64,000 nucleotides of DNA, taken from contig JBBTSM010000006.1 in the NCBI GenBank assembly GCA_038064675.1, forward strand, positions 7,776 through 71,775. Direction: 5' to 3'. This stretch comes from Patescibacteria group bacterium (GTDB lineage: Bacteria > Patescibacteriota > Patescibacteriia > UBA9934). The notes beneath the pieces are model-generated. The model made no database searches. It was not told where the DNA came from and saw nothing but the letters and a program-made list of their open reading frames with translations. Positions 1-64,000 of the stretch are shown here, in pieces. Position 1 is the first letter of the stretch. Each line of letters begins with the position of its first letter. The translations under genes and the position numbers were made by a program.

Positions 1-855
1 AACAATTCCAAGAATCGCCGCAGCTGGTCGGGCAATCTTCATCGACGGAATCGACTTCACCACAAATACCAATGCGAGGCCCACGAACAATCCAAGAAAT
101 GCCGAACGCGATCCCGTCAGCAGCATACCGATGATGAGAACGACCGTGCCGATGCTTGTGATAACCATCATCTTCCGACGAAAAAGCCCCCCTCCGATTC
201 CCCCCATAAATGGGGGGAGAGATTTCACCTGAGCCATGAAGGCCCACCAAGCGAACAGCCCAACACCGAGGAATCCCCCAAATACATTCGGATGCGGAAA
301 ACTTCCATAGGTACGAAGAACGCGCTCACCGCTGGCTGTAAATACGGCATCACCAAGCTGCGAAGCGTCGCGATACGCAAGACCGAGCCATGAGTTCGCA
401 GGCGAAGAACCGCCGAATACTTGAATGAGACCGAGCACGAAGGGTGCAGCCAACGACACGACAAAAGCAAAGAGCAGATGTTTTACACTGACGCGATCAA
501 TGAGAATCGCAACAAAAAGCGCGTACGCAAGGCCAAGATGCGTGACCGTCGACAATGAAAACGCTGATCGATCCGCAAACGCCGTACCAAGAACCGCAAC
601 GATAAGAACAATCCCGCCGAGACGAACGGGAAGCTGACGTTTCGCGTCGATCGTCCACCATTTCCGATCAAGAATACTCCCCCCGATGAGCGCAGCCGCA
701 AGAAGAAGCTCCACCGCATACAAGCTCATCACGCCGAACTCTGTGTGCGCGCCAGCAATGGAAACCTCGCTATACATCCATCGCGTTTGCCACGGCAGAA
801 GAAAGATCGTTATGGACAGGAACAGCGTCGTCCAATTTGGAAAGAAGCGTTTCAT
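1..855 (-). CDS. O-antigen ligase / Wzy_C-like polytopic membrane protein; C-terminus truncated by window edge; alternative start at 777
   Basis: Manual minus-strand translation is open from about 855 to position 1. It gives MKRFFPNWTTLFLSITIFLLPW..., several TM helices and a TGSRSAFLGLF motif typical of O-antigen ligase/polymerase-family proteins. Not in the ORF track because there is no stop codon inside the window. Confidence 0.5.
   Translation of the reverse strand, partial: MKRFFPNWTTLFLSITIFLLPWQTRWMYSEVSIAGAHTEFGVMSLYAVELLLAAALIGGSILDRKWWTIDAKRQLPVRLGGIVLIVAVLGTAFADRSAFSLSTVTHLGLAYALFVAILIDRVSVKHLLFAFVVSLAAPFVLGLIQVFGGSSPANSWLGLAYRDASQLGDAVFTASGERVLRTYGSFPHPNVFGGFLGVGLFAWWAFMAQVKSLPPFMGGIGGGLFRRKMMVITSIGTVVLIIGMLLTGSRSAFLGLFVGLALVFVVKSIPSMKIARPAAAILGIV
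187..222. repeat. GC-rich palindromic element copy (a): cccccctccgattccccccataaatggggggagaga, in-frame inside the O-antigen-ligase-like CDS
   Basis: Seen directly. About 30/34 identical to the copy at 15645-15678. Confidence 0.7.
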
Positions 856-1753
856 AAGCCTGAAGGATATCTTGTCGACGATCATTATGATGAAATTTTA
901 ACATGCCATCAGTCACAACAACGCGGGTATCGGCATTCATCATCGTCCGTAATGCCAATGGGAATCGCGCCCGCTGCATTCGTTCAGCCAGGCCTTCGAT
1001 ACTGAAAACATTCGGGAGCGTTCGAACTGCCGTTGCAGCGTACGACTGAGCTCTGCGAACACCGTGTGCCCGAGGGACATCGGGACGCATCCAACCGTTC
1101 GCCACACGAAGCTTCGCGAGCATGTCTCCTCGATCCAAAAGCGGAGAGAGCGTCGCGATCCAGAACATCAAATACGGATCTTTCGATCCAATCTTTACTG
1201 ACGAAAAATCGAGCCGATCATCAGTAACAAAAAAACTCAAACATACCGGGTCTTTTACGCGTTCGCCTGGCCGTGCGTGCATGAGCGCCAAGGCGCCCGC
1301 AAGAATGAACCGTGTAGACCAAATCTTTCCCCGATCGGTCACAATAAAAAGATCTATGTCACTCTCATGGTTCGTAAATGAAAACGCTAACGAGTTGCAC
1401 ACCGCAACCATCTTCACCCAGGGCAGTCGCGATGCAAACTTCACAAATCGCGATGCACGACGAGATTTGCGCAGTGCATCAGTCACGCGGCAAAGACGCT
1501 CCAATCGCCACTCGGCAGCGTCACCGAGTGCGAAGAATCCTTGGTCCGATACGCAGCCCCGCGATCGAAGCCAAGAAGACGACATCAGCACTACTTCGAC
1601 CTCAAAGAGTGTAACGTTTGGCGCATCGCACCATTTCCAGAGCTCAAGCGTTGTAAGAGGAAACTGAAAATAGGCGAAGTACGCGAGCGTCCGGAACAAC
1701 GATTGCTCGAGTGTCGTTGGCATACTTACGCCTTTACTTTCTTGAGCACCCAA
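770..1753 (-). CDS. hypothetical protein, possible nucleotidyltransferase fold
   Basis: 327-aa ORF. Segment ...VCNSLAFSFTNHESDIDLFIVTD... resembles the G[SG]x9-13DxD minimal NTase motif. Overlaps its neighbours on both sides (operon-like). Confidence 0.35.
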   Translation of the reverse strand: MGAQESKGVSMPTTLEQSLFRTLAYFAYFQFPLTTLELWKWCDAPNVTLFEVEVVLMSSSWLRSRGCVSDQGFFALGDAAEWRLERLCRVTDALRKSRRASRFVKFASRLPWVKMVAVCNSLAFSFTNHESDIDLFIVTDRGKIWSTRFILAGALALMHARPGERVKDPVCLSFFVTDDRLDFSSVKIGSKDPYLMFWIATLSPLLDRGDMLAKLRVANGWMRPDVPRAHGVRRAQSYAATAVRTLPNVFSIEGLAERMQRARFPLALRTMMNADTRVVVTDGMLKFHHNDRRQDILQAYETLLSKLDDAVPVHNDLSSAVANAMDV

Positions 1754-2760
1754 CCTGATCCGGTTCGGATCATGTGAAATACGCCGAACACAATAAATAC
1801 GGCGTCGCGCAAACGAATCATCAACGCAAAAGCTAATGGATCCATTGGAACGTTCAGCGCAGCAAACACGGCAGCAAATCCGCCTTCAAAGATCCCTAGG
1901 CCACCAGGAACCGGAAGAATAAGTGCGAGTCCAGGAAGTGAACTTGCAAGGAATGCTTGGGCGAAATTCAGTGTCACGCCAAATCCCCAGGCAATGTAGA
2001 GGGTTTCGACAACTCGGAATGCCACCATCGTCATTGATAACGCAGAAATGCCGAACACCACCCAGCCGCCACCAGCAAAGAAGCCACGCATCAAATCTTC
2101 CGTCTCTTCCAGCCAATGTTCAACGCCACGGAATCGTTTCACACGATCCAACCGTAAGCGATGAAAGAGCGGCTTCGCCATTGGTCTCCCCCGACCGAGC
2201 GCCGTAAAAAATGAAAGAAGCAAGCCAAAAGCAATCGCGAGGCCAACGGCCATAATCCACAACGTCCCAGCGCCTCCCTGATGCTCCACAAGTGCAAAGA
2301 TCACGCCGAGCGCGATGAAGACGACGTACGAACAAAGCTCAAAAGCAATATCGAGTGTCGCTGATGCTACTGCGCTCTTCCCTGGCACGCCGTCCGCCAT
2401 TAAAAGCGCAACACGAACCGGCTCACCGCCTGCTTGGTTGAGCGGCGTCAAATACCCAACGGCATACCCCGTCATGCGGTGCCAATACATCCGCCACACC
2501 GAAAGCTTATGCTTCTTTTCCGTGACTTGCCGGCGCAAAATGATCGTCCAACGGATGCTGTACAGCGTGAAGTTCAGCATCGAAATAGCCACAAGACCGA
2601 CGAACGGCCATGCACCAAACGTGCTCATGTTTTGCAGAACACTCGCCCAACCCTCCTTTGCAAGAAGCGCGTACAACAACCCAACACCAAGGAGGCCGCT
2701 CAAGACAACACCGAGAATACGCCACGGGACACGTTGAGCCATAATGGAACAAGTGTACAC
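1726..2760 (-). CDS. flippase-like / lysylphosphatidylglycerol-synthase-TM-like integral membrane protein (UPF0104-type)
   Basis: 344 aa with about 8 predicted TM helices and a Gly-rich C-terminal half (LPGLALILPVPGGLGIFEGGFAAVF). Overlaps the downstream gene by 28 nt. Confidence 0.5.
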   Translation of the reverse strand: MYTCSIMAQRVPWRILGVVLSGLLGVGLLYALLAKEGWASVLQNMSTFGAWPFVGLVAISMLNFTLYSIRWTIILRRQVTEKKHKLSVWRMYWHRMTGYAVGYLTPLNQAGGEPVRVALLMADGVPGKSAVASATLDIAFELCSYVVFIALGVIFALVEHQGGAGTLWIMAVGLAIAFGLLLSFFTALGRGRPMAKPLFHRLRLDRVKRFRGVEHWLEETEDLMRGFFAGGGWVVFGISALSMTMVAFRVVETLYIAWGFGVTLNFAQAFLASSLPGLALILPVPGGLGIFEGGFAAVFAALNVPMDPLAFALMIRLRDAVFIVFGVFHMIRTGSGWVLKKVKA

Positions 2761-2767
2761 GAACCCG

Positions 2768-3490
2768 CTAGCTCTTCTTTGGACTCAAAAATAATGCGTA
2801 CATTGCGTAGGTAAACGCGGTGCTCACGAAGATGTAGAGCGTTACGCCCCCAACAAGTGTCGTTACGCCAAGAACCAACATCATGATCGGCAACATATAT
2901 ACCATCATTTTGTTCATCGTTGCGGTCATGTCCTCATCAAGCGCTGGGCTCGTTCCGCGCGCCACTGCCGGCGGACGACGAGTGATCATCTGCTTAGCCT
3001 GGAAGTACTGAGCCACGGCGGACGCCACGGCGAGAGGAATTGAGATCTTACTCAAATCCATTCCCAGAAAGGACGGGGACATCGATCCGGGACTTGGAAT
3101 AAAGCCATACAAAATCGAGGCATCAACAGTATGAATTCCAGCCTCAAGCGCCTTGTACAGCGCAATGAACACAAACAACTGCACTATTGTTGGCAAACAT
3201 GAGGCGAAAGGATTTACGTTGTGCACCTTGTACACACTCATGAGTTCCTTCGCCATCGTCTCTTTGTCGTCCTTATACTTCTCCTTAATCTCCGCAATCT
3301 TCGGCTGAATCTCTTGCAGCTCCTTCTGTGCCTTCATGGACTTGTACGTCAGTGGCAACACGATGCTCTTCACGATGACGGTCATCACGATAATTGCGAG
3401 CCCAAGTCCGCCCCACGGCGCAAGATTGTAGATGAAGACGAGAAGATTGTAGAGTGGCTGGTAGAGAATCGTAAAGAAGAAGGAAGCCAT
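2768..3490 (-). CDS. yidC: membrane protein insertase YidC (short form)
   Basis: 240 aa. Contains KSMKAQKELQEIQPKIAEIKEKYKDDKETMAKELMSVYKVHNVNPFASCLPTIVQ, a characteristic YidC/Oxa1 region, and a C-terminal TM bundle. Confidence 0.8.
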   Translation of the reverse strand: MASFFFTILYQPLYNLLVFIYNLAPWGGLGLAIIVMTVIVKSIVLPLTYKSMKAQKELQEIQPKIAEIKEKYKDDKETMAKELMSVYKVHNVNPFASCLPTIVQLFVFIALYKALEAGIHTVDASILYGFIPSPGSMSPSFLGMDLSKISIPLAVASAVAQYFQAKQMITRRPPAVARGTSPALDEDMTATMNKMMVYMLPIMMLVLGVTTLVGGVTLYIFVSTAFTYAMYALFLSPKKS

Positions 3491-3491
3491 A

Positions 3492-4748
3492 TTACTCAGA
3501 AACTACAGGTGTCTCGACCGCAGCCTCAGCGACGGCTTCGACTGGCTCCGCAACAGCGTCCACATTTTCAACTGGAGCGATAACACCATCAGCCTGACGT
3601 TCCTGAATGTTTACCTTCCAACCAGTGAGTTTCGCCGCCAAACGGACGTTTTGACCACCGCGACCAATCGCGAGGGAAAGCTGATCGCTTGGAACAACGA
3701 CGATTGCTGCGTGTTCTGCCTCATCAAGATTTACCTCGAGCACCTTTGCCGGAGACAGCGCGTGCGTAATGAGTTCGCGTGGATTTTCGCTCCACTGGAC
3801 AATGTCGATCTTTTCGCCAGAGAGCTCTCCAGTAATCGTTTGGATACGGCTTCCGCGCTGCCCGATACATGCTCCGATTGGATCGATCCCCGCATCGGTA
3901 GATGCAACGGCGATCTTGGTACGCGCGCCAGCTTCGCGAGCAATCGCCTTAATGACGACGGTGCCCTCGGCGACTTCCGGAATTTCCACCATGAACAGCT
4001 TCTTTACCAACTCTTCACTGGTTCGGGAGAGCAAAATCTGCGCACCGCGCGAACCGAGCGACACTTCGCGAACGTAGAACTTCAAACGGTCTCCAGAGCG
4101 ATAGCGTTCCGTTGGCATCGCGTCTTCTGGCTTGATAATTCCAGCCGTGCGACCGATATCCACGAGAATAATACGGCCTTCACGACGCTGCACCGTTCCC
4201 ACAATTACATCGCCTTCGACACCCTTGAATTCGTTAAAGATGATTTCGCGCTCTGCTTCACGAAGCTTCTGGGTAATAACCTGCTTCGCGGTCATCGCTG
4301 CCATACGACCAAATTCCACAGCCTGTGGAAGCTCCGTACGCAACACGTCGCCAACCTTTGCACCCATCTTCATGAGCTGCGCGTCGGAAATCATGATGTC
4401 CGTTTTTGGATTGAACTTTGGTGCAATCTCGTCCACCGGTGTTTCTGTTGGTGGCATAAAGTCACCAAGCGCTTTCATTGCTTCGCGACGAGCCGATTCC
4501 TCAGCCTCAATCTTCTTCACCTCTTCCATTTCTTCTGCGGTAATATCTGCGACCACCGTTTTCACGTCGAAAATTCGAGCAAGGCCCGTTTCCGTATCGA
4601 ACTTCGCTTCAAGATTGTGATATTTGTCGCCAAAATCCTTACGATACGCCGCCGCCAATGCGGATTCGATCGTGGTCATGACACTTTCATACGAAAGGCC
4701 CTTCTCGTCACAAATCTGACGAATCGCTAACTCGATTGCACTTGCCAT
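3492..4748 (-). CDS. nusA: transcription termination/antitermination factor NusA
   Basis: 418 aa. N-terminal NusA domain, S1-like segment, KH repeats (GACIGQRGSRIQTITGELSGEKIDIV) and an acidic C-terminal tail. Confidence 0.9.
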   Translation of the reverse strand: MASAIELAIRQICDEKGLSYESVMTTIESALAAAYRKDFGDKYHNLEAKFDTETGLARIFDVKTVVADITAEEMEEVKKIEAEESARREAMKALGDFMPPTETPVDEIAPKFNPKTDIMISDAQLMKMGAKVGDVLRTELPQAVEFGRMAAMTAKQVITQKLREAEREIIFNEFKGVEGDVIVGTVQRREGRIILVDIGRTAGIIKPEDAMPTERYRSGDRLKFYVREVSLGSRGAQILLSRTSEELVKKLFMVEIPEVAEGTVVIKAIAREAGARTKIAVASTDAGIDPIGACIGQRGSRIQTITGELSGEKIDIVQWSENPRELITHALSPAKVLEVNLDEAEHAAIVVVPSDQLSLAIGRGGQNVRLAAKLTGWKVNIQERQADGVIAPVENVDAVAEPVEAVAEAAVETPVVSE

Positions 4749-4835
4749 ACTAGATTGTTATTAAATTGTTTAACAGTGAAACCTGGCATTGCGGCCAGGT
4801 TTCAACATGCAAAAAGAATATCACAGCCCGATCGA

Positions 4836-5129
4836 CTACGCAATATTCGTCGCGATCTTGAGATGAACAATGTCTTGCCGATTTTTCTCGATCTGCGGAA
4901 GAATTTCATCCTTCACAAGATCGAGGATATCGTCCCGCAAAGTATCGATCTTCTTACCGAGACGCTCTTCTGACGCAAAAACCGCAGAATTCACAACGGC
5001 GTGCATCTCGTCTCGTATTTCACGCTTCAATTGAGAGCCAAAGACCTCATTATTTTGGATCAGTGCATCGCGAACAATTTCTGAAACCAAACCACGCATT
5101 GTTTTCTCATCTTTTGCTGTAAGCATAAA
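4836..5129 (-). CDS. small coiled-coil hypothetical protein (start uncertain; ORF open to 5213)
   Basis: Occupies the position upstream of nusA where rimP usually lies, but shows no RimP-like sequence. Charged, helical MLTAKDEKTMRGLVSEIVRD... Confidence 0.3.
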   Translation of the reverse strand, partial: FMLTAKDEKTMRGLVSEIVRDALIQNNEVFGSQLKREIRDEMHAVVNSAVFASEERLGKKIDTLRDDILDLVKDEILPQIEKNRQDIVHLKIATNIA

Positions 5130-5196
5130 AATACGATGAAAAATAAAATTCGTGGGGACTAGGACCAGCCTACCAAAAATATTTCTCGTCGTCATT

Positions 5197-6192
5197 TCAT
5201 TTCTCCACAACATCGCGAACCATCAGCGTTATCGGAATGACTTTCGTATCCGATAACCGCAACGGTTTCGCTCCGCCTTGATTTCGGAATCCGAATCGCT
5301 CGTAAAATCGAATCGCTTGATTATTGTACGATGCGACTTTTAATTGAATGGGCGTATCAGCATCGAGCCATTCTAATCCACGCCGAAAGACTTCGCCACC
5401 GATTCCTTTTCCAATATACGCAGGATCCAGATATAACGAATCAACCAAACCAAATTCTGCCGTCTTTCCTACCCTACAAAATCCAAGAGTTTTTTGAGCA
5501 TCCTCCAAAATGAATGTCCGAATATTTGCCAGCACCCCCTCATCACGCAATTCTCTCTGCCAAGAAGCCGTTTGCTGATCGACACTTTTTAAATATCTTT
5601 CAATATCCTCACGCGAAATCCCACCGACTTCGTTCGGATACGTCGCCAACCACGACTCATGCTGAATCCGCGCAATCTCCGCCGCATCAGCAACGGTCGC
5701 AATGCGGACTTCGGGTTTTTCCTTCGCGATATCGTGTTCTTTCGGCTCAACCACCCGATATGTTTGAACTTCATCGCGACCAACAACTTTTGCAGGAATT
5801 TCTGCGACGTGTTCGATGAACATCTTTGTTACACGATGGGCGCCGTCAATAATCGAGCCATCTTCAGTTACAAGAATCGGCTCGGAAAGGCTCACTCTCT
5901 GAGCACGGGCGATATGACTGCTCCACTCAGGCTCGCGAGACGCCATGATCGTGTAGTCTCCCTCACATGTTTCCGCAAGATCAATCAACTGTTTTGGCCC
6001 GATACTCCCACCATTATCAAGACTCCAACCGCGATCGTGAGATCGAAAGTCTAAGAAATCCGTCCGCGCCATAACGCGATCAGGAAATCTTCCCTTATCC
6101 GCGATCAATCGATCGACGTTAAGGATCAATCCGCCAACTTGTGCAGTCCGCGCCACTGTTCTCCTCTCAAAATTCTGCTCATTGCGATCCAT
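5197..6192 (-). CDS. two-domain protein: ParB/sulfiredoxin-like N-terminal domain fused to a C-terminal GNAT N-acetyltransferase
   Basis: N-terminal EPILVTEDGSIIDGAHRVTK matches the xDGxHR core of the ParB/Srx fold. C-terminal GFCRVGKTAEFGLVDSLYLDPAYIGKGIGGEVFRRGLEWL...NNQAIRFYERFGF is a clear GNAT fold. Confidence 0.55.
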   Translation of the reverse strand: MDRNEQNFERRTVARTAQVGGLILNVDRLIADKGRFPDRVMARTDFLDFRSHDRGWSLDNGGSIGPKQLIDLAETCEGDYTIMASREPEWSSHIARAQRVSLSEPILVTEDGSIIDGAHRVTKMFIEHVAEIPAKVVGRDEVQTYRVVEPKEHDIAKEKPEVRIATVADAAEIARIQHESWLATYPNEVGGISREDIERYLKSVDQQTASWQRELRDEGVLANIRTFILEDAQKTLGFCRVGKTAEFGLVDSLYLDPAYIGKGIGGEVFRRGLEWLDADTPIQLKVASYNNQAIRFYERFGFRNQGGAKPLRLSDTKVIPITLMVRDVVEK

Positions 6193-6203
6193 ACACGATC
6201 ATT

Positions 6204-6554
6204 CTACCCCACCCCAACGATATGGGTGATTCGTGGGGGCGATTGATCGTATTCAATCGCAATCACGTCGATGCGCCATTCGGATTGGGGGTGATCGGAC
6301 ATGAAATGTTCGGCGACGATGGCGATTTTTCGAAGCTTCGATCGGGTAACAGATTCTTCGGGATACCCGAATTCGTGATCGTTGCGCGCCTTCACCTCGA
6401 CCATGACAAATTCCTCCCCATCTTTTGCGATAATATCGATCTCGCCGAAACGGTTGCGATATTGCGTTTCAATAATCTGAAACTTCTTTGATTTCAAAAA
6501 CGCAGCGGCATCATGCTCAGCTGCGTTTCCAAAAATCCTCCTCTTATCCACCAT
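6204..6554 (-). CDS. YraN-family (UPF0102) endonuclease
   Basis: 116 aa. AAEHDAAAFLKSKKFQIIETQYRNRFGEIDIIAKDGEEFVMVEVKAR matches the YraN family. Confidence 0.75.
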   Translation of the reverse strand: MVDKRRIFGNAAEHDAAAFLKSKKFQIIETQYRNRFGEIDIIAKDGEEFVMVEVKARNDHEFGYPEESVTRSKLRKIAIVAEHFMSDHPQSEWRIDVIAIEYDQSPPRITHIVGVG

Positions 6555-6559
6555 AACGA

Positions 6560-6976
6560 TTACCGGGATCGTTTCGGCAAATATTTATTCACGTCAGCAC
6601 GTGACTGTTCGCGATGCTGCAACGCCGGAACTTCTGTTTTCACGTAGCGGACGATTGAAACAACGCCGGCGAGAACGCCAACGATCCAAATCAAAAACCA
6701 GAATCGGGAACCAAAGAATTGAATCTCTTCGAACGTGAGAAAGAACCAGACCAAGCCAACAAGACCAGAGAACGAACACAGTGTCGCGATCTTCTTGAGG
6801 ACGATCGCCTGATATCGATCGTACTTCCCATTGCGGATCATCATGCGGATTACTGATCCTGCGATGATTACGAGTGCGAAGAAGGCAAAGAAACCTGCCT
6901 CGAACGCTGCGGCCATACGAATCGGCGTAAGGTCGAACCAGAAGCTCAAATTCCAAAGTGGGGAGAGAAAATTCAT
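6560..6976 (-). CDS. integral membrane protein, hypothetical
   Basis: 138 aa with 3-4 predicted TM helices. Confidence 0.45.
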   Translation of the reverse strand: MNFLSPLWNLSFWFDLTPIRMAAAFEAGFFAFFALVIIAGSVIRMMIRNGKYDRYQAIVLKKIATLCSFSGLVGLVWFFLTFEEIQFFGSRFWFLIWIVGVLAGVVSIVRYVKTEVPALQHREQSRADVNKYLPKRSR

Positions 6977-7000
6977 ATGGGCAGGATAGTAGCGGAAAAT

Positions 7001-7546
7001 CTAGTGACTGTAAATTCTCCCCCAATGATCCCGGCTCGCTCTGAACTGTCCGCATTCCTGGCAACCACCTTCGGAAAATAACCGATCAACCGCGTACGGA
7101 GCAACACGATCGGCGCTATTCGGTGCAACGGCATGACGAGTTTGCGGCTCCCAGTCGACGACAATAATCTGCCCATTCGGGGCAAGCAGACGACGAGCCT
7201 CCGAAACGATCGATGCACGACGACGCGCCGACCACAGCGTGTTAATGAGGAAAATACGATCGAGCGAACCCTGTTCAATGTCGGCCACACCTCCAAACCG
7301 TTCAATGTCTCCTCGGACTGGATACAAGTTCAAAAGCGAGTGCAACGATCGGTGCCCGCGAAGCATCGATAACGCTTCAGGATGAATATCGATAGCAAAC
7401 ACCACACCATCGTCGGCAAGGAATCGCGCTGCTGGCAAAACTAAGTGTCCCGATCCCCCAGCACCAAAATCCGCCACACGATAACCGGGGCGAAGGTTTG
7501 CAATCTTGAGGATTACATTTGCATCGAGTAAGGCGCTACCAGCCAT
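7001..7546 (-). CDS. class I SAM-dependent methyltransferase
   Basis: VADFGAGGSGHL (motif I), FAIDIH and LAPNGQIIVVDW (motif IV region). Confidence 0.65.
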   Translation of the reverse strand: MAGSALLDANVILKIANLRPGYRVADFGAGGSGHLVLPAARFLADDGVVFAIDIHPEALSMLRGHRSLHSLLNLYPVRGDIERFGGVADIEQGSLDRIFLINTLWSARRRASIVSEARRLLAPNGQIIVVDWEPQTRHAVAPNSADRVAPYAVDRLFSEGGCQECGQFRASRDHWGRIYSH

Positions 7547-7549
7547 GTA

Positions 7550-7783
7550 TTAGAAAATAGAGCGAACAAAGCTGCCAATAATGATATCGAAGAGGTTGAG
7601 CGTTACAATGAATCCAAGAATCATCACCGCGATTCCAAGAAGCTTGTAGAAGAATGCGGTTGTACCCAAATGTTGCTCAGCCCATGCCACTGGTCCGAGC
7701 ATGTCTTCAAACCACCGCGTTTTCCATACCATCATCCATCCCATCGCAGTGATGAAGAGGCCAATAAGAATTCGCTGCAACAT
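7550..7783 (-). CDS. small membrane protein, hypothetical
   Basis: 77 aa with two hydrophobic helices; tightly packed behind the methyltransferase gene. Confidence 0.35.
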   Translation of the reverse strand: MLQRILIGLFITAMGWMMVWKTRWFEDMLGPVAWAEQHLGTTAFFYKLLGIAVMILGFIVTLNLFDIIIGSFVRSIF

Positions 7784-7837
7784 ATAGCGCTATTTTATCA
7801 CAAACGAAAAAGAAGCCCGGTCAGGCTTCATTTTCGA

Positions 7838-7913
7838 TGGTGGACCGTATCGGGATCGAACCGATGACCTTCTGACTGCCAGCCAGACGCTCTACCAGCT
7901 GAGCTAACGGCCC
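7838..7913 (-). tRNA. tRNA-Ala (anticodon GGC), CCA encoded
   Basis: Manual cloverleaf fold. Acceptor GGGCCGU with the G3:U70 alanine identity pair, anticodon loop CUGGCAG, T-loop GGUUCGAUCC, 3' ACCA. Confidence 0.85.
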
Positions 7914-7920
7914 GAGAAAT

Positions 7921-8040
7921 GAAGAGAACGGGTTTATTTGGTCAAGCTTGGACGCACGGCGAGCAAATGTTTCGAGGCGTACTTCTTGGTACGTTGAGAA
8001 ACTTTGCGATGGCGTAAGTTCAAGATTGACCAAATAAACA
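7921..8040 (-). repeat. copy A of a ~100-nt conserved noncoding element (putative small RNA / repeat), between tRNA-Ala and tRNA-Val
   Basis: Its reverse complement aligns with 23343-23450 and 57453-57565 (core GCAAA.TT.CTCAACGTACCAAGAAGTACGCCTCG.AA...TTTGCTC..TGCG). Confidence 0.5.
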
Positions 8041-8048
8041 CGTTCTCC

Positions 8049-8125
8049 TGGTGGACGCCGGGGGATTCGAACCCTCGACCCTCTCGGTGTAAACGAGATG
8101 CTCTAACCAGCTGAGCTAGGCGTCC
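8049..8125 (-). tRNA. tRNA-Val (anticodon TAC), CCA encoded
   Basis: Manual fold. Acceptor GGACGCC/GGCGUCC, anticodon stem UCUCG/CGAGA, loop UUUACAC, T-arm GAGGG-UUCGAAU-CCCCC. Confidence 0.85.
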
Positions 8126-8212
8126 AAATACGTATCGCCGAGGAATAGTACCCGAAGGCTTGAATCTTTTCAATCTTGAGGTTATGCTTCTGCCCGTTCC
8201 TTTAGTGATCGC

Positions 8213-8298
8213 GCGCGGATGGTGAAATGGTAGACACGCCAGCTTGAGGGGCTGGTGGCCGCAAGGTCGTGGAGGTTCGAGTCCTCTTCCGCGCACCA
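8213..8298 (+). tRNA. tRNA-Leu (anticodon GAG), long variable arm, CCA encoded
   Basis: Acceptor GCGCGGA/UCCGCGC, anticodon stem CCAGC/GCUGG with loop UUGAGGG, long variable arm, T-arm GGAGG-UUCGAGU-CCUCU. Confidence 0.8.
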
Positions 8299-8363
8299 TC
8301 GATGAAGAAGTCCAGAACGGACTTCTTTTTCGTTTTCCCGTTCTTTGATACCCTTATGGCACT

Positions 8364-9074
8364 ATGGCAAACATGAAATTTGGGCTTGTGGGACGGATTT
8401 TGACGATTCTTGCTGCAATCGTAGTAATCGTTGCTGGAATGGCGTGGATCGGTAATGCCCAAGACCGCGCAAAAGAACCACAAAAGCTCGAGGTCGCGGC
8501 CAATGACAATGACTGGTTTGAGGGTGGAAAAGATGCTTCTGTCGTGCTCGTCGAATATAGCGACTTCCAGTGCCCGGCCTGCGGCGCGTACTTCCCTGTT
8601 ATGAAAGGCCTTCAAGAGGCGTACGGCGACAAGCTCAAGATTGTCTACCGCAACTATCCGCTTGCCTCTATTCATGCAAACGCCCAACTCGCAGCACAGG
8701 CCGCAGAAGCTGCTGGCATTCAAGAACAGTTCTTTCTGATGCACGATCTGCTCTTTGGCAACCAACAAACATGGAGTACAGAAACCGACCCAACGAACAC
8801 CTTCATCGGCTACGCAACATCTATTGGTCTTGATGTTGAAAAGTTCAAAACTGACCTTACAAGCGATGAAGCATTCGAGTCCGTAAAAGACGACATTCGA
8901 AGCGGAGACAAATCAAACGTGGATTCCACGCCAACGTTCTTCTTGAATGGTGTGCGGATTGAGAAGAATCCCCAGGGCCTTGAGCCATTCAAGGTACTCA
9001 TCGATGCAGCCCTCCCGCCAACTCCGGTCGCCGATCCGGCAACATCGAGCATTGAAGTGACGACCACGCCGTAA
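8364..9074 (+). CDS. DsbA-like thiol:disulfide oxidoreductase (thioredoxin fold, CPAC active site), N-terminal membrane anchor
   Basis: VVLVEYSDFQCPACGAYFPVMKGL... Thioredoxin-fold CxxC motif after an N-terminal TM helix. Confidence 0.8.
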   Translation: MANMKFGLVGRILTILAAIVVIVAGMAWIGNAQDRAKEPQKLEVAANDNDWFEGGKDASVVLVEYSDFQCPACGAYFPVMKGLQEAYGDKLKIVYRNYPLASIHANAQLAAQAAEAAGIQEQFFLMHDLLFGNQQTWSTETDPTNTFIGYATSIGLDVEKFKTDLTSDEAFESVKDDIRSGDKSNVDSTPTFFLNGVRIEKNPQGLEPFKVLIDAALPPTPVADPATSSIEVTTTP

Positions 9075-9077
9075 GCT

Positions 9078-9539
9078 ATGACCGCTCCCCGCTGGTATCC
9101 ATTCACTGTTCTCGGCGTGAGCATCGTCGGATTCTTCGACGCTGCATACTTAACAATCCAGCACTACACCCAATTCACCCTCCCCTGCACCATCACCCAC
9201 GGTTGCGACTTGGTGACAAAAAGCGAATACTCGCAAATCATGGGCATTCCGGTTTCTGTTCTTGGCGCTGTCTATTACCTCGCGATCTTCCTCGCCGTCT
9301 ACGTCATTCTCGAAACGAAAAAAACGGAATACCTCCGCTTCGTTGCCATCGCCACAACCTTCGGCTTTCTCTTCTCCGCCTGGTTCGTCTACCTCCAATT
9401 CTTCGTCATCCACGCCATCTGCCAGTACTGCATGTTCTCCGCCGCCACCTCAACCACCATGTTCGTGGTTTCGATTGTGTTTTTCTCGAGCGAGCACCTA
9501 AAGAACATTACGAAGTCGACACACTCCGAAGTTCTGTAA
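9078..9539 (+). CDS. vitamin K epoxide reductase (VKOR)-family membrane protein, DsbB functional analogue
   Basis: Four TM helices. Loop cysteines (CTITHGC) and a CxxC (CQYC) at the start of the last TM helix. Sits 4 nt after the dsbA-like gene. Confidence 0.7.
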   Translation: MTAPRWYPFTVLGVSIVGFFDAAYLTIQHYTQFTLPCTITHGCDLVTKSEYSQIMGIPVSVLGAVYYLAIFLAVYVILETKKTEYLRFVAIATTFGFLFSAWFVYLQFFVIHAICQYCMFSAATSTTMFVVSIVFFSSEHLKNITKSTHSEVL

Positions 9540-10023
9540 AAATCGGATCTTTGAACTCATTCGGGATCTTCTCAAGGATCGTCTTTGCGATATCAACGCT
9601 CCTCGCAATTTCATCTGTGTTATCCACTGATCGATAAAATCGGTAACTATCAAGCGTATCTGCTGTTTTCACGATAAGTGCCGATTCACCAACCGCAATA
9701 CACCGATCAATATATTCTCTTCGACGTTCTGCTGGATCGACGATACTGCGATCTTTCGTATTCGCTTTCACGATCGCAAGAACTGCGTCGCCGAACTCGC
9801 TCTTCACGAGACCTTCTGAAGCCTCCGTCCACTCAAGAATGTCGTGAAGCAACCCCGCTAACACGATGTCAGCCGAATAGTCATGTTCGTAAAGATACAT
9901 TCCAACGCGAAGAACATGCATGAGAAGCGGCTTCTTCCGTTTCTCGCCGACGGGCATGTATTGAACCAAAAGCTTCACCGCCTTTTCGAACTGAAGATCG
10001 AGCTGAATATTACCCAAGTTCAT
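9508..10023 (-). CDS. HD-domain phosphohydrolase
   Basis: LLMHVLRVGMYLYEHDYSADIVLAGLLHDILEWT contains the H..HD..H..D HD-domain motifs. Confidence 0.7.
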   Translation of the reverse strand: MNLGNIQLDLQFEKAVKLLVQYMPVGEKRKKPLLMHVLRVGMYLYEHDYSADIVLAGLLHDILEWTEASEGLVKSEFGDAVLAIVKANTKDRSIVDPAERRREYIDRCIAVGESALIVKTADTLDSYRFYRSVDNTDEIARSVDIAKTILEKIPNEFKDPIFTELRSVSTS

Positions 10024-10784
10024 ACTGTTTTTGCTTCAGACTTTTGGAAAATTCTTTCTCCCATGTGTAAGGCGAGTTCGCTCGGCAACCGATGTTCAAT
10101 TACATGTATTTCTCCTTTTTTCGTCTGACGAAGAAGAATATCCAAAACCGGAGATTCGATACCAAATATTAATCCTCCCGGCCTCGTGGCTCGATATACC
10201 TCCTTCGCGAGTGCCTCGTGATATTTCTCGTTTTTTACCATCATGAAATCGATACCATTAATCACAAAGCTTGCAGAATCATCCTTCATCCGAGAAAGAA
10301 CATCGAGCATGTCCGCACAAACGCTCACACGGACAATGCTTCGTGCATCATCTCCAATGCGCTGAATCGAAAACGGCACCATCGGATTCGGCCCGCTCTC
10401 TTCGCTCTGAAAACGCCATCGATCAATATTTACGTACATCGATGATCCGGAAGCGACCGCAAAACTAAACATTCTTCCAAAGCCGCCACCAACATCTACA
10501 AATGGCGCGCCCTCTAAATGTTCTTTAAAATATCCCCGTTCCTTCTCTACAAGCGCCTTTTCTTCTTCGGATCGATCACCAAAAAGGGATAGCGCATGAT
10601 CCCAATTTTCTGAATATGGCGTTTCTAGGCCCGTCACAATACTCGATTGTTTTTCTTGCGTTGCAATCAATTCCTTACACGTCACCGAGGGTTCACGCCC
10701 TGCCTCGATGAGATCTGTAAACGCGGGATCTCTCTTCAAACTAGGCTCCAAAGCTTCAAAACTCATATACACGAATTCTAACAC
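10020..10784 (-). CDS. putative class I SAM-dependent methyltransferase
   Basis: FVDVGGGFGRMF (GxGxG motif I) and TRPGGLIF. 4-nt overlap with the HD gene. Confidence 0.45.
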   Translation of the reverse strand: MLEFVYMSFEALEPSLKRDPAFTDLIEAGREPSVTCKELIATQEKQSSIVTGLETPYSENWDHALSLFGDRSEEEKALVEKERGYFKEHLEGAPFVDVGGGFGRMFSFAVASGSSMYVNIDRWRFQSEESGPNPMVPFSIQRIGDDARSIVRVSVCADMLDVLSRMKDDSASFVINGIDFMMVKNEKYHEALAKEVYRATRPGGLIFGIESPVLDILLRQTKKGEIHVIEHRLPSELALHMGERIFQKSEAKTV

Positions 10785-10788
10785 GAGC

Positions 10789-11523
10789 TCAAAACTTCCT
10801 CGCCTTTCCCGTCACCAATCGGAGCGCCTTTGGGATAACGCGGAAAGAGAAATCTTTTCCCTGAAGCTGATCACCGTCCACTGTGGCGGTGATTTGCTTT
10901 TCGCAGGCAATAAACATTTCTTCGAAAGGAATGCAACCAACGTCGGCTTTGCTTTTAAATAATGAGAATTTTGGCAGGCGAATAATCAAAGAAAGCCGAC
11001 CGTCCACCGGACTAATCATGCCGGCATCGTCGGGTGCGGCGAAGTTTCGGACTTCGATCGAGGCTTTGCGGAGCGGCGTGATGACGTATTGCTTGCCGTG
11101 ATGGATTGAGAAGTCAGTCCCCTCGATGTGGACGGACTGCACGAATCGTTTGCCGTTTACTTCGCCAACGTCGAGTTCTTCCACGATTCGAGCGCTCAGC
11201 ACGTCGCACGCCGCAACACCGCTTGGCATACCGAGGAGCTCGGCCATGCCGCCTTGCGGGCCAACAGGAAGCAGCGCGACAACGGTTTTTCGGTCTTGCA
11301 CCGCATCAATCACGCGACGAAGCGTCATGTCGTTCCCCACCGCAACCACCGTCGTTACTCCCCCGCGAATTTCGTCACGAATCAAATCAATCGGTTCGCG
11401 AAACAAGGCCAAGCGAGCAATCTTGCCGGCAATGCCCAAGTCCGTTAAGCGCGTTTCAATCTGAGCGAGCTCTCGCTCAAACTTTCGGTCTTGCAGCGCC
11501 TCGTCGTACACGTAGCAATACAC
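10789..11523 (-). CDS. DAGK_cat-family lipid kinase (YegS/BmrU-like)
   Basis: TVVAVGNDMTLRRVIDAV (GGDGT-like motif) and LLPVGPQGGMAELLG, typical of the diacylglycerol-kinase catalytic domain. Confidence 0.55.
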   Translation of the reverse strand: MYCYVYDEALQDRKFERELAQIETRLTDLGIAGKIARLALFREPIDLIRDEIRGGVTTVVAVGNDMTLRRVIDAVQDRKTVVALLPVGPQGGMAELLGMPSGVAACDVLSARIVEELDVGEVNGKRFVQSVHIEGTDFSIHHGKQYVITPLRKASIEVRNFAAPDDAGMISPVDGRLSLIIRLPKFSLFKSKADVGCIPFEEMFIACEKQITATVDGDQLQGKDFSFRVIPKALRLVTGKARKF

Positions 11524-11525
11524 AC

Positions 11526-11900
11526 TTAGGATTCATCAACCGTCTCAGCACGCTTCTTTCCCTTTACTACGTCGCCGCCCATGCTGATGTTGCCGTTCAT
11601 TTGTGCGCCAGGACCGATTGCGAGCACTTCCGTAATGACATCGCCGGTCATTTTCGATGATGGAAACAATTCAAACTTTCCATGAACCACAATGTTGCCG
11701 CGAATCTCACCACTCACCACCGCATTTGTTGCCTCGATGTTCGCCTCCACCAACGCCTGATCGCCAATACGCAAATCGCCCTTGGTCTTCACCGTTCCAT
11801 GCACCTCACCTTCGATGACGATATCGCCTTCTGCAACAAGATCACCTTCCAAGCGAACACCATGCGCGATAACTGTTTCTGGACCGGTGCCTTTAGCCAT
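11526..11900 (-). CDS. bactofilin (CcmA-type polymer-forming cytoskeletal protein)
   Basis: 124 aa of repeated beta-helical GDLxxEGDIVIEGEVHGTV / SGEIRGNIVVHG units. Confidence 0.8.
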   Translation of the reverse strand: MAKGTGPETVIAHGVRLEGDLVAEGDIVIEGEVHGTVKTKGDLRIGDQALVEANIEATNAVVSGEIRGNIVVHGKFELFPSSKMTGDVITEVLAIGPGAQMNGNISMGGDVVKGKKRAETVDES

Positions 11901-11935
11901 AAAGATAGAAATTACTTAGCTCTTCAGTACCACGA

Positions 11936-13642
11936 TTACATCGCCTTCACAACTGAGATGTTCAAAAGTTCCATCGCGTTCGTGAGCGTCGAGCTCACGA
12001 CATCGGCGAGTCCCAAGCGCGCGGCGGTCAACGATGGCTGTTCTTCGTCGATCATATGTACCTCGGCATAGTACCGGGAAAACATCTGTGCAAGCTCGAA
12101 GGCGAACAAACACACCAACGACGGACGCATCTCTGTTCCGGCCTGTGCAACAATATCGGGATACTCCGACACTTTGCGCAACAACTGGACTTCTTGCGGA
12201 TCAATCAACGCCGATGCCAATGGGAACGCTGATACCTTCGTCTTTCCGTGCAGGCTATTGATACGTGCAATTGTGTAGAGAATATACGGCCCAGTAAATC
12301 CATCCGTCGCCATTGCCTCTTCCATGTCGAACACGAGAATCTTTCCAGGATCTTGGCGAAGCATCATGAACTTCATCGCCGCAAGCGCAATCGTAAGCGC
12401 ATTCGCATTCACCACTTTCTCCTTCCATTCTGGATGACGAAGCTTCGTGGAATCGACCAATGCCTGGAACATCGCATCGCGAAGCTCATCGTAGCGAACA
12501 ATATTTCCTTTCCGAGATGACATCGCACCATCAGGAAGTGTGACCATTTCGTACCCAACGTGTACAAGTTCCTTGTGGAAATCAAGGCGCTTCAACGTCG
12601 CGAACAGTTGCTTCATGTAGAGCGATTGACGAACGTCAATCACGAAGATTTGGCGATCCGGAGCGTAATCGTGATCTTTTTGTAACGCGAGCGCGAGATC
12701 CTTCGTTGCGTAGAGCGACGAACCATCCGTCTTAAGCACCAAGAACACACCGAGATTCTCGTCAGCGAGATCCACAATCGTTGCGCCCTCGCTTTTCTTT
12801 GCAATTCCGTCGGTGAGCATCTTTCGTACAAGCTCTTTCCCCGGTTTCTCTACTTCGCTTTCGTAATACCACACGCTCGGCTTTACTCCGAGTTCGGCGA
12901 ATACCTTCCGGAACTCATCAAGGCTCCACTCGCGAGTTTCCTTCCACAATCCAAGCCACGGCTGTTCCTCAGCCTCAAGCTTTCGTTGAATATCAGAAAT
13001 TTCTTCCTTCGCTTCTGGATGCTCGTCCACGAACTGCGTCGCCTTGGTATATGCATCGCCGAGTACTTTCGCGCGATCCTCCTTCGCGATCGTTTCATCA
13101 CCGTAAAATTTCTTAAATCCCCAGATGGCTTTTGCGACGTGTGCACCAATATCGCCGATGTATGCCGCAGCAATCGTGTCGTATCCGTTTGCTGTAACAA
13201 GATTTACGATCGATTGTCCGTAAATCGCGTTGCGCAAATGGCCAACATGGAATTCCTTGTGCGTATTTGGCTGTGCGTATTCCACAAGCACACGCTTCCC
13301 CTTCCCCGTTGTGCCACGTCCATACCGCTTCTTCGCCTTTGCAACATCATCAAGTACGTGTGTACCGAACGCTTCGTCGTCGAACGTGAAGTTGACGTAC
13401 GGCCCAGCCGACGTAATTTTCTTGATCATCTTCGACGGCCCGATCTTCGCCGCAAGTTCGGTTGCGATTTCGGCCGGATTGCGACCCATACCCTTTGCCA
13501 AGGTAAAACACGGGAAACTCAAATCGCCGAATCCCGGCTTTGGCGGCGACACAATCATGTCGGCCGTGAGCGTGAATGTTTTTCCCAACGCTTTTTTCAG
13601 CGCGGTATAGACCTCCTTCTTTGCAGTACTTCGTGCGGTCAT
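11936..13642 (-). CDS. argS: arginine--tRNA ligase
   Basis: 568 aa. Class I HVGH motif (VEYAQPNTHKEFHVGHLRNAIYG), an N-terminal Arg_tRNA_synt_N-like region and a C-terminal DALR-like anticodon-binding region. Confidence 0.9.
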   Translation of the reverse strand: MTARSTAKKEVYTALKKALGKTFTLTADMIVSPPKPGFGDLSFPCFTLAKGMGRNPAEIATELAAKIGPSKMIKKITSAGPYVNFTFDDEAFGTHVLDDVAKAKKRYGRGTTGKGKRVLVEYAQPNTHKEFHVGHLRNAIYGQSIVNLVTANGYDTIAAAYIGDIGAHVAKAIWGFKKFYGDETIAKEDRAKVLGDAYTKATQFVDEHPEAKEEISDIQRKLEAEEQPWLGLWKETREWSLDEFRKVFAELGVKPSVWYYESEVEKPGKELVRKMLTDGIAKKSEGATIVDLADENLGVFLVLKTDGSSLYATKDLALALQKDHDYAPDRQIFVIDVRQSLYMKQLFATLKRLDFHKELVHVGYEMVTLPDGAMSSRKGNIVRYDELRDAMFQALVDSTKLRHPEWKEKVVNANALTIALAAMKFMMLRQDPGKILVFDMEEAMATDGFTGPYILYTIARINSLHGKTKVSAFPLASALIDPQEVQLLRKVSEYPDIVAQAGTEMRPSLVCLFAFELAQMFSRYYAEVHMIDEEQPSLTAARLGLADVVSSTLTNAMELLNISVVKAM

Positions 13643-13643
13643 A

Positions 13644-14855
13644 TTATGGAAGAAGTTTCACAAAGAATCGCTTACCCTTTTGCACAATGACGCTATCAGC
13701 GCGAGGAGACACCTGCAACATCGGATCAGAAACAATCTCGGAGCCGATCTTCACACCACCCTGTTCAATGAGCCGTTTCGCTTCGCCTTTTGACGGCGCG
13801 AATCCAGCCTCCACAAGGATCTCGACGATCGTGAGTGGTCGACCGCCCAGTGAAAGTTCTGGAATAACATCCGGCATTTCCTTGTTGCTGAACACTTGCA
13901 AGAAATGTTTCTTCGCTGCTTTTGCCTTGCTCTTGTTGTAATACATCTCAACGACAGTTTCGGCCAAGTGCATCTTTGCATCGCGTGGATTCATACCACC
14001 AGCAATCGCAGATTCGACAGCAGCAATCTTCTCGTCCTCGAGGTCGGTTGCGAGCTTGAAGTATGGAACGATCATGCTGTCGTCCATCGCCATAATCTTT
14101 CCAAACATATCCTCCGGCGCATCCGTAAGGCCGATAATTCCGCCTTCGCTCTTGCTCATCTTCTTTCCTTCGCTGTTCGTAAGAAGCGATGTCGCAACCA
14201 CAAACTTCTCTTTCTGTTTCATTTCCCGCATCAATGTGCGGCCTGCAAGCATGTTGAAGGTTTGATCGTTTCCCCCAAGCTCAACATCCACGTCCATCGC
14301 CACCGAATCGTAGCCTTGCATGAGCGGGTAAAAAAACTCATGGAGATAGATTGGTTTCTGCTCTGCCTCACGCTTCGCGAACATATCGCGCTCCATCATC
14401 TGCTGAACGGTGAAGTGGCTTGCGAGATTGACGACGTCCGAAAAGTTCATCTTTGCTAACCACTTATCATTAAACATGAGCTTCACCGCGTTGTCGCCAG
14501 AAAACTTGAGAATCTTCGACGCCTGCTTTTTGTACGTTGCGGCGTTATCGAGAACCTCCTGTTTGGTGAGCTGCTTTCGCGTTGCAAGCTTATCGGTTGG
14601 ATCACCAATCATTGCGGTAAACGAACCCAACAACAGAATCACCTCGTGGCCGAGATTCTGAAACTCGCGAAGTTTCCGAAACTGCACCGCGTGGCCAATA
14701 TGCAAGAACGGCGCCGTTGGATCAACGCCATGATAAATGCGCAATCGTCGCCCACTCATGAGCTGCTCACGCAACTTTTCAGCGGTTGGATACACGGTCG
14801 CGACACCGCGTGTAAGCAATCGATTAATGTTGTGTTCATCGGTAATAACGTTCAT
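13644..14855 (-). CDS. tyrS: tyrosine--tRNA ligase (start chosen at MNVITDEH; ORF open to 14927)
   Basis: HIGH (FLHIGHAVQF) and KMSKS motifs, plus a C-terminal S4 domain (PLTIVEILVEAGFAPSKGEAKRLIEQGGVKIG). Confidence 0.9.
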   Translation of the reverse strand: MNVITDEHNINRLLTRGVATVYPTAEKLREQLMSGRRLRIYHGVDPTAPFLHIGHAVQFRKLREFQNLGHEVILLLGSFTAMIGDPTDKLATRKQLTKQEVLDNAATYKKQASKILKFSGDNAVKLMFNDKWLAKMNFSDVVNLASHFTVQQMMERDMFAKREAEQKPIYLHEFFYPLMQGYDSVAMDVDVELGGNDQTFNMLAGRTLMREMKQKEKFVVATSLLTNSEGKKMSKSEGGIIGLTDAPEDMFGKIMAMDDSMIVPYFKLATDLEDEKIAAVESAIAGGMNPRDAKMHLAETVVEMYYNKSKAKAAKKHFLQVFSNKEMPDVIPELSLGGRPLTIVEILVEAGFAPSKGEAKRLIEQGGVKIGSEIVSDPMLQVSPRADSVIVQKGKRFFVKLLP

Positions 14856-14865
14856 ATGCAAGGCA

Positions 14866-17520
14866 TTATGACACAAGCGCCGCATGCTCTTTTTGGAGCG
14901 CGGCAAGTTTTTCCTGAAGATCCGCAAGCTTTTGTCGCTCCCCCGCGATCACCTTCTCCGGTGCACGAGCAACAAAATCCGCATTCGCGAGCTTCGATTC
15001 TTGGGCGGCGATGAACTTTGTTGCTTCGGCGATTCCCGATTCGATACGCGCCTTTTCCGATGCCGCATCAACAGCCGGCAATTGCACAAAGATTTGCGCA
15101 GATCCAACCACAATCGGCGTAATCGATTCCGGACGCTCTTCGCCCGAACGAATCGCTTTCACTTTCGTTAAACCGCCGATGATCGATTCCATTCCCGACA
15201 AAACTCCTGCATTTACCATTACAATCGACTCCACATCCTTCGGCAATGTTTTGTGTTCCGAGAGATAATTGCGAATCGCAATCACCGCCGAACACACCTG
15301 ATCAAACGCCGATCGATCCTCCGACGACAATTCGTATTCAACCGTTGGCCACTTTGCGACGATGATCATTCCGGAGTTGAAATTCTTGTAGATTTCCTCA
15401 GTCACGAATGGAGCGAACGGGTGCCAAAGGATGAGCAGGCGTTCGAGAATGTAGAGAAGAACATCGCCCTTCTCGCCCTCGATCTTGGCGATCTCCAGGT
15501 ACCAGTCCGCGAAGTCGTTCCAGGTAAAATCACGCAACATTTCGATGGCGAGCGAGAAGTCGTAACGATCGATGAGTGAACTTACCTTCTTCGCCGTCTC
15601 GCTAAAACGCGCAAGAATCCATCGATCTGCGAGCGTCAGTGACGTCTCTCCCCCATTTATGGGGGAGTTGGAGGGGACGTCTACGTGTCGTGCTCCTCCC
15701 ACATTTCCGATAATAAATCGCGAAATGTTCCACAGCTTGTTCACAAGGTTGCGCGCAGCTTCCACCTTCTCTGTGTAATACCGCGAATCGTTTCCTGGCG
15801 TGTTACCAGAAAGGACGGAGATCCGAAGCGCATCGCAGCCGTATTCGTTGATCACTTCGATTGGATCGATGTTGTTTCCCGATGATTTTGAAAACTTGTT
15901 CCCGTCCTTATCACGCAACAAACCGTGCATGTACGCATTGTTGAACGGAACTTGATTCAACGCATACGAACTCATCAAAATCATGCGCATCAACCAGAGG
16001 TACAAAATCTCATACCCCATCTGGATCCAATTCGTTGGATGGAAGTTCTTGAGATCAGATGTCTTCTCAGGCCAGCCGAGCGTAGAAAACGTCCACGAAC
16101 CGCTTGAGAACCAGGTGTCGAGCGTGTCTTCGTCCTGAACCCAACCATCGCCTTCTGGCCTTGCACCAACAGCAATCTCTTCACCGCGATACCACGCCGG
16201 GATTCTATGACCCCACCAAATTTGGCGCGACAAACACCAATCGCGCAGATTGTTTACGCGATCAAGGTAGAGTTTTGTAAATCGCTCTGGCGTGATCGAT
16301 ACTTTTTGTGATGCATCGCCATTCAATCCTGTCGTCACCGCATCACGCATCAAATCCTTCAACGTCTTTCCACGTCCTGGAATTTCCTTGTTCACGTTCA
16401 GCCACCATTGCGTCATCGGAACCGACTCGATGACGTCGCCATAGCGATCGGACGTTCCAACGTTCTGAATGATGTCCTTTGAGTCTTCGAGAAGCCCTTG
16501 CCCCGAAAGCCATGCAACAACAGTTGCTCGAGCCTTTTCGACGGTTTGTCCAGCAACCAACTGCCCCGCTTCGACAGTCATCTTCCCATCAAGTCCGATC
16601 ACTTGGATAATCTCGATCGGATCCTGCTTCGCCTTCTGCACTTCGTACATTCCAAAGTCGATCGGGCTGTGCGCAGGCGTCACGCCCAGAGCGCCAGTAC
16701 CGAACGATGGATCAACCTCCTCGCTCGCGATAACTTTGATCGTCAATTTCGACCCCGCGAAATCAACATTGAATGTTTTTCCGATGAATGCCGTGTAACG
16801 ATCGTCAGCCGGGTGCACCGCAACAGCCGTATCGCCCACCTTCGTTTCTGGGCGTGTCGTCGAAATCGCAATTGGAAAATCTTTGCTGTATTTGAACGTG
16901 TAGAGAACGGAAGCTCGCTCGATCGTCTCGATTTCGTCATCGGATGACGTCGATTGTCCCTTCACCGACCAATTCACCACCCGGAATCCGCGATAGATAA
17001 GACCATCGTTGTACATTCGCGTAAAAAGCTCATTCACCGCAACGTTTCGCTTCTCGTCGAACGTGTATGCCAAACGGCTCCAGTCGGCGCTGGTTCCCAT
17101 CTTTTTCACCTGGCTCAAAATCGTCGATTTCGATTGCTCGGCAAACTCACGAATCTTTTCAACGAGCTTTTCTCGTCCAAGCTCTTGGCGAGGATTCTTG
17201 ATCCCGTCGGCCATCAACAGTTTTTCCACCTTTGCCTGCGTTGGCAACGCGGCATGGTCGGTTCCCGGAATAAGAAGTGCTTTCTTCCCTAAAAGACGCT
17301 GATAGCGAACCATCGCGTCCATGAGGGAATTTTCCAGCGCATGGCCAAGGTGCAACACGCCGGTAACGTTTGGCGGCGGCATCACGACAGTGAACGCCTC
17401 AGTGGAATCCGTAACATTCGGCAAATTCTCTGGCGTAAAAAAGCCTGAGCTTAGCCAAGATTCGTAAATTCCATCTTCCACCAACTTCGCCTCGTACGCT
17501 TTTGCCATTTCGTTCGCCAT
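14866..17520 (-). CDS. valS: valine--tRNA ligase (start chosen at MANEMAKAYEAK; ORF open to 17583)
   Basis: PPPNVTGVLHLGHALENSLMD and KFSKSSGN (KMSKS) motifs, an editing domain and a C-terminal coiled coil (QEKLAALQKEHAALVS). Confidence 0.9.
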   Translation of the reverse strand: MANEMAKAYEAKLVEDGIYESWLSSGFFTPENLPNVTDSTEAFTVVMPPPNVTGVLHLGHALENSLMDAMVRYQRLLGKKALLIPGTDHAALPTQAKVEKLLMADGIKNPRQELGREKLVEKIREFAEQSKSTILSQVKKMGTSADWSRLAYTFDEKRNVAVNELFTRMYNDGLIYRGFRVVNWSVKGQSTSSDDEIETIERASVLYTFKYSKDFPIAISTTRPETKVGDTAVAVHPADDRYTAFIGKTFNVDFAGSKLTIKVIASEEVDPSFGTGALGVTPAHSPIDFGMYEVQKAKQDPIEIIQVIGLDGKMTVEAGQLVAGQTVEKARATVVAWLSGQGLLEDSKDIIQNVGTSDRYGDVIESVPMTQWWLNVNKEIPGRGKTLKDLMRDAVTTGLNGDASQKVSITPERFTKLYLDRVNNLRDWCLSRQIWWGHRIPAWYRGEEIAVGARPEGDGWVQDEDTLDTWFSSGSWTFSTLGWPEKTSDLKNFHPTNWIQMGYEILYLWLMRMILMSSYALNQVPFNNAYMHGLLRDKDGNKFSKSSGNNIDPIEVINEYGCDALRISVLSGNTPGNDSRYYTEKVEAARNLVNKLWNISRFIIGNVGGARHVDVPSNSPINGGETSLTLADRWILARFSETAKKVSSLIDRYDFSLAIEMLRDFTWNDFADWYLEIAKIEGEKGDVLLYILERLLILWHPFAPFVTEEIYKNFNSGMIIVAKWPTVEYELSSEDRSAFDQVCSAVIAIRNYLSEHKTLPKDVESIVMVNAGVLSGMESIIGGLTKVKAIRSGEERPESITPIVVGSAQIFVQLPAVDAASEKARIESGIAEATKFIAAQESKLANADFVARAPEKVIAGERQKLADLQEKLAALQKEHAALVS
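15645..15678. repeat. GC-rich palindromic element copy (b), in-frame inside valS (encodes VPSNSPINGGETS)
   Basis: Reverse complement tcccctccaactcccccataaatgggggagaga aligns with copy (a). Confidence 0.7.
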
Positions 17521-17634
17521 AGATAGCACGCAGTGTAGACGAAAAGGCGATTTTGGGGTAGGATTCTCTGTCCGTGGGGGCAATCCCTAGGGCACCGCAG
17601 ACGGCCGGACCGCCGTCGTTCACATAGGTTTTTC

Positions 17635-18141
17635 GTGTCTGACTCCAATTCCGCTCCGTTCATCGCCCCCATCGTCGTCAATGTGTGGGGAATCCCGAGC
17701 TGCCTGATCGACAGAGCCAATCCCTCCACTCCGACTGAAGTGCTGTCGGTAGAAGAACGGTCCCGTCACAACGATCGACTCCGCGACTTCGAGCGCCTCA
17801 TCGTCAACACTTTCAGTGAGTCATACAAGTTGAAGCAAGATGCGAACGTTCGGTTCATCGTGAACTTCCCATCGGATCGGAGGCCCTACCGCAACGTCGC
17901 CGAGATCTACATCGAGATCAAGATCTTCAAACTTCCGTTCAACCTACGCGAAGATCAGCTCCAGGTCTCACGCCTACGAGACGCGTCGAAGGACCTCGCA
18001 CGAGAACTCCCGAAGAACGCCGCCGATTTCCTCGTGAAGTTCGACGCCTTCAAGCGAGATCTCGCTTTCGTAACACTGGAGCTCACCGAACACTTCAGTG
18101 AAGGAAAATCAACGATCAGCTGGGGTCAGTGGTCGAAATAG
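17635..18141 (+). CDS. hypothetical protein (inside high-GC islet)
   Basis: 168-aa ORF. Local GC and GC3 are clearly higher than in the flanking synthetase genes. No recognisable motif. Confidence 0.4.
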   Translation: MSDSNSAPFIAPIVVNVWGIPSCLIDRANPSTPTEVLSVEERSRHNDRLRDFERLIVNTFSESYKLKQDANVRFIVNFPSDRRPYRNVAEIYIEIKIFKLPFNLREDQLQVSRLRDASKDLARELPKNAADFLVKFDAFKRDLAFVTLELTEHFSEGKSTISWGQWSK

Positions 18142-18204
18142 AAAGCGTGAGGGGGGACAGCAACTACACAGCTCGCGGCTCGGCTCCTTCGGGGGGGTCG
18201 AGTC

Positions 18205-18232
18205 GTTTCGTTTTAAAACAGAAACGAGCGAC
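18205..18232. terminator. imperfect palindromic hairpin centred on TTTTAAAA between convergent genes (possible bidirectional terminator)
   Basis: gtcgtttcgttttaaaacagaaacgagcgac: arms cgtttcgtttt / aaaacagaaacg with one bulge. Confidence 0.35.
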
Positions 18233-18258
18233 CCGTGGGCCGCCCGTCGTGTCGTCAT

Positions 18259-19020
18259 TCAGATACTGAACACCCCCGGCGGGATACAGAGCGCCCGCAT
18301 CGTCTCTTCCTTGAGTCGCGAGTTCGCTGCGTGGTAGAGGAGTCCCCGACGAACCTTCGTCTCCTGCATCTCGTCCGTCACGCTGGCCAGGTAGAGCGAG
18401 AGCTCCCCCATCGTCATGGTCGGGATGAGATTCGCCGACGGTAGTTCATGCGGGAGCACGTCGGCAACGGTGAGCGCCATGAATGCGGCGACCTCCTCCG
18501 CCACGGTGAGCTCCTTCGGCTCGATCGGCGTCGCGAGCGACGGATCGTAGACGAACAGTTGCTCGAGCGGCATTCCGGGACGAAGTCCGTGCTCGGCGAG
18601 TGCAGCGATGATCGCGGGCTCCTTCGCCCAGTCGCCGGTGCCGGCGAGCGCGATGAGTACTTCGAAGGGGGTCAACCACTTCAGATCCGGCGTTTTGCAC
18701 GCCTGGACGACGACAGCCTCGATGATCTCGCGAAGCTGCGGGAACATGTCGAGGCGACACCCGGCCGGCTTGAGAGCCGCTTCGGCGAAGTTCACGGTGC
18801 CGTTCATGCAGTTCTTGAGCCGACAGAGCTGCACCCGAGGAAGGGTTGCAAGCATCCACACCTGCTCGATGCCCGCGCGCTGACAGACATTCGCGAGCCG
18901 GGTAACGATACTGGACGAGCGCGGAGCTGCCGTCGGAACACGCTCGAGAAGCGCATCGACCGACATCGCGAGAACGTCGAGCGGAACAGATGACGGAGTA
19001 GGAAGAACGAGACGGGTCAT
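18259..19020 (-). CDS. hypothetical protein (inside high-GC islet)
   Basis: 253-aa ORF. High GC spawns several overlapping antisense ORFs. This is the longest, and it is convergent with the 17635-18141 gene. Confidence 0.4.
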   Translation of the reverse strand: MTRLVLPTPSSVPLDVLAMSVDALLERVPTAAPRSSSIVTRLANVCQRAGIEQVWMLATLPRVQLCRLKNCMNGTVNFAEAALKPAGCRLDMFPQLREIIEAVVVQACKTPDLKWLTPFEVLIALAGTGDWAKEPAIIAALAEHGLRPGMPLEQLFVYDPSLATPIEPKELTVAEEVAAFMALTVADVLPHELPSANLIPTMTMGELSLYLASVTDEMQETKVRRGLLYHAANSRLKEETMRALCIPPGVFSI

Positions 19021-19164
19021 GAGGACTCCTTGCCGCCGCTGGATGCGGACGGACGGTAAATCCTAGCCAACCTTGGCGGAAATGTCCACAGAAGAAAGAA
19101 AAACTTCTTGACCATAACCCTCGCAGCCGATAGGCTAGTTCCTCACACTTCCTTCATCTCTTGC

Positions 19165-20298
19165 ATGTCGTTGGCGCTATTTCAACAATTTCATGAGGCA
19201 CTCAAACGGGCAAAACGCCCTGTGGTCGTTCTTCAGGCTTCCCCAACAGTGGACGATTTTACTTCTGCATTCAGCATCGTCGCGCTGTGTAAGACCCTTG
19301 GCGTTCCCTGCTCGATCGTTACGAGCGGCGGACGAGCACCAGATGCATTGAAGTTTCTTTCCGTGTTTCAAGACGTTGCCGGCGACCTTGGGAATATCAA
19401 CGCACTCACCCTTCGTGTCGATCTCAATCGCGCAAAAGTTGATGGGCTCACGTACGCCGTGGATGGCAACGATCTCGTCGTCACCATTACGCCAAAAACT
19501 GGCGCATGGCAGCCGAGCGATGTTCGTATTGAAAGTAACGATTACCGTTTCGATCTCATTATCGCGCTCGGTGCCCCAGATCGTTCCAGCCTTGGCGTAC
19601 TCTTTTCAACCTACGCGGATTTCTTTTTGAAAACCCCCACCGTCGTTATCGACCACGGCCCAGAGAACGAACACTTCGGCACCATCAACATCGTGGACCT
19701 TACGGCGACGAGCGTGTCTGAAGTGTGTTTCAACCTCTTCATGCATATTGATGCGTCGATCGTAAACTCCGATATCGCCACCGCACTTCTCACGGGCATG
19801 ATGAGCAAGACGAAGAGCTTCCGCGCGCCAAACGTTTCGCCAAAAACTCTCGAGATTGCACAAAAACTCATGGAGAAGAAAGCGGATCGCGAGAAGATTG
19901 TGGAGCATCTCTATCGAACACGATCAGTAGAAACACTCCGATTGTGGGGCCGTGCGCTTGCTCGACTCAAGGCTGATGAATCAATCGGCCTCGTGTGGAC
20001 GCTCATCACCAAACAGGATTTCGTTACTGCCGGCGCCAATGCCGAAGCCCTTCGCGACATTGCTGACGAGCTCCTCATGACATCTCCTTCCGCCAAAGTC
20101 GCCCTCATCCTTTTTGAAGCGTATAACGGCGCCATCGCTGGCCAGCTTTTCGCGCAACGGCCATTCGACGCCCTCGTTCTCGGTGCTCCGTTCCGTGCCA
20201 CCGGCACCCGCGAAGCCGTACATCTTTCCTTAACCCAAGCCGACATCGTTTCCGCAGAACGTGCTGTTATTTCACATCTCAAAACAAGTTTGAAATAA
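19165..20298 (+). CDS. DHH-superfamily protein, NrnA-like (DHH motif degenerate to DHG); ORF open from 19108
   Basis: N-terminal KRAKRPVVVLQASPTVDDFTSAF resembles the NrnA motif I/II region. VVIDHGPENEHFG is at the DHH-motif position. C-terminal DHHA1-like region. Confidence 0.4.
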   Translation: MSLALFQQFHEALKRAKRPVVVLQASPTVDDFTSAFSIVALCKTLGVPCSIVTSGGRAPDALKFLSVFQDVAGDLGNINALTLRVDLNRAKVDGLTYAVDGNDLVVTITPKTGAWQPSDVRIESNDYRFDLIIALGAPDRSSLGVLFSTYADFFLKTPTVVIDHGPENEHFGTINIVDLTATSVSEVCFNLFMHIDASIVNSDIATALLTGMMSKTKSFRAPNVSPKTLEIAQKLMEKKADREKIVEHLYRTRSVETLRLWGRALARLKADESIGLVWTLITKQDFVTAGANAEALRDIADELLMTSPSAKVALILFEAYNGAIAGQLFAQRPFDALVLGAPFRATGTREAVHLSLTQADIVSAERAVISHLKTSLK

Positions 20299-20412
20299 GT
20301 GTTTTTACTTTTTTCCCTACAGGATTTTTCGCGAATATTATTGACGATCCACAAAGATTGCACTATGTTTTCCGTGCAATATTGCAGTTCGCAAAACGAA
20401 CGGGAGCGACAA

Positions 20413-20634
20413 ATGCTTTTGAAGAACGTGAAGGAGACCTGCGAAACCGTCGTTTGGGGCTCAACCCTAACCATCGTGATCGCGCTCTGTGGTCTGGTCT
20501 GGGGAAGCTCCGTCACCCACGGCGCCGACACGATCGTCTACAGCTTCGTCTACGGTGGATTCGCCGTGATTCTCCTCATCCCCTCGTCAATCGGGTGGGC
20601 CGTCTCCCACTTCATGACAGCGAGGCGTGAATAG
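20413..20634 (+). CDS. small two-TM membrane protein, hypothetical (ORF open from 20299)
   Basis: MLLKNVKETCETVVWGSTLTIVIALCGLVWGSS...GGFAVILLIPSSIGWAV has two hydrophobic helices. Confidence 0.25.
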   Translation: MLLKNVKETCETVVWGSTLTIVIALCGLVWGSSVTHGADTIVYSFVYGGFAVILLIPSSIGWAVSHFMTARRE

Positions 20635-20750
20635 GAACGGAATCTCAGACCGCGTCGAGTCGGCCCCCAACGAAGGGATCGCTCGCACGGTCTCTTTAGT
20701 TTCAAAAATGCATAGATTCAAGACCTGACCCCACCGTCTTTCAACTCCTC

Positions 20751-20978
20751 CTATTCCCTATTCCACTCAAACCCCACAGATCCACAGTCCCCGCATTTCA
20801 TTTCAAAATACGTTTGATCGTCGCGCGGTTCCGTAACCCCGGTCCATGTTTCCTTGCCGCTGCACAACGGACACTCGGATTCGATAGATTGCATATGCGG
20901 AAATCGTATCACGCACCATCGATCTGCCGAATTGCTCATGTTACAATGTATCCATGGACTCACTCTGGTACTCAACAC
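20751..20978 (-). CDS. small zinc-ribbon protein, hypothetical
   Basis: 75 aa with CPLCSGKE...CGDCGS, a CxxC...CxxC zinc-ribbon signature. Confidence 0.3.
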   Translation of the reverse strand: MLSTRVSPWIHCNMSNSADRWCVIRFPHMQSIESECPLCSGKETWTGVTEPRDDQTYFEMKCGDCGSVGFEWNRE

Positions 20979-22381
20979 GCGCCATGCCGGCTCATCGAAG
21001 AGTTGGTGCGTATATTGCCGATACCGCTCCGCTCGGGCTGTTGTTTAAGCTTGTTCGCGACATTCCTGCAGCAGATCCGTATCTTGTTGGTGGAACAGTT
21101 CGCGACGCGGTTCTTGGCGTCGTTCCACACCGCGCGCACGTGTTAGTTCGCGACGTCGCGCCACCGCTTTTGAACAAATTCCTCAATGCCAACGGTGCGG
21201 TTACGCAACACACAAACGGACATTGGCATGTCACCCCTCGCGGCACACACGAAGCGATTTCCATTTCCGTACCACACGTTCGAACCCTCGATCATTCCGG
21301 AACAGCTACTCGAATTCCCGCACACGAACGATCGCTTCATGACGACCTTGCGGCCCGCGATTTCTCCGTGAACTCGATGGCATATTCGTTGAAAAACGGG
21401 ATTCTTCATGATCCTCACGGCGGATTAAACGATCTCATCAACCGCAAAACCATTCGCACGCTTCATCATCCAGAGCTTCACCTCTCCCAAGAACCGGCGC
21501 TTGTTTCTCGCGCGATTCGTTTAGCAAGTCAGTACGGACTCACGTTCGACCAGGCGCTGTGGAACGCAATCCCCCGTCATCATTCTTCCGTTCATCGCAC
21601 GGATCACGACGAAAACGGCAACAATCAGTACGTCATCCCCCGCGTTCGACTTGGCCACGATGTTTTGATGGCGCTTGCACACAATCCAAAATACGCACTC
21701 GCACTCCTCAAAGACAGTGGCGCGTTAGAATCCCTCGCCCCAGAGCTCCTTCACCATGGCGCAACCATTCATGACGACGGTGAAACCGGTTGGCAGAAAA
21801 CAAACCGTCTCTTCGATATCCTCGAGCATCACGACATCACTCGGGCATACGGCACGGCAAAAAAGAGTGCGACGCTGTACCTTGCCGGTCTCCTCACCCT
21901 TCTCGACGACCGCGCAATGGGAACGCTCCGCAACATCGTTACCCGATTACACCTTCACGCCGTTGATGACCATCGTCTACACTTCGATCATACGGATGCC
22001 GGATGGATGCTCAACAAAACCGTCACCCTCACCCAAGGCCACGCTACCGATCTCTCCCCCGCCGAACGCGAACGACTTGTTCGCGGCCAACGCGGCGCAG
22101 AACTCCTCGCGCTTCTTGATGCAACCGCAAGCGCAAAACACGAACACGGCATCGCTCGTGAGAATCTGGTCGACCTCAGAAACGAACGTGATCGCTGGCT
22201 CAATAACCCAGCTCCTGATGAGCTCGTCCGCGGTCGCGACCTGCTTGCTCTCAACTACTCCCCCGGCGCACATCTCCGAGGAATCTTAGACAAAATCCGC
22301 AGCGCTCAACTGGACGGCTATCTTTCTAGTCGCGCCGCCGCTCTCGACTTTGCACGCTATCTCGCAGCACAACAGTCATAA
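20954..22381 (+). CDS. cca: CCA-adding tRNA nucleotidyltransferase / poly(A) polymerase family
   Basis: LVGGTVRDAVLG (GGxVRD) head-domain motif, DFSVNSMAY, and a C-terminal HD-like region. Confidence 0.8.
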   Translation: MDSLWYSTRAMPAHRRVGAYIADTAPLGLLFKLVRDIPAADPYLVGGTVRDAVLGVVPHRAHVLVRDVAPPLLNKFLNANGAVTQHTNGHWHVTPRGTHEAISISVPHVRTLDHSGTATRIPAHERSLHDDLAARDFSVNSMAYSLKNGILHDPHGGLNDLINRKTIRTLHHPELHLSQEPALVSRAIRLASQYGLTFDQALWNAIPRHHSSVHRTDHDENGNNQYVIPRVRLGHDVLMALAHNPKYALALLKDSGALESLAPELLHHGATIHDDGETGWQKTNRLFDILEHHDITRAYGTAKKSATLYLAGLLTLLDDRAMGTLRNIVTRLHLHAVDDHRLHFDHTDAGWMLNKTVTLTQGHATDLSPAERERLVRGQRGAELLALLDATASAKHEHGIARENLVDLRNERDRWLNNPAPDELVRGRDLLALNYSPGAHLRGILDKIRSAQLDGYLSSRAAALDFARYLAAQQS

Positions 22382-22387
22382 CGCCCT

Positions 22388-23221
22388 ATGTCCTGGGAAC
22401 AACACGCAGCAAACGATCCTCGCCTTGAGCATTTTCGCAATCCGGAAGCGCGAAAAGAATTTTTGGCGCTCTCACGAGAAGAACGGGAAGCCGTGGAAAG
22501 GACATCGGATCTTATCGCAAAGGAGGCGGATTTTTTCCGTTTGTGCATGGGGAAGAAGATTGCGACAAATTACGAAATAAGCGATTTCGGGACGAAAACA
22601 TTTCACGGACCCGAAACCACGATTCCCATTCTCCGAACCTGGGCTGAGAGCATTCCTCTCTCCATAAAGCAGTACCTTGGTGGCATTGTGGATACCGCGG
22701 TCCTCTTTCGTTTTCCGTATCCGGATCCCACTAAGCCCTACAGTCTGTTTTATTTTCACGGAAAGGCTTCAGGACAAATGAAAAATCCCAAAACTGGAAA
22801 ACTCGAACTTGTAAATCCGAATGACGTGCGACCGAATCCGGAAGAATTCGCTTTCGCGATGCACGACGAACGAACATTTTCAAAAACCATCGCAGACGAT
22901 GAAACTGCCCTGCGAACACTTCCGATCAGCATTCTTCACGCGGGCATGAAAATCTCTCCAAAAGACCGAGTGTATTTCGACGGATCAATGACCGGCGCAC
23001 GCGGCACCTGGAAGGATCCACGACGACCTGCAGATGAAAAACGAGGACTTGTCTATGTCGATCTCAAGCACGGGAGACTTCGAAACACGCGGGACATGGA
23101 AGTTCCAGGACTCTCTGATTATCAATGCGCACCCGAACAGCTTCTGCAAAGCTTTGAAACGTCTTCTTTTCGCAAGGGAAGAGACACGGCCTTTCTTCAA
23201 AGTTGGACTTGGTCCGAGTAA
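22388..23221 (+). CDS. hypothetical protein
   Basis: 277-aa ORF starting 7 nt after cca. No motif recognised. Confidence 0.4.
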   Translation: MSWEQHAANDPRLEHFRNPEARKEFLALSREEREAVERTSDLIAKEADFFRLCMGKKIATNYEISDFGTKTFHGPETTIPILRTWAESIPLSIKQYLGGIVDTAVLFRFPYPDPTKPYSLFYFHGKASGQMKNPKTGKLELVNPNDVRPNPEEFAFAMHDERTFSKTIADDETALRTLPISILHAGMKISPKDRVYFDGSMTGARGTWKDPRRPADEKRGLVYVDLKHGRLRNTRDMEVPGLSDYQCAPEQLLQSFETSSFRKGRDTAFLQSWTWSE

Positions 23222-23227
23222 ACAAAA

Positions 23228-23253
23228 CACCGTCCGCAATGGACGGTGTTTTG
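23228..23253 (+). terminator. Rho-independent terminator
   Basis: caccgtcc-gcaat-ggacggtg hairpin followed by tttt, immediately after the 22388-23221 CDS. Confidence 0.6.
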
Positions 23254-23330
23254 TGGTGCGCGCACGTGGACTCGAACCACGGACCTTCACAATGTCAATG
23301 TGACGCTCTAACCAACTGAGCTATGCGCGC
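23254..23330 (-). tRNA. tRNA-Val (anticodon GAC), CCA encoded
   Basis: Acceptor GCGCGCA/UGCGCGC, anticodon stem UCACA/UGUGA with loop UUGACAU, T-arm CGUGG-UUCGAGU-CCACG. Confidence 0.85.
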
Positions 23331-23342
23331 TCGGAGTGCTGC

Positions 23343-23450
23343 TCCAGTTTGCCGATTTTCGGCTTGCTACGTCGCACATTCGCTCAACGTACCAAGAAGT
23401 ACGCCTCGCGAACTGTGCTCCTTGCGCACCGAAACTCGTCTAAACTGGAA
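23343..23450 (+). repeat. copy B of the ~100-nt conserved noncoding element
   Basis: tttgccgattttcggcttgc...gctcaacgtaccaagaagtacgcctcgcgaactgtgctccttgcgcaccgaaactcgtc. Confidence 0.5.
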
Positions 23451-23524
23451 CAGCCCTCATCGATTCACTCTCTGAATTCTCGACCGGAAGGATACGATTC
23501 ACAAGGGACAATGTCAATGTGCAA

Positions 23525-23920
23525 TCACCGCTGCTTTTCGGTTCGGGAGAGGAGCATCGCCACCATGCCGGCGGCAAGGAGAAGAGCGAAGAACATCCCG
23601 CCGGCAACGAGAACGGCACGGAAGTCGCACACGAGGATCGATTGGATGTTGAAGTGCTCAGCGCCTTGCAATGTTCCCCGAGTAACAAGTTCGTCTGGGC
23701 ATCGCAGACCGTGCGGACGGGAAAGAATGATCCCCGCGTACGCTGCGCCAAATGCTGTTGCAGCGGCGCCCAAGGTGAACAAGCAGCTAAACCGGGCCTT
23801 CTTCATGTGCATCGCCCGCGCCGCGGCAATGATCGAAAACACCACGCCACCCAAAATCCAATAGATAATAAACCACGAGAGCGACAGAACAAGAAGTGCG
23901 GTTGTGGGATTCGCGGTCAT
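23525..23920 (-). CDS. integral membrane protein, hypothetical
   Basis: 131 aa with 4 predicted TM helices. A further unlisted 52-aa membrane mini-ORF (MYFIPPLLLFLGVVFG...) lies at about 23926-24085 on the same strand. Confidence 0.35.
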   Translation of the reverse strand: MTANPTTALLVLSLSWFIIYWILGGVVFSIIAAARAMHMKKARFSCLFTLGAAATAFGAAYAGIILSRPHGLRCPDELVTRGTLQGAEHFNIQSILVCDFRAVLVAGGMFFALLLAAGMVAMLLSRTEKQR

Positions 23921-24090
23921 AAAAGATTAGAGCGCGGAAAGCGCAAGGAACAGCACGGTTCCCGCAGCGAACGCCGCAAGGAAGAAGATATAGCTCAAGC
24001 CGACAAACTCGTGGTTATGGTGCTGGCGGCCCATTATACCAAAAACAACGCCGAGAAAGAGAAGAAGAGGAGGAATGAAATACATACGCT

Positions 24091-24167
24091 TGGTGGGTCT
24101 GCCTGGACTCGAACCAGGGACCGGCGAGGTATAAGCTCGCTGCTCTAACCAACTGAGCTACAGACCC
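24091..24167 (-). tRNA. tRNA-Ile (anticodon TAT; AUA decoder), CCA encoded
   Basis: Acceptor GGGUCUG/CAGACCC, anticodon stem GCGAG/CUCGC with loop CUUAUAC, T-arm CCUGG-UUCGAGU-CCAGG. Confidence 0.7.
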
Positions 24168-24266
24168 TTGGTTGGCTATCGAGGAACGCGAACAGCATAC
24201 TCGTGATCGCAGCCTTTCTCAAGTATAACGCTTTCAAATTCATGGGTTCTGTGCGATACTCCGCCC

Positions 24267-25199
24267 ATGAAAACCATCGAAATCCTGAGCATTGAACCAA
24301 AACGTCTCGACATCGCCCTCGCGGAAGTCCTTGAATTGAGCCGTTCAAAGGCCCAAAAGATCATTTCCGATGGCCGCGTACTCGTGAATGGTTCCGAGGC
24401 AAATGCCCACGAACTCGTCTCTTCAGCCTCCAAAGTCGAGATCGCCGAGCCAAAAGCGCCGATGATCGATCCAAACGCAAAACCGCCCGCACCCCTCAAC
24501 ATTCTCTACGAAGACGCAGACGTTCTCGTCGTAAACAAGCCAGCTGGCCTCCTCGTCCACCCAACCACCGCAAGCACGGAACCAACCCTGCTCGACCTTC
24601 TTCGCGCCCACATTCCTGGTCTTGATGCTGTTGGCGACGACAAAGCTCGCGCCGGCATTGTGCATCGTCTCGATAAACTCGCATCCGGAGTTGTTATCGT
24701 CGCGAAAACTCCTGAAGCATTCACGCATCTCAAGGCACAATTCGCTCAACGCCTTACTGACAAACGGTATACTGCGCTCGTTATGGGCAATGTTACCGAC
24801 GATTCCGGAACCATCACCTTCCCTATTGCACGGTCGCAATCCAACGCTCGAATGGCGGCACGACCAAGCTCACAAGAAGGAAAAGACGCTATTACGCATT
24901 TCGACGTCCTTCATCGCTATGCCAGTGCAACACTGCTCGACGTTCACATCGAAACTGGCCGAACGCATCAAATCCGCGTGCACTTCTTTGCGCTTGGCCG
25001 TCCGGTTGCCGGCGACGAGCTCTACAATATCCGTGGAATCAAGCAGATCCCGCTTGGACGACTGTTCCTTCATGCTCGCGCACTGACGATCGACCTCCCG
25101 AATGGCGAACGAAAGACATTCGAAGCGCCACTGCCACCAGAACTCGAACTCGCCCTCACCAAACTCGCAGAACCCCATCTTCAACGTGTGTCTCGATAA
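24267..25199 (+). CDS. rluD: RluA-family 23S rRNA pseudouridine synthase (RluD-like) with N-terminal S4 domain
   Basis: N-terminal S4 domain. HRLDKLASGVVIVAKT catalytic motif and HQIRVH. Confidence 0.8.
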   Translation: MKTIEILSIEPKRLDIALAEVLELSRSKAQKIISDGRVLVNGSEANAHELVSSASKVEIAEPKAPMIDPNAKPPAPLNILYEDADVLVVNKPAGLLVHPTTASTEPTLLDLLRAHIPGLDAVGDDKARAGIVHRLDKLASGVVIVAKTPEAFTHLKAQFAQRLTDKRYTALVMGNVTDDSGTITFPIARSQSNARMAARPSSQEGKDAITHFDVLHRYASATLLDVHIETGRTHQIRVHFFALGRPVAGDELYNIRGIKQIPLGRLFLHARALTIDLPNGERKTFEAPLPPELELALTKLAEPHLQRVSR

Positions 25200-25211
25200 A
25201 TCATCCTCACT

Positions 25212-25778
25212 ATGATCATCGCGCTCTCCGGTCTTTCTGGCACCGGAAAAACCACCATCAAGAACCTCCTCGCAGAACGGCTTGGCTTGCGGTCGTATTC
25301 AATGGGCGACCTTCGAGGGAAGATGGCGATGGAACGCGGCGTGACGATCGACGAACTCAATGCCCAAGGCATGACCGATGCATCGACAGATCGTGAGGTA
25401 GACGAATTTCAAACAAAACTCGGACGGACTGAAGACAATTTCATCATCGACGGCTGGCTTTCGTGGCACTTCATCCCCCACGCCTTCAAGGTGCAGTTGA
25501 CGGTGGATCCGACGGTTGCGGCAATACGCATCTACAACGCAAAAAAGAACGAGCCAGGAAGGGACGACGAGCCAGACTTTTCATCGGTCGCGGAAACGGA
25601 GCGAATCTTAGCCGATCGCGTGGCTCAAAGTGAGGTTCGGTATCAAAAATGGTACGGTTTTTCCCTGAAAAATGACGGGAAATACGACCTCATCGTCGAA
25701 ACCACACACCGAACCCCTGCAGAGATCATCGACGCCATCCTTAGCGCCATCCCCAAAAATCTTGACCCTCAGCCATAA
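25212..25778 (+). CDS. P-loop nucleoside-monophosphate kinase, cytidylate-kinase-like
   Basis: N-terminal Walker A MIIALSGLSGTGKTTI; size and layout are like archaeal-type CMP kinases. Confidence 0.5.
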   Translation: MIIALSGLSGTGKTTIKNLLAERLGLRSYSMGDLRGKMAMERGVTIDELNAQGMTDASTDREVDEFQTKLGRTEDNFIIDGWLSWHFIPHAFKVQLTVDPTVAAIRIYNAKKNEPGRDDEPDFSSVAETERILADRVAQSEVRYQKWYGFSLKNDGKYDLIVETTHRTPAEIIDAILSAIPKNLDPQP

Positions 25779-25878
25779 TTCCGCTACACTCCGCCCATTG
25801 TTCGGAACCTTTCACTCGCTCAATTTGCCCAAGCGCAGCGATCGCCCAAGGCGTAATCGCCGATCGCTCAATACTCCT

Positions 25879-26247
25879 ATGACCGACGCCATCGAAACCA
25901 CTGAAATCACCGACGCTCCAGCAGCAGTCGTCACCCCTACTGTTGTTGAAACAGGCATGGTGATCCGTCTCCACGAAAAAATTCAGGACGTGAACGCCAA
26001 AGGCGAACCACGTGAGCGTATCCAAATCTTCGAAGGCTTGGTGACCGGCACCCGCGGTGCTGGCGCATCGAAATCGTTCGTGGTCCGCAAGGAAAGCAAC
26101 GGATTCGGCGTAGAAAAGATTTTCCCAACCTCTTCCCCAGTTATCGTAAAGATCGAAGTGGTGAAGCGATACAAGGTCCGCAAGCGCAAGTTGAACTTCA
26201 TGAAAGACTTCGGCCGCAAGTTGCGCGAACTCGTCGTCAAGAAATAA
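25879..26247 (+). CDS. rplS: 50S ribosomal protein bL19
   Basis: IQIFEGLVTGTRGAGASKSFVVRK...GVEKIFPTSSPVIVKIEVVKRYKVRKRKLNF is a clear L19 signature. Start set at the ATG at 25879 inside the longer ORF. Confidence 0.85.
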   Translation: MTDAIETTEITDAPAAVVTPTVVETGMVIRLHEKIQDVNAKGEPRERIQIFEGLVTGTRGAGASKSFVVRKESNGFGVEKIFPTSSPVIVKIEVVKRYKVRKRKLNFMKDFGRKLRELVVKK

Positions 26248-26258
26248 TCTCATCAAAA

Positions 26259-26288
26259 CCCCGGCTCTCACGAGCCGGGGTTTTGTAT
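26259..26288 (+). terminator. Rho-independent terminator after rplS
   Basis: ccccggctc-tcac-gagccgggg perfect 9-bp hairpin followed by ttttgtattg. Confidence 0.8.
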
Positions 26289-26307
26289 TGTACGCTCAGA
26301 GTCGGTC

Positions 26308-27738
26308 CTAAAATGTGTGACAGAAGTATCCAGCCCCTAAGCTCGTACTCAATCCAAAGAAGTCCTTGAGCGCCTCGGCGACTGTTCGACTTGTGTCGCT
26401 TGCCGCACCCTCGTTGTACGCGCAGCGTGAAGCACCAAGCGCCGCCGCAACGCCACACGGGTCGGCGTTACATATCGTTTGAAGGAGCAATGCTCCGCCA
26501 GAGAAATTAATCGGAAGCTGCATGTATACCGGATCGGCTACATCCCCAATCTGCTGTGCAGAATATGCCATGTCCAAATCCTCATACACTCCACAGCCCC
26601 GCGGAACGCCCGCCGTGTCGCCGTCCTGCGTGGCGTCGAACAGGATACTTGGACAGCTAATGCCCCGCGCCGATGCCAAAGAATCTCCAGCCGTTGCACA
26701 ACTATTCAGGGTTGAATTAAACACGCAATACGTCGTGCCGCCGGACGCCGTATCATCAAGTGCGTTACACGAACTCGCTGTTGGGCTCGGAAGCTGTGCA
26801 CACGATTTGCACACACTCGTTTCGCCATCCTTCACGCAGACTTTCCCCGCATCAGCACCCGAACATTTTGTGTAATTACACACATCATCTTCCTTCCACG
26901 ATCCAATCGTCCCTTCCACCGGTGTTCCAGAGATCGTCCCCGTTCCACCGCAAGCCGCTGTTCCGGTTTTCAAGGCGACACTGTATCCAACATCGGCATC
27001 CGTTAAGCGCTCGCAGGAAGACTCCGCATCGAGAATTGTTACTTCCTTAATCATCGGGATACGCAGGGCGTTAAGTGCGGTGAGGCGTGGATCGATCAGG
27101 TTCAAGAGTACAAAGATACTCAGCAGAATAACAAGCCCAGTAATGGCGTTTGTAATGCGCTTCTTTGCCTTTTCAATGTACTTACTTTTTCCACGGGACA
27201 TAACGTACTGCAAACCACCGAGCATCATCATCACCACGGCAATAAGCGATGCCGCCGGCAAAAGCCACGTATAGATATCGTTGATGTATGTGGGAAGATT
27301 CGCAACTTCTGTCACACTGCCGATCGCCACGTTTAACGTGTATGGAGCGTCGTCTGCATAACAATATTTCTGCGGCAAGCTACTTGTTTTCGTCACCGCA
27401 CAGTCGTACGGCATGTCTCCCCCAGCCCAAGACGCACCGATCAATGTTGCGCCGCTGTATCCGCTCCATGATTCGCATTGATCTTGTGTCCAGCACTTTG
27501 GATTCCGATCGGGGTACTGCTGGGGATCGTTAAAACACCCAACAAATCGCGTATTCGTATCGATACACGTTTGCTGACAGGCACTATTCGTCATTTGATC
27601 CGCATCTACCGCGCCAGTCCCAGCCGATCCGCAAAAACATTCACACGTTGCTGCCGTCGACGCAAACGTGGCCTTTGGAAAAAAGGTAAGCAACGCCACG
27701 GCGGCGAGGGCAAGAAGACTACGTTTGACGCATGGCAT
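26308..27738 (-). CDS. cysteine-rich secreted protein with a central TrbC/VirB2-like two-TM hairpin
   Basis: 476 aa with signal peptide MPCVKRSLLALAAVALLTFFPKATFA. About 40 Cys in extracytoplasmic segments. Central TWLLPAASLIAVVMMMLGGLQYVMSRGKSKYIEKAKKRITNAITGLVILLSIFVLLNLIDP resembles TrbC/VirB2 pilin-like proteins. Confidence 0.5.
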   Translation of the reverse strand: MPCVKRSLLALAAVALLTFFPKATFASTAATCECFCGSAGTGAVDADQMTNSACQQTCIDTNTRFVGCFNDPQQYPDRNPKCWTQDQCESWSGYSGATLIGASWAGGDMPYDCAVTKTSSLPQKYCYADDAPYTLNVAIGSVTEVANLPTYINDIYTWLLPAASLIAVVMMMLGGLQYVMSRGKSKYIEKAKKRITNAITGLVILLSIFVLLNLIDPRLTALNALRIPMIKEVTILDAESSCERLTDADVGYSVALKTGTAACGGTGTISGTPVEGTIGSWKEDDVCNYTKCSGADAGKVCVKDGETSVCKSCAQLPSPTASSCNALDDTASGGTTYCVFNSTLNSCATAGDSLASARGISCPSILFDATQDGDTAGVPRGCGVYEDLDMAYSAQQIGDVADPVYMQLPINFSGGALLLQTICNADPCGVAAALGASRCAYNEGAASDTSRTVAEALKDFFGLSTSLGAGYFCHTF

Positions 27739-28495
27739 CGAGAATTTGGGTAAAGATGGTAAAAGGAATGGATCCTTCTACTTTCTGACCATTAAAGAAA
27801 AAGGTTGGTGTACCGGTAACACCCGCAGCTGCGCCGTCGGAACTATCCGCCGTTACATCGTTCGCGTAATAATCGGAATCCAAGCAACGCGCAAATTGAT
27901 CGCTATCCAACCCAAGTGTGTCGGCGATTCCGCTTAACGTCTCCACACCGAGCGGTTCTTTGCTCGCGAACACTGCATCATGATACTCCCAAAACTTTCC
28001 CTGCTCTGCGGCGCAACCCCCAGCTTGCGCCGCAATGGTTGCACCGGAGTGAAGTTCCTCCAACGGATAATTTCGGAATACAACGCGAACATCGTCCGGA
28101 TATTGTTTTGCAATGGCACGAACAATAGGAGCGACTTCCTGGGAATAGGGGCAGCCAAAATCGGCGAACTCCACAACCGTGATCTTTGCGTTCTTATTTC
28201 CAAGTGATGGGTCGCTCGCTCCAAGAAGCGATGCGGAATCCGTATTCGTCGCCGCCTTCGCCGCGAATGCCGTTACCGCACGAGTAAAGTTTGTTGTGGT
28301 ATATGCCAACGCCGGGTTAATAGAGCCGTCTCGAATTCCACGGTAAAAAGAAAACACCCGCCACGAAAAACCCAAAACAAGGAAAAGCGCAACAACAAAT
28401 CCAAACATACCCAAAAGACGCGCCGGAGACCACCGGTGTTTCGCTGGTGGCGGCGTCTGTACGGGAAGCATGTTTATTTCCTCAGTCTCCTCCAT
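27719..28495 (-). CDS. DsbA-like thioredoxin-fold oxidoreductase (CPYS active site), N-terminal TM anchor
   Basis: ITVVEFADFGCPYSQEVAPIVRA thioredoxin motif. Its 3' end overlaps the Cys-rich protein gene start by 20 nt. Confidence 0.7.
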   Translation of the reverse strand: MEETEEINMLPVQTPPPAKHRWSPARLLGMFGFVVALFLVLGFSWRVFSFYRGIRDGSINPALAYTTTNFTRAVTAFAAKAATNTDSASLLGASDPSLGNKNAKITVVEFADFGCPYSQEVAPIVRAIAKQYPDDVRVVFRNYPLEELHSGATIAAQAGGCAAEQGKFWEYHDAVFASKEPLGVETLSGIADTLGLDSDQFARCLDSDYYANDVTADSSDGAAAGVTGTPTFFFNGQKVEGSIPFTIFTQILDAMRQT

Positions 28496-28570
28496 ATCTG
28501 CCCGGATTATACCATAATGCGATGCACTGATCTTTACGACACAACCCCAATTTGGTATGCTTTCCGCACT

Positions 28571-28786
28571 ATGATTCTCGATATTCTCCAGGCCGTTCTC
28601 GCTGTTCTTCTCTCAACAGCAATTCTCCTCCAAGCTCGTGGTGCGAGCGTTGGCTTGGCCTTTGGTGGCAGCGGAGACTTCTACCGAACCCGCCGCGGCA
28701 TTGAAAAGAAGCTTCACGTCGCAACCGTTGTTCTTGCGATACTCTTCTTTGGAACAGCACTGGCAAACAGCCTCTTCAACGTCTAG
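28571..28786 (+). CDS. secG: preprotein translocase subunit SecG
   Basis: 71 aa: MILDILQAVLAVLLSTAILLQARGASVGLAFGGSGDFYRTRRGIEKKLHVATVVLAILFFGTALANSLF. Two TM helices with a Gly-rich loop. Internal ATG of ORF 28436-28786. Confidence 0.65.
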   Translation: MILDILQAVLAVLLSTAILLQARGASVGLAFGGSGDFYRTRRGIEKKLHVATVVLAILFFGTALANSLFNV

Positions 28787-28865
28787 TTCCCCATTCCATA
28801 TTTCGTTTTCCTTTTCCTCTCTTCGTGCCCAGTGTTCTCGCTGGATCGCTTCGATCCGCTCTTTT

Positions 28866-30620
28866 GTGCAAAAGCGCCGATCCCCTTCGGCAAATACCGT
28901 CGCCGTTCGACAACTCGTTGGCCTTCGCGGCAGCCGGTTCCCTACGTGGAGGCAGTGGAAAGAGCTCCCACGATTTCTTTCAGAAAAAGAACGAAAACTC
29001 TGTATTGGAGCGCTCGTTCTTTGTGTGCTTTCTGGTGGGCTACTGGGAACACGTTTTTGGCTTTCAAACGAAACGCTCCTTCCCTCCGTCGGCGGCTCGT
29101 ACACGGAAGGCGCCCTTGGTTCGCCGCAATACATTAACCCGCTCTACGCCATTGGAAGCGACGTCGATAGCGACCTTACGCGCCTCATGTTCTCTGGTTT
29201 AATGCGGTTTGACGGAGACCACAGCCTTGTTCCAGACCTCGCAGAAAACTACACCATTTCCGGCGATCAAAAAACCTATACGTTCACCCTTCGCGACAAC
29301 GCACTCTGGCACGATGGGGAGCGTGTCACAAGCAATGACGTCCTTTTTACTGTTGATGCAATTCAAAATCCGGAATACCACAGCCCGCTTGCGGTAAGCT
29401 TCGGCGGATTGACTGTTGAGGCTCCAGACCAACGAACGGTTGTGTTTTCGCTGGACGAGCCTTTTGCGCCGTTCCTTGCCGCGCTCACCGTTGGCATTCT
29501 TCCTGCCCACCTTTGGGAAGAAGTCGCCCCGCAAAATGCTCCGCTTGCGCAGCTCAACATTAAACCCATTGGCAGCGGACCGTTCATGTTCTCAAAACTC
29601 GTCAAAGACAACAAAGGCTCACTTCGAAGCTACACCGTTGAACGAAACCCACACTTCTATCGTGGCACAGTCTATCTCAACGACATCACCTTGAAGTTCT
29701 ACAATAGCCTCCAGGAACTTACCGACGCCGTCCGAAACAAAAACGTTGAAGGCGCATCTGTTCTTGCGGCACAAGACGCACAAAGCCTTTCGCGCGACGG
29801 CGTCATCGCACTTGGCTCGCCACGGCTTTCGCAATTTACTGCAGCGTTCTTTAATCAGAAACAATCCGGAGTACTCGCCGACGATAACGTTCGCCAAGCC
29901 CTCGTCCTGGCAACCGACCGCACCCTCGTTGCCCAAACATCCACAGAATCCTACGCAACGCCACTCGTCTCCCCTATTCTTCCGGGCATGCCAGGATACG
30001 ACGCCGCAACGCAAATTCCCGCTGCCGACATTGAAGGCGCAAAAGGCCTTCTGGAGAGCAAGGGTTGGACCATGGCAAACGGTGCAACGATACGCACAAA
30101 ATCCGGAACTGAACTCGCGCTCATCATCACCACCCTTGATTCGCCCGATCTTATTGCCGCGGCAAACGAGCTTCAGCGCGAATGGGTCGCAATCGGCGCG
30201 AACGTCAGTATTTCCGTCGTTGATCAAGGAACACTTCAAAACGACGTGATCAAGAACCACAATTTCGATGTTCTGCTTGCTGGCGAACGATACGGTGCGT
30301 ATCCAGACCTTTATCCGTTCTGGCATTCGTCGCAAAGCGCATACCCGGGATTAAACCTGAGCGGATTTGCGAATCGCAAGGTTGATACCGCAATCGAAAC
30401 CGCACGAACCAGTGCGGATCCTACAAAAGCCGTGGAAGCCGGGCAGCTCCTCATGAGTACTTTCGCAGAAGAACAACCAGCGCTCATGCTCTATCAGCCC
30501 CAGTATCTCTACGCCCTCAGTCCAAAGCTCTACGGCACCACGGTGGCAAACGTCACCACCCCGTCCGACCGCTTCGCAAATGTGGAAGGATGGTACCGCA
30601 AGACAAAAGTGAGCTTTTGA
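28866..30620 (+). CDS. ABC-transporter substrate-binding protein, family 5 (oligopeptide/dipeptide-binding, OppA/DppA-like) with N-terminal TM anchor; start codon uncertain (GTG at 28866 proposed)
   Basis: SBP_bac_5 architecture (PLYAIGSDVDSDLTRLMFSGLMRFDGDHSLVPDLAENYTISGDQKTYTFTLRDNALWHDGERVTSNDV...). No in-frame ATG lies after the secG stop and before the TM helix, so a non-ATG start is implied. Confidence 0.7.
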   Translation: MQKRRSPSANTVAVRQLVGLRGSRFPTWRQWKELPRFLSEKERKLCIGALVLCVLSGGLLGTRFWLSNETLLPSVGGSYTEGALGSPQYINPLYAIGSDVDSDLTRLMFSGLMRFDGDHSLVPDLAENYTISGDQKTYTFTLRDNALWHDGERVTSNDVLFTVDAIQNPEYHSPLAVSFGGLTVEAPDQRTVVFSLDEPFAPFLAALTVGILPAHLWEEVAPQNAPLAQLNIKPIGSGPFMFSKLVKDNKGSLRSYTVERNPHFYRGTVYLNDITLKFYNSLQELTDAVRNKNVEGASVLAAQDAQSLSRDGVIALGSPRLSQFTAAFFNQKQSGVLADDNVRQALVLATDRTLVAQTSTESYATPLVSPILPGMPGYDAATQIPAADIEGAKGLLESKGWTMANGATIRTKSGTELALIITTLDSPDLIAAANELQREWVAIGANVSISVVDQGTLQNDVIKNHNFDVLLAGERYGAYPDLYPFWHSSQSAYPGLNLSGFANRKVDTAIETARTSADPTKAVEAGQLLMSTFAEEQPALMLYQPQYLYALSPKLYGTTVANVTTPSDRFANVEGWYRKTKVSF

Positions 30621-30643
30621 GCTACCATGCCGACGGCGAGCTC

Positions 30644-30730
30644 GCGAATGTGGCGGAATTGGTATACGCGTAGGTCTCAGAAGCCTATGCCCTTACAGGC
30701 TTGAGGGTTCGAGTCCCTCCATTCGCACCA
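30644..30730 (+). tRNA. tRNA-Leu (anticodon CAG), long variable arm, CCA encoded
   Basis: Acceptor GCGAAUG/CAUUCGC, anticodon stem UAGGU/GCCUA with loop CUCAGAA, long variable arm, T-arm GAGGG-UUCGAGU-CCCUC. Confidence 0.8.
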
Positions 30731-30821
30731 TGAACACAGCGTCTTTTCGGACGTTGTTTTCATTTGGTGTCCCCATGCCCACGTTGCCCATTGCCCATTT
30801 TGCCCCGTATACTCGTTCCAT

Positions 30822-31802
30822 ATGCGAGCACTTACCGGAATTCAGCCTACCAATACCCTGCACATCGGCAACCTCTTTGGCGCGCTTTTGCCTGCCGTAG
30901 AAATGCAAAAGACGTACGATCTGACGATGATGATCGTGGACTTACACGCCATCACCGTTCCGCAAGACCCTGTTCAGCTTCGAAAGAATATTCTCTTTCT
31001 TGCGGCAGCCTATCTTGCAGCCGGGATCGATCCAGAAAAAACCGTTCTCTTCCAACAGTCGCAAGTTCCCGCCCACGCCGAGCTTGGATGGTTGTTGCAA
31101 ACCGTTGGCCGCATGAGCGAACTTGAACGAATGACACAATACAAAGACAAAGCAACGACTAAGAAAGAAAATGTTTCCGTTGGTCTCTTCACCTATCCGG
31201 TGCTCATGGCTGCAGATATCCTGCTCCACGATATCGACGTTGTGCCGGTTGGCGAAGATCAAAAACAGCACATGGAACTCGCTCGCGACCTTGCAGAGCG
31301 GTTCAATCGCGATTTTGGCGAAACATTCGTTGTGCCAAAACCGATTATTCAATCGGAAGGCGCACGAATTCTCGGGCTCGATAATCCAGATAAAAAGATG
31401 AGCAAAAGCGCGGCAAGTACGAAGAACTACATCTCGATCACCGATGATGCCGACACAATAGCGAAAAAGATTCGCTCAGCCGTCACCGATTCCCTACCAG
31501 GTATCACGGTGGATGATTCACGGCCGGGCCTCAAGAACCTCCTCACGATTCACTCGCTCGCAACAGGCCGATCGATAATAGACATCGCCGCGGAGTTCGA
31601 CAGCCAGGGAAACAAAGCGTTCAAAGATGCGACTGCAGCAGCACTCATCGACTTCCTGTCGCCAATTCAACAGAAGATGACCGAACTTCTCGTAGATGAA
31701 TTTGCTTTAATCGCGATCTTGGCCGAGGGAGCGGAAAAAGCAGCGGCCCAGGCAAACACCAAAGTCCAGCTCGCAAAAGCACACATGGGCTTAGTGTTAT
31801 AA
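30822..31802 (+). CDS. trpS: tryptophan--tRNA ligase
   Basis: 326 aa. TGIQPTNTLHIGNLFGAL (HIGH-type motif), KMSKS (DKKMSKSAAS) and a typical TrpRS N-terminus. Confidence 0.9.
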   Translation: MRALTGIQPTNTLHIGNLFGALLPAVEMQKTYDLTMMIVDLHAITVPQDPVQLRKNILFLAAAYLAAGIDPEKTVLFQQSQVPAHAELGWLLQTVGRMSELERMTQYKDKATTKKENVSVGLFTYPVLMAADILLHDIDVVPVGEDQKQHMELARDLAERFNRDFGETFVVPKPIIQSEGARILGLDNPDKKMSKSAASTKNYISITDDADTIAKKIRSAVTDSLPGITVDDSRPGLKNLLTIHSLATGRSIIDIAAEFDSQGNKAFKDATAAALIDFLSPIQQKMTELLVDEFALIAILAEGAEKAAAQANTKVQLAKAHMGLVL

Positions 31803-31847
31803 ACAGAACGCTTGGCTGATATTAGCCAAATAAAGCGCCTTTTTGCA

Positions 31848-31876
31848 TTGACAAAGGGGCGTTTTTCTGCTATAAT
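31848..31876 (+). promoter_or_regulatory. consensus sigma70-type promoter (TTGACA-N17-TATAAT)
   Basis: ttgaca at 31848-31853, a 17-nt spacer, tataat at 31871-31876. It is followed by SD aaaggag (31910-31916) and ATG at 31922. It overlaps the hairpin plus T-run downstream of trpS. Confidence 0.6.
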
Positions 31877-31921
31877 ATTTTTGGTACTTCGATGGGCCTC
31901 ACTCCCCGAAAGGAGAAATTC

Positions 31922-32104
31922 ATGTTCAAAAAGCCGCTTTTTGTTTTGGCTGTCATGACGCCCTACCTCCTGTTCGCCCTGCGACGCCCCTGGCTCAGGC
32001 TCCTCGAGGCCTCTACAGAGAACCTCGAGATCCTCGGGCATCAGCTTCTCGTCGCCGTGGGAGTTGGATTCTTCCTTCTCCCACTCGGTCATCAACGGGC
32101 GTGA
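31922..32104 (+). CDS. small membrane protein, hypothetical (high-GC islet)
   Basis: 60 aa: MFKKPLFVLAVMTPYLLFALRRPW... Preceded by a good SD. The ORF track opens at 31892, but the SD favours the second ATG. Confidence 0.4.
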   Translation: MFKKPLFVLAVMTPYLLFALRRPWLRLLEASTENLEILGHQLLVAVGVGFFLLPLGHQRA

Positions 32105-32230
32105 GACCTTCGAATCTACGACGCAGACCGATGTTCCCCCCGCGGAGCATCGGTCGGCACCAGAAGGCGCAACACACGTTGTTTCATCTGGAGCCCTTCT
32201 CAACTTCCCATCCTCGTTCCGGAGTTCCCC

Positions 32231-32785
32231 GTGCTGAAATCCCTTCGCAATGCCCTCTCGTGGTTCCTCGGCCTTCCGGTCATCAGCTGGATCTACGGCT
32301 GGATGGTGTGGTGGACCCTCCTGCCTATCCGAGTCCTCCAGCTCGGGTGGCAACACAAGAAGGTCGCCATCGTGATCGTCATCCTGATGATCATGAGCGT
32401 CTTCCTCCACGACCACAACAACACCCCCAACTTCCACGGCATCGGCCCTATCCGGTTCGTCCTGGTCGGGCTGATGAACTTCTTCTACGGAATCCTCGAC
32501 AGCGTGATGCACTTCGGTGCAGACGTCGTCTCGATCCCGTTCCAGAAGATGGACGGGTGCCCGCCGGACAAGTTCCTGGTCGGTTTCCTGATCGGCTGCG
32601 TCGTCCACCTGTATTTCTGGGCCATCCCCGAGAGCCTGGTGTACTGGATCGCCAACCACGTCATCTCCCCGGAGCTCCTCTGGGGAATCATCGTGGGCGG
32701 CGTGGTGTACAAGCAAATCCTCCCCGGAGGCAGGGGCGGTAGCAGCCATGCACCGACACCCAAGGCAGCGCCGGCGCATGGCTAG
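32231..32785 (+). CDS. polytopic membrane protein, hypothetical (high-GC islet, GTG start)
   Basis: 184 aa with 4-5 TM helices, very high GC3 (about 62 % GC against about 51 % around it), and a Pro/Gly/Ala-rich tail. Confidence 0.5.
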   Translation: MLKSLRNALSWFLGLPVISWIYGWMVWWTLLPIRVLQLGWQHKKVAIVIVILMIMSVFLHDHNNTPNFHGIGPIRFVLVGLMNFFYGILDSVMHFGADVVSIPFQKMDGCPPDKFLVGFLIGCVVHLYFWAIPESLVYWIANHVISPELLWGIIVGGVVYKQILPGGRGGSSHAPTPKAAPAHG

Positions 32786-32814
32786 TTCGACAACGTTCCG
32801 GTGCGGGTGACAAC

Positions 32815-32894
32815 GGGTCGAGGCGACGAAAACGCCTCGACCGACCCCCAGAACATTCGAGATTCTCGAGTGTCCTGGGGGTTTTCAGTTTCAG
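32815..32894 (+). terminator. tandem hairpins plus T-run closing the high-GC islet
   Basis: gggtcgaggcg-acgaaaa-cgcctcgacc perfect hairpin, then cccccag...(ttcgagattctcgag)...ctggggg followed by ttttcagtttcag. Confidence 0.5.
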
Positions 32895-32956
32895 GTTTCC
32901 TTATTTGATCTCTTTCATTTACTTTCCCCCATTTTTCTGCTATTCTTGCCTTCCGC

Positions 32957-33377
32957 TGGGGATATAAGGCGGTCGCTCGGCATGGCTCCACTGGGGCTGT
33001 GCAGAGAGGAAAGTCCGAACACCCGTTTGCGAGCAATCGCAAGCGAAACAGTGTGTCGTTAACGACGACCCGGCATACGGCATGACGATTCAGAACCGGC
33101 GCACCATCGCCCTGAAACACGATGCTTAAACCGAGGGAAAGTACCACAGAGACCATACAAGTCGGGCTTCGGCCTGATCAAAAGTGAAAAGTGCGGTGGT
33201 GTGTGCTGTTGTAAGACACATGCTTCATCGCTCACGTCATGGCAACATGAACGTGTGGCAAACCCACGCTGGTGCAAGAGCAAGATTGGTCGCTCGCACA
33301 GAGAGATGATCGTCCCGGCAACCATTTCCGTGGTGGGAAATGTGCGCTATGACAAAATTCGGCTTACCAGTATCCCC
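32957..33377 (+). ncRNA. rnpB: RNase P RNA (bacterial type)
   Basis: No long ORF here. Conserved P4 5' strand AGGAAAGUCCGAACAC (33005-33020) and 3' ACAAAAUUCGGCUUAC (33351-33366). Compare E. coli GGAAAGUCCGGGCUCC / ACAGAACCCGGCUUAU. A putative P1 pairs ggggata (32958) with tatcccc (33371). Confidence 0.7.
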
Positions 33378-33415
33378 CAACGGAAAGCACCATCGAACAT
33401 CACGGCCAGACGGTC

Positions 33416-34849
33416 GTGATTTTCGTTTTTGGTGTAAACTACTGCCATATGAAGCGAGCAGATTTAGCATTTGCGTCACTCCTCATTCCGCTCGATTATC
33501 TTGCGCTCGTCTCCGCAGCAATGGCGGCATACTCCCTGCGTTTTACTTCGCTCTTCACATCTATCAAACCGGTGCTCTTTGCACTATCGTTCGAACAATA
33601 CGTCGCTGTCATTCTTCCAATGGCACTCATCACCATGGCAATCTTCGCCGTGTCGGGCTTGTACGTTATTCATCCCCGCCGCATTGCGTCGGAAATGACC
33701 CGCGTCGTTACCGGCGTTTCCACAAGTATCGCGCTCATCCTTGCCGTCGCGTTCTTCTCCCGCGCACTCTTCGAGAGCCGATTCATCGTGCTCGCCGCAT
33801 GGGTCCTTGCGATTGTTTTTGTCCTCACAATTCGCGTTCTCCTTCGGATGCTCCAGCGATCGCTCCGAAAATTCAATATCGGCGTACATTCCGTGGTAAT
33901 CATCGGAAAAACGAAGAGTGGCAACGAATTGAAGCGCTTCTTTGAAACGCACCCGAGTGTTGGATACCACGTCGTTTCCCATATTGCGCAGTTCACCACT
34001 GAAAGCCGTGAACGGCTCCTGGAGCTCAGGAAAAACGACGAACTCGATGCTGTCGTGCTTGCGGATCCCGATGCATCGCGTGTTGACGTGACCGCGATCA
34101 AAGTCTTCACCGACATTGAGCATTGCACCTTCCTGTACAGCGCAGATCTCTTTGCTGGCAGCACACTTCGGCCAATCATGCACACGTTCGCCGAGCAACC
34201 GGTTATCGAAGTGCCAAAAACACCATTGGACGGCTGGGGCGCAATCTATAAGCGCATTTTCGATATCGTCGCTTCGACCATTCTCATTATTATCACACTC
34301 CCCCTCCAGATTCTTATCGCGCTCGCTATCGTCATTGAGAATCCAGGATCGTTTTTCTTCTCCCGTCCTCGCGTTGGCCAAAGCGGAAAGGAATTCTCAT
34401 TCTTAAAGTTCAGATCGATGGTGCAAGGTGCTCATGCGCTCCGATCTGATCCAAAATTTCTCAAAACGTACGGCAACGAACGTGAAGGCACCCCCCTCTT
34501 TAAACTGCAAAACGACCCTCGTGTCACCCGCGTTGGCAGGTTTATTCGCAACTGGAGTTTGGATGAAATTCCGCAGTTTTATTCCGTGCTTATGGGCAGC
34601 ATGAGCCTTGTGGGGCCTCGTCCACACCTTCCAGAAGAGGTTGCGATGTATAAGCCACACCAGCGAAAGGTCCTCACCATCAAACCAGGCATTACGGGCA
34701 TGGCCCAAGTGAGCGGACGGGCATCGCTTGACTTCGATGACGAAGTCCGACTAGATATGTACTATATTGAGAACTGGAGCCCCTGGTTAGACCTGGTTAT
34801 TGTGATAAAAACTCCACTGGCAGTCCTTTTCCGAAGCGGCGCCTATTAA
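33416..34849 (+). CDS. undecaprenyl-phosphate sugar phosphotransferase (WbaP/EpsL-type bacterial sugar transferase), priming glycosyltransferase
   Basis: 477 aa: N-terminal TM block, a central cytoplasmic domain and the C-terminal bacterial sugar-transferase domain (IYKRIFDIVASTILIIITLPLQILIALAIVIENPGSFFFSRPRVG...KFRSM...LDEIPQFYSVLMGSMSLVGPRP). Confidence 0.85.
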   Translation: MIFVFGVNYCHMKRADLAFASLLIPLDYLALVSAAMAAYSLRFTSLFTSIKPVLFALSFEQYVAVILPMALITMAIFAVSGLYVIHPRRIASEMTRVVTGVSTSIALILAVAFFSRALFESRFIVLAAWVLAIVFVLTIRVLLRMLQRSLRKFNIGVHSVVIIGKTKSGNELKRFFETHPSVGYHVVSHIAQFTTESRERLLELRKNDELDAVVLADPDASRVDVTAIKVFTDIEHCTFLYSADLFAGSTLRPIMHTFAEQPVIEVPKTPLDGWGAIYKRIFDIVASTILIIITLPLQILIALAIVIENPGSFFFSRPRVGQSGKEFSFLKFRSMVQGAHALRSDPKFLKTYGNEREGTPLFKLQNDPRVTRVGRFIRNWSLDEIPQFYSVLMGSMSLVGPRPHLPEEVAMYKPHQRKVLTIKPGITGMAQVSGRASLDFDDEVRLDMYYIENWSPWLDLVIVIKTPLAVLFRSGAY

Positions 34850-34863
34850 CCTCTTGAACGCGT

Positions 34864-35961
34864 ATGCGGGTTGCTCTTGTCCACGATCATCTGACGCAAC
34901 TTGGTGGAGCAGAACGCGTGCTTGAAGTGCTGCAAAGCCTTTGGCCGCTTGCACCAACATACACCCTCCTCTACGACGCATCCGCCATGGATCCCGTCTT
35001 TGGTCACAAAGATATTCGCGCATCGTTCCTCCAAAAAATCCCAGGCGCGATTCGACGCATGCGCTGGCTGCTCCCTCTCATGCCAGTTGCCACTGAGCAC
35101 TATCCATTGAACGAGTATGACGTTGTGGTCTCAAGCGCAAGCAGCTTCGCGAAAGGCGTGGTAACGAGTGCGAATGCAGTGCATGTCTGCTACTGCCACA
35201 CCCCAACACGATATTTGTGGAGCGACGCGGCGAGTTATGTGGACGAACTTCATGCGCCAGGATTCGTGAAAGCGTTTCTTCCCATTCTCCAAAGCGTTCT
35301 TCGAAGCTGGGACCGTCTTGCAGCGGATCGCGTGGATCTTTTTGTTGCAAATTCCGAAACCGTTCGTCAGCGCATTAAAAAGTACTACGGCAAAGACAGC
35401 ATTGTTATTCACCCGCCAGTAAACACGGAAGAATTTTCCATCAGCACTGCGCCAAAAACTGCATTCCTTATTGGCGGTCGGCTGGTATCGTACAAGCGAT
35501 ACGATCTCGTGATCGAAGCGTTCAACCGCCTTGGCATTCCGCTTATCGTCTTTGGCAATGGCCCGGAAGAAGCAAAACTCCGCGCCATGGCAAATGACAA
35601 CATCAGCTTCGTTGGGCGTGTAACCGACGACGAGCGTGCTCGGCTTTTTTCCAACGCCATTGCATTCATTCATCCTCATGAAGAAGACTTTGGGATAACC
35701 GCCGTAGAATCCATGGCCGCGGGCCGTCCAGTCATCGCCTTCAAAAAAGGCGGCGCAACCGAAACCGTTGTCGAAGGCGTCACCGGAACATTCTTCGAAG
35801 AACAGAGCTGGGAGACACTTGCAGATACGATTTTGCATTTTGATGAAAAGAGGTTCAATCCAAGTACAATCAAGGCCTACGCAGAACAATTCTCGCTCGC
35901 GAATTTCCGCAAGGCGATGCACGACGTAGTAACGAAGGCCTGGGAATCCAAGAATGCATAA
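34864..35961 (+). CDS. GT4-family (GT-B) glycosyltransferase
   Basis: N-terminal MRVALVHDHLTQLGGAERV. C-terminal EEDFGITAVESMAAGRPVIAFKKGG matches the E-x7-E GT4 motif. Confidence 0.8.
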   Translation: MRVALVHDHLTQLGGAERVLEVLQSLWPLAPTYTLLYDASAMDPVFGHKDIRASFLQKIPGAIRRMRWLLPLMPVATEHYPLNEYDVVVSSASSFAKGVVTSANAVHVCYCHTPTRYLWSDAASYVDELHAPGFVKAFLPILQSVLRSWDRLAADRVDLFVANSETVRQRIKKYYGKDSIVIHPPVNTEEFSISTAPKTAFLIGGRLVSYKRYDLVIEAFNRLGIPLIVFGNGPEEAKLRAMANDNISFVGRVTDDERARLFSNAIAFIHPHEEDFGITAVESMAAGRPVIAFKKGGATETVVEGVTGTFFEEQSWETLADTILHFDEKRFNPSTIKAYAEQFSLANFRKAMHDVVTKAWESKNA

Positions 35962-35967
35962 TCGATC

Positions 35968-37116
35968 ATGAAGATTGCTATCGATATTCGATCATTAACG
36001 GCGCCCCATAAAACTGGAGTGGGTATTGTCACTGAATCGCTCGTTCGAACATTGGCCGCGCAAGCACCGAATGACACATTTTTTCTCTTCGCGACAGGAA
36101 CAGAAGACACACTCATGAATCTTCCAATATTTCGCGAACACAATATTGTTCTTTCGCCGGTAACAATCCCAAACAAGATCGCGAGTATGCTCTGGGCATT
36201 GCCATTTGGGCCGACGATGGAACGGTTCCTCCCCGAAGTTCCAGATGCCTGGCTCTTTCCAAACGCACATCTTTTAAAGACAAAGCTCCCCTACGCGGTC
36301 ATTTTTCACGATGCTGCGCTCCGTACTGTTCCAAACTTCTTTACGTTCAAAGATCATCTGCGAGCTCGGATCACGAACGAAGACCGTGTATTCCAAAATG
36401 CACAACAGGTTATTGCCGTCTCTCAACACAGCAAGAAAGATGCCGCAGAGTATTACCGTGTTCCTCTCGATCGTGTTACCGTCGCAGACCTTGGCGTTGA
36501 TCACGACGTCTATAGTTCGCGTGAACAATCATCAGATCGATCGTATCGCGCCGCATACGATCTGAATCGACCGTACCTTCTCGCGCTCGCTACGCGCGAA
36601 CCACGAAAGAACATCGATAGCGTTATTACGGCATACACCGTGTTCCGTCAGCAAGGCGGGCAAGCGATTCCCTTGGTGCTCGCAGGTGCAAAAGGATGGA
36701 AAACGCGTCACATCGATGCCGCACTTACTACATCAATGTATCGCAACGATATCCGCGAAGTCGCGTATGTTCCAGAAAAGCACAAAGCCGCGGTGATTCG
36801 CGGTGCAAAAGCACTCCTCTTCCCATCGTTCTACGAAGGGTTCGGTCTTCCGGTTCTTGAAGCGATGGCCTGTGGAACCCCAGTCATCACCAGCATCACA
36901 TCTTCCCTTCCCGATGTTGCCGGCAACGCCGCACTCTTCGTCGATCCTCTCAATATTACCGACATCGTCCAGGCGCTCCACCAACTTCTCGACGAACCGC
37001 ATGGTCCAAAGCTTCAAGAAATTCTCAAAACGCGCGGTATTGAACGCGCGCAACGGTTTTCCTGGAAAAAAACCAGCGAGACCGTTCTAAAGGTACTTCA
37101 CGAAATTTCTTCATAA
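35968..37116 (+). CDS. GT4-family glycosyltransferase
   Basis: FYEGFGLPVLEAMACGTPVITSITSSLPDVAG is the GT4 donor-binding motif. Confidence 0.8.
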   Translation: MKIAIDIRSLTAPHKTGVGIVTESLVRTLAAQAPNDTFFLFATGTEDTLMNLPIFREHNIVLSPVTIPNKIASMLWALPFGPTMERFLPEVPDAWLFPNAHLLKTKLPYAVIFHDAALRTVPNFFTFKDHLRARITNEDRVFQNAQQVIAVSQHSKKDAAEYYRVPLDRVTVADLGVDHDVYSSREQSSDRSYRAAYDLNRPYLLALATREPRKNIDSVITAYTVFRQQGGQAIPLVLAGAKGWKTRHIDAALTTSMYRNDIREVAYVPEKHKAAVIRGAKALLFPSFYEGFGLPVLEAMACGTPVITSITSSLPDVAGNAALFVDPLNITDIVQALHQLLDEPHGPKLQEILKTRGIERAQRFSWKKTSETVLKVLHEISS

Positions 37117-37118
37117 AT

Positions 37119-38501
37119 TTGTTACAATACACACATATACTTACGCCTGGAGAAACGTGGCCAAATAATTTACCAAAAAAGGAAAATACCTCTGAAAGAA
37201 TTGAAAAATACGAATACCGAAATGCCACAGATGAAAAAATTTGCGATGTTGAAGCCACGATAGAGTTTGTTGAAAATGAGGAAGAACAAAAAACGATTTT
37301 ACGCAGTCTCTTTCTCGTTTCTATGTTAGGGGAGCGTATTGATTTTCTGAAATTCATGGAACTTCCAAAAACTTACCGCATCGTAATTGACGAACACGGA
37401 GACCCCGCCTGTGATCACAAGGAATCTACGATTGTTATACAGGGACTCAGCACACCTCTTCAACTCGCAACGCTCGCACATGAAATTGGGCATAGTTTAC
37501 AGCATTTTGAAAAGAATTTCTCCGATCTTGGGTACGGAATGGGTATAAAATTTTCTCCAAAGGATATCGCAAGCGCGAATGAGATTGCAAAACTCAATAC
37601 TCTCACAAATTTCAAACTTGATCATGCCCTTGTTCAGAAACTCGTCACAATGAAAGGAGATCTCGATAGCTGTCTTCATCGGCAAGATGAAGCCCATCAA
37701 ATCTGGGGGAAGCAATTGGAAATATTCAGAGCATTATATCGAATATACTTCACGGAATCTTTATCACTGATACGCGCATCCATAGATGAAGAGGATTTTG
37801 AAGGCATGCTCAGAGATCGCGGAATCCAAATGAGCGACTGGATTGAAGAATTCAAAAAAATACCAAAAGAAGAAATCAAACATTATATTGATAACTTTAT
37901 TCAAGGCACAGAAGGCTACACAACTTTAGGAGTCGATATCACACCGGAGGAGCTCATTGTTTTGCTCAAGATTCCTGCACACGACAAAAAAACGAAAGAT
38001 CGAGAGATATTTCTTCCATTTCATTTAAAAGGCGACGAGAGTCCCCTCTCGGAAAAAATGCAGGAAAGCGTCTTAGCGTATCGTCAAGCTTTTACAAAGA
38101 GCGCACTCGAACGTGCAACAGAAGCGGAAATACGAGAGGAGTATGAGCGCACCGTCGCTCCACACACGAAAACTATCAGCGCTCTGCTTCGGTCGACAAC
38201 AATTATCCTTGAGCAAGACGCCACAAAACGAGCCATCATCACATTGAAAAAGCTTCAAGAACTCGGAATAGATTTATTACAACCTCTAAAAGTTCTTCCT
38301 GTTGATAAGGAAAAAATCGAAAAAAGGAATCTCGAACTTTCACTTCAACTAGGCGAAGGTAGGGTCTTCAATTCGGGCATGGAATATGCCATTCGGAATC
38401 TCAATAGTTGTTTAGTTACATATTCTGCCGATCGTGAGTCAATACGAAGAGACTACCACCGCCCTCTAAAACTGAAAGCAAAGAAACCAAAGAAATCCTA
38501 G
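37119..38501 (+). CDS. HExxH-motif protein (ImmA/IrrE-like zinc-peptidase motif ATLAHEIGHSLQH) with a large charged C-terminal region; AT-rich foreign-looking gene; TTG start as listed, first in-frame ATG at about 37323
   Basis: 460-aa ORF. Strikingly low GC with K/E/I-rich codon usage, unlike the flanking GT genes. The HEIGH motif is embedded like ImmA/IrrE (COG2856) metalloproteases. Confidence 0.45.
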   Translation: MLQYTHILTPGETWPNNLPKKENTSERIEKYEYRNATDEKICDVEATIEFVENEEEQKTILRSLFLVSMLGERIDFLKFMELPKTYRIVIDEHGDPACDHKESTIVIQGLSTPLQLATLAHEIGHSLQHFEKNFSDLGYGMGIKFSPKDIASANEIAKLNTLTNFKLDHALVQKLVTMKGDLDSCLHRQDEAHQIWGKQLEIFRALYRIYFTESLSLIRASIDEEDFEGMLRDRGIQMSDWIEEFKKIPKEEIKHYIDNFIQGTEGYTTLGVDITPEELIVLLKIPAHDKKTKDREIFLPFHLKGDESPLSEKMQESVLAYRQAFTKSALERATEAEIREEYERTVAPHTKTISALLRSTTIILEQDATKRAIITLKKLQELGIDLLQPLKVLPVDKEKIEKRNLELSLQLGEGRVFNSGMEYAIRNLNSCLVTYSADRESIRRDYHRPLKLKAKKPKKS

Positions 38502-38608
38502 AACTACGAATTCTATCGTTCGCGCGCAACGCTTCTCTTGGTGAATGGAATAGCAGAGGACGAAAGCGCGCATCATCGGCGGCTCGGCATACGTGTTTTC
38601 CCAATCTG

Positions 38609-38692
38609 CGAGTGTAAAGACCTCTTTACACTTTTCCGATCAAAATGCCCAACGAAAGTGGAGAAATGTGTGTAAAGAGGTCTTTACACTCG
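38609..38692. repeat. perfect 23-nt inverted repeat pair (cgagtgtaaagacctctttacac / gtgtaaagaggtctttacactcg) separated by 37 nt
   Basis: Seen directly. Lies in the convergent intergenic region between the AT-rich HExxH gene and the DUF11-like gene. Each arm is itself nearly palindromic. Confidence 0.6.
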
Positions 38693-38784
38693 CAAAAGTC
38701 AAAAACCCATACCCCAAACCAAAAAATCACGCGCGCCATCTCATCCGTCCTTCCCCGCCCCATCCAAGATCAGATCACTTGCAT

Positions 38785-40701
38785 TTATATCGACGCCTTC
38801 ACCGTTCCCTTCCCCGTTGTCAGCACATCGCCTTCACATTCGGTGGTCACGGCATCAGCTGATCGTTCGAGTACCGATCCTGTCATGTCGTCCTTGGCAT
38901 TCAAAACTGTTTTGCCGACCAATGTTTTTGCTAAACCAACATCGGCGGCAGTTGGCGTGATCGATACGCTGAATCGAGCAGTAACAGCCGCGGATCCTGC
39001 TGGAATACTCGACATGGTCCAACGAACGATTCGTGTTCCGACGTCGTACAACATCGATCCGCTCGTTGCTGTCGAAAAATCGTCCCACGTCACCCCTTCT
39101 GGAAGCGTTGCAGAAACCGTGATGGCATCCAAGCCATGCAAACCACTCGCAATCGTCCACGTCGCCCGATAATGCGTTGTACTCCCCGCCATTGGTGGCA
39201 GCGGACCGCTCCCGAGTGGTGCACCGTCGTCATCAAAGTATCGCAATGTACTGAGGATTGCGGCATCGGAATTGAGCTGTACTGTTAGTGGAGCAGACTG
39301 AACCGTTATCGCTCCTCGTGTGGCGCTAAAGGCAACGGAAAACGCGCTGCTCACCGCGGAAAGATCGAGCTTCATCGGAAACGCAAGGTCGAGCGTTTTG
39401 TGGCTGCCGGCCGCAACGGTACCGATCGTTTTCGCGTCGAATGTGATACCCTTAGCAGTCACCTTTCCGCCAGCAAGCACCGCAGTGCCCCAATCAATCG
39501 GCAAGTTGTCTTCCGCGGTAAAGTCGAGCAACGCTGTTGCATCGGCAATCGCTGTATCACTGGTGTTATCAATACGAAGCGCAATGCGGAATAACGATCC
39601 TGGATCTGCAACTACCGTTCCTTGTGATCCATTTCCAACCATGAGAAGCGACAACGCGCTTCCCTTCACATCGGTCAGCGCCGTTGTTGTAGTCTGCGGA
39701 GAAAATCGCGTGCCAGCAATGCCGCTCACCACAGTGAGCGTTTGCGTGCCCGATGCGTCAGATGCAAAGGCTCCGGTCACAACAATTGTGGATTCTGAAG
39801 GAATCGGGGCAACAGGCACAGCAGAAGCAACGGGCGATCCGTCGGTTGCAACGGAATCGGCGGCCGGTGCAGCCGGCGGAATGTCTGGCAATGTATAGGT
39901 TGGCGCTCCGCCGGCAGCCAATGGCGGCACACTCGTTTGCACAAAGAATCCCTTTGGTAACGTGAGCTTTACTTGTGGAGCAACAATCGTTTCTGTCCCC
40001 GCATTCTGTACATGGACGGTATACGTAACGGTTTCGCCAACATTTACTGTTTCTGGCGCGTCGATGGCGACAATCGTGGTGCTCGTATTCGTTGCGATTG
40101 TTTTCGTGACGATATCGTGGAACTGCGCATTAAAGTTTGCCGGCTGATACGACGCGAGCGCCTGAATACCAGTGGTACTTGGAACATCGGCATTCCAAAT
40201 ACCTTCGATGAGAATCTTTCCATCGCTCTTCCCAGAAATCGTTCCTAAATCAAACACCATGTCCGCAGCACTCGTCACCGCTGGCGTTGACGACTTCATA
40301 ACAAATCCCGCCGGCAAGTTCATATCAATCTCCACGTTCGTCAGCGGATACGATGTCTGATTCGCGTAGTCGAATTCGATTGTCGCATCAGCACCACTCC
40401 GCATATCATCCGAAGCAACAAACGCCATCGCCAAAGGCTTTCCTTGCTGTTCTGGACCAAAATAGCGCGAGTACACCACGTATCCGCCGAGCGTCAGCAC
40501 ACAAATCACCGTTAACGCCACAATCGCCCGAAGCAAAAATCGTGTGAGTCGAGACCCGCCCTTTGTTACCACCTTCAAGTCGTCGCGCTCGTCGCCGTAA
40601 ATCGCCGAAAGGCCAGCGCTGATGTCCGCCTCCATTTGTTGCGCAGAATCCTTTGGACTCCGAGCGTCCGCGCGATGCGAATGGCGACGTTTAGTGAGCA
40701 T
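38785..40701 (-). CDS. cell-surface protein with N-terminal TM anchor and DUF11-like (conserved repeat domain) beta-sandwich repeats
   Basis: 638 aa with TM LLRAIVALTVICVLTLGGYVVY. Repeats such as VTYTVHVQNAGTETIVAPQVKLTLPKGF; Thr/Ser/Ala/Gly-rich throughout. Confidence 0.45.
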   Translation of the reverse strand: MLTKRRHSHRADARSPKDSAQQMEADISAGLSAIYGDERDDLKVVTKGGSRLTRFLLRAIVALTVICVLTLGGYVVYSRYFGPEQQGKPLAMAFVASDDMRSGADATIEFDYANQTSYPLTNVEIDMNLPAGFVMKSSTPAVTSAADMVFDLGTISGKSDGKILIEGIWNADVPSTTGIQALASYQPANFNAQFHDIVTKTIATNTSTTIVAIDAPETVNVGETVTYTVHVQNAGTETIVAPQVKLTLPKGFFVQTSVPPLAAGGAPTYTLPDIPPAAPAADSVATDGSPVASAVPVAPIPSESTIVVTGAFASDASGTQTLTVVSGIAGTRFSPQTTTTALTDVKGSALSLLMVGNGSQGTVVADPGSLFRIALRIDNTSDTAIADATALLDFTAEDNLPIDWGTAVLAGGKVTAKGITFDAKTIGTVAAGSHKTLDLAFPMKLDLSAVSSAFSVAFSATRGAITVQSAPLTVQLNSDAAILSTLRYFDDDGAPLGSGPLPPMAGSTTHYRATWTIASGLHGLDAITVSATLPEGVTWDDFSTATSGSMLYDVGTRIVRWTMSSIPAGSAAVTARFSVSITPTAADVGLAKTLVGKTVLNAKDDMTGSVLERSADAVTTECEGDVLTTGKGTVKASI

Positions 40702-40704
40702 AGA

Positions 40705-43314
40705 TTACCGATTCAAAATCCAACCAGAGAACACATCGCGTGTGTTATCGAATACGGCAGTATCTGCGTCTTCTCCGGCAACGTTCGTCCAATACGTCTT
40801 AAACGTAGACGGATAATTGATATGCACCGTTGTTGCACGCGACACCACACCAGACTGCTTTTGCGCGAGCATGGAGTAGCCGTCGTGATTGTCGAATCCG
40901 AGCTGCCTGCGTGCACGAGCAAGGAACGACGTGTCCGAATCTTCGGAGAACAGCACTTGAGGGATGCGATAAGACACGTGAACAACCTGTGTCTCTCCCG
41001 GCGCAGTCTGCACCCAGCCGCCAAATACTGTTTTGCCAAACTCATTCCAAATATCCATGCCAGAAATCGCGTCACGCGTTTGGTTGCTCATCACAATCGA
41101 AAGATCGTCGTCCACACTCAATGGAATATCCGACAGCTCAAACAGATTCTGCGCCGGTGGCTCAAAACCGTCGGCAGAGAGTAATACGCTGCCTTCTGGC
41201 ACATAGAACCGCACATAATCCACGTTATTCTTTCCATTGAATAACGCATTCGCCATGCCGTGATGCGTCTTGGTGAGTGTAAGGTCGTCCACAATAGTGC
41301 CGGACTCGGAAATATTCACTTCAACATTCACCGCCTGGTCAATGACCGCATCCGTCTTACCACCACCGATATTTGTGTCCACAACCATCAAGTAATCACC
41401 CGCCGTCTGTTCAACGTTTCCGGTAAAGCCCAAGTCCTGCATCGCCTTCTGTGCATCGTTATCGCGGAAATACACCTGAATATCACGTTCAATAAGCCCC
41501 TGTTCAAGGAGCATCACAATCTTCACCAGCGTCTTCGCGTCGGCTGCTTTAATCTTCTCAATAAGTTTTGGTGCCATGTCGCCCAAAATCGCCTTTGGTG
41601 TGTTTTGTGATTTGTCTGCATCAATCTCGACAGCCTTCTCTGTCGCAAACAGGAAGTTCTCAGAATCGATCGTAAGGCCGTATTCTGACATTTCAATTGG
41701 CCCAACAATGTCCAGAAGTTTTTCAATGAACGTTGCGTTTACAGAAACCACACCGTCGGTGGTTGGTCCACCCGCATGCTCATAAAACCACTGCATCTTT
41801 TTTGCCGACGTTGGAAAATCTGGGAACCAGTTTCCGTCCTGAAACTCCCAACGAGGATTGATGAGCGATAACGGCTGTGGCGCGGCAACGAACGTATCGA
41901 GCTGCCCCTGCACGTCGTATGTGCCACCACCAGGGAGTCGCATGTTCGCGATAGCGCCATTATCCATGTCCACCTCCGCAAAGCTCCCCACAAAACCACC
42001 GGTCGGCCGAAGCTCTGTATTGTTTTGGAACAATGCGAGGTATCGCATTTTGCTCTCGCCGCCAAGGAGGAACGTCAGCGTATGCACAAATTTCAAGAAT
42101 TCCTGCATCGATGCCGCGATGGCTGGAGTTTCGGACTGCAGTTTTACAATCTTGTCTGTGTACTGCGCCGGAACAACGCTCGAATCAACCTTCGCGAGCG
42201 CCGCCTGAGCTGCCAACGCGTGAGGAAGCGCGTTTTCAATATACGCACCGAAAAGATTGAGCTTCGTGACGATGTCCGTCGATGATTGCGACGAAACACC
42301 GCTCCCCGCCTGCGTCATAATGGACGCAGTTTGCGACAACTCCTGACCAGCGGTCACCAAACCGCGCACCGATTCATACGTTCGATCTGTTTGCGGAATA
42401 ACGTTCACGATCGCCACAACACCAGCATGCAAATCGTTCAACGAATCTTGCGCGTCTGCAAATTTCGCTGCTGCTGCGGAGAAATCGGTCTGTGCTGCAC
42501 CAAAATCACGAACACTCAACGCAGACGTTGCGCGAGAAACGTCATCCAAGGCAGCAATGCCGATATTTTGTACCGTACCAACCTGATGTGCAGTGCCCGA
42601 AAGCGTTTGCATGGCGTGGAGTGGCAATACGACGACAAACGATAACATCACGAACGCTGCAAGAGCACGAACCGGCGCATGCTGTAAAAAGCCCCATTCA
42701 AACCGCAACACCTTCCGCATGGTAGACGACGGAGCACGATAGACTGGTGGCATTTCACGAAGAACAATCGGCGATGCAACAACCCATGGCGATAATGGTG
42801 TGCTAGAGGTAAATTGCTCTTCAGCGATCGATTCCAGAGACTGTTCCTCGATAACTTTCGTCATCGGCACCAATGCTTCGAGCGATACTGGCGCCTCGAT
42901 AAATGCGGCAAGCGCGTCGTCCAGCGAGATACTCGGCGCAGTCGATTTCGGAGAAATATATTTCGGTCGTGGTGCCTCTGTGCGTGGCATTACGGTATCG
43001 AATTCGCGAAGCTGACCGGAAATATCCGCGAAGTCAATCCCGAGATCTTCGTGTTCTGTAGTCGATTCCAGCGGAATCTGCTCATCGTCACCATCGATGA
43101 TGAGACTTTTTGCGAGCGCCTCAATCTCTTCAGCGACGCTCATCGGTGCACGCACAACGGCTTCATCGCGAGAAAGCTTCACAATATACGGCGACGGCTC
43201 CCCCGCACCCTGGTGGACGTGGAGTTTCTTCGCGTCGTCAGAACGGTGAATATCAGAAAACCGCTCAGGCAGAGCGTCATCGTACTGGTTCGTATTGTCG
43301 CGGCTCAGCTTCAC
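40705..43314 (-). CDS. large membrane-anchored extracytoplasmic protein, DUF4012-like
   Basis: 869 aa with one TM (LAAFVMLSFVVVLPLHAMQTL). Conserved-looking block LALFQNNTELRPTGGFVGSFAEVDMDNGAIANMRLPGGGTYD is recalled as DUF4012-like. Sits inside the glycosyltransferase cluster. Confidence 0.4.
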   Translation of the reverse strand: MKLSRDNTNQYDDALPERFSDIHRSDDAKKLHVHQGAGEPSPYIVKLSRDEAVVRAPMSVAEEIEALAKSLIIDGDDEQIPLESTTEHEDLGIDFADISGQLREFDTVMPRTEAPRPKYISPKSTAPSISLDDALAAFIEAPVSLEALVPMTKVIEEQSLESIAEEQFTSSTPLSPWVVASPIVLREMPPVYRAPSSTMRKVLRFEWGFLQHAPVRALAAFVMLSFVVVLPLHAMQTLSGTAHQVGTVQNIGIAALDDVSRATSALSVRDFGAAQTDFSAAAAKFADAQDSLNDLHAGVVAIVNVIPQTDRTYESVRGLVTAGQELSQTASIMTQAGSGVSSQSSTDIVTKLNLFGAYIENALPHALAAQAALAKVDSSVVPAQYTDKIVKLQSETPAIAASMQEFLKFVHTLTFLLGGESKMRYLALFQNNTELRPTGGFVGSFAEVDMDNGAIANMRLPGGGTYDVQGQLDTFVAAPQPLSLINPRWEFQDGNWFPDFPTSAKKMQWFYEHAGGPTTDGVVSVNATFIEKLLDIVGPIEMSEYGLTIDSENFLFATEKAVEIDADKSQNTPKAILGDMAPKLIEKIKAADAKTLVKIVMLLEQGLIERDIQVYFRDNDAQKAMQDLGFTGNVEQTAGDYLMVVDTNIGGGKTDAVIDQAVNVEVNISESGTIVDDLTLTKTHHGMANALFNGKNNVDYVRFYVPEGSVLLSADGFEPPAQNLFELSDIPLSVDDDLSIVMSNQTRDAISGMDIWNEFGKTVFGGWVQTAPGETQVVHVSYRIPQVLFSEDSDTSFLARARRQLGFDNHDGYSMLAQKQSGVVSRATTVHINYPSTFKTYWTNVAGEDADTAVFDNTRDVFSGWILNR

Positions 43315-44447
43315 AATCGTCGGTCTGCAAAATTTCGATAAATGTCACGCATCGCAAGCGCAGTTTTTTTCCACGAGAACTTCTCTGCTTGGCGAATGCC
43401 AGGAGCCTTCAAACTCTGCCATGCACTTGGCTGATGGACGGATTCAACCATCAATCGAGCAAGCGCGTCTTCGTCATCAGGATCGAAATACCGCACCGTA
43501 TCCCCCAGCACTTCCGGCAATGAAGATGTGTGGCTTGCTGCCACAGGAATTCCGAGCGCAAGCGCCTCAAGCGGCGGAATGCCGAAGCCCTCGATACGAG
43601 AGGCGATCACGAGTAATGCGGCGTCCTGGTACAACCGCGCAAGCACCGCGTCCGTTGGCGTATTGATGAAACGAATACGCGACGACGGAATGCCAATCTC
43701 CAGTGCAAATGCCTCCAGCTTTTCCACAAACATATCGCGCTTCCCCGCGAGCACAAGCATGGTTCGCTCGTCGGAAGCACACAGTTTGCGGAACGCGAGA
43801 AGTGTTGTCTCGAGATTTTTGTGCGGATACGCATTGCCAACAGACAGAATATACGGCTGTTGCACACCAAGTTCCGCGAGCGATGCCTTTTCCGCACCTA
43901 CCGGCGGGCGAACCCCGTTGTACACCACCGAAATCTTTCCCCCAGGCACTCGGAAGTGCTCAAGAATCGATCGCTTGGTGTATTCGGAAATAGCCACGAT
44001 ATGCTTGCTCCGGTGAATCGCCGCTTCAAGCGCAATGCGATAACCAATGCTCTTGATGCCGTGCAGAAATGCATTTCGTGTTGTGGCGCGCGACGACGCC
44101 GGATCCTCAAGGAGAATGAGGTCGTGAATCGTTACCACAAACGGCACGCGGGAAAATATCGGCACATTCCAATGCGGATAGTGCATGAGATTCACATGGG
44201 CCAACGCAATTTCACGTGGCATTTCGCGCTGCTCTGCAAACGAATACCACGGAACATCCACCATGCGTTTAGTGAAGTTTCCGTTGGTAATGGCGCACTC
44301 GTGAAAGTTTTCCTTGCGTAAAAAAAGCACGTACTCGTTTTCCTTGTCTCCCTCCTGCAATGCCGTCACCAATTCTGCGGTGTAACGGCCGAGGCCGCCG
44401 CCTCCAACACGCGGGCCGTAGAATCTTGCGTCAATTCCGATTCTCAT
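43311..44447 (-). CDS. GT4-family glycosyltransferase
   Basis: EGFGIPPLEALALGIPVAASHTSSLPEVLG motif. 4-nt overlap with the upstream DUF4012-like gene. Confidence 0.8.
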   Translation of the reverse strand: MRIGIDARFYGPRVGGGGLGRYTAELVTALQEGDKENEYVLFLRKENFHECAITNGNFTKRMVDVPWYSFAEQREMPREIALAHVNLMHYPHWNVPIFSRVPFVVTIHDLILLEDPASSRATTRNAFLHGIKSIGYRIALEAAIHRSKHIVAISEYTKRSILEHFRVPGGKISVVYNGVRPPVGAEKASLAELGVQQPYILSVGNAYPHKNLETTLLAFRKLCASDERTMLVLAGKRDMFVEKLEAFALEIGIPSSRIRFINTPTDAVLARLYQDAALLVIASRIEGFGIPPLEALALGIPVAASHTSSLPEVLGDTVRYFDPDDEDALARLMVESVHQPSAWQSLKAPGIRQAEKFSWKKTALAMRDIYRNFADRRL

Positions 44448-44471
44448 GACCCTATTTTATCACGTTGTGTG

Positions 44472-44512
44472 GACAAAATGTGTTCAACGTAATGCACAAA
44501 CTGTGTACAACG
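44472..44512. promoter_or_regulatory. two 18-nt direct repeats (GACAAAATGTGTTCAACG / CACAAACTGTGTACAACG) 25-65 nt upstream of the GT4 start codon; candidate operator
   Basis: Seen directly: 14/18 identity, 23-nt period. Confidence 0.3.
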
Positions 44513-44599
44513 ATGAGTTATCCACGGAACATTGGCGGACGAACATCATGAGCAGCCTGGATGACCCTCCCCGGCCACGCAAGCCGGGGTGTTCTCGCT

Positions 44600-45292
44600 T
44601 TAGAAGTAGTGAGTTGCTGACGGTATCTTTTGGCACAAATCATAAAAGTCACCCTGCATGGCAAATGCATAACCGTCCGACGGGAATCCACGACTTGGGA
44701 TTTGCAGCAGAATCCTCGTAGCATCTAGCCGCCACATTGTTATCAAGTCTTCGACAAAACCTAACAGACGAAAGCCTGTTTCTCCCCGCTGTTGAGCGCT
44801 AAGAATTCTATCAGCCACCTTCCCGAGACTCTCTTCCGTAACAAAGAAAAGCTGTTTTCTTAAGTACTCAAGAGTGCTAACCCGATCATCGAAGAGTGGG
44901 AGATCCGAGAGCGAAAGTTCCCGATCCGGAAGAGCAAGTCTTTGCAACATGGCCAATTTTTCTTTCATCAAATCTGAAGAGTCCTCATTTCTCCCCACCA
45001 AATACACCGCACAATCCGCAGACTTCTCACGCTCATTCCAAGATTCAATAGAAAAAACGTACACAAGCACCGCATTCTCCTCAAACGTGAGCCTCAGAAG
45101 CTCTCCGGCCCGAACATCCCCCACCTTTTTTAAATTACAGATACCGAAACCTCCCAAGCTAACGTATTCAGCAGGGCCGATAGGATAATCCTTAATACGT
45201 GAGGCCTCTGGCTTTTTCCTGAGCTCGAGCTCGAGTTCTACCACTTTCATTCCATTTTTCATATAAAAGATCTTAGCATATTGAACGCTCAA
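44600..45292 (-). CDS. hypothetical protein
   Basis: 230-aa ORF with no recognisable motif. A GC hairpin (ccccggc-cacgcaa-gccgggg, 44570-44590) lies just downstream. Confidence 0.35.
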   Translation of the reverse strand: MSVQYAKIFYMKNGMKVVELELELRKKPEASRIKDYPIGPAEYVSLGGFGICNLKKVGDVRAGELLRLTFEENAVLVYVFSIESWNEREKSADCAVYLVGRNEDSSDLMKEKLAMLQRLALPDRELSLSDLPLFDDRVSTLEYLRKQLFFVTEESLGKVADRILSAQQRGETGFRLLGFVEDLITMWRLDATRILLQIPSRGFPSDGYAFAMQGDFYDLCQKIPSATHYF

Positions 45293-45328
45293 AACTTAAG
45301 ATATATGCACAGCATACGCCCGTGATCT

Positions 45329-46645
45329 TTGTATTTTCATTTACCCTTGGCAACAAAATCGGCTATCATTGTGGCATCTATGACGTTTCCAAAAGGTACG
45401 TTGGTGACATCGCTTTTTCTTGCGCTTCCCCTTGTACTCTGGCTCGTTGCCGAGCCACCCACTGCGTCGATTTCGTATCTTGGAAAAATTCTTGGCGTGT
45501 TTGGTTTTGCGGCATTCACCCTTGCACTTCTTTTAGCCATTCGCATCCCACTTCAAGAAAAAATCTTTGGCGATCTTGGTCAATCGTATCGTTTTCATCA
45601 GACAATCGGAACTCTCGCCCTCATGGCACTCGTGCTCCATCCGGTGTTTCTTGCGTGGCAGTACATTCAACTTTCATTCAAGGATGCCGCAGTTTTCCTC
45701 TTGCCTATCGGCGACCTTGCAAAGAACCTTGGCCTGTTCAGCCTCATCATCATGACCGTGTGCATCATTTGCACGTACTACATTCGTCTGCCGTATCACA
45801 TTTGGAAAAAGGTTCATCGGTACCTCGCACTCGCTTTTGTGTTCGGCGCAATGCACGGCGTCATGATTGGTGGCGATATTCAAACCATGCCACTCTTAAA
45901 GCTTTTGTTCATTATTTTCCTCGCACTTGGCGTTGTTGCCATTCTCTACCGAGTCCTCTTTAATCGTCTTTTTGTTCATCGAACACCATATGTCGTCAGC
46001 GGCGTGAATATCATCAATGAGAAGTTCGTTGATGTAACACTCACGCCAAAAGATCGTGGATTCGATCTAAAGCCCGGTCAGTTTGCGTACATCACCTACA
46101 TGAGTAACGGCGTGAAAGCCGAAGAACATCCATTCTCGATTGCAGGCTCCGGACCGAACGGATCGATTCGCTTCGTGACGAAGAAACTCGGCGACTTTAC
46201 CAACACACTTTCAAACATCGTGGTTGGCGACGAAGCGATGGTTGAAGGACCGTACGGAAGCTTTACGTATACCAGCGGAGGCAAAACTCAATGCTGGATT
46301 GCTGGCGGCATTGGCATTACGCCATTCCTCGCTTTCGCAGCATCGCTACCGGACGATTATCGCGCAACACTGTACTACGCAATCTCCGATGAAACTGAGA
46401 ATGCCGTCGCAAATGATCTCGCCGATCTTGCGAAACGAAAATCAAACCTCGATATTGTCGTGTGGAACAGCAAGGAAAAGGGATTTCTCACCGCGGCATC
46501 GGCGCTTAGCAAGCTCGACCCCGCATCAACCGACGTCTTCCTCTGCGGCCCAGGAGGCATGGTCAAAGCCATGCGTGATCAACTTTTTGCCCTCCACGTT
46601 CCCCACCACCACATCCACCAAGAAAAATTCAGCATGCTCCCCTAA
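45329..46645 (+). CDS. NOX/ferric-reductase-family membrane flavo-heme oxidoreductase (6-TM ferric-reductase domain + FAD-binding + NAD(P)-binding domains)
   Basis: TM helices carry paired His (HQTIGTLALMALVLHPVF; HRYLALAFVFGAMHGVM). FNR-like FAD domain (KPGQFAYITY...HPFSIAG) and NAD domain (CWIAGGIGITPFLAFA). Confidence 0.7.
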   Translation: MYFHLPLATKSAIIVASMTFPKGTLVTSLFLALPLVLWLVAEPPTASISYLGKILGVFGFAAFTLALLLAIRIPLQEKIFGDLGQSYRFHQTIGTLALMALVLHPVFLAWQYIQLSFKDAAVFLLPIGDLAKNLGLFSLIIMTVCIICTYYIRLPYHIWKKVHRYLALAFVFGAMHGVMIGGDIQTMPLLKLLFIIFLALGVVAILYRVLFNRLFVHRTPYVVSGVNIINEKFVDVTLTPKDRGFDLKPGQFAYITYMSNGVKAEEHPFSIAGSGPNGSIRFVTKKLGDFTNTLSNIVVGDEAMVEGPYGSFTYTSGGKTQCWIAGGIGITPFLAFAASLPDDYRATLYYAISDETENAVANDLADLAKRKSNLDIVVWNSKEKGFLTAASALSKLDPASTDVFLCGPGGMVKAMRDQLFALHVPHHHIHQEKFSMLP

Positions 46646-46723
46646 TATGAAATTCGCCCTCACCATTGTTCTCGTATTCGCGACAGTGTCGATTGGACTG
46701 ATTTTAGTGATGGGAGCCTTCGC

Positions 46724-47770
46724 CTAAGATTCCTTTTCCTCTCCGTAATACCCGCGTTCGTTTTCTGGAAGCAGTTCGGCAACCTTCTTCATCACATCGT
46801 GAACACTCTGTCCTTCGCCGAGTACCACGGGTTCGCCCGCTGTCGCGCTTCCCTTGGTGATTCCGACCGGAACAATCGGCAGATCTTTTCCCGTGAGCCG
46901 GCGATATTCACGAGCGATGTGCTCAATGCCACCATACGCTTTTCGCATCTTTCCTCCCTCATACAACCAAAGCCCTTCAGGAAAAAGAATAACCGGCTCG
47001 CCCTTCAAAAGCACGGCGGCTGTAGTCTGTATCGATTCCTGATGAGCGCGCATGGTTTCGCGATCCATCGGCTTCCGATCTCGCTCAATCACTTTTGCGT
47101 AATACGCTTTAGCGCCGCTCGGGGCTCGCTGCAATACTTCTGCCTTCTTTTCCTCTGACAAGTTTCGAAGCGTAGATTTTACCTCGATCGCTCCAATAAC
47201 ATTCAAAAACCATCGTCGCAAGGGGTCTGCCTCAAAGTGCATATCTGCAACAAGCGTATGCGCAGGACGGCCGAGCAGTGCAAGAATTTTATACAGGTCA
47301 AAAAGTCGAGTGTGGTTGCTTACAGCGATACATCCGCCTGTTAGCGGAACATGTTCCCGACCACGGATATGAAAAAGTCCAAGCGCCTCGAAAGCACTAT
47401 AAATGCTTTTCGAGACCCTTTGGAGCGCTCCAGCGAAAAACTGCTTTTCACGAAAACGTTCTGGAAGATTCTTCTCGATGTATGCGTCAACGGAGCTAGG
47501 CTTCGAAGGGACTATCGCCGTGTCTTCGCCAAGCAATCGCTCTCGAACCTTATCCGCAGTATCAAGGTCGCTCTCTCGAGACCGCTCTCTCACCTCTCGT
47601 CCATCAGGAACCTCCGCAACATCGATCGATTCATGGTCACGCCGAATTTCTAAAGCTTCAGCCGATGTCCCGAGCGCCTTTCCTAAATCTTTCTCAGACT
47701 CTTTTGGCATATCAAAGCCCGCTATCGTCCAACAACTCCCCTCACAAATCTCGCAGCTCGATACATCCAA
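46724..47770 (-). CDS. lysophospholipid acyltransferase (PlsC-family, HX4D motif)
   Basis: CIAVSNHTRLFDLY (HX4D) and PVILFPEG motifs of the LPLAT/PlsC family. Confidence 0.7.
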   Translation of the reverse strand: MDVSSCEICEGSCWTIAGFDMPKESEKDLGKALGTSAEALEIRRDHESIDVAEVPDGREVRERSRESDLDTADKVRERLLGEDTAIVPSKPSSVDAYIEKNLPERFREKQFFAGALQRVSKSIYSAFEALGLFHIRGREHVPLTGGCIAVSNHTRLFDLYKILALLGRPAHTLVADMHFEADPLRRWFLNVIGAIEVKSTLRNLSEEKKAEVLQRAPSGAKAYYAKVIERDRKPMDRETMRAHQESIQTTAAVLLKGEPVILFPEGLWLYEGGKMRKAYGGIEHIAREYRRLTGKDLPIVPVGITKGSATAGEPVVLGEGQSVHDVMKKVAELLPENERGYYGEEKES

Positions 47771-48735
47771 TACTTTGGAACGTTCACGGGAATGTCGAAC
47801 GTGCCAGCGGTGGCGTAGATGGAGCCGCCGAAGGCTTTTTTAAACTCGGTGATGCCGGCCCAGGGATGCTTTGCGGATGATCCTTCGGGCGCAATGCCCC
47901 AGAAGTCGTAGCGAATCATCCTGGAGTCGATCGCATCGTGGATAACGAAATCTTGGAGCACATGCGTCGCCTTGAGCTCGCGCATCTGATTGCCCGACGC
48001 ACCGTGAAGATACGTTCGCGTACCAAAAGAATCGATCGTCAGCGTTGCAGCAAGAGGAACCTCGTCTTTCGATGCAATCGCAAGCTTCGCGTGGCACGAT
48101 GGTTCGGCTCCAAGGGATTCGACCATGGATTTGTAGTACGCAATTTCGTGAATAGAAAATGCGTCGCGTTCTGCGGTTTGCTTCATCAAATCCACGAACT
48201 CATCGAATCGATCGATGCCAACGAATTCACAAATAACGCCCTTCTTTACGCCGAGCCTCGTGTTGTACCGAACTCGAGAGTTAAACTCACCGAATACCGC
48301 TTCGTAGCCCTTCGTCAAATCAAGAATCCGCGTGGTTTTTGGATGGGTTTCTTTGGTGGAAACCGATCGTGGAAGCTGCGTAATCGATTCCGTCCGAAGG
48401 TAATCCGTTCCGGCACCGAGCTCGGCGACCAATGCGTCGCGCATCGATTCCGGAGCCGCGTCGCCAATTGGGCCCTTCGGCACGAGCCAGTACGTAATTC
48501 CGAGCGGCGCCCTAAGTTTCATCGCCTGCGCGATACAGACCCCCTCCAACCACTCTCCTCGTCCGGCTCGGGACTCGTCGAGCGCCTTCGTAAGGGGGAG
48601 GGCTATCCTCCGAACCTCTCTTCCCTGACTCTTTTGAAACTCCCCCCACGCAAAACTCTGCAAAAATGCGCCGCTCGTTGGAGCAAAACGTGCGACCAAT
48701 GCATCCCATTCGCGCTGAGAGTATTCTGTCGTCAT
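47722..48735 (-). CDS. FemXAB-family aminoacyltransferase (tRNA-dependent peptidoglycan interpeptide-bridge formation)
   Basis: 337 aa whose block pattern matches FemX-like proteins: FLQSFAWGEF..., PKGPIGD, ILDLTKGYEAVFGEF..., YLHGASGNQ..., DFWGI. Confidence 0.55.
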   Translation of the reverse strand: MTTEYSQREWDALVARFAPTSGAFLQSFAWGEFQKSQGREVRRIALPLTKALDESRAGRGEWLEGVCIAQAMKLRAPLGITYWLVPKGPIGDAAPESMRDALVAELGAGTDYLRTESITQLPRSVSTKETHPKTTRILDLTKGYEAVFGEFNSRVRYNTRLGVKKGVICEFVGIDRFDEFVDLMKQTAERDAFSIHEIAYYKSMVESLGAEPSCHAKLAIASKDEVPLAATLTIDSFGTRTYLHGASGNQMRELKATHVLQDFVIHDAIDSRMIRYDFWGIAPEGSSAKHPWAGITEFKKAFGGSIYATAGTFDIPVNVPKYWMYRAARFVRGVVGR

Positions 48736-49286
48736 ACGTGGCGAGACAAAAGCTTTAACGCAGATTTTACGCGAGATTCTGTGGTTTCGCCAGTAATATC
48801 TTTTGCGATTCCAGACACATCAGCCTTTGAATACCCAAGGCTTTCGAGTGCGTCGGCAACATCCGATTGCACCGATCCTGACTCAGTCTTGTCCTCGAGG
48901 ACGAGCACACCTTTCAAATCGAGAATGATCTTTTGCGCCGTCTTCTTCCCTACTCCCGAAATCGCGTTAAAAAACGCCACGTCGTCTGTATGAATATGGC
49001 GAATGATGTCTTCCGCCGATCCTGAAGCCAAAATCTTCTGCGCAAGCTTCGGCCCAACACCAGACACGCCCATGAACTGCTCGAAGAGTGCTTGATCAGA
49101 TCGATCACCGAATCCGTAGAGATCGTGCTTGTCTTCGCGAATAATCTCGCTGATCCAGAATCGAATCCGATCGCCAACTTCGCATTTCTGTCGCGCAACA
49201 AAAACACGATACCCGATGCCGTTCACTTCCAAGAGAACGCCGTCGGATTCAAGCCCAGTAATTGTTCCGTCTAAATAGGCGATCAT
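48732..49286 (-). CDS. ruvA: Holliday junction branch-migration protein RuvA
   Basis: MIAYLDGTITGLESDGVLLEVNGIGYRVFV (domain I OB fold), HhH pairs (FEQFMGVSGVGPKLAQKIL; ISGVGKKTAQKIIL) and C-terminal domain III. Confidence 0.85.
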   Translation of the reverse strand: MIAYLDGTITGLESDGVLLEVNGIGYRVFVARQKCEVGDRIRFWISEIIREDKHDLYGFGDRSDQALFEQFMGVSGVGPKLAQKILASGSAEDIIRHIHTDDVAFFNAISGVGKKTAQKIILDLKGVLVLEDKTESGSVQSDVADALESLGYSKADVSGIAKDITGETTESRVKSALKLLSRHV

Positions 49287-49424
49287 ATCTTAATTTTATA
49301 GGACTTTCTCATTTGTGACTATTTTCGGTGCGGAGCGAGGAGAACTCGCGAAACGTACTTCGTGTGTACGTAGAGCGATTCGACGATGCGACAAGCCGAA
49401 AAGAGGCCAAATGAGGAAGTCCTA

Positions 49425-50594
49425 CTACACGGAAAGGCCTTCAGCCGCGAGGAGCTTCTGTGCACGGTGGGCGCATTCACAAATATGCCCGGCGTGATCG
49501 CCGAACACCTCGCCTTGCGACTCACCACGAGTCACTTCGTACACATGTTCCATAACAACGCCGCGCTCTGGGCCGATCGGCGTCTTTAAGAGTGCAAAGA
49601 TCACCTCGGGCGCGAGACCAGAATCGCCGAGGATTGATTTGATCCGAAGTTTTCGAGCGTGAGCCTGCCGAGCCTCACGAGCAGCGAATCGTTCTGACAT
49701 CGCCGTATGTTCGGCAAGCGCAAATGCTCGAAAGACTGGTAACGGAATAGGTCGAATAAGACCTATCCGACCAATATCGTGATCAAGCAACGCAATCGCG
49801 AGCAGCGCATCCAAATATTTCTCTACATTCAGTCCTGCTTTTCCTGCACGGGCCGCAAACACGCCGAACTCCGATTCGTTTCCAGGGGTTATAAAAAACT
49901 CTTCGACGTCGTCGTGACTCCAACAGAGCTCTGCAATGAACTTTTCGTACGCATGTTCAAGGTTGAAGCAACGAACAATCGCTGCGCGAGCCTCGGCATA
50001 CTGTGGCGCAATCACCGCGCGATCGGCGTCATCGTATGTTGCAACAATTCCAGATTGTGCAAACCACGATGCGCTGTCACCACCATGTGCCCGTCGCATT
50101 TTGTCGTAGCGATGAAGCTCGGATGACGTTGAATATTCATCTGCTCGGCGATTCAACCGAACAAATCCTTCTCTCTCCCCTACCGACCCGGATTCCGCGA
50201 CCAACAATAATCGATCCGGCTTCGCGATATTGTGCATGACGGCAAACGCACGAAACACGTCTGGAAAATCGCGAATCGCCTCCTCCGCATCGAGAAGCGC
50301 AAGGGAAAGCACAGGATCCGTCGCGATGTCCTCGCAGTCTCGCATCGATTCCCCGCTCGCGATTGCATCGATTGCGGCGAATGTTCGGATGATGTGATCC
50401 GCAACAAACGGCCCTTCGCAATGGCGCGGCGCGGTTTGCGGTGTGGTCGACAACACCGAAATCGATGGAATATCTTGTACGACCGCACCGAACCGATCTC
50501 GAGCATTGTGCAATCGAGGTTCCGTGAGCATTTCATCGATAAGAGTCTGGACCGATCGTGTGGATCGGTGCTCGGGTTTTGCAAGAAAATCCAT
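49425..50594 (-). CDS. hypothetical protein
   Basis: 389 aa, no confident domain call. Stop is 2 nt before the DHH gene start (operon-like). Confidence 0.4.
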   Translation of the reverse strand: MDFLAKPEHRSTRSVQTLIDEMLTEPRLHNARDRFGAVVQDIPSISVLSTTPQTAPRHCEGPFVADHIIRTFAAIDAIASGESMRDCEDIATDPVLSLALLDAEEAIRDFPDVFRAFAVMHNIAKPDRLLLVAESGSVGEREGFVRLNRRADEYSTSSELHRYDKMRRAHGGDSASWFAQSGIVATYDDADRAVIAPQYAEARAAIVRCFNLEHAYEKFIAELCWSHDDVEEFFITPGNESEFGVFAARAGKAGLNVEKYLDALLAIALLDHDIGRIGLIRPIPLPVFRAFALAEHTAMSERFAAREARQAHARKLRIKSILGDSGLAPEVIFALLKTPIGPERGVVMEHVYEVTRGESQGEVFGDHAGHICECAHRAQKLLAAEGLSV

Positions 50595-50595
50595 A

Positions 50596-51447
50596 CTAGC
50601 TCGTGAGAAGCGCCAAACGGTGAGCCGCGATCACTTCATCGACCGTTGGCAGATTTCCATCGGCATCAATCGGCTTGCCCCAACACAAATTCTGTCCAAA
50701 AGTGAAGCCACCAAACGTTTGTTGCAACGCGAGTGCTGTCGGCGTTTCTTGGATGTAGACGATTCGACCGGGCTGATAAATCACCGTTACTGGCGCTTCG
50801 GCAAAGTCTTCAGCAGCGAGAAATGAAATCGCTTCGCGAATACGAAGTGCCGGATCGGGAATCGTTACAACAATAACGCCTTCGATAACTTCCTTATTCT
50901 TCCATGCTTTCAACGCCGCCTTCTCCTCCTTTGCCTGACTAGGATCGAGCACCGCATTTTGCTCGCGATAATGTGCAATCATGCGCTTCCGATCGGCTTC
51001 TGGAACATTCTCCTTTGCCAATTCCCACACAAAGCCGCGATCGATAAGACCAACGCCACGAATAAGCACCGGATCGAATCCCGCAATGCGCAACGTCGTA
51101 TCGTCCATGTCGAACAGTGCACGAATCTGTTCTAGCGAGCTCTCCTTCTTCATTCGGTCCAGCGATTCGTACCGATGATGGTCGACAATATGCACATCAA
51201 ACCCAAGCTCACGCAGCTTGTCTTCCGTAGAAACATTCGGCATCTCCACAATAACAATATCGTGCGCAACCGGATTCGTTTCGCGAATGCGATCAATGAG
51301 GTTCGGTTCCGCATCGAGCGTTGCCCCATGCGGCTGCGCCGAAACAACGCACGGAATATGCAACGCCTCCGCAAGCGAAACAATCGTGAGCGACTCCACG
51401 TCGTTCCTTGGGGAAATGATAATGCTGGTCAGTGGATCAAGGGACAT
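50596..51447 (-). CDS. DHH-family phosphoesterase (start set at MSLDPLT; ORF open to 51651 across a GC-rich hairpin block)
   Basis: GFDVHIVDHHRYESLD carries the canonical DHH motif. Confidence 0.45.
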   Translation of the reverse strand: MSLDPLTSIIISPRNDVESLTIVSLAEALHIPCVVSAQPHGATLDAEPNLIDRIRETNPVAHDIVIVEMPNVSTEDKLRELGFDVHIVDHHRYESLDRMKKESSLEQIRALFDMDDTTLRIAGFDPVLIRGVGLIDRGFVWELAKENVPEADRKRMIAHYREQNAVLDPSQAKEEKAALKAWKNKEVIEGVIVVTIPDPALRIREAISFLAAEDFAEAPVTVIYQPGRIVYIQETPTALALQQTFGGFTFGQNLCWGKPIDADGNLPTVDEVIAAHRLALLTS

Positions 51448-51559
51448 GCGAACATTGTACCGCAATTTTTCCCCAAGACATGGAGGAAGCTCCATAAAAT
51501 CAGAACTCCCACCGCGAGGCGAGAGCCTGGGTGGGAGGGCGTTCCGCCTACGGAGGCGG

Positions 51560-51922
51560 TCAGTGGATGTTGGAGTCACTGTCGTCGCGGTCGGCGCCGA
51601 TCTGAAACACCGACGATACGTGCACGTGGCCCTTGAGGGTTCCGGACACAATACAGACCCAGTTGTCCGTGAAGTTGACGTTCTTCAACCCCGGTGCGAG
51701 GCCGTCGTTGTCCCTATCCTCCACCCACAGACCACCGCCGAGATCCGCGCAGTCCTTGAGGGCCCGCTCCTCACGGGAGAGGTTGGCGGAGGCAGTCGAC
51801 ACGAGAGACGGATTGAAAGAGCTCTTGCCGCCCGGAACCATCCGTACAAAGAGGATAGAGCCTCCGAAGCCGGTAAGGAAGATAAGGATGTGAACCACGG
51901 TATTACGACTCACAGAGATCAC
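51560..51922 (-). CDS. small secreted/membrane-anchored hypothetical protein (high-GC islet)
   Basis: 120 aa with N-terminal hydrophobic segment VVHILIFLTGFGGSILFV. High GC3. Followed on its own strand by hairpins (51506-51537 ctcccacc..ggtgggag; 51544-51559 ccgcct-acgg-aggcgg) and a T-run. Confidence 0.35.
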   Translation of the reverse strand: MISVSRNTVVHILIFLTGFGGSILFVRMVPGGKSSFNPSLVSTASANLSREERALKDCADLGGGLWVEDRDNDGLAPGLKNVNFTDNWVCIVSGTLKGHVHVSSVFQIGADRDDSDSNIH

Positions 51923-52088
51923 CCGAAGCCATAGAGACAGGCTCCGTACCCTTCTGAGGTACGACTTGCCATATCGCTACTATGCCACAAAAAGTGACTT
52001 CTGTCAAGTATAATGGCTAACATTAGCCAAATAATAAAACACAAAATCCCCGGTTTTGGGGATGTTGTGAAGAACAATATTTTAGCGA

Positions 52089-52454
52089 TTACGCCCCTAG
52101 ATAATCTGCGAGCGCCTTGCCCTGGAGATACACATCAGTTCCCTGACCGCGATCAAGATTCACGTACCCGTGAATCTTTACTGGCGCGCCACTAGCGTCG
52201 TACAACACGTCCACGGTTTCGGATGCGACGCGGAGCCCTTCCGGCAACTCCTCGTCCACCAACCAGTACCCGTACGATTCCGGGCTTCCTCCAGAATAAT
52301 GAAGCTCTACAGACGAATCATATACCACTCTTCCTTCGGCGTCTGGACGCGAAGCCGCATGAGCTTTACGAGTAAAAGCCAGGAGCTCCGACATACGCCA
52401 GTTCTCATGCTGCCAGCCTTCCTTTCTTTCTCCAATCTGCTCGCCTGGATTCAT
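52089..52454 (-). CDS. hypothetical protein
   Basis: 121-aa ORF immediately downstream of ileS on the same strand. Confidence 0.35.
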   Translation of the reverse strand: MNPGEQIGERKEGWQHENWRMSELLAFTRKAHAASRPDAEGRVVYDSSVELHYSGGSPESYGYWLVDEELPEGLRVASETVDVLYDASGAPVKIHGYVNLDRGQGTDVYLQGKALADYLGA

Positions 52455-52463
52455 AGAATCTCA

Positions 52464-55373
52464 TTAGGTTTTCACTATTCCGATTGTAACATCCTGCTCC
52501 GCGACGCGGAACGAAACAGACGTTGCGCCTTCCGAAATCGATCCGAACTCGATGGTCGATGAGAGCGTGTCGGCTTTGATGGCGTCGCCGTGCTCCGCGA
52601 ACATGGTTTTTACTTCGTCGGACGATGAATCGATCGTGAGTGCGATGCGGTCGGCGATCGTTAACCCACCATCTTTGCGCATACCGTTTACTCGACGCGT
52701 TACTTCGCGGGCAATACCGTCGCGGATGAGTTCTGGGGTGAGATTTGTATCAACGTCCACCATCAGCTCCTCCCCCTGCATCACTACCGCTTTTCGAACG
52801 TTCACCTCATCGAGGATAACAGTGAGAATATTCTCGTCGATCTCACCAGAAGGCGTCGCGATCGTCATTGATCCGAGTGCCTGCTTTACCGCCCGACCAC
52901 TGCTATCACGAGCTTCCATCACTCGGGATACAATGGCGCGAGCCTCCCCCATTTCCTTAAGAATCGACTGCTCGATTGGCTGTACTTCTGGCCAAAGTTC
53001 CAAGTGCACGGACCGGTCGTCCGCCCCACGAGTAACAGCGAGGTATACGTACTCTGCCAAGAATGGCATGAACGGCGCGATCATCTTAGAGAATGTTTCG
53101 AGCACGGTTCGCAACGTTGCAAGCGCTTCTGCGCGATCGGCTCCGGCGTCCTTCATACGATCGCGAGATCGGCGAAGGTACCAAATGCTCAAGTCCGTCA
53201 CAAACGACTGAAGACCTCGCGTTGCATCAGAGAGCTCGTACTGCTCCAACGACTGCGTTTCGCTTTCAAGTGTTTCATTTAAGCGCGATAAGATCCATCG
53301 ATCCAACACATGTCGTGGTACCGCCGGCTCGAATGTGTCGTGCTCCTGATACAACTGATAGAAGGACAACACGTTGCGCAGAATGGTGATGAATTTCTTG
53401 CTCACCTCATCCACTCCAGACTCTGTGAACCGCAAGTTTTCTGCCTTCACCACCGGCGTGCTCATCAAGTAGAAGCGCACGGCATCGGCACTGTACTTTT
53501 CGATGACTTCTGCTGGATCTGGATAGTTCTTTAAGCGCTTACTCATCTTCTTTCCGTCCTCCGCAAGCACAATTCCGTTCACAATGACGTTCTCAAACGC
53601 CGGCTTGTCGAACAACGCGGTAGACAACACGTGAAGCGTGTAAAACCAACCACGAGTTTGATCCTGACCTTCAGCAATAAACTGCGCCGGGAACCGGCCC
53701 GCGAGCTGATCGGAGTTTTCAAACGGATAGTGCAACTGCGCGTATGGCATCGAACCAGATTCAAACCAACAATCGAGCACCTCAGGAATTCGAGACATGA
53801 TTCCGGACTCACATTTCTCGCAATTGAAATGCAGTTCGTCGACAATATGCTTGTGCAAGTTCGGTGTATCCGAAATTGGATTCACCGATCGTTTTCGAAG
53901 CTCCGCGACGCTACCGATAACAGTGATATGACCGCAGCTTTCATCGCCGCACTTCCATACCGGCAATGGCGTGCCCCAAAAACGGGAACGGGAAATTGCC
54001 CAATCACGAGCGCCTTCCAGCCACTTTCCAAACCGTCCCTCTTTCATGTTATCCGGCACCCACGTAATCGCCTTATTGTTTTCCACTAATCGATCCCGCA
54101 TTTCTGCAACGCGCACAAACCAGGAACTGGTTGCAAAGTTCAAGAGCGGCGTGTCGCAACGCCAGCAGTGCGGATAGCTGTGCGTAAATTTCAGCTTTGC
54201 AAACAACGTTCCGTGATGCGCCAAGTATTTAATGACTTCGATGTCGACAAGGCTGTACTCCCCCTTTGCCTTCACCGGGATTCCTTTCACGTGGTAGCCC
54301 TCAGCCTCGAGATATTCCGAGACCTCAGTCGCAAGCTGGCCATTCATGCCCACGTGCTGAATACCCTTTACACCAAGTTTAACGCCAAGGTTCATGTCGT
54401 CCTCACCGTATGCCGGCGCAATATGCACCACACCAGTTCCATCAGCATCGGTCACGAAGTCTGCCGCCACCACACGGAACGCGTCTTTGTGATTGGCATA
54501 CACTGGGAACAGCGGTTCGTAGGCTGAATCCACGAGATCGAGACCGGTCATTTCATCGACAGTTGAATATTCCTTTCCCGCAAACACCTTTTCGACCAAT
54601 GCTTTTGCAACAATGTACGTCTGGCTCTCAAACGACACGCGGACGTACGTCATTTCTGGATGCACAGCGAGCAACACGTTTCCTGGCAACGTCCATGGTG
54701 TTGTCGTCCACACAAGCATTCGCGATCCGGCGCACTGGCCACCGGTTAACATCGGCGCCACCGTTACAGAGATATCGGTAACGTCCAGATAGCCTTGCGC
54801 AACTTCAAAATTGCTCAACGTGGTTTCGCAACGCGGGCACACGTGCATCGCTTTCTTGCCCTCGTAAATTTTGTTCTTCTTCCAAAGCTCCGCAAACACC
54901 CACCAAATGGATTCCATGAACTCCACGTCCATGGTTTTGTACGCGTTCTCCATGTCAACCCACCGGCCAAGACGACGGATCATCTTTTTCCATTCCGCAA
55001 CATACGTCAGCACCGTCGCTTCACAGCGATCGTTAAAATTCCCAATACCGTACGCAAGAATATCTTTCTTTGATTCCAATCCAAATTCCTTCTCAACCAA
55101 ATTTTCGATCGGCAATCCATGACAGTCCCAACCCCACTTTCGCTCCACGCGATACCCCTTCATGGTCCAAAACCGTGGCACCACATCCTTCATGATGCTT
55201 CCAACAATATGACCGTAATGCGGCAACCCTGTAGCAAATGGTGGACCATCGTAAAACGTGTAATGACGGTCCATGCTTCGCTGGTCCACGGAACGTTCAA
55301 AGACGCGATGCTTTGCCCAATATTCTAAAAGATCCTGTTCTTCTTGCGCGTGAGTCTTATGCATATCAGGCAT
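52464..55373 (-). CDS. ileS: isoleucine--tRNA ligase
   Basis: 969 aa. PFATGLPHYGHIVGS (HIGH), KMSKRLKNYP (KMSKS) and a CP1 editing domain. Confidence 0.9.
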   Translation of the reverse strand: MPDMHKTHAQEEQDLLEYWAKHRVFERSVDQRSMDRHYTFYDGPPFATGLPHYGHIVGSIMKDVVPRFWTMKGYRVERKWGWDCHGLPIENLVEKEFGLESKKDILAYGIGNFNDRCEATVLTYVAEWKKMIRRLGRWVDMENAYKTMDVEFMESIWWVFAELWKKNKIYEGKKAMHVCPRCETTLSNFEVAQGYLDVTDISVTVAPMLTGGQCAGSRMLVWTTTPWTLPGNVLLAVHPEMTYVRVSFESQTYIVAKALVEKVFAGKEYSTVDEMTGLDLVDSAYEPLFPVYANHKDAFRVVAADFVTDADGTGVVHIAPAYGEDDMNLGVKLGVKGIQHVGMNGQLATEVSEYLEAEGYHVKGIPVKAKGEYSLVDIEVIKYLAHHGTLFAKLKFTHSYPHCWRCDTPLLNFATSSWFVRVAEMRDRLVENNKAITWVPDNMKEGRFGKWLEGARDWAISRSRFWGTPLPVWKCGDESCGHITVIGSVAELRKRSVNPISDTPNLHKHIVDELHFNCEKCESGIMSRIPEVLDCWFESGSMPYAQLHYPFENSDQLAGRFPAQFIAEGQDQTRGWFYTLHVLSTALFDKPAFENVIVNGIVLAEDGKKMSKRLKNYPDPAEVIEKYSADAVRFYLMSTPVVKAENLRFTESGVDEVSKKFITILRNVLSFYQLYQEHDTFEPAVPRHVLDRWILSRLNETLESETQSLEQYELSDATRGLQSFVTDLSIWYLRRSRDRMKDAGADRAEALATLRTVLETFSKMIAPFMPFLAEYVYLAVTRGADDRSVHLELWPEVQPIEQSILKEMGEARAIVSRVMEARDSSGRAVKQALGSMTIATPSGEIDENILTVILDEVNVRKAVVMQGEELMVDVDTNLTPELIRDGIAREVTRRVNGMRKDGGLTIADRIALTIDSSSDEVKTMFAEHGDAIKADTLSSTIEFGSISEGATSVSFRVAEQDVTIGIVKT

Positions 55374-55417
55374 AGTGAGACACCGAATACTCGGGCTCGA
55401 TTAGTTTTGATGAAACG

Positions 55418-55933
55418 ATGGTAGCAAAAAGGGGTCGAATCTTCAATATTCAATTGGGCTATACTACCCGCATGACTTCCCCTTCCGTCATCTATATCGG
55501 CGCAGATCACGCCGGATATGCGCTCAAAGAAAGCGTAAAGCGCCATCTTCAGGATCGGAACATTGATGTTGAAGACCTTGGTGCTCACGTTCTTGATATG
55601 AACGACGATTACCCGACGTATGCCGCTCGGGTGGCTGGGGTTGTGCGTGAAAACCCGCGATCGCTTGGCATCCTTGTCTGCGGCAGCGCCGAAGGCATCT
55701 GTATTGCGGCGAATAAGTTCGATGGGATCCGCGCCGGAATCGGATTCTCGATTCCCGCTGCACGAAGTCTGCGAAACGATGACGATGGGAACGTGCTCTG
55801 TCTGTCTGGTCGAATCGATGCCGTCGATAAGCCCCTCGCAATCGTCGATGCGTTTATCGATACCGGATTTTCTGGTGAAGAGCGGCATGAGCGGCGCGTG
55901 AAAGAGATTTCAAAAATTGAGGAAAACGAATAA
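55418..55933 (+). CDS. rpiB: ribose-5-phosphate isomerase B (RpiB/LacA family)
   Basis: SVIYIGADHAGYALKESVKRHLQDRNIDVEDLG and LGILVCGSAEGICIAANKFDGIRA, with the catalytic Cys. Confidence 0.85.
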   Translation: MVAKRGRIFNIQLGYTTRMTSPSVIYIGADHAGYALKESVKRHLQDRNIDVEDLGAHVLDMNDDYPTYAARVAGVVRENPRSLGILVCGSAEGICIAANKFDGIRAGIGFSIPAARSLRNDDDGNVLCLSGRIDAVDKPLAIVDAFIDTGFSGEERHERRVKEISKIEENE

Positions 55934-55937
55934 CACT

Positions 55938-56621
55938 ATGATCGAGGTCCTCCCAGGAATTCTCGCCCAAGACGCCACAGAGCTTCGGGAAAAACTCTTC
56001 TTCCCCGGCTTTTGGCAGCCTGGAATGACTGCACACGTGGATATTCTCGACGGAACAATGTTTGGCGCGACGTGTTTTTGTGATGCGGCGGCGATCGCAG
56101 CGGTCCCCACCTCCCCCTCCGGTCTGCCGACCATCGAACTCCACTGCATGGTCCAAAATCCCATGTCGATCATCGAACAATGGAAATCGATTGTGCCCGA
56201 AACGATTCGCGCCATCGTTCATGCGGAAATCGAAAGACCGATCGCACCAATTCTCGATCAAATTCGCGAGCTCGAGCTTGAGACTGGCGTCGCGCTGTGT
56301 CCAAGAACATCGCCAGACATTCTTGGAGATCTTCCACAGCTTCCGGATCGTGTCCTCATTATGGGTGTGGAACCGGGAGCGTCGGGGCAAACATTTCTTA
56401 GCGAACCAATTCTTGCAAAAATCCGCAGAACACGATCGCTGTATCACTCACTTACCATTGCGGTCGATGGCGGGATGAATATGGAAACCGCACCATCCGC
56501 TGTTTCGGCTGGAGCGAATGCATTCATCGCTACACACGCAATTTGGTCTGAAAAACGGCCTCACGACGCATATCAACATCTCACACACAGCACTCCGCTT
56601 CCCGGCATTCACAAGATTTGA
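55938..56621 (+). CDS. rpe: ribulose-phosphate 3-epimerase (ORF opens at TTG 55917, overlapping rpiB)
   Basis: Block pattern HVDILDG, LHCMV, MGVEPGASGQTF, VDGG, AGANAFIATHAIW matches Rpe. Confidence 0.7.
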   Translation: MIEVLPGILAQDATELREKLFFPGFWQPGMTAHVDILDGTMFGATCFCDAAAIAAVPTSPSGLPTIELHCMVQNPMSIIEQWKSIVPETIRAIVHAEIERPIAPILDQIRELELETGVALCPRTSPDILGDLPQLPDRVLIMGVEPGASGQTFLSEPILAKIRRTRSLYHSLTIAVDGGMNMETAPSAVSAGANAFIATHAIWSEKRPHDAYQHLTHSTPLPGIHKI

Positions 56622-56646
56622 TATCATCATAGTAACAATATCTTCT

Positions 56647-57447
56647 ATGACTAAACGAGCATTTTCGTTCATTGGTTCTTTTGTCGCCATTGCTGCCATT
56701 ATTGGCGCGGTAGGTCTGTGGCACACAGATCGCGTTCAAGCATCGTCCACCGTTGTGTCGGGCGACTTGATCCGCGGCACATCGTTCTCCGCCGTGTATT
56801 ACATGGGCGCCGACGGTTTCCGCTATGTTTTTCCAAACGACAAGACGTATTTCACTTGGTATAGCAACTTCGACAGCGTGAAGTTCCTTTCCGACGCCGA
56901 TCTCGCAAATATCCAGATGGGCGGAAACGTCACCTACAAGCCAGGAAGCAAAATGATCAAGATTAACTCTGATCCAAAAACCTACGCGATCAGTGCAGGT
57001 GGCGTACTCCGCCACGTCACCAGTGAATCCGTTGCAACAACGCTCTACGGCAGCACATGGAACACAAAAATCGACGACGTACCAGATGGATTCTTCAGCA
57101 ACTACAGCATCGGTGCTGCGATTGAATCGTCGAGCGACTATTCATCAACAACCGAAACTGCAGCCGCAACCAGCATCAATACCGACAAAGATCTCACCGC
57201 TCCAGCAAACATCAGCATCACGAGCAACGGCTACAGCCCAATCGACGTCACGATCAGCGCCGGAGAAACCGTCACGTTCACAAACACGGACAGCGAAAAG
57301 CACACTGCAACGAGTGACGATCTCTCATGGGGCACCGGCACCATGGAAGCTGGTGGAACATTCACCCATCGTTTCTCTGAAGGAGGAACCTATACCTTCT
57401 TCGATAGCTACGACAGCGGCAACACCGGCGCGATCTACGTTCAATAA
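56647..57447 (+). CDS. secreted hypothetical protein with C-terminal beta-sandwich-like domain
   Basis: Signal/TM MTKRAFSFIGSFVAIAAIIGAVGLW. Start set at the internal ATG of ORF 56518-57447. Confidence 0.45.
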   Translation: MTKRAFSFIGSFVAIAAIIGAVGLWHTDRVQASSTVVSGDLIRGTSFSAVYYMGADGFRYVFPNDKTYFTWYSNFDSVKFLSDADLANIQMGGNVTYKPGSKMIKINSDPKTYAISAGGVLRHVTSESVATTLYGSTWNTKIDDVPDGFFSNYSIGAAIESSSDYSSTTETAAATSINTDKDLTAPANISITSNGYSPIDVTISAGETVTFTNTDSEKHTATSDDLSWGTGTMEAGGTFTHRFSEGGTYTFFDSYDSGNTGAIYVQ

Positions 57448-57452
57448 AGAAG

Positions 57453-57565
57453 CTTTCTCATTTGGCCGATTTTGGGCTTGCCTCATGGCAAACTTGCTCA
57501 ACGTACCCATGAAGTACGCCTCACAAGATTTGCTCGATGCGCACCCAAACTCGTCACAAATGAAA
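57453..57565 (+). repeat. copy C of the ~100-nt conserved noncoding element, in the leader of the transketolase N-subunit gene
   Basis: tttggccgattttgggcttgc...gctcaacgtacccatgaagtacgcctcacaagatttgctcgatgcgcacccaaactcgtc. Confidence 0.5.
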
Positions 57566-57639
57566 AACCTTCTGTCAGATCGGTTCAAAAATCACTCGCA
57601 ACACTGCGAGTGATTTTTGTTTCTTGATATACTTCGGCT

Positions 57640-58524
57640 ATGCCACAACGTCGACACACCATTTCCGCCATTACCGATGGCGACGTCCGCAAACTCGAGC
57701 TCATCGCGAATAGCATCCGTGAGGATATTTTAAAGATGCTTCTTACTGCGGGCAGCGGCCATAGTGCCGGACCTCTTGGAATGGCAGATATCTTCACCGC
57801 CCTCTACTTTCACATTCTCCATCACAACCCGAAGCGGCCAACATGGGACGAGCGCGATCGGTTATTTCTGAGCAACGGTCATATTGTCCCTGTTCGCTAC
57901 GCCACCATGGCACACGCTGGCTACTTCCCCATCGACGGACTCAAAACTCTACGAAAGTTCGGTTCTCGCCTTCAAGGACATCCGGAAATGCGATTTCTCC
58001 CGGGGCTCGAAAACACGTCCGGCCCGCTCGGTGATGGATCGTCGCAAGCTGTTGGCGCCGCATACGTCGCAAAAATGGATGGATCACCATGGCACACGTA
58101 TTGCGTCATGAGCGACGGCGAACTGGAATGTGGAATTACGTGGGAAGCTGCGCTCTTCGCCGCGAAAAATCAGCTGAACAATCTCACGTGGATCATCGAC
58201 CGCAACAACATCCAAATCGACGGCTATACAGAAGATATCATGCCGCTTGAACCACTCCACGATAAATTTACCGCATTCGGCTGGAATGTTCTGGAGATTG
58301 ATGGCCACAATATTCGCGACATCATCAATGCCTGCGACCGTGGAGAAAGTACCTGGGAGGCACCAACGGTCATTATCGCCCATACCATTCCCGGCAAAGG
58401 CGTCAGTTTCATGGAATGCGAGCCGAGTTGGCACGGAAAGCCACCGAAAGACCGAAAAGAACTTGGTGCAGCACTCAAGGAATTACGAACCTTAGGAGGA
58501 AAAATATCTAACGAAAGTCTATGA
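57640..58524 (+). CDS. transketolase, N-terminal (TPP-binding) subunit of a split transketolase
   Basis: MLLTAGSGHSAGPLGMADIFTALYFHILHHNP...GHPE... matches transketolase N-terminal-section signatures. Confidence 0.85.
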   Translation: MPQRRHTISAITDGDVRKLELIANSIREDILKMLLTAGSGHSAGPLGMADIFTALYFHILHHNPKRPTWDERDRLFLSNGHIVPVRYATMAHAGYFPIDGLKTLRKFGSRLQGHPEMRFLPGLENTSGPLGDGSSQAVGAAYVAKMDGSPWHTYCVMSDGELECGITWEAALFAAKNQLNNLTWIIDRNNIQIDGYTEDIMPLEPLHDKFTAFGWNVLEIDGHNIRDIINACDRGESTWEAPTVIIAHTIPGKGVSFMECEPSWHGKPPKDRKELGAALKELRTLGGKISNESL

Positions 58525-59501
58525 CCCGTACCCCATCGTTCCTTGCACGCATCGCTCGACTCATGCTCATTACCGGCCTAGTGCTCGTCGCGCTCATTTT
58601 GCTCGCAACATATGCAAGCATGCCACGACCGTCTTCCATGATGAGCTGGTGGGATAAAACCGAACGGAACGCTGTCACAAGCTCGTCGTCCGGGAGCGTC
58701 AGTGCATCGGATTCCTTCGGCGGAGGAATGATGGGATACGCCATCGCGCCAGAAACCGCACCGGCGCCATCAGCGACTACAACAACGGACGTTTCAACAA
58801 CGACAACCGTGGATCAGCGCGTCATTAAAACAGGATCGATCGACATGACATCGAACGACGTGCCATCAACGGTAAGCCTCGTTTCGAACCTCGCAACAAT
58901 ACGGGGTGGCTTTGTTCAAACATCCTCAACGAGCGACGATGAACAAGGAAAAACCTCGGCATACATTGTTCTTCGAGTTCCTTCCGGCGATTTTGATGCA
59001 ACGATGACCGACATTAAAGGGTTTGGCGTGCATGTAAATAACGAATCGATTTCCGGTGAAGACGTCACAGAACAGTTCACCGACGTTTCCGCTCGGCTCG
59101 CCGCTGCGAAGGCGCAGGAAGAGCAATATCTCATCATTCTCAAGAGTGCCACCACCGTTGGCGAAGTTCTCGCTGTTCAAGAACATCTTGCGATTGTTCG
59201 TGCAGACATCGAATCACTTCAGGGCCAAGTCAACTACCTCACCAACCGCACCGATCTCGCAACGATCAGCATCGTGGTTTCTGAAGAGCCAACCGCAGAG
59301 ACCGCGAGCGACAGCAAATTCGATCCTGCGCGCGATGCAAACTCTGCAGTCGCTCTCGTTATTACCCTTGGTCAGCATGCACTTTCCGTGCTGATCTGGG
59401 CGGCTATCATCGGTACCGCCGTCGGCATTCCTGTTGGTCTTGTTGCATTCATCTACTGGCTCATCACTCGTCGTCGAGATGTTTCAAAGCGCAGAAAGTA
59501 A
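58521..59501 (+). CDS. DUF4349-like membrane-anchored protein with coiled coil
   Basis: N-terminal TM, central coiled coil (RLAAAKAQEEQYLIILKSATTVGEVLAVQEHLAIVRADIESLQGQVNYL), C-terminal TM. 4-nt overlap with the transketolase N-terminal gene. Confidence 0.5.
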   Translation: MTRTPSFLARIARLMLITGLVLVALILLATYASMPRPSSMMSWWDKTERNAVTSSSSGSVSASDSFGGGMMGYAIAPETAPAPSATTTTDVSTTTTVDQRVIKTGSIDMTSNDVPSTVSLVSNLATIRGGFVQTSSTSDDEQGKTSAYIVLRVPSGDFDATMTDIKGFGVHVNNESISGEDVTEQFTDVSARLAAAKAQEEQYLIILKSATTVGEVLAVQEHLAIVRADIESLQGQVNYLTNRTDLATISIVVSEEPTAETASDSKFDPARDANSAVALVITLGQHALSVLIWAAIIGTAVGIPVGLVAFIYWLITRRRDVSKRRK

Positions 59502-59506
59502 CTCGA

Positions 59507-59540
59507 CCCCCTCCTTACTCCCCCTTGGTAAGGGGGAGAG
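59507..59540. repeat. GC-rich palindromic element copy (c): cccctccttactcccccttggtaagggggagag, upstream of the DUF559 gene
   Basis: Same architecture (CCCCTCC-NN-CTCCCCC-loop-GGGGGAG) with a different loop. Confidence 0.65.
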
Positions 59541-59561
59541 TTATCGACTGAATCTGATCTC

Positions 59562-59948
59562 ATGACACGGATATACAATCAGGAATGGAGTATAGAACGA
59601 CGAAAATCCATGCGATCAAACATGACCGGACCGGAACAGTTGCTATGGAAAGCGCCGAGAGGAGAATCGCTCGGTATAAAGTTTCGACGACAATTCGGCA
59701 TTGGTCCATATATCGCGGATTTTTACTCTCCAAGGAATAAGCTCGTCATCGAAATCGACGGAGGATCACACGCACACCCAAATGCACGAACCTACGATGA
59801 CGAGCGTGACGCTTTCATGATCGGTCTTGGAATAAACGTTTTGCGTTTCTCAAATCACGAAGTCCTTTCAAATATCGACGATGTTCTTCTTCGAATTCAG
59901 GAGGCGATACCCCTCCCCCTTGCCAAGGGGGAGTCGGAGGGGGTTTAG
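59562..59948 (+). CDS. DUF559 / Vsr-like endonuclease-domain protein
   Basis: 128 aa: LLWKAPRGESLGIKFRRQFGIGPYIADFYSPRNKLVIEIDGGSHAHPNARTYDDERDAFMIGLGINVLRFSNHEVL matches the DUF559 pattern. The C-terminal 12 aa are encoded by a palindromic repeat copy. Confidence 0.75.
   Translation: MTRIYNQEWSIERRKSMRSNMTGPEQLLWKAPRGESLGIKFRRQFGIGPYIADFYSPRNKLVIEIDGGSHAHPNARTYDDERDAFMIGLGINVLRFSNHEVLSNIDDVLLRIQEAIPLPLAKGESEGV
59911..59945. repeat. GC-rich palindromic element copy (d), inverted relative to (c), forming the 3' end of the DUF559 CDS
   Basis: ccctcccccttgccaagggggagtcggaggggg; its reverse complement begins ccccctccgact... Confidence 0.65.
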
Positions 59949-59965
59949 AATGTTACAATACGCGC

Positions 59966-60952
59966 ATGTCCACCCTCGCCAGCGCAAAACTCGTCAAAGA
60001 TCTCTTTGCGAAAACCATCAAAACCGAACCAACGCGGAATGGTTTTGGTCGAGGGTTGGTTGAAGCTGGGATACGGAACGAATCCGTGGTGGCACTCTGT
60101 GCAGACTTGAGCGAATCCACTCGCGTGCTCGATTTTAAGAACGCATTTCCGGATCGGTACGTTCAGATGGGTGTTTCCGAACAATCGCTTGCGGCTATCG
60201 CTTCCGGCATGGCACTCGCAGGAAAGATTCCATTCATCGCAAGCTATGCCGCATTCTCCCCTGGCAGAAATTGGGAGCAAATCCGTACTACGGGATGCTT
60301 GCAAAACGTGAATCTCAAAATCGCTGGGGCTCACGCCGGCGTTTCCGTTGGCCCAGATGGCGCAACACATCAAATGACCGAGGATATCGCACTCATGCGC
60401 GTGTTGCCGAACATGACGGTTCTTGTGCCGTGTGATGCGATTGAGGCAGAGAAGGCAACCATCGCCGCAGCCGAAATCGATGGACCAGTCTACATTCGCC
60501 TTGGTCGTGAGGCGACACCGATCTTCACTACAGAAAAGTCCCCTTTCGAAATCGGTAAGGCGCAAGTTCTGACGAAGGGAAACGATGTTGCGATTATCGC
60601 CTGTGGCCCTCAAGTCTACGAAGCGCTCAAAGCGGCACGCGATCTCGAAAAATCTGGAATCGATGCGCGCGTGATCAATTGTGTCTCGATCAAACCTCTC
60701 GATAAGGAGACGATCGTAAAGGCAGCGAAAGAATGCGGCGCAGTCGTAACTGTCGAAGAAGCGCAGATCGCCGGCGGCATGGGCAGCGCAGTGTGCGAGC
60801 TACTGTCGGAAGAATGCCCTGTGCCGATCATAAGAATCGGAATGAACGATACATTTGGGCAGTCTGGAACACCGGATGAACTCCTTGAACACTATCACCT
60901 CACTGCAGCGTGGATTGTGAAGGCGGCAAAGCAAGCCATGAAACGACGATAG
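59966..60952 (+). CDS. transketolase, C-terminal (pyrimidine-binding + C-terminal domain) subunit
   Basis: FGRGLVEAGIRNESVVALCADLSESTRV...MGVSEQSLAAIASGMALAGKIPF matches transketolase C-terminal-section signatures. Confidence 0.85.
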   Translation: MSTLASAKLVKDLFAKTIKTEPTRNGFGRGLVEAGIRNESVVALCADLSESTRVLDFKNAFPDRYVQMGVSEQSLAAIASGMALAGKIPFIASYAAFSPGRNWEQIRTTGCLQNVNLKIAGAHAGVSVGPDGATHQMTEDIALMRVLPNMTVLVPCDAIEAEKATIAAAEIDGPVYIRLGREATPIFTTEKSPFEIGKAQVLTKGNDVAIIACGPQVYEALKAARDLEKSGIDARVINCVSIKPLDKETIVKAAKECGAVVTVEEAQIAGGMGSAVCELLSEECPVPIIRIGMNDTFGQSGTPDELLEHYHLTAAWIVKAAKQAMKRR

Positions 60953-60954
60953 GT

Positions 60955-62214
60955 ATGTATGAAGATCACTTTTTACCCCATGAAGGGCTGAAGGTTCCGG
61001 AACCTTCGGCCGCTGAAGGCCTAGAGCGCTACCATGAAAAATTGCACGCCCTGCAATTTTTGCACTTGCGATCGCCAGCGACCGAATACGACGATGAACG
61101 CCGAGGAGAGCAGCCAATGCCACATCAAAACACCGAAGCCCGATGGAATACCGTTCTTGAAACGGTAACCACAACACTCACAACCGACGACGCCTGGAGC
61201 AGTGATCGATTGATGCGGGGCCTTGTTGAAAACACGTGTATTGGCGTCCTTCGCGAATTCCCGCACTGGAATACCAACGCTCGACTAAACGGGCGACTTT
61301 TAACGCTGCTGGATACCGCGATAATTTCTGCGCGAGAACACGCCGGCGAACATGACGATCTCGACATCGTGAGCGAAAATACGCTCGACGAACTCATTAG
61401 CTCACCAGAAGCCAATCCCCTTCTCCGACGCAAGGCCGAGGCGATGCTGTCGAGAAATACTAACTGGTGGCCACCAGACGCAGGGTTGCGCCGAGAGATC
61501 CTTACGCGGTTCAAGGCTCCATACGAACTCAATGGGAAAACCCACTGGGAAGGACTCGCCGAAGGCGTAACTGATCAAGATCTTCTTGCCATACCTGAAC
61601 CATGGTTTGACGAAGAGGCGGTGGTGGAATTTTTATGGGAAAAGCAGGTGCGAGCGCAAGAAGACTCCGCGCTACGCAAGTCGTCCGATGATCCAGCGCT
61701 CGTGATCGTCAAACTCTCTCCCGAAAACGTTGGCGCGTACGATCGCATGGGTCGACTTGTAGGTGTACGAGACGCCGAGTACGGAGCGGTCACTCCACTC
61801 GCTCAACATCCAGACCTCGTGCGACCAGATGTTGCAGAAGATATTGCTTTTACGTTTGATCTTGGCATGCGAACGCAGCTCAGCAAAGATTTCGGTTTTC
61901 CAATCGAACACCTCACACTTCGCGAACAGGTTTCTCTTATTGGAACACTCAGAGAAATCACCTGGGTGCTCGGCCCCCAGTCCACGGCGATGGACGAAGC
62001 CGAGAAATTCCTCCGTGAAAAGGGGGAGAAGATCGCCTACGCCTGGAAAGGTGAGCGGCGAGCGCTCCCCGGAGAGTCGCAATGCGGCGTCGGAGGATGG
62101 GACCACACCGGGTCACTCGTCATGGTGGATGCTCTCGTTGAACTCACGGGGTATCGCATCACCACCGCAGGCCAAGTGCCTGCGCAGTGGGCGCGACTGC
62201 GCAAGCAAACCTGA
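60955..62214 (+). CDS. hypothetical protein (start MYEDHF chosen 2 nt after the transketolase C stop; ORF opens at 60910)
   Basis: About 420 aa, acidic, no motif recognised. Confidence 0.4.
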   Translation: MYEDHFLPHEGLKVPEPSAAEGLERYHEKLHALQFLHLRSPATEYDDERRGEQPMPHQNTEARWNTVLETVTTTLTTDDAWSSDRLMRGLVENTCIGVLREFPHWNTNARLNGRLLTLLDTAIISAREHAGEHDDLDIVSENTLDELISSPEANPLLRRKAEAMLSRNTNWWPPDAGLRREILTRFKAPYELNGKTHWEGLAEGVTDQDLLAIPEPWFDEEAVVEFLWEKQVRAQEDSALRKSSDDPALVIVKLSPENVGAYDRMGRLVGVRDAEYGAVTPLAQHPDLVRPDVAEDIAFTFDLGMRTQLSKDFGFPIEHLTLREQVSLIGTLREITWVLGPQSTAMDEAEKFLREKGEKIAYAWKGERRALPGESQCGVGGWDHTGSLVMVDALVELTGYRITTAGQVPAQWARLRKQT

Positions 62215-62248
62215 CACCCCTCCTCTACTCCCCCTAGGGCGTAGAGGC
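62214..62248. repeat. degenerate palindromic element copy (f) immediately after the 60955-62214 CDS stop
   Basis: cccctcctctactccccctagggcgtagagg: same left half, diverged right arm. Confidence 0.4.
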
Positions 62249-62424
62249 CTTCATGAATACCGAACGTATGCTGTCGGAATTTCTCATGCCTCTCTCTCGG
62301 CGTGCGAATCTTTCGTTCGTATGTACGGTATTCCTGAGGATCCCCCAGCAATATGTTGAGGGATTTCTGTATAGGGAAAACTCTTTCAAAGTCGCTGTAT
62401 CTCTCTCACAGCGGTTTTCATCAA

Positions 62425-62457
62425 ACACCACCCAGCAATGGGTGGTGTTTGTGTTTT
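62425..62457 (+). terminator. Rho-independent terminator
   Basis: acaccaccc-agcaat-gggtggtgt hairpin followed by ttgtgtttt. Confidence 0.6.
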
Positions 62458-62499
62458 AACGCAGCGAACGACGGCACGCGTGGCCGTCGTTCTTCGTTC

Positions 62500-62775
62500 C
62501 TAGGCGGCCGAAGCCACCGAAATGTTGCCGGTCGATGCAGTGTTGCACTCCTTCATGAGGATGCTCTTCGCCAGCGAAAGCGCCGAACCCGGGCGATCGC
62601 ACCTGATGTGGTCCAACACTTGCAACGTTTGGGGATGATCCACAAGCGCAGCGTGAAAGTCGTCCCACATGCCAGTTACCGCTTTTGTCAGCGGCCGGCC
62701 GTCGAGCTCATCGACGGCGATCTGAAGTTCTTGAACGAGTTCTTTCAACAACAGCAGATTCATTTCTAGCCCCAC
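62500..62775 (-). CDS. small hypothetical protein
   Basis: 91-aa ORF. Followed on its strand by a hairpin gaacgacggc-acgcgtg-gccgtcgttc (62468-62494). Confidence 0.25.
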   Translation of the reverse strand: MGLEMNLLLLKELVQELQIAVDELDGRPLTKAVTGMWDDFHAALVDHPQTLQVLDHIRCDRPGSALSLAKSILMKECNTASTGNISVASAA

Positions 62776-62846
62776 GTTGGAGATTTAGCACCGAAACCGC
62801 ACTCAGATTAGCAAAAAAATGAGTTTTTGTCTACACTACGCGCCAT

Positions 62847-63554
62847 ATGGAACTCATGCGTCTCAACAAATATCTCGTGGATGCTGGGATTTGCTCCCGC
62901 CGGGAAGCAGATCGGTTGATGGTGGCTGGGAAAATCGTGGTCGATGGGAAAAAGGCGGAGCTTGGAATAAAGGTCAATGGGACCGAATCTATTACCGTGA
63001 ACGGCAAACGCGTGGCCCAACCAAGCCAGAAACGGGTGTATCTCGCGTATCACAAACCCGTCGGGATCATCTGTACGTCGGATCCAAAGGCAAAGGACAA
63101 TATCATTGAGGCTGTGGCCTATCCGGAGCGCATTTTTCACATTGGCCGTTTGGACGTGGCATCGTCTGGCTTGATTTTGCTTACGAATGACGGCGACATC
63201 GTGAATAAGATTCTTCGCGCAGAGGGCAAGCACGAAAAGGAGTACGTCGTCACCATCGACCGCGCTGTTACCGATGACTTCGTTCATCAGATGTCGACGG
63301 GAATCGAAATCATGGGCCGGAAAACCTATCCAGCAAAAGTGGAGAAGCTCGGCGACATGAGTTTTGCGATTACCCTCGTTGAAGGCAAGAACCGCCAAAT
63401 TCGCCGCATGTGTGAGGCGATGCATGTGAACGTCAAAAACCTTGAGCGTATCCGCGTGATGAATGTTGAACTTGGCGGACTCCCTCAGGGAAAGTGGCGC
63501 CATCTCACACCGGGCGAGGAAAAGGAACTTCTCGCGATGTTGGGACCGAGATAA
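62847..63554 (+). CDS. rRNA pseudouridine synthase, RsuA/RluB family (S4 domain + PseudoU_synth_2)
   Basis: MRLNKYLVDAGICSRREADRLMVAGKIVVDG (S4), GRLDVASSGLILLTNDGDI catalytic Asp motif, NRQIRRM. Confidence 0.8.
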   Translation: MELMRLNKYLVDAGICSRREADRLMVAGKIVVDGKKAELGIKVNGTESITVNGKRVAQPSQKRVYLAYHKPVGIICTSDPKAKDNIIEAVAYPERIFHIGRLDVASSGLILLTNDGDIVNKILRAEGKHEKEYVVTIDRAVTDDFVHQMSTGIEIMGRKTYPAKVEKLGDMSFAITLVEGKNRQIRRMCEAMHVNVKNLERIRVMNVELGGLPQGKWRHLTPGEEKELLAMLGPR

Positions 63555-63646
63555 CGGTTAATCGCTAGCGCTTGGTTAATCGGGATTACCCTTGGTTAAA
63601 TGGTTATCCGGAATAACCGTTTTCACCGCCTTAACCGCTTAACCCT

Positions 63647-64000
63647 ATGTTCTTTTTCTGGATACTTTTCGTCATCGTAGGCACCATGGCATGGGGCTCC
63701 ATTCTTGCGGCTCCGTGGGTGCCAACCCTTTCGGCGCAAAGGAAGTTGTTGGTTGATAGTCTCGTCATACCTCCCCCCGACCCCCTCCTTCGAAAGGAGG
63801 GGGAGAAATCGGTGACCATTTACGATCTCGGCTGCGGATCCGGATCGATTCTCTTCGAATTCGCCGATCGGTATCCAAACGCTCGTTGCATCGGCTACGA
63901 CGTTGCGCTTCTTCCCCTTTTCATCGGAATGATGGTGAAACTTCGTCATCCGATAAAATATAAAAACGTTTCACTCCGATTTGGAAATTTCTTCAAGAAA
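63647..64000 (+). CDS. class I SAM-dependent methyltransferase with N-terminal TM helix (3' end truncated by window)
   Basis: Manual translation: MFFFWILFVIVGTMAWGSILAAPW...SVTIYDLGCGSGSILFEFADRYPNARCIGYDV (motif I). A palindromic repeat copy encodes PPPDPLLRKEGEK in-frame. Confidence 0.5.
   Translation, partial: MFFFWILFVIVGTMAWGSILAAPWVPTLSAQRKLLVDSLVIPPPDPLLRKEGEKSVTIYDLGCGSGSILFEFADRYPNARCIGYDVALLPLFIGMMVKLRHPIKYKNVSLRFGNFFKK
63770..63806. repeat. GC-rich palindromic element copy (e), in-frame inside the partial methyltransferase CDS
   Basis: cctccccccgaccccctccttcgaaaggagggggagaaa: perfect ccccctcctt/aaggaggggg stem. Confidence 0.6.

Follow-up and report, generated by a model that had tools for sequence, protein, structure and literature searches.

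Short GC-rich hairpin repeats inserted in-frame into Patescibacteria genes and their association with DUF559 endonuclease genes

Short mobile G+C-rich palindromes that can reside in-frame in protein genes include the GC clusters of yeast mitochondria and the double-hairpin elements of fungal mitochondria. On the bacterial side, the Rickettsia palindromic elements (RPEs) were reportedly described by Ogata et al. in 2000. RPEs are palindromic repeats lying in-frame within functional genes, as summarised in PMC3733652, and in-frame palindromes of the REP type, some of them in tRNA synthetase genes, have also been reported outside Rickettsia (PMC3733652). REPs and REPINs combine with RAYT transposases into what are termed REPtrons (PMC3116915, PMC3337134, PMC3733652). 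Against these systems we here set a family of short hairpin repeats from a 64-kb stretch of a Patescibacteria genome (hereafter the window), one pair of which brackets a gene for a DUF559 endonuclease.

A sequence-only reading of this DNA had singled out a block at 187-222 as matching 15645-15678 at about 30 of 34 bases in the opposite orientation. This holds: the alignment of the two, copies A and B (Table 1), comprises 30 matches, 2 mismatches and 2 single-base gaps located within C and G runs, and includes an exact common 16-mer, CCCCCATTTATGGGGG, which with up to 2 mismatches is found at these two sites only, against 0.01 expected from shuffles. Both copies are also in-frame as had been claimed, with the Wzy_C and ValRS reading frames running uninterrupted across them: the - strand Wzy_C gene translates copy A as ..KSLPPFMGGIGGGLFRRK.. 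and the ValRS gene (14866-17520, -) translates copy B as ..HVDVPSNSPINGGETSLTLADRW.., and the public gene calls agree in giving intact proteins (P0121 for Wzy_C and P0001 for ValRS). What had been called a 34-nt palindrome is palindromic over an 18-20 nt core only (CTCCCCC-loop-GGGGGAG), with both the spacer and the tail, CCCCCTCC, falling outside the palindrome; likewise, both members of the supposed pair are real but they are not alone, for further copies lie at 48540, 59507, 59910, 63773 and 62216. On folding, the hairpins form as predicted, with energies of -9 to -13 kcal/mol and z of -1.9 to -3.9.

Table 1. Copies of the hairpin repeat, the genes that carry them and the DUF559 cassette, in window coordinates
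Feature	Position	Strand	Description
Copy A	187..222	+	CCCCCCTCC-GATT-CCCCCC-ATAAAT-GGGGGG-AGAGA; translated in reverse by the Wzy_C gene (-), giving SLPPFMGGIGGG
Copy A, block as aligned	187-222	reverse complement	TCTCTCCCCCCATTTATGGGGGGAATCGGAGGGGGG
Copy B	15645..15678	-	GTCCCCTCC-AAC-TCCCCC-ATAAAT-GGGGG-AGAGA; VPSNSPINGGE in ValRS
Copy B, block as aligned	15645-15678	+	TCTCTCCCCCATTTATGGGGGAGTTGGAGGGGAC
Copy C	59507..59540	+	intergenic, 5 nt past the DUF4349 stop; left-hand member of the inverted pair that encloses DUF559
Copy D	59910..59943	-	right-hand member of the pair that encloses DUF559; reads CCCCCTCC-GAC-TCCCCC-TTGGCAA-GGGGGAG as reverse complement
Copy E (variant)	63773..63808	+	CCCCCC-GA-CCCCCTCC-TTCGAAA-GGAGGGGG-AGAAA; in-frame in the methyltransferase as IPPPDPLLRKEGEKS
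Copy F (long form)	48540..48603	+	CCCCCTCC-AAC-[36-nt inner module]-TTCGTAA-GGGGGAG; translated by the FemAB gene (-) as ALPLTKALDESRAGRGEWLEGV
Copy G (degenerate)	62216..62248	+	intergenic; ACCCCTCC-TCTA-CTCCCCC, 3' arm replaced
Wzy_C/O-antigen-ligase family gene (PF04932)	1..777	-	truncated by the window edge; carries copy A
valS (ValRS, 884 aa)	14866..17520	-	carries copy B
FemAB-family gene	47722..48735	-	carries copy F
DUF559 (Vsr-like PD-(D/E)xK) endonuclease gene, 128 aa	59562..59948	+	PF04480
Cassette C-DUF559-D, 464 nt	59502..59965	.	from the DUF4349 stop to the transketolase start
SAM-methyltransferase-like gene	63647..64000	+	truncated by the window edge; carries copy E

The consensus unit consists of CCCCCTCC, a spacer of 3-5 nt, CTCCCCC, a loop of 6-7 nt and GGGGGAG, with a stem of 7-10 bp; the 64-kb window contains no fewer than six or seven such units. 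Copies were located by regular expressions and explicit hairpin scans rather than by a covariance model; a MAFFT alignment of 48 copies loses register on the 3' arm owing to variable loop lengths. The pattern CCCCTCC-N3-5-TCCCCC-N6-8-GGGGGAG matches the window at 4 sites, and 100 shuffles yield no match. Copies A and B have the ATAAAT loop in common, and degenerate copy G forms a different 7-bp hairpin directly past a stop codon. Four copies sit inside coding sequences (those of Wzy_C, ValRS, FemAB and the methyltransferase), one (D) constitutes the C-terminus of the DUF559 nuclease and two (C, G) are intergenic, giving 5/7 within coding sequence. The host genes read the unit in differing frames and orientations (SLPPFMGGIGGG, VPSNSPINGGE, IPLPLAKGESEGV and PPPDPLLRKEGEK), and hence the repetition is at the level of DNA and not of protein. 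A putative common 3' extension past the hairpin (TCACCTGA-like) was discarded as too weak; in ValRS it overlaps native codons. As in the earlier reading, no named family could be assigned to the element: an Rfam search of the whole window at the gathering score returned six tRNA matches only, and a literature search (for DUF559, in-frame palindromes in Patescibacteria, Vsr-like proteins with repeats and the motif string) gave no match to it. The one literature match to CCCCCTCC is the GI REP of P. fluorescens, a hairpin that has a G-rich first arm and is unrelated.

Comparison with orthologues shows that the intragenic segments are insertions, missing from relatives, including ones whose proteins are 78-90% identical. 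The net gains are all multiples of three (27, ~30 and 33 nt, and 14 codons) and appear as clean gaps. For ValRS, the orthologues P0002, P0004, P0006 and P0009 (86-87% identity) read ..GARHIESVEPKTLADKW.. against ..GARHVDVPSNSPINGGETSLTLADRW.. in the window, and at the DNA level valS differs from that of locus L121 by a single clean 27-nt gap spanning CCTCCAACTCCCCCATAAATGGGGGAG. Similarly, the SLPPFMGGIGGGLF segment is missing from 13 or more of the aligned Wzy_C orthologues, which have identities of roughly 65-84%; the gap in the DNA is ~30 nt, or about 9-10 extra codons. Copy F adds 14 aa to FemAB relative to 12 homologues, and copy E corresponds to a 33-nt gap in the methyltransferase relative to L208; in L207 the same methyltransferase site is filled by another, unrelated hairpin element. 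Some of these insertions are inherited by sister lineages: L124 has the ValRS copy with an identical hairpin loop and 1 mismatch overall, and the Wzy_C copy is also present in P0122 and P0124. The inner module of copy F recurs in the Wzy_C insert of L205. Copy numbers differ among relatives, with none in ~40 kb of GCA_943359525 and 1 in 22 kb of GCA_943354605, as against 4 strict and 3 loose copies in the window. The filled and empty sites compared (ValRS, Wzy_C, methyltransferase) displayed no target-site duplication. GACGTC, which flanks copy B, was considered as one and rejected, since L124 has GACGCC/GGCGTC at these flanks, pointing to an outer stem that extends the palindrome.

The elements probably survive in-frame in tolerant loops. 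In a structure model of ValRS with a mediocre mean pLDDT of 63, of which only the well-modelled C-terminal domain was therefore used, the insert lies in a coil (608-629) between helices, with pLDDT <50 at 620-625. This same loop was struck independently by hairpin-type insertions in other Patescibacteria (P0012, P0025, P0058, P0089), and hairpin-type peptides are found in at least 9 of the 29 ValRS orthologues inspected.

The resemblance to RPEs suggested by the sequence-only reading is thus borne out in behavior, but not in length. As with RPEs, the insertions lie in-frame in functional ORFs and are missing from orthologues (ValRS, Wzy_C, FemAB, methyltransferase); they add short peptides in tolerated places, are inherited by descendants and occur in a small, gene-dense host. 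In contrast, RPEs are ~100-150 nt with a long hairpin, as opposed to units of 27-42 nt with a 7-10 bp stem, presumably have a different sequence, belong to Rickettsiales rather than Patescibacteria and have no described associated nuclease, whereas here an inverted pair brackets DUF559. With REPs and REPINs the repeat shares its dispersed, multi-copy occurrence, an imperfect palindrome of 20-40 nt, a conserved tag that adjoins this on one side without being palindromic, and a single small enzyme gene flanked by inverted copies. It differs from them in: (i) its tag, (A)CCCCCTCC rather than GTAG or CGTC (GTAG occurs in copy B alone, 5 nt upstream and inside native ValRS codons); (ii) the flanked gene, which codes for a PD-(D/E)xK Vsr-like DUF559 protein and not an HUH Y1 transposase; (iii) the spread of its motif across phyla, while REPs are usually species-specific; and (iv) its location in the window, mostly in genes (5/7), REPs being mainly extragenic. 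MITEs, which span 70-300 nt, end in inverted repeats and duplicate their target site, are unlike these 27-42 nt units with no duplication found, and the mitochondrial GC clusters and double-hairpin elements occur in eukaryote organelles, have unrelated sequences and are not known to have a DUF559 partner.

DUF559 is a very common and large family with a solved structure and a mostly unknown function. The protein in the window matches PF04480 with 100.2 bits against a curated cut-off of 20.6, and profile searches recover PDB 3hrl (1.7e-38) and 3r3p, that is I-Bth0305I (7e-4); D53, E64, D66 and H70, the catalytic D/E/D/H positions, are invariant in alignment A2. Its last 12 codons (reading IPLPLAKGESEGV up to the stop) are themselves copy D. 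Copies C and D form an inverted pair with 42-nt arms, 81% complementary and 352 nt apart. In three relatives without the cassette, the DUF4349 stop and the transketolase ATG are just 3 nt apart, and since this empty site is a 3-nt spacer without a hairpin, the gene and its hairpins most simply came together. DUF559 belongs to the same PD-(D/E)xK clade as the I-Bth0305I/EDxHD homing endonucleases and Vsr (3r3p, 1cw0; PMC3424549), and the presence or absence of the cassette at an otherwise conserved, fixed genomic site is what homing endonuclease genes display; unlike these, DUF559 is free-standing between genes rather than in an intron or intein, and is bounded by hairpin repeats. A characterised DUF559 protein, VsrA of Caulobacter, acts in a context of methylation-linked repair or damage (PMC12907096).

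The association of hairpins with DUF559 extends beyond the window. At 3 of the 4 genome loci with both the motif and such a gene, the motif lies ≤56 nt from the latter, and across 80 metagenomic DUF559 loci the specific motif has 10 matches ≤250 nt from the gene and 0 in 253 kb elsewhere. At these 80 loci the broader class of C-first homopyrimidine hairpins reaches 3.56/kb near DUF559 versus 0.147/kb elsewhere, a 24-fold enrichment, other GC-rich hairpins being merely 1.3-fold enriched; the exact tailed subtype is present at 6/80 only. The flanks vary in orientation relative to the gene: the tails face away from it in the window but towards it in L099 and L096, and at some loci the flanking copies are direct repeats, not inverted ones. 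DUF559 proteins with a like hairpin arm type are more similar to each other (52.1% versus 46.1% identity; 0/1000 permutations), which common ancestry could explain. Loop closure involves 1.50 additional pairs, compared with 0.55 +/- 0.065 for shuffled sequences, and a C precedes the pattern in 115/123 cases among the matches listed. The motif consensus recurs from Bacteroidota to Proteobacteria, so the element spans phyla and is not lineage-specific; in other phyla the motif is rarer in stop-free spans than are random positions (49% versus 82%). Some of the GC-rich matches among those listed from the genome scan could be due to chance.

Taking these observations together, we consider it very likely that the hairpin is a mobile REP/RPE-like repeat inserted in-frame. 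DUF559 is a candidate for the enzyme that moves it, which we rate at somewhat less than an even chance; mobilisation and nuclease action being predictions, this link is purely associative. The complete account, a dispersed REP/RPE-like repeat together with the DUF559 proposal, is in our view the likely one, and we envisage it as follows. The DUF559 nuclease and its flanking hairpins would travel as one unit, with the layout of a RAYT gene between REPs, and solo hairpins at other genomic sites would be seeded by the nuclease itself or when the breaks that it introduces are repaired. In a genome that is ~90% coding, most insertions would be expected to hit genes, and retention would be limited to insertions that bring no stop codon, preserve the reading frame and land in tolerant loops. 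The C-runs and G-runs would then yield Pro- and Gly-rich peptides, which are probably compatible with loops.

The main competitor to this account has the hairpins spreading by other means, such as a RAYT encoded elsewhere or slippage in replication or repair, and the DUF559 cassette as a separate selfish gene that lands preferentially in or beside hairpins. It would accommodate the 116 of 120 motif loci in other genomes that, among the matches listed, have no DUF559 gene within 8 kb, as well as the variable flank orientation, and IS elements targeting REPs are known (PMC3733652, PMC8450116). It fares worse with the empty site of the three relatives, where the 3-nt spacer has no hairpin, with an enrichment particular to the C-first class (24-fold versus 1.3-fold) and with the lack of any copy in which a GTAG or CGTC tag adjoins the hairpin; we regard it as unlikely, if still a serious contender.

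Considerably less probable is that the hairpins are retained because their RNA or DNA structure serves the host, for instance in stabilising mRNA, in pausing or in binding proteins, and owe their spread to selection rather than to selfish mobility. The co-variation of the loop-closing pairs does indicate that structure is maintained, copies C and G lie directly past stop codons like many REPs (PMC3733652), and insertions last through speciation. However, positions vary among close relatives, a sister genome carries the unrelated hairpin at the same methyltransferase site, no Rfam family matches, and copies C and G are followed by no T-run and are thus not terminator-like. As for the common sequence being convergent native coding sequence or an artefact of assembly, the source genome is a MAG, and the Pseudomonas ValRS segment GVNGEPVEL aligns with PINGGETSL (cf. 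INGGETSL). E. coli ValRS presumably carries a like NGGE motif at this place. Nevertheless, this reading is contradicted and we give it almost no credence: close relatives (86-87% identity) are without exactly these 27 nt, which led us to reject a native loop in ValRS; the element is translated in opposite orientations into unrelated peptides in Wzy_C and ValRS; and L124, L205, L206 and P0122, which were assembled independently from different samples, show the same inserts.

To return to mobile repeats with DUF559 as their candidate enzyme, in-frame palindromes as such were already known, and what appears new is the family to which the element belongs, its occurrence in this host lineage and its link to DUF559. 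DUF559 thereby gains a testable genomic role, the proposal being of a nuclease gene that has one specific class of hairpin at its borders and a statistical association with that class. If the enzyme recognises the hairpins, both the repeats and the family would be explained, and the two would represent a new type of repeat-enzyme pair. More speculatively, and with slightly less conviction than we attach to DUF559 as the mover of the hairpin, DUF559 nucleases may be the partner enzymes to hairpin repeats that have a C-rich first arm and span phyla. The two would then make up a second REP-RAYT-like system, in which a PD-(D/E)xK nuclease of the Vsr-like or homing-endonuclease-like sort takes the place of the HUH transposase, and in gene-dense Patescibacteria its solo hairpins would regularly supply essential proteins, ValRS among them, with new Pro/Gly-rich loops. 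Hairpin insertions are frequent in Patescibacteria, and protein annotation and alignment in this group should expect such segments, which at the one methyltransferase site derive from two different hairpin families in two related genomes.

A dispersed hairpin repeat of about 30 nt, with C-rich and G-rich arms, has at least six members in the window, or seven with a degenerate copy, as recovered by repeat finding together with a scan of all C5/G5 runs. The sequence-only reading had singled out two of these, copies A and B, as a 34-nt palindrome matching at about 30 positions in reverse-complement orientation. Both sequences were found at its coordinates, and their alignment comprises 30 matches, two mismatches and two one-base gaps, the gaps falling inside homopolymer runs. 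Their common exact 16-mer, CCCCCATTTATGGGGG, has copies A and B as its sole window sites even when up to two mismatches are allowed (0.01 expected from dinucleotide shuffles), and the looser gapped pattern CCCCTCC-N3-5-TCCCCC-N6-8-GGGGGAG has four window sites versus none in 100 shuffles. The term palindrome, however, fits only the hairpin: the unit runs from a non-palindromic tail, CCCCCTCC, through a spacer of 3-5 nt to the hairpin proper (CTCCCCC, a loop of 6-7 nt, GGGGGAG). Folded as single strands, the copies form the expected structure, with energies of -9 to -13 kcal/mol (z -1.9 to -3.9); the loop ATAAAT is common to copies A and B, and TTGG(T/C)AA to copies C and D. Because host genes translate the element in either orientation and in differing frames, with unrelated peptides as the outcome, conservation lies in the DNA and not in the protein. 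There is also a long form: the Wzy_C insert of the homologous protein P0124 (locus L205) consists of copy A's element and an inner module of ~36 nt, and since this module is homologous to that of copy F, the long form counts as a composite subfamily, the second of the element, with members in two genes and two genomes.

Features of the window: element copies, genes, antisense frames and the second repeat
Feature	Position	Strand	Remarks
Copy A	187-222		in-frame, Wzy_C; translated as ..SLPPFMGGIGGGLF..
Copy B	15645-15678		in-frame, ValRS; translated as ..VPSNSPINGGETS..
Copy C	59507-59540		intergenic
Copy D	59910-59943		final 12 codons of DUF559 gene (IPLPLAKGESEGV, stop)
Copy E	63773-63808		in-frame, methyltransferase (IPPPDPLLRKEGEKS)
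Copy F	48540-48603		long form; in-frame, FemAB gene (ALPLTKALDESRAGRGEWLEGV)
Copy G	62216-62248		degenerate; intergenic
Wzy_C/O-antigen-ligase family gene	extends past left edge	-	PF04932
ValRS gene	14866-17520	-	884 aa
DUF559 ORF	59562-59948		bracketed by copies C and D; PF04480, 100 bits
Open frame	1-393	+	antisense to Wzy_C gene; spans copy A
Open frame	47938-48993	+	antisense to FemAB gene; spans copy F
~115-nt repeat	7924-8047	-	intergenic
~115-nt repeat	23345-23450	+	intergenic
~115-nt repeat	49305-49419	-	intergenic
~115-nt repeat	57453-57567	+	intergenic

The intragenic copies are lineage-specific in-frame insertions, which were afterwards inherited. The frames are open across copies A and B, as had been claimed, and the public gene calls for this organism (a Patescibacteria-group MAG), P0001 for ValRS and P0121 for Wzy_C, are the same intact proteins. 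Alignment with orthologues reveals segments in ValRS, Wzy_C, FemAB and the methyltransferase without counterpart in relatives. ValRS orthologues P0002, P0004, P0006 and P0009 (86-87% identity) have GARHIESVEPKTLADKW in place of the window's GARHVDVPSNSPINGGETSLTLADRW, and the DNA differs from that of locus L121 by one 27-nt gap, covering CCTCCAACTCCCCCATAAATGGGGGAG; in L124, from a different assembly, this insert recurs with a single mismatch and an identical loop. The Wzy_C segment is absent from at least 13 aligned orthologues (~65-84% identity; a gap of ~30 nt against L122) and present in P0122 and, in longer form, P0124. The FemAB protein has 14 more residues than 12 homologues, and the methyltransferase shows a 33-nt gap against L208, where the site is empty. 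At copy E's site the methyltransferase orthologue of L207, a sister genome (~6230-6270), instead has another hairpin element, ATCCCCGC-CTAC-GCGGGGAT (peptide LDPRLRGDNG); thus, one permissive site was used by two element families. Net gains at the intragenic sites are all multiples of three. Relatives carry no copies in ~40 kb (GCA_943359525) and one in 22 kb (GCA_943354605). Naive longest-ORF calling at the Wzy_C and FemAB loci picks the wrong strand, owing to the long antisense frames.

In an AlphaFold model of ValRS the catalytic half is poorly resolved and the anticodon-binding domain confident (pLDDT 80-95). A coil at 608-629, flanked by helices 583-607 and 630-651, contains residues 615-625, at copy B, and the pLDDT of 620-625 is under 50. 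The equivalent loop of T. thermophilus ValRS (1gax) is 11 residues shorter. That of Pseudomonas ValRS (4xkz), GVNGEPVEL, briefly resembles the window's PINGGETSL, which might be read as a native loop; we treat the likeness as coincidental because close relatives lack the segment. The Wzy_C insert, between two hydrophobic stretches and adjoining basic residues, would be a short loop joining membrane helices. Independent hairpin-type peptides occur in the same ValRS loop of other Patescibacteria (P0012, P0025, P0058, P0089) and elsewhere in the protein (P0012, P0013). Further such peptides, VIPAQAGIQ, VIASEAKQS, LPLTNGESARGSEAPRERRAEGV and KTKSLPLSEGELEGV, follow the conserved AWYR motif or lie at other places in ValRS orthologues P0023, P0031, P0013, P0012 and P0116, which suggests in-frame insertion by several families of hairpin repeat in Patescibacteria. 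In P0010 a ~64-residue cysteine-containing insert (FCLRCNKDAF...CSVCNGEAL) replaces the relatives' short AWYRGEE segment; it looks like a zinc-ribbon type, unrelated to the hairpins.

The DUF559 gene bounded by copies C and D was itself inserted. The spacing of the DUF4349 stop from the transketolase ATG is 3 nt in three relatives (transketolase 84-90% identical), as against 464 nt in the window comprising copy C, the DUF559 gene and copy D; this junction therefore marks the cassette, with its hairpins, as an insertion. Copies C and D are inverted relative to each other, their 42-nt arms being 81% complementary and separated by 352 nt. The D, E-x-D and H positions are conserved in the encoded protein, and the DUF559 profile matches PDB entries 3hrl (1.7e-38) and 3r3p (7e-4), the latter being the mobile-intron homing endonuclease I-Bth0305I; VSR, DUF559 and I-Bth0305I constitute one PD-(D/E)xK clade (PMC3424549). 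Caulobacter VsrA, a characterised DUF559 protein, is a Vsr-like nuclease with a link to cytosine methylation (PMC12907096), and hence a repair or restriction role is possible for the window enzyme. A gammaproteobacterial DUF559 ORF (L019, oriented 7310-7786) has the C-terminus PAPHPNPLPEGRGS, which may be another GC-rich hairpin family translated at the gene end, like copy D. Small nuclease-type ORFs also occupy non-syntenic spots in relatives, namely a GIY-YIG ORF near the transketolase operon (L208, 1552-1848) and a LAGLIDADG_3-like ORF, a faint match (L121, 19017-19709; L122, 116-808); there is a hint here of several free-standing endonuclease genes in the clade.

Beyond the window, C-first hairpins are associated with DUF559 genes across many phyla. 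A gapped-pattern scan of one genome per species gave at least 120 loci, those listed coming from Proteobacteria, Bacteroidota, Chloroflexota, Planctomycetota, Acidobacteriota, Spirochaetota, Omnitrophota and Patescibacteria. Among the matches listed, features left unspecified by the pattern recur: the pattern is preceded by C in 115 of 123 cases, and the spacers are Y-R-R-C or R-R. Their loops contain 1.50 extra closing pairs versus 0.55 +/- 0.065 in shuffles. Some GC-rich matches may be due to chance, and hence a match to the pattern does not by itself establish each case. Outside Patescibacteria the listed matches are mainly intergenic, as REPs likewise are, and depleted in stop-free spans (49% versus 82% for random positions). 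A DUF559 gene lies within 8 kb of only 4 of the 120 listed loci; in three of these four the motif is at most 56 nt from it, and L096 has copies on both sides. In the reverse test, on 80 metagenomic DUF559 loci, the specific motif had ten matches in the 37 kb lying no more than 250 nt from the gene, versus none in the remaining 253 kb. C-first homopyrimidine-arm hairpins, found near the gene in 58 of the loci, reach 3.56/kb there versus 0.147/kb elsewhere (24-fold), whereas other GC-rich hairpins are only 1.3-fold enriched; perfect GC-rich hairpins occur within 200 nt in 47 loci, on both sides in 21. DUF559 proteins with the same flanking arm type are 52.1% versus 46.1% identical (0 of 1000 permutations), to which shared ancestry could contribute.

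We propose that the DUF559 nuclease and its flanking hairpins would constitute one mobile unit, arranged like a RAYT gene between REPs, from which the solo hairpins would derive by nuclease action at hairpins or repair of breaks. The main rival holds that something else spreads the hairpins and that DUF559 cassettes merely target them, as would suit the variable flank orientation around DUF559 genes and the large number of solo copies distant from them; however, the empty site in the three relatives is hairpin-free, which argues for joint arrival as a single unit. Since ORFs cover ~90% of the window, most insertions would hit genes; selection would then spare only stop-free, frame-keeping insertions in loops, to which the Pro- and Gly-rich peptides from C/G runs would be suited.

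The likeness to Rickettsia palindromic elements (RPEs) raised from the sequence holds for behaviour, which intragenic REPs also share, but not for family membership, the unit being too short against the longer RPEs. In-frame palindromic repeats are thus not new, being known from RPEs and from intragenic REPs, the latter already reported in tRNA synthetase genes (PMC3733652). REPs carry a GTAG or CGTC tag absent from the window element, and the gene they flank is a RAYT, whereas here it is a PD-(D/E)xK nuclease; the element belongs to neither family. That it has no named family was upheld: literature searches yielded no account of this hairpin class, and there was no Rfam match. We found no literature description of a DUF559-repeat link, and the pairing may be a new lead. 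The ~115-nt repeat is unrelated to the C/G hairpin element and has no Rfam match at gathering score; its copies are ~77% identical, with a conserved core CTCAACGTAC-CAnGAAGTACG, and tRNA genes adjoin two of the four.

Follow-up and report, generated by a model that had tools for sequence, protein, structure and literature searches.

Integron attC sites keep their structure while their sequence varies, and one strand alone folds into the form that is recognized. An attC site immediately follows the stop codon of the neighboring gene, its functional strand is antisense to that gene, and the base of its stem is conserved. In the case of ERIC elements, copies located beside stop codons reportedly show an orientation bias, a result that is said to come from De Gregorio et al. 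2005. Cleavage of ERIC-carrying transcripts via a putative RNase E site has been described for one orientation of the element only, and Correia elements have been found to act as RNase III targets (PMC3049150). REP and REPIN sequences are mostly located downstream of genes and are co-transcribed, long-lived, and vertically inherited (PMC3337134; PMC3733652). GC-rich palindromes flank the mitochondrial tRNA genes of Neurospora (Yin et al. 1981, as cited in PMC2800124), and for the hairpin repeats of sponge and fungal mitochondria, roles as RNA-processing signals, recombination sites, or mobile DNA have been considered (PMC2800124).

Here, we describe a hairpin family in a window of 64,000 nucleotides, the whole stretch of DNA that was analyzed, from a Patescibacteria group bacterium. 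A sequence-only reading of the window had pointed to three copies of a conserved noncoding element of about 100 nt. All three regions were present and homologous, with a mean column identity of 76% over the aligned stretch, but the window contained four copies in total, and each copy was about 124 nt long by covariance-model coordinates. The fourth copy was more diverged and was detected via a search for the tip motif and then with the covariance model; when all window positions were scored with the model, exactly four sites were found (Table 1). We refer to the better-scoring strand of the element as S and to its complement as anti-S. S is the reverse complement of the orientation written in the sequence-only reading, which had chosen the less structured strand; pairing was preserved on the opposite one. 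The copies scored 112 to 134 bits (E values of about 1e-26 to 1e-31), and the non-S strand at the same four sites scored just 31 to 44 bits. Chance was excluded as the source of the copies because of these scores and E values, because the core pattern had 0 expected matches in shuffled sequences, and because the folding z-scores of the better strand ranged from -5.9 to -10.2. An inverted repeat at positions 38581 to 38720 gave a weak model match and was rejected as a copy; it was an unrelated pair of 20-nt palindromes.

Table 1. Positions in the window of the four copies of the element and of the features that surround them
Feature	Position	Strand	Context	Evidence
Copy 1	7925-8047	S on +		116 bits on +, 42 bits on -; fold -66.1 vs -50.4 kcal/mol
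Copy 2	23334-23457	S on -		134 bits; fold -66.9 vs -49.8 kcal/mol
Copy 3	57448-57572	S on -		123 bits; fold -51.4 (S) vs -36.7 kcal/mol
Copy 4	49300-49424	S on +		112 bits
tRNA-Val(tac)	8049-8125	-	3' end abuts copy 1	ARAGORN and Rfam
tRNA-Ala(ggc)	7838-7913	-	11 nt downstream of copy 1, in an operon with tRNA-Val(tac)	ARAGORN and Rfam
Promoter-like site, TTGAAA-17-TACTAT	8145-8173	-	tRNA-Val/copy 1/tRNA-Ala unit	Consensus scan alone
Terminator-like hairpin and T-run	7812-7829	-	Closes the tRNA-Val/copy 1/tRNA-Ala unit	
tRNA-Val(gac)	23254-23330	-	Directly downstream of copy 2	ARAGORN and Rfam
Promoter-like site, TTGACA-17-TATCCT	23489-23517	-	About 25 nt upstream of copy 2	Consensus scan, 10/12 matches
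Hairpin with A-run and T-run, bidirectional terminator-like	23222-23250	.	After tRNA-Val(gac)	Read directly in the sequence
Cupredoxin-domain gene	56518-57447	+	TAA stop (57445-57447) abuts copy 3	ORF list and Pfam Cupredoxin_1
Intrinsic terminator	57586-57619	+	13 nt past copy 3, before the transketolase start at 57640	15-pair stem and T-run
389-aa gene	49425-50594	-	Stop codon abuts copy 4	ORF list; no Pfam match
ruvA	48732-49286	-	13 nt past copy 4, read along the mRNA strand	Pfam RuvA_N, HHH_5, RuvA_C

An alignment of 57 copies indicated that the element was an imperfect palindrome of about 124 nt, forming a hairpin with 46 consensus pairs. The CGTAC-loop-GTACG hairpin that had been picked out in the sequence-only reading was conserved, yet it was merely the tip of this much longer hairpin, in which the 5' and 3' ends of the element were paired. 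In the 57-copy alignment, 95.8% of the cells at consensus pairs were paired, and double changes were observed at 28 of the 46 pairs (359 such cells). None of 500 shuffles produced values as high, and shifted pairings were just 29 to 45% paired. The sequence of the outer stem was essentially free, and its complementarity was always kept. The conserved parts were the tip (CGUAC, a loop starting with UUC, and GUACG, although this invariance was partly circular because the public scans used an exact pattern), the tandem G.A / A.G mismatches that were located beside the tip, next to two G.U pairs, the purine-rich internal loops, and the base of the stem, which read (A)GRAC...GUYC(U). Several purine-purine mismatches were present, and a swap from G.A to A.G was read from the alignment at columns 19 and 107. 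Copies with an altered tip or a different sub-apical region were still recovered by the model, such as L035:6197-6322 and L056:3356-3479.

The claims that the element was structured and noncoding both held, as the hairpin and its covariation were confirmed and the substitutions were compensatory across the arms and not codon-patterned. Spurious open reading frames did run across the copies, as would be expected if the copies were remnants of a duplicated protein-coding gene or if they encoded a small peptide. However, the changes in one arm were compensated in the other, the loops varied in length by 1 or 2 nt, and copies occurred in both orientations and abutted stop codons, which left a coding origin with a practically negligible probability.

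When one genome per species was scanned for the exact pattern, 60 loci were identified, most of which were in lake metagenome-assembled genomes (MAGs) of Candidatus Uhrbacteria (Patescibacteria). Scoring with a covariance model, as the sequence-only reading had proposed, recovered about 76 further high-scoring copies in 0.53 Mb, plus weaker variants that shared the tip but whose arms or sub-apical region differed. At least 27 copies were located in the sampled loci of one MAG. Some loci came from MAGs labeled "uncultured Gammaproteobacteria"; because these loci were nearly identical to the window in sequence and were syntenic with it, the label was probably wrong. A few loci came from one Myxococcota MAG, one Syntrophaceae MAG, and one Thermodesulfobacteriota MAG. 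An identical copy 4 was found in Hainich groundwater and Logan contigs, and the organism of the window, with the same ruvA, occurred in the 0.1-micrometre filter fraction of Hainich groundwater.

The sequence-only reading had also proposed a search of Rfam, in which no family matched the element at gathering or permissive E values. Specifically, Rfam 15 at the gathering threshold identified six tRNAs in the window and nothing else, copy 2 searched at E values of up to 10 returned noise alone (sucC at 11 bits and DUF805b at 9 bits), and 18 further loci yielded tRNAs and one group I intron but no match to the element. With regard to tRNA or tmRNA identity, ARAGORN and the Rfam tRNA model detected just the six true tRNAs in the window. 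The element had no match in viral contigs or in phage and plasmid collections, and no blastn match or similarity to ERIC, BIME, or other E. coli repeats was found in 5,426 E. coli genomes. A phage, plasmid, or E. coli origin was ruled out because neither the pattern nor blastn yielded a match. The searchable literature, queried by topic and by sequence string, contained no description of the element, and the family seemed to be undescribed.

In all four window copies, the 3' end of S touched a gene boundary. Two of the copies were adjacent to tRNA genes, as the sequence-only reading had noted. Copy 1 filled the spacer between tRNA-Val(tac) and tRNA-Ala(ggc), with 1 nt separating the 3' end of S from the CCA of tRNA-Val, and the predicted minus-strand transcript of this unit would carry the complement of S. 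Copy 2 was in the 5' leader position of tRNA-Val(gac), with the 3' end of S located 3 nt from the 5' end of the tRNA. Because a promoter-like site was located upstream, copy 2 is likely to lie inside the primary transcript of tRNA-Val(gac), which should begin with S. The terminator-like hairpin that follows this tRNA was absent from the output of the scan tool and was spotted by reading the sequence; the same structure was present in locus L056. Copy 3 had been placed in the 5' leader of the transketolase gene, but it followed the upstream stop codon, and an intrinsic terminator separated it from the transketolase start. Its position was that of a 3' trailer of the cupredoxin-domain gene, with the 3' end of S touching the TAA stop. 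Copy 4 was located between the 389-aa gene and ruvA in a minus-strand operon, with the 3' end of S at the stop codon of the 389-aa gene and the 5' end 13 nt from the ruvA start. Three of the six tRNAs in the window had no adjoining copy.

The same polarity was observed in the family as a whole. As unambiguous boundaries, we counted tRNA ends and the stop codons of ORFs with 80 aa or more. Of the 76 copies, 41 had such a boundary within 5 nt of the 3' end of S, compared to 4 with one within 5 nt of the 5' end. Most of the other 3' ends were located 0 to 25 nt before start codons (protein neighbors were assigned by a longest-ORF heuristic, with which tRNA ends and stop codons were exact and start codons were not). 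Judged from their N-terminal sequences alone, the proteins that start there resemble L11, S2, S7, and YbaB. The description of the element as a tRNA-associated repeat was borne out, since 28 of 86 family members abutted a tRNA. About half of the assignable copies followed genes instead of preceding them, and the neighbors were functionally unrelated; in the approximately 0.5 Mb around the copies, the genes between or near copies were of the housekeeping type (rpsG-fusA, rplJ, der, and rpsO, for example). The order of gene, element, and terminator recurred in other loci. Copies outside the Patescibacteria obeyed the polarity as well. In the Myxococcota, two copies were located 2 nt past stop codons and a third overlapped the end of the neighboring ORF, and in five Syntrophaceae-like loci, the RNase P RNA gene was followed, about 10 nt past its 3' end, by the element in the anti-S orientation. 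A tRNA-Ala gene (L051), tRNA-Tyr genes (L008 and L033), and rpsG-fusA (L038) were bracketed by copies in both orientations, as was a 169-nt structured region in L035. An rRNA-type processing stalk formed by bracketing copies was considered and rejected because the copies in the five pairs were no more alike than random ones (percentiles 0 to 74).

On the predicted transcript of the neighboring gene, S was present if the element was located upstream of the gene (leader type) and anti-S was present if it was located downstream (trailer type). Judging from gene order and consensus scans, every copy appeared to be inside the transcription unit of the gene that it touched; a copy either followed the promoter and preceded the gene or stood past the end of the gene, ahead of a terminator or the next gene. 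Flank logos revealed no conserved promoter, terminator, or motif at a fixed distance from the copies and no T enrichment after either end of the element. The hairpin itself was rejected as an intrinsic terminator because it had no U-tract and because separate canonical terminators followed copies 1 and 3.

These data bear on two ideas about function that the sequence-only reading had raised. The first was a small structured RNA, considered here as a family of independently transcribed, trans-acting S-strand RNAs of about 125 nt. A rod-like shape with conserved loops and noncanonical pairs is typical of protein-binding RNAs, the S-strand specificity fits such a role, and RNase P cleavage at an adjacent tRNA could free S from leaders. 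However, no promoter or terminator was conserved in the flanks, the orientation relative to transcription was mixed, and consensus scans placed promoters only where the neighboring gene needs them. In addition, S was antisense to both neighbors in copies 1, 3, and 4, at which S-strand RNA is unlikely, and copy 3 was preceded on its own strand by a terminator at a distance of 13 nt. We rejected an independent sRNA gene and consider trans-acting small RNAs to be highly improbable. The second idea was a cis-regulatory leader, such as a riboswitch or attenuator, of a downstream gene such as transketolase. Copies located 0 to 25 nt before ribosomal-protein start codons, as well as copy 2 in its tRNA leader, would fit this idea. 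In contrast, copy 3 preceded a terminator and belonged to the trailer of the upstream gene, copies that followed genes were about as frequent as those that preceded them, the genes involved were unrelated, and no U-tract followed the hairpin. A cis-regulatory leader was given only a very slight probability.

Identity between paralogues within a genome averaged 72% in the Patescibacteria, with a maximum of 91%, and orthologous copies in related genomes were up to 98 to 99% identical. In most comparisons, orthologous copies were 85 to 99% identical, compared to 64 to 88% for the 300-nt flanks, which were mostly coding. For example, identities of the element, the 5' flank, and the 3' flank were 99.2%, 85%, and 79% for copy 4 (window:49300) and L005; 98.4%, 83%, and 82% for L034 and L052; 98.4%, 64%, and 81% for L001 and L003; and 93.5%, 70%, and 69% for L006 and L007. 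The differences between orthologues consisted of 50 double compensatory changes versus 28 G.U-type and 12 A.C-type single changes and about 7 pair-breaking changes, a count in which some orthologue pairs were matched solely via similar tRNA flanks. Because orthologues outlasted their flanks and differed mainly by compensatory changes, the comparisons indicated that the copies, including the trailer-type copy 4, are old and under purifying selection in place.

The positions of the copies were less constant between genomes, as is usual for repeats. One genome had the element adjoining tRNA-Thr in the tRNA-Gly/tRNA-Thr spacer, and another had it inverted and adjoining tRNA-Gly. In the tRNA-Leu/tRNA-Val spacer, two genomes had one copy and a third had two, and the tRNA-Ile(tat) leader variant of a relative was not present in the window. 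Compared to its closest relative, the window had an inversion of the tRNA-Val(tac)/tRNA-Leu(gag) pair, whose breakpoints were located at the 3' ends of the tRNAs, and it contained an extra module of the element and tRNA-Ala. Locus L051 contained a truncated copy beside an intact one. Because close relatives differed in the presence of copies, no single copy looked indispensable. In the Myxococcota MAG, nearly identical copies formed head-to-tail arrays, and near-identity was found there only. The Patescibacteria loci yielded no transposase, no target-site duplication, and no sign of a recent burst, and in the approximately 0.5 Mb around the copies, housekeeping genes alone were found between inverted copies, with no transposase or recombinase between or beside copies. 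The dinucleotide TA was frequent outside GRAC...GUYC, though it belongs to the palindrome, and it was absent at tRNA junctions; in comparisons of empty and filled sites, the sites were too diverged or rearranged for a clean readout of target duplication.

The preference for S did not depend on the direction of transcription. In each of the 76 copies, S folded better than anti-S, with a mean advantage of 10 to 16 kcal/mol, regardless of the transcribed strand. At pairs that were Watson-Crick in the majority of copies, G.U on S was observed 92 times versus 23 times for A.C; leader-type copies (25:5) and trailer-type copies (28:9) did not differ in this ratio. Both types also retained the conserved G.U and G.A positions. 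In 23 of 47 assignable copies, the predicted transcript of the neighbor carried anti-S, a strand on which A.C and U.C mismatches replace G.U and G.A; the S-type bases were nevertheless kept equally strictly in these copies. The hairpins formed by S and anti-S are the same at Watson-Crick pairs and differ just at noncanonical pairs and loops; thus, the asymmetry means that noncanonical features specific to S have been preserved. Selection on whichever strand is transcribed was rejected because the G.U:A.C ratio and the difference in folding energy were equal in leader and trailer types. S weakly favored the C-rich strand (47 versus 29 copies, p=0.05), and replication-strand bias was rejected as an explanation because of this weakness.

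A function in RNA only does not explain why S-type noncanonical pairs were kept in trailer-type copies, and a function in DNA only does not explain why copies were always inside predicted transcription units and strongly conserved. Because neither function explained all of the data, we tentatively favored a combination of the two, in which the element is an old, selected, REPIN/ERIC-like boundary hairpin that is co-transcribed as a leader or trailer and whose strand specificity points to single-strand recognition. In the mechanism that we propose for this boundary hairpin, the transcript of the neighbor would carry the element as a leader or trailer hairpin, and the rod-like hairpin would serve as an end module, either a barrier to exonucleases or an entry site for a double-strand-specific RNase, or both. 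The end module may fix or protect the adjacent RNA end, a role for which host selection would preserve intact copies. The strand asymmetry and the gene-facing 3' end of S suggest that copies may have been laid down, and may still be recognized, as one single strand, as is the case for REP/REPIN hairpins and attC. Duplication of the element would be rare.

The same asymmetry could reflect events at the DNA level alone. According to this alternative, a recombinase or transposase with specificity for single strands (as for integron attC sites, REP/RAYT, and the IS200/IS605 family) uses the folded S strand of the DNA as its substrate and carries out DNA joining or exchange at the 3' end of S, and the RNA hairpin is a by-product. 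The independence of the S asymmetry from the transcription of the neighbor is consistent with this idea, as is the weak preference of S for the C-rich strand. The conserved mismatches could confer strand identity, the base of the stem was conserved, and in its geometry the polarity matched that of a cassette gene with the attC bottom strand behind it. The idea also fits a family that crosses phyla and rearrangements located exactly at tRNA ends, namely, the tRNA-Val/tRNA-Leu inversion and the extra module with tRNA-Ala. However, no HUH, tyrosine, or other recombinase adjoined the copies, and the genes that they bracketed were housekeeping genes. No target-site duplication, attC R-box, or REP tag was found, and nearly identical copies were absent from the Patescibacteria. 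Strong conservation in place would be unexpected for inactive recombination scars, and the copies were confined to predicted transcription units. We regard a purely DNA-level origin of the asymmetry as rather unlikely.

A structural boundary in the DNA is another alternative; the element would act as a cruciform or as a protein-binding site of about 120 bp beside highly transcribed genes and would manage supercoiling or collisions. A role of this kind has been proposed for gyrase-binding BIMEs. Many copies were located by tRNA, RNase P RNA, ribosomal-protein, and EF-G genes, the length of about 124 bp would suit such a site, and the orientation was mirrored on the two sides of genes. A cruciform, however, cannot prefer G.T on one strand, and binding to double-stranded DNA would not require covariation at variable positions in the arms. 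In addition, several window copies flanked ordinary genes, and we consider a structural boundary to be improbable. Beyond the boundary hairpin that we favored, it is possible, if somewhat unlikely, that an undescribed system that is specific for single strands and conserved across phyla recognizes the element. Such a system would act either in recombination or transposition at the ends of stable-RNA and protein genes or in the maturation of RNA ends in reduced bacteria. The tip, with its tandem G.A and G.U, would be the handle for a protein, and the system would act at the 3' end of S.

Patescibacteria genomes are roughly 1 Mb in size and have almost no spare DNA. This lineage nevertheless appears to retain dozens of 124-nt hairpins that are better conserved than the neighboring protein genes. 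Such retention in small genomes implies an important and apparently undescribed function. The strongly covarying structure model is ready for RNA and repeat databases and would improve the annotation of these genomes. Two rules emerged, namely, that the same strand is kept whatever the direction of transcription and that the same end faces the gene, and they open to direct testing the long-standing question of selfish DNA, RNA signal, or a mixture of the two. The Syntrophaceae-like copy at the RNase P RNA gene and the Myxococcota arrays indicated that the motif was not limited to one phylum.

Compared to described systems, the element was similar to 4.5S precursor (SRP) RNA and 6S RNA in size and in its rod shape with internal loops. 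In contrast, those RNAs are encoded by single-copy genes with their own promoters and have a defined function, and their Rfam models did not detect the element. The combination of nearly identical recent copies and an autonomous partner that marks MITEs was not found in the Patescibacteria loci examined, in which paralogues were at most 91% identical. The attC sites were similar in that a single strand of the element folded preferentially (76 of 76 copies, with G.U versus A.C at 92:23), which we interpret as resemblance and not membership. Like attC sites, the element was also found past stop codons with S antisense to the gene, and the base of its stem was conserved. However, it lacked RYYYAAC/GTTRRRY boxes, its GRAC/GUYC base had no unpaired central spacer, and it did not form cassette arrays with an integrase. 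Moreover, its tip was conserved rather than variable, and copies were also located upstream of genes and near core genes.

The hairpin repeats of organelles are likewise repeated hairpins in compact genomes and are often located by tRNA genes, but they are short (about 17 to 40 nt), GC-rich, and organellar. To our knowledge, neither a similar strand asymmetry nor a similar polarity rule has been described in their case. The element shared with REP and REPIN sequences its extragenic location and its multiple copies. In REPINs, the ends (REPs) are conserved and the middle varies, whereas here the tip and internal loops were conserved and the outer stem varied. The element also differed from REP/REPIN-RAYT systems in that it had no GTAG or CGTC tag, its ends being (A)GRAC / GUYC(U), and no RAYT was found in the approximately 0.5 Mb around the copies. 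It had no sequence similarity to these repeats, and its polarity toward genes was strict. ERIC and Correia/NEMIS elements, like the element described here, are imperfect palindromes (about 100 to 155 bp) in transcribed intergenic DNA that fold as RNA and act on flanking transcripts (PMC3049150). The element differed from them in having no sequence similarity to them, no clear TA duplication, and much deeper covariation among its copies. It also abutted tRNA and RNase P RNA genes, and its hosts were Patescibacteria, Myxococcota, and Desulfobacterota-type bacteria. Thus, the element, although without the defining sequence features of these repeats, is akin in kind to REP/REPIN, ERIC, and Correia elements and to the hairpins that flank organellar tRNA genes.

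Comparison of the window with its closest relative (locus L046; window 7800-8370 versus L046 600-1100) indicated that the divergent pair tRNA-Val(tac)/tRNA-Leu(gag) was inverted, with both breakpoints within ~10 nt of the tRNA 3' ends. Copy 1 of the ~124-nt hairpin element and the adjoining tRNA-Ala(ggc) formed a module that was extra in the window relative to L046. Another tRNA gene in the window encoded a tRNA-Ile with a UAU anticodon, a type that is uncommon among bacteria, and had its own promoter-like site (see the table). In a relative (locus L056), a variant of the hairpin element was located between this tRNA gene and its promoter; the window lacked the element at this position.

Features of the window and of related loci
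Feature	Location	Strand	Details
tRNA-Ile(tat)	window 24091-24167	-	
Promoter-like site of tRNA-Ile(tat)	window 24222 to 24194		
Palindrome pair	window 38581-38720		perfect, 20 nt, GTGTAAAGAGGTCTTTACAC; two copies ~60 nt apart, together a larger inverted repeat
Promoter-like site	window 49293-49321	-	weak, TAGTCA-17-TAAAAT
326-aa ORF	window 58521..59501		overlaps and follows 294-aa transketolase ORF
169-nt region	L035 6491-6659	-	between upstream S copy and downstream anti-S copy plus terminator
Group I intron	L016 5928-6148 (Uhrbacteria contig)	-	Rfam RF00028, 55.9 bits
parS-like sites (two)	L051 ~3969-3984 and ~4421-4436		perfect, TGTTTCACGTGAAACA

As for the promoter-like site near ruvA, the first hexamer was within copy 4 of the element, and the second fell in flanking sequence immediately ahead of the start of ruvA. 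In principle, a hairpin copy could contribute an outward promoter. The palindrome pair bears no relation to the hairpin family; it may represent an operator or a terminator pair. The window transketolase (57640-59501) appeared to be split, and Pfam placed only the N-terminal thiamine-diphosphate domain in its 294-aa ORF.

Among the related loci, L035 and L051 carried blocks bracketed by an S copy (the better-folding strand of the element) and an anti-S copy (its complement). The bracketed region of L035 had a multi-branched fold with paired ends (z = -4.6) and had no match in Rfam; it might represent a stable RNA gene that has gone unannotated in Patescibacteria. In L051, the block S/tRNA-Ala/anti-S had one parS-like site on either side, each of which sat within a 27-nt direct repeat.

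Eleven loci (L001, L003, L005, L006, L019, L031, L042, L046, L047, L052, and L057) came from MAGs labeled "uncultured Gammaproteobacteria" (CAYROW, CAYMYA, CAYHKX, and CAZVBP). At least the CAYROW loci had synteny and near-identical sequence in common with the window, as seen for L005 and L046, and with locus L034 from a Candidatus Uhrbacteria MAG, as seen for L052. The gammaproteobacterial label of these MAGs is probably wrong.

Variants of the element were also found outside Patescibacteria. In a Myxococcota MAG (L015, L020, and L021), near-identical copies were arranged head to tail with a spacing of ~12-20 nt, and next to them was another variant, whose tip differed (GGUAC-GUAAA-GGUACC). 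In the Syntrophaceae-like loci L040, L062, and L064 (also L063 and L065), an apparently single-copy variant, followed by a gene that looks SpoIID-like in sequence, was conserved ~10 nt past the 3' end of the gene for RNase P RNA.

Follow-up and report, generated by a model that had tools for sequence, protein, structure and literature searches.

A two-gene operon of a Patescibacteria chromosome combines known kinds of protein in what we read as a new way: a VirB2-like anchor carrying ectodomains predicted to be disulfide-scaffolded, and a DsbA-fold partner with a monothiol active site. In our best reading, for which we put the case for and against at about level, the operon co-expresses a putative monothiol disulfide isomerase or escort with a fast-evolving, disulfide-scaffolded surface protein on a VirB2-type anchor. 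With the same even confidence in the reading as a whole, the operon is best explained as vertically inherited and chromosomal, belonging to an uncultured, ultrasmall bacterium of Candidatus Uhrbacteria (Patescibacteria, GTDB class ABY1). A literature search of partial coverage found no description of a DsbA-like protein paired with a PF18895 pilin. All coordinates refer to the window, that is, the whole 64-kb stretch of DNA analyzed (Table 1).

Table 1 Features of the two-gene operon and of the CPAC DsbA and VKOR genes, by position in the window
Feature	Position	Strand	Basis or description
Membrane-anchored canonical DsbA, CPAC	8364..9074	+	Pfam Thioredoxin_4 5.5e-25
VKOR homologue	9078..9539	+	Pfam VKOR 4.7e-27; loop Cys37/Cys43, active site C115-Q-Y-C118
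Terminator hairpin, strong, bidirectional (AAAACCCCGGCUC-GUGA-GAGCCGGGGUUUU)	26254..26285	.	RNA fold -28.3 kcal/mol, z -5.5
Cysteine-rich VirB2-like (PF18895) protein gene, 476 aa	26308..27738	-	ORF list, Pfam, orthologues
C-terminal ectodomain, residues 221-476 (256 aa)	26311..27078	-	16 conserved Cys, acidic, fast-evolving
VirB2-like helical hairpin, residues 147-220	27079..27300	-	Two TM helices and basic cytoplasmic loop
N-terminal ectodomain, residues 27-146 (120 aa)	27301..27660	-	10 invariant Cys including CxCxCG motif
Signal peptide, residues 1-26	27661..27738	-	Sequence reading and hydropathy scan
Overlap of dsbA-like and pilin-like genes, 20 nt	27719..27738	-	ORF coordinates
dsbA-like gene, 258 aa	27719..28495	-	Membrane anchor and DsbA-fold domain
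Active-site codons C115-P-Y-S118 (TGC CCC TAT TCC)	28142..28153	-	Sequence
Extended -10 promoter element (TGGTATAAT)	28506..28514	-	Read from sequence

Both genes are real, and the 20-nt overlap that an earlier note on this DNA had described proved exact: the pilin-like gene begins with an ATG located within the final codons of its dsbA-like neighbour (...GATGCCATGCGTCAAACGTAG). The identical overlap recurs at L001-L003, L009, L010, L015 and L016, and, by called-gene coordinates, at the P0169 locus. A strict two-hexamer consensus scan of the locus returned no promoter, and the consensus terminator scan overlooked the real terminator because in it the T-run is taken up by the A/U-extended stem. 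After the consensus scan came up empty, we folded the region directly and compared upstream regions across loci. The terminator hairpin found in this way separates the pilin-like gene from the convergent rplS and closes the two-gene operon. Between the end of the extended -10 element and the ATG of the dsbA-like gene there are only 10 nt, so the transcript would be leaderless or have a very short leader, and the motif TGnTATnAT is found equally far upstream in 12 related loci.

The pairing of the two genes is widely kept. The DsbA-like gene lies upstream of the pilin-like gene at all ten orthologous loci from species-representative genomes, and also at L001-L004, L031 and the P0169 locus; at L031, L004 and the P0169 locus it is retained with pilin identity as low as 33%. 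A second module is present in the same genomes, in which a CxxC DsbA overlaps a different cysteine-rich hairpin protein by 4 nt (10 of 11 loci). Against the best reading, the CxxS DsbA-like gene occupies the same locus without a pilin gene at L005, L006 and L032, and L019 has a pilin without an adjacent DsbA-like gene. The proposal of a dedicated, private partner is therefore not supported: the gene is a conserved, overlapping upstream partner, but "private" is too strong and adjacency is not obligatory. A one-way dependence, in which the pilin needs the DsbA-like gene and not the reverse (from L005 and L006), was weakened by L019.

It is distinctly improbable that the adjacency is only historical, a pilin having been inserted beside a housekeeping envelope DsbA-like gene without a functional link. 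The flanking block (TrpRS, SBP_bac_5 and SecG on one side; rplS, a cmk-like gene and rluD on the other) is kept with or without either gene, and either is sometimes lost, as such a history would allow. However, the 20-nt overlap and the shared promoter and terminator are kept across deep divergence, and the independent second locus pairing a DsbA with a hairpin protein would be hard to obtain by chance.

The pilin-like protein carries a Sec-type signal peptide, in agreement with the earlier note; our sequence and hydropathy reading gave an n-region (MPCVKR), a hydrophobic core and a TFA↓S cleavage-type site (...ATFA↓S), for which the orthologue consensus is VSFA↓A. A lipoprotein reading was rejected, as C3 sits in the n-region and not in a lipobox. 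A type IV pilus prepilin was also rejected: the N-terminus (MPCVKRSLLALAAVALLTFFPKATFA↓S) is without the class III motif (G↓F/M-xxx-E), and the hydrophobic hairpin is central, as opposed to the single N-terminal helix of type IV pilins. The claimed hairpin of two TM helices around a short basic loop was confirmed by hydropathy and loop composition. The hydropathy scan placed hydrophobic helices at about 155-181 and 196-220, the AF2 model placed the hairpin helices at 148-180 and 185-215, and the inter-helix loop (SRGKSKYIEKAKKR) has 7 K/R among its 14 residues. Since this loop is basic and both flanking domains are net acidic, the positive-inside rule puts both domains outside the cell, a topology that supports the extracytoplasmic location claimed for the cysteines.

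The hairpin is the most conserved portion of the protein (83% conserved) and is 60% identical between paralogues with unrelated C-domains. The N-terminal ectodomain was modeled by AF2 with a pLDDT of about 90, and its first ~33 positions are weakly common to paralogues. Pfam searches with the isolated N- and C-domains returned nothing at E ≤ 1, a 37-orthologue profile had no match at E ≤ 1 among all PDB sequences, and a PHROGs search found nothing. The sole non-collinear match of the C-domain search, P0201, was rejected as low-complexity noise. By these searches, neither ectodomain can be assigned to a known fold or family.

The protein has 27 cysteines rather than the roughly 40 first reported: C3 in the signal peptide and 26 in the extracytoplasmic domains. 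The description of Cys-rich domains on either side of the hairpin holds, with 10 cysteines N-terminal and 16 C-terminal to it, both even numbers. The cysteine content of the protein is 5.7%, as against 0.66% in 38 further proteins encoded in the window (binomial P about 6e-17), and this value, together with Cys invariance among orthologues, indicates that the enrichment is not due to chance. Among 37 orthologues, 24 of the 26 mature cysteines are invariant and the total per orthologue is always 26-28, while non-Cys C-domain positions are merely 32% identical. The ectodomain cysteines are expected to form 5 and 8 intradomain disulfides, respectively, about 13 in all.

Pfam assigns the hairpin (residues 147-215, aligned to model positions 4-71 of 71) to T4SS_pilin (PF18895), a VirB2-like family, with E=1.2e-11 and a score of 44.9 bits, above the cutoff of 26.6. 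PF18895 was present in 70 of 70 homologues, and the identical protein in NCBI is named "pilin". The classical TrbC/VirB2 model (PF04956) gave no match at E ≤ 1, so that the TrbC/VirB2 likeness put forward earlier stands for PF18895 and not for PF04956. VirB2-like PF18895 proteins count among the T4SS components of Patescibacteria, and in one cultured species of the phylum an array of pilins is essential (PMC12102498, PMC12857230). Pfam scans of the window, which covered 42 of ~63 candidate ORFs including every ORF of at least 400 aa, detected no VirB4, VirB6, VirB3 or coupling protein (T4CP) in the 64 kb. The scanned ORFs were otherwise housekeeping and envelope genes, a context common to all related loci, and the window holds only one hairpin gene. 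The lack of T4SS ATPase and channel genes here also weighs against our best reading.

These results do not bear out the surface appendage proposed in the earlier note. The protein exceeds the small, hairpin-only format of PF18895 pilins by two whole ectodomains and, at 476 aa, is far above pilus-forming VirB2 pilins in size. In sister proteins this hairpin is combined with peptidase-like domains (C39-like, NlpC/P60, C70 and M15), so a display or anchor module fits better than a filament subunit. A true major pilin, whose hairpins would polymerise into a T4SS-type pilus coated by disulfide-rich domains, is accordingly improbable, even though the PF18895 match is above threshold, the hairpin is strongly conserved including a basic loop of the type lining the lumen of known conjugative pili, and reviews consider that Patescibacteria T4SSs may build pili (PMC12857230). 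Each subunit would bear about 375 ectodomain residues, whereas the structural matches include a single conjugative-pilin chain, 8dfu_B from Aeropyrum pernix, which has 84 residues. We estimated from the published geometry of the F pilus that two globular domains on every subunit would not find enough surface area, and the solitary hairpin gene, with no T4SS genes nearby, also argues against a major pilin.

The closest known counterparts of the pilin-like protein are the VirB2-like pilins of Patescibacteria, which share with it PF18895, the signal peptide and basic-loop hairpin, the phylum, and a chromosomal rather than plasmid location (PMC12102498; PMC12857230). The pilins treated in these papers are described as small, often form arrays of 2-11 genes, and lie near virB4 in 1,135 of 1,948 assemblies (Quinonero-Coronel et al. 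2025, PMC12102498; Wang et al. 2023 via PMC12857230). In contrast, the gene studied here is single-copy, lies in a housekeeping neighbourhood, encodes two disulfide-rich ectodomains and is coupled to a dsbA-like gene.

The partner encoded by that gene has an N-terminal membrane anchor at about residues 25-50, followed by conserved juxtamembrane helices, and shows the CPYS active site that had been noted before. It matches the Pfam families Thioredoxin_4 (PF13462, 5.8e-26) and DSBA (PF01323, 1.8e-21). Its AF2 model (pLDDT 89.1) had 3gyk, ScsC, TsdA, C. diphtheriae DsbA, BdbD and BcfH as top Foldseek matches, with a probability of 1.00 to 3gyk, ScsC, C. diphtheriae DsbA and BdbD. It thus belongs to the DsbA-fold family by its thioredoxin fold and inserted helical domain, but is without the CxxC dithiol. 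Roughly 100 of the 120 best homologues carry CxxS/T, with the fourth position restricted to Ser or Thr; all of these share the TM anchor and an extra Cys pair (C161/C204 here), and CxxC occurs only in distant relatives. Selenocysteine at the fourth position was rejected, the codon being TCC. Across the 42 aligned family members, the N-terminal active-site Cys is invariant, and so is G-T229-P230-T-F-F, which contains the cis-Pro loop (T229-P230); a Thr before the cis-Pro is thiolate-stabilising (PMC2665069). C161 and C204, placed by the AF2 model on two different helices of the inserted domain, are nearly invariant.

With CxxS/T in place of CxxC, no oxidising intramolecular disulfide can be stored at this site. 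CxxS sites do not carry oxidising equivalents and are suited to disulfide shuffling, as described for Eug1p (PMC2195995). The oxidase assignment of the earlier note is therefore not supported, as the conserved site is unable to form the disulfide that DsbA donates. Having lost one of two catalytic cysteines, the protein probably rearranges or escorts disulfides and does not create them, which would make it a monothiol disulfide isomerase or escort. The features of that class are present: a conserved N-terminal active-site Cys, a Ser/Thr replacing the resolving Cys, an oxidising compartment and a separate oxidase. Against the best reading, the protein might instead be redox-inert or rely on a thiol from a partner.

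The likely separate oxidase is the second DsbA (CPAC), which, like the VKOR homologue, is present at 8.4-9.5 kb as claimed. This DsbA is 35% identical to the CPYS protein and carries the same extra Cys pair beside its CxxC. The CPAC DsbA and VKOR are the true counterpart of DsbA/VKOR systems and the CPYS protein is a derived paralogue. VKOR likely re-oxidises the CPAC DsbA, and the two are the likely disulfide source for the pilin-like protein. A very improbable alternative is that the CPYS protein is still an oxidase, with C161, C204 or a cysteine of VKOR or of a second subunit as resolving partner. The near-invariance of C161 and C204, the presence of VKOR and the pairing of a true CxxC DsbA with a paralogous hairpin protein in the sister module are consistent with this alternative. 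However, the spacing of C161/C204 resembles that of C140-C192 in M. tuberculosis DsbA, an extra, non-catalytic structural disulfide (PMC3792642), and because the CxxC paralogue has both the pair and CxxC, C161/C204 are no replacement for the lost cysteine. Wolbachia alpha-DsbA1 has an extra non-catalytic disulfide as well (entry title of 3f4t, among the Foldseek matches).

ERp44 and AGR2 are monothiol PDI-family proteins of the eukaryotic ER. The CPYS protein shares with monothiol PDI proteins such as yeast Eug1p (CXXS; PMC2195995), which work by shuffling or through mixed disulfides, a natural CxxS site, an oxidising compartment and the reliance on a separate CxxC oxidase. It differs from them in belonging to an unrelated thioredoxin lineage with a DsbA-type helical insertion and in being bacterial and membrane-tethered, with a function that we infer. 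Proteins of F-type T4SSs offer another comparison. TrbB is a disulfide isomerase for cysteine-rich components, among which TraN has 22 Cys, and TraF is without CXXC yet needed for pilus extension (PMC11315126). Both are thioredoxin-fold proteins like the CPYS protein and are encoded with a T4SS, but they are periplasmic, DsbC/thioredoxin-like and from diderm plasmids, whereas the CPYS protein is membrane-anchored with a DsbA fold and its client would be the pilin-like protein itself. F-type profiles gave insignificant scores against the CPYS protein (PF13728, E=0.089, 13 bits, cutoff 23; TrbB NF010288, E=0.13, 11.7 bits, cutoff 199). The example of TraF, a T4SS-linked protein required for pilus assembly without CXXC, would fit a redox-inert chaperone or assembly factor whose remaining Cys is non-catalytic, as would the loss of the resolving cysteine across a large clade. 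We consider such a role unlikely, since an active-site Cys, cis-Pro loop and preceding Thr that are invariant in 42 of 42 sequences are unexpected in a redox-dead protein, and the fourth position is limited to Ser/Thr.

The closest solved sequences and folds are those of actinobacterial and Firmicute DsbAs, namely C. diphtheriae DsbA/MdbA (4pwp, 5c00), A. oris MdbA (4z7x), M. tuberculosis DsbA and B. subtilis BdbD (3eu3). Like the CPYS protein, these belong to monoderms and are anchored in the membrane at the N-terminus; they partner with VKOR or BdbC, and a VKOR is encoded in the window next to the CPAC DsbA. Unlike the CPYS protein, all are CxxC oxidases. MdbA is needed for sortase-pilus assembly. 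ScsC, Wolbachia alpha-DsbA2 and Salmonella BcfH, also top structural neighbours, illustrate that the DsbA fold is capable of an isomerase role, and BcfH is a Dsb protein encoded in a fimbrial operon. These three are soluble CxxC trimers, whereas the CPYS protein is TM-anchored and monothiol.

Taken as a monothiol isomerase or escort with its client, the operon may work as follows. The first gene would supply a membrane-tethered DsbA-fold protein with a natural monothiol CPYS site, and the second a Sec-exported protein whose VirB2-like hairpin, held in the membrane, displays two ectodomains. Disulfides would be introduced via the CPAC DsbA/VKOR pathway. The single cysteine of CPYS might then attack mispaired disulfides or hold mixed-disulfide intermediates of the nascent client, resembling the isomerase or escort role of CxxS PDI-family proteins. 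It would serve the 13-disulfide client emerging beside it, and other clients as well. The conserved hairpin could dock to or oligomerise with a Patescibacteria T4SS-like apparatus or other hairpin proteins, and the diverging, disulfide-braced C-domain would be the exposed surface that touches the environment or a host cell. The pilin-like protein would more likely be membrane-anchored, or a minor or tip component, than a repeating pilus subunit.

Patescibacteria represent a large share of bacterial diversity, and most seem to live attached to other cells. VirB2-like proteins and the T4SS belong to the small set of components with a demonstrated essential role in this attached lifestyle. A wider interpretation, possible although we regard it as doubtful, is that the locus represents a bacterial counterpart, evolved in Uhrbacteria and related Patescibacteria, of the monothiol PDIs of the ER: a large, undescribed clade of membrane-tethered CxxS DsbAs and matched operons of a DsbA paralogue and its client would fold giant VirB2-hairpin proteins for T4SS-like display or delivery at the epibiont-host interface, with the hypervariable 8-disulfide C-domain serving host recognition. 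The CxxS DsbA would then be a self-reduced isomerase or covalent escort in a monoderm without a DsbC/DsbD pathway, and the T4SS-like apparatus would be essential. The locus itself shows the VirB2 hairpin in a further use, at the centre of large surface proteins that disulfides are predicted to brace and that each have a Dsb partner, and thereby yields specific candidates for proteins in contact with a host. A second outcome is a natural CxxS form of DsbA that is widespread. Should this variant be an isomerase, it would explain how proteins with many disulfides are proofread in monoderms without DsbC/DsbD, and it would offer a simple, reductant-independent isomerase for the production of disulfide-rich proteins.

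The genes for the 476-aa pilin-like protein and the 258-aa DsbA-like protein were recovered at the coordinates given in an earlier note made from the sequence alone, together with the 20-nt overlap it reported (junction GATGCCATGCGTCAAACGTAG). The ATG of the 476-aa gene falls within the final codons of the DsbA-like gene. A perfect, A/U-flanked hairpin beyond the 476-aa gene (RNA fold -28.3 kcal/mol, z = -5.5) looks like a bidirectional intrinsic terminator, and was not picked up by a consensus terminator scan. Upstream of the pair lies an extended -10 element. The motif TGnTATnAT occurs at matching distance in 12 related loci from other genomes (L001, L003, L004, L009-L014, L016, L017 and L031), 10-11 nt ahead of the ATGGAGGAG start of the dsbA-like genes, and this conserved position suggests a leaderless transcript. 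Alternatively, the DsbA-like protein may start at Met9, with GAGGA / GGAGG serving as an SD-like site. The overlap, terminator hairpin and extended -10 element therefore define a compact bicistronic operon, whose leader is probably absent or very short.

Coordinates of the features discussed
Feature	Position	Strand	Remarks
DsbA-like ORF, 258 aa	27719-28495	-	upstream gene of pair
Pilin-like ORF, 476 aa	26308-27738	-	downstream gene of pair
14-bp-stem hairpin AAAACCCCGGCUC-GUGA-GAGCCGGGGUUUU	26254-26285		between 476-aa gene stop and convergent rplS
Extended -10 element TGGTATAAT	28506-28514	-	ends 10 nt ahead of DsbA-like ATG
DsbA, active site CPAC	8364-9074	+	first gene of canonical oxidising pair
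VKOR	9078-9539	+	directly after CPAC DsbA; expected loop and CxxC cysteines
tRNA-Ile, anticodon TAT	24091-24167	-	ARAGORN
Adjoining large genes, 869 and 638 aa	38785-43314	-	DUF4012; DUF11/CARDB-like repeats
NOX/ferric-reductase-like flavocytochrome	45329-46645	+	Ferric_reduct + FAD_binding_8 + NAD_binding_1
Second-module loci (other genomes)	L007:9352-11431; L008:5357-7464; L020-L030		outside window

The 476-aa protein comprises a Sec-type signal peptide, an acidic N-domain, two hydrophobic helices (about 155-181 and about 196-220) separated by the loop SRGKSKYIEKAKKR, and an acidic C-domain; the signal peptide and helix-loop-helix had been recognized previously. Its cysteines number 27, not the roughly 40 first estimated. 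The signal peptide holds one of them, residues 27-146 another 10 and residues 221-476 the other 16. Cysteine accounts for 5.7% of the residues, compared with 0.66% across 38 further proteins of the window (P about 6e-17). The positive-inside rule predicts a cytoplasmic loop with both Cys-rich domains outside, which removes the objection that the cysteines might be cytoplasmic. The proposed VirB2/TrbC relationship held in part: residues 147-215 match Pfam T4SS_pilin (PF18895, E = 1.2e-11, exceeding the gathering score), whereas the classical TrbC/VirB2 Pfam model gave no match and the only NCBIfam match, to a mycoplasma 'pilin-like conjugal transfer protein', fell below threshold.

An identical protein from a Patescibacteria MAG is labelled 'pilin' in NCBI, and full-length relatives form about 49 clusters (40-84% identity). 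A scan of GTDB species representatives placed the lineage in Candidatus Uhrbacteria, which belong to class ABY1 (Table S1, PMC12102498). All 37 aligned orthologues keep 24 of the 26 mature cysteines in place; the remaining two are only displaced in the alignment, and the total is always 26-28. Mean identity to the window protein is 83% in the hairpin, 54% in the N-domain and 36% in the C-domain (32% at non-Cys positions). These patterns suggest that a fixed disulfide scaffold bears a fast-changing surface and is joined to a strongly constrained hairpin; the even numbers of cysteines per domain (10 and 16) would fit five and eight intradomain disulfides. AlphaFold2 on the orthologue alignment gave a mean pLDDT of 78.7, with the N-domain near 90. 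The ectodomains had no match in profile searches of PDB sequences, Pfam (isolated domains) or PHROGs. Searched exhaustively with HMMER, using the C-domain only, 1.84 billion representative proteins yielded just 24 matching clusters, 21 of them 418-531 aa long with the match beginning past residue ~155-235, indicating that this domain is lineage-restricted and essentially confined to the architecture of the 476-aa protein.

The upstream protein combines an N-terminal membrane anchor with a DsbA-type domain (Thioredoxin_4 5.8e-26; DSBA 1.8e-21). Its AlphaFold2 model is confident (pLDDT 89.1), and the nearest structures are all DsbA-like (3gyk, ScsC, C. diphtheriae TsdA and DsbA, BdbD and BcfH). 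The active site reads C115-P-Y-S118, and its serine is encoded by an ordinary TCC codon. A sequence error was ruled out, as CxxS or CxxT (CPYS 54, CPFS 27, others) is found in roughly 100 of its 120 nearest homologues and CxxC appears in distant relatives only. The catalytic Cys, the cis-Pro loop with the Thr before it, and C161/C204 are invariant or nearly so. Because C161/C204 map to two inserted-domain helices in the model, and the sister CxxC paralogue carries such a pair besides its own CxxC, they are best read as a structural disulfide, resembling C140-C192 of M. tuberculosis DsbA (PMC3792642). The intramolecular disulfide that oxidases donate cannot form at a CxxS site, so the 'oxidase' label was the weakest element of the earlier interpretation. 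The canonical CPAC DsbA and VKOR that it had placed at 8.4-9.5 kb were both located. VKOR requires a quinone acceptor, and the window also encodes a flavocytochrome.

A CxxS DsbA-like gene lies directly upstream on the same strand in 10/10 orthologous loci of species-representative genomes, mostly with the 20-nt overlap, and likewise in L001-L003. The pairing is kept in the more distant L004, L031 and P0169 loci (pilin 31-34% identical, 23-27 Cys). At a conserved ClpB ... RadA, RecG locus in the same Uhrbacteria genomes, a second module pairs a DsbA paralogue that has a CxxC site (CDAC, CDTC, CDSC and others) and is about 215 aa long with a different hairpin protein of 440-490 aa and 10-19 Cys; the genes overlap by 4 nt in 10 of 11 loci, the eleventh being truncated. 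Two independent operons of this design argue for a foldase-client relationship. The conserved pairing speaks for a link between the two proteins, but exclusivity fails: L005, L006 and L032 retain the SecG | ... | rplS block and CxxS gene with the pilin gene cleanly missing, and L019 (5983-7377) encodes a 26-Cys pilin with no DsbA-like gene at the locus. The pairing is thus a preference, not an exclusive arrangement, and the CxxS protein must also serve clients besides the pilin. One conserved SecG/rplS neighbourhood occurs in three states (both genes; DsbA-like only, 3 loci; pilin only, 1 locus), a record of repeated clean gene loss.

Of roughly 63 candidate ORFs in the window, 42 were scanned against Pfam, among them all of at least 400 aa, and no VirB4, VirB6, VirB3 or coupling protein was found; the genes identified encode aminoacyl-tRNA synthetases, NusA, YidC, bactofilin, glycosyltransferases, SecG and ribosomal protein L19. 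A hairpin HMM found no second copy in the window. PF18895 proteins have been scored as Patescibacteria VirB2 homologues, often arrayed, in 1,948 VirB4-positive assemblies, and Uhrbacteria assemblies include some with VirB4 and others without (PMC12102498, Table S1). In Southlakia epibionticum, a VirB2-like array and T4SS are essential, and a pilus has not so far been observed (PMC12857230). The second module may correspond to the 'T4SS gene next to recG/radA' described for ABY1 (PMC12102498).

The 476-aa protein and its paralogue in the second module share only the hairpin (60% identity, E about 1e-40, HMM); their C-domains are unrelated, and N-domain similarity is weak and limited to a short CxCxC stretch. 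The paralogue C-domain weakly resembles Peptidase_M15/VanY (HTSGIALD...WHFE motif). Near-identical hairpins in other Patescibacteria proteins (P0051, P0059, P0065, P0067 and P0069) accompany Peptidase_C39_2, NlpC/P60, Peptidase_C70 and M15-type (Peptidase_M15_4) domains, suggesting that a shared hairpin, under strong constraint, is used to display diverse, partly cell-wall-degrading ectodomains. It could serve as an anchor or dock onto a T4SS-like apparatus. It looks less like a homopolymeric pilus subunit; by our estimate, two globular domains per subunit would be hard to accommodate on a VirB2-type filament.

Patescibacteria VirB2-like proteins, monoderm DsbA/VKOR systems and CxxS PDI-family proteins are already known, as are the T4SS-linked thioredoxin-fold proteins TrbB and TraF (PMC11315126). 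In the literature searched, we found no account of the extended, 26-cysteine architecture, of CxxS-bearing DsbA-fold proteins as a widespread Patescibacteria clade, or of an operon design, present in duplicate, that joins a DsbA paralogue to a hairpin protein. The locus is not categorically new, and the function given to it below is a proposal. Elsewhere in the window, a tRNA-Ile has a TAT anticodon, an uncommon way to read AUA in bacteria, where a lysidine-modified CAT tRNA is usual. The two adjoining large genes neighbour GT4 glycosyltransferases and a Bac_transf priming enzyme, in what is probably a cell-surface glycoconjugate or surface-layer locus.

We are highly confident that the 476-aa protein is a VirB2-like hairpin family member with a natural monothiol DsbA-fold partner in a conserved operon. 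Beside these observed features (domain identities, topology logic, conservation, operon structure and a separate DsbA/VKOR pair), we propose a mechanism that we consider about evenly balanced between right and wrong. Both proteins would be produced from a single transcript and inserted side by side, with disulfides delivered by the CPAC DsbA/VKOR pathway. The membrane-tethered CPYS protein would remain thiol, because intramolecular oxidation is impossible, and would attack mispaired disulfides or retain mixed-disulfide intermediates until all 13 native bonds have formed. Once mature, the 476-aa protein would show a disulfide-braced, rapidly evolving C-domain on the cell surface, probably for host or substrate contact.
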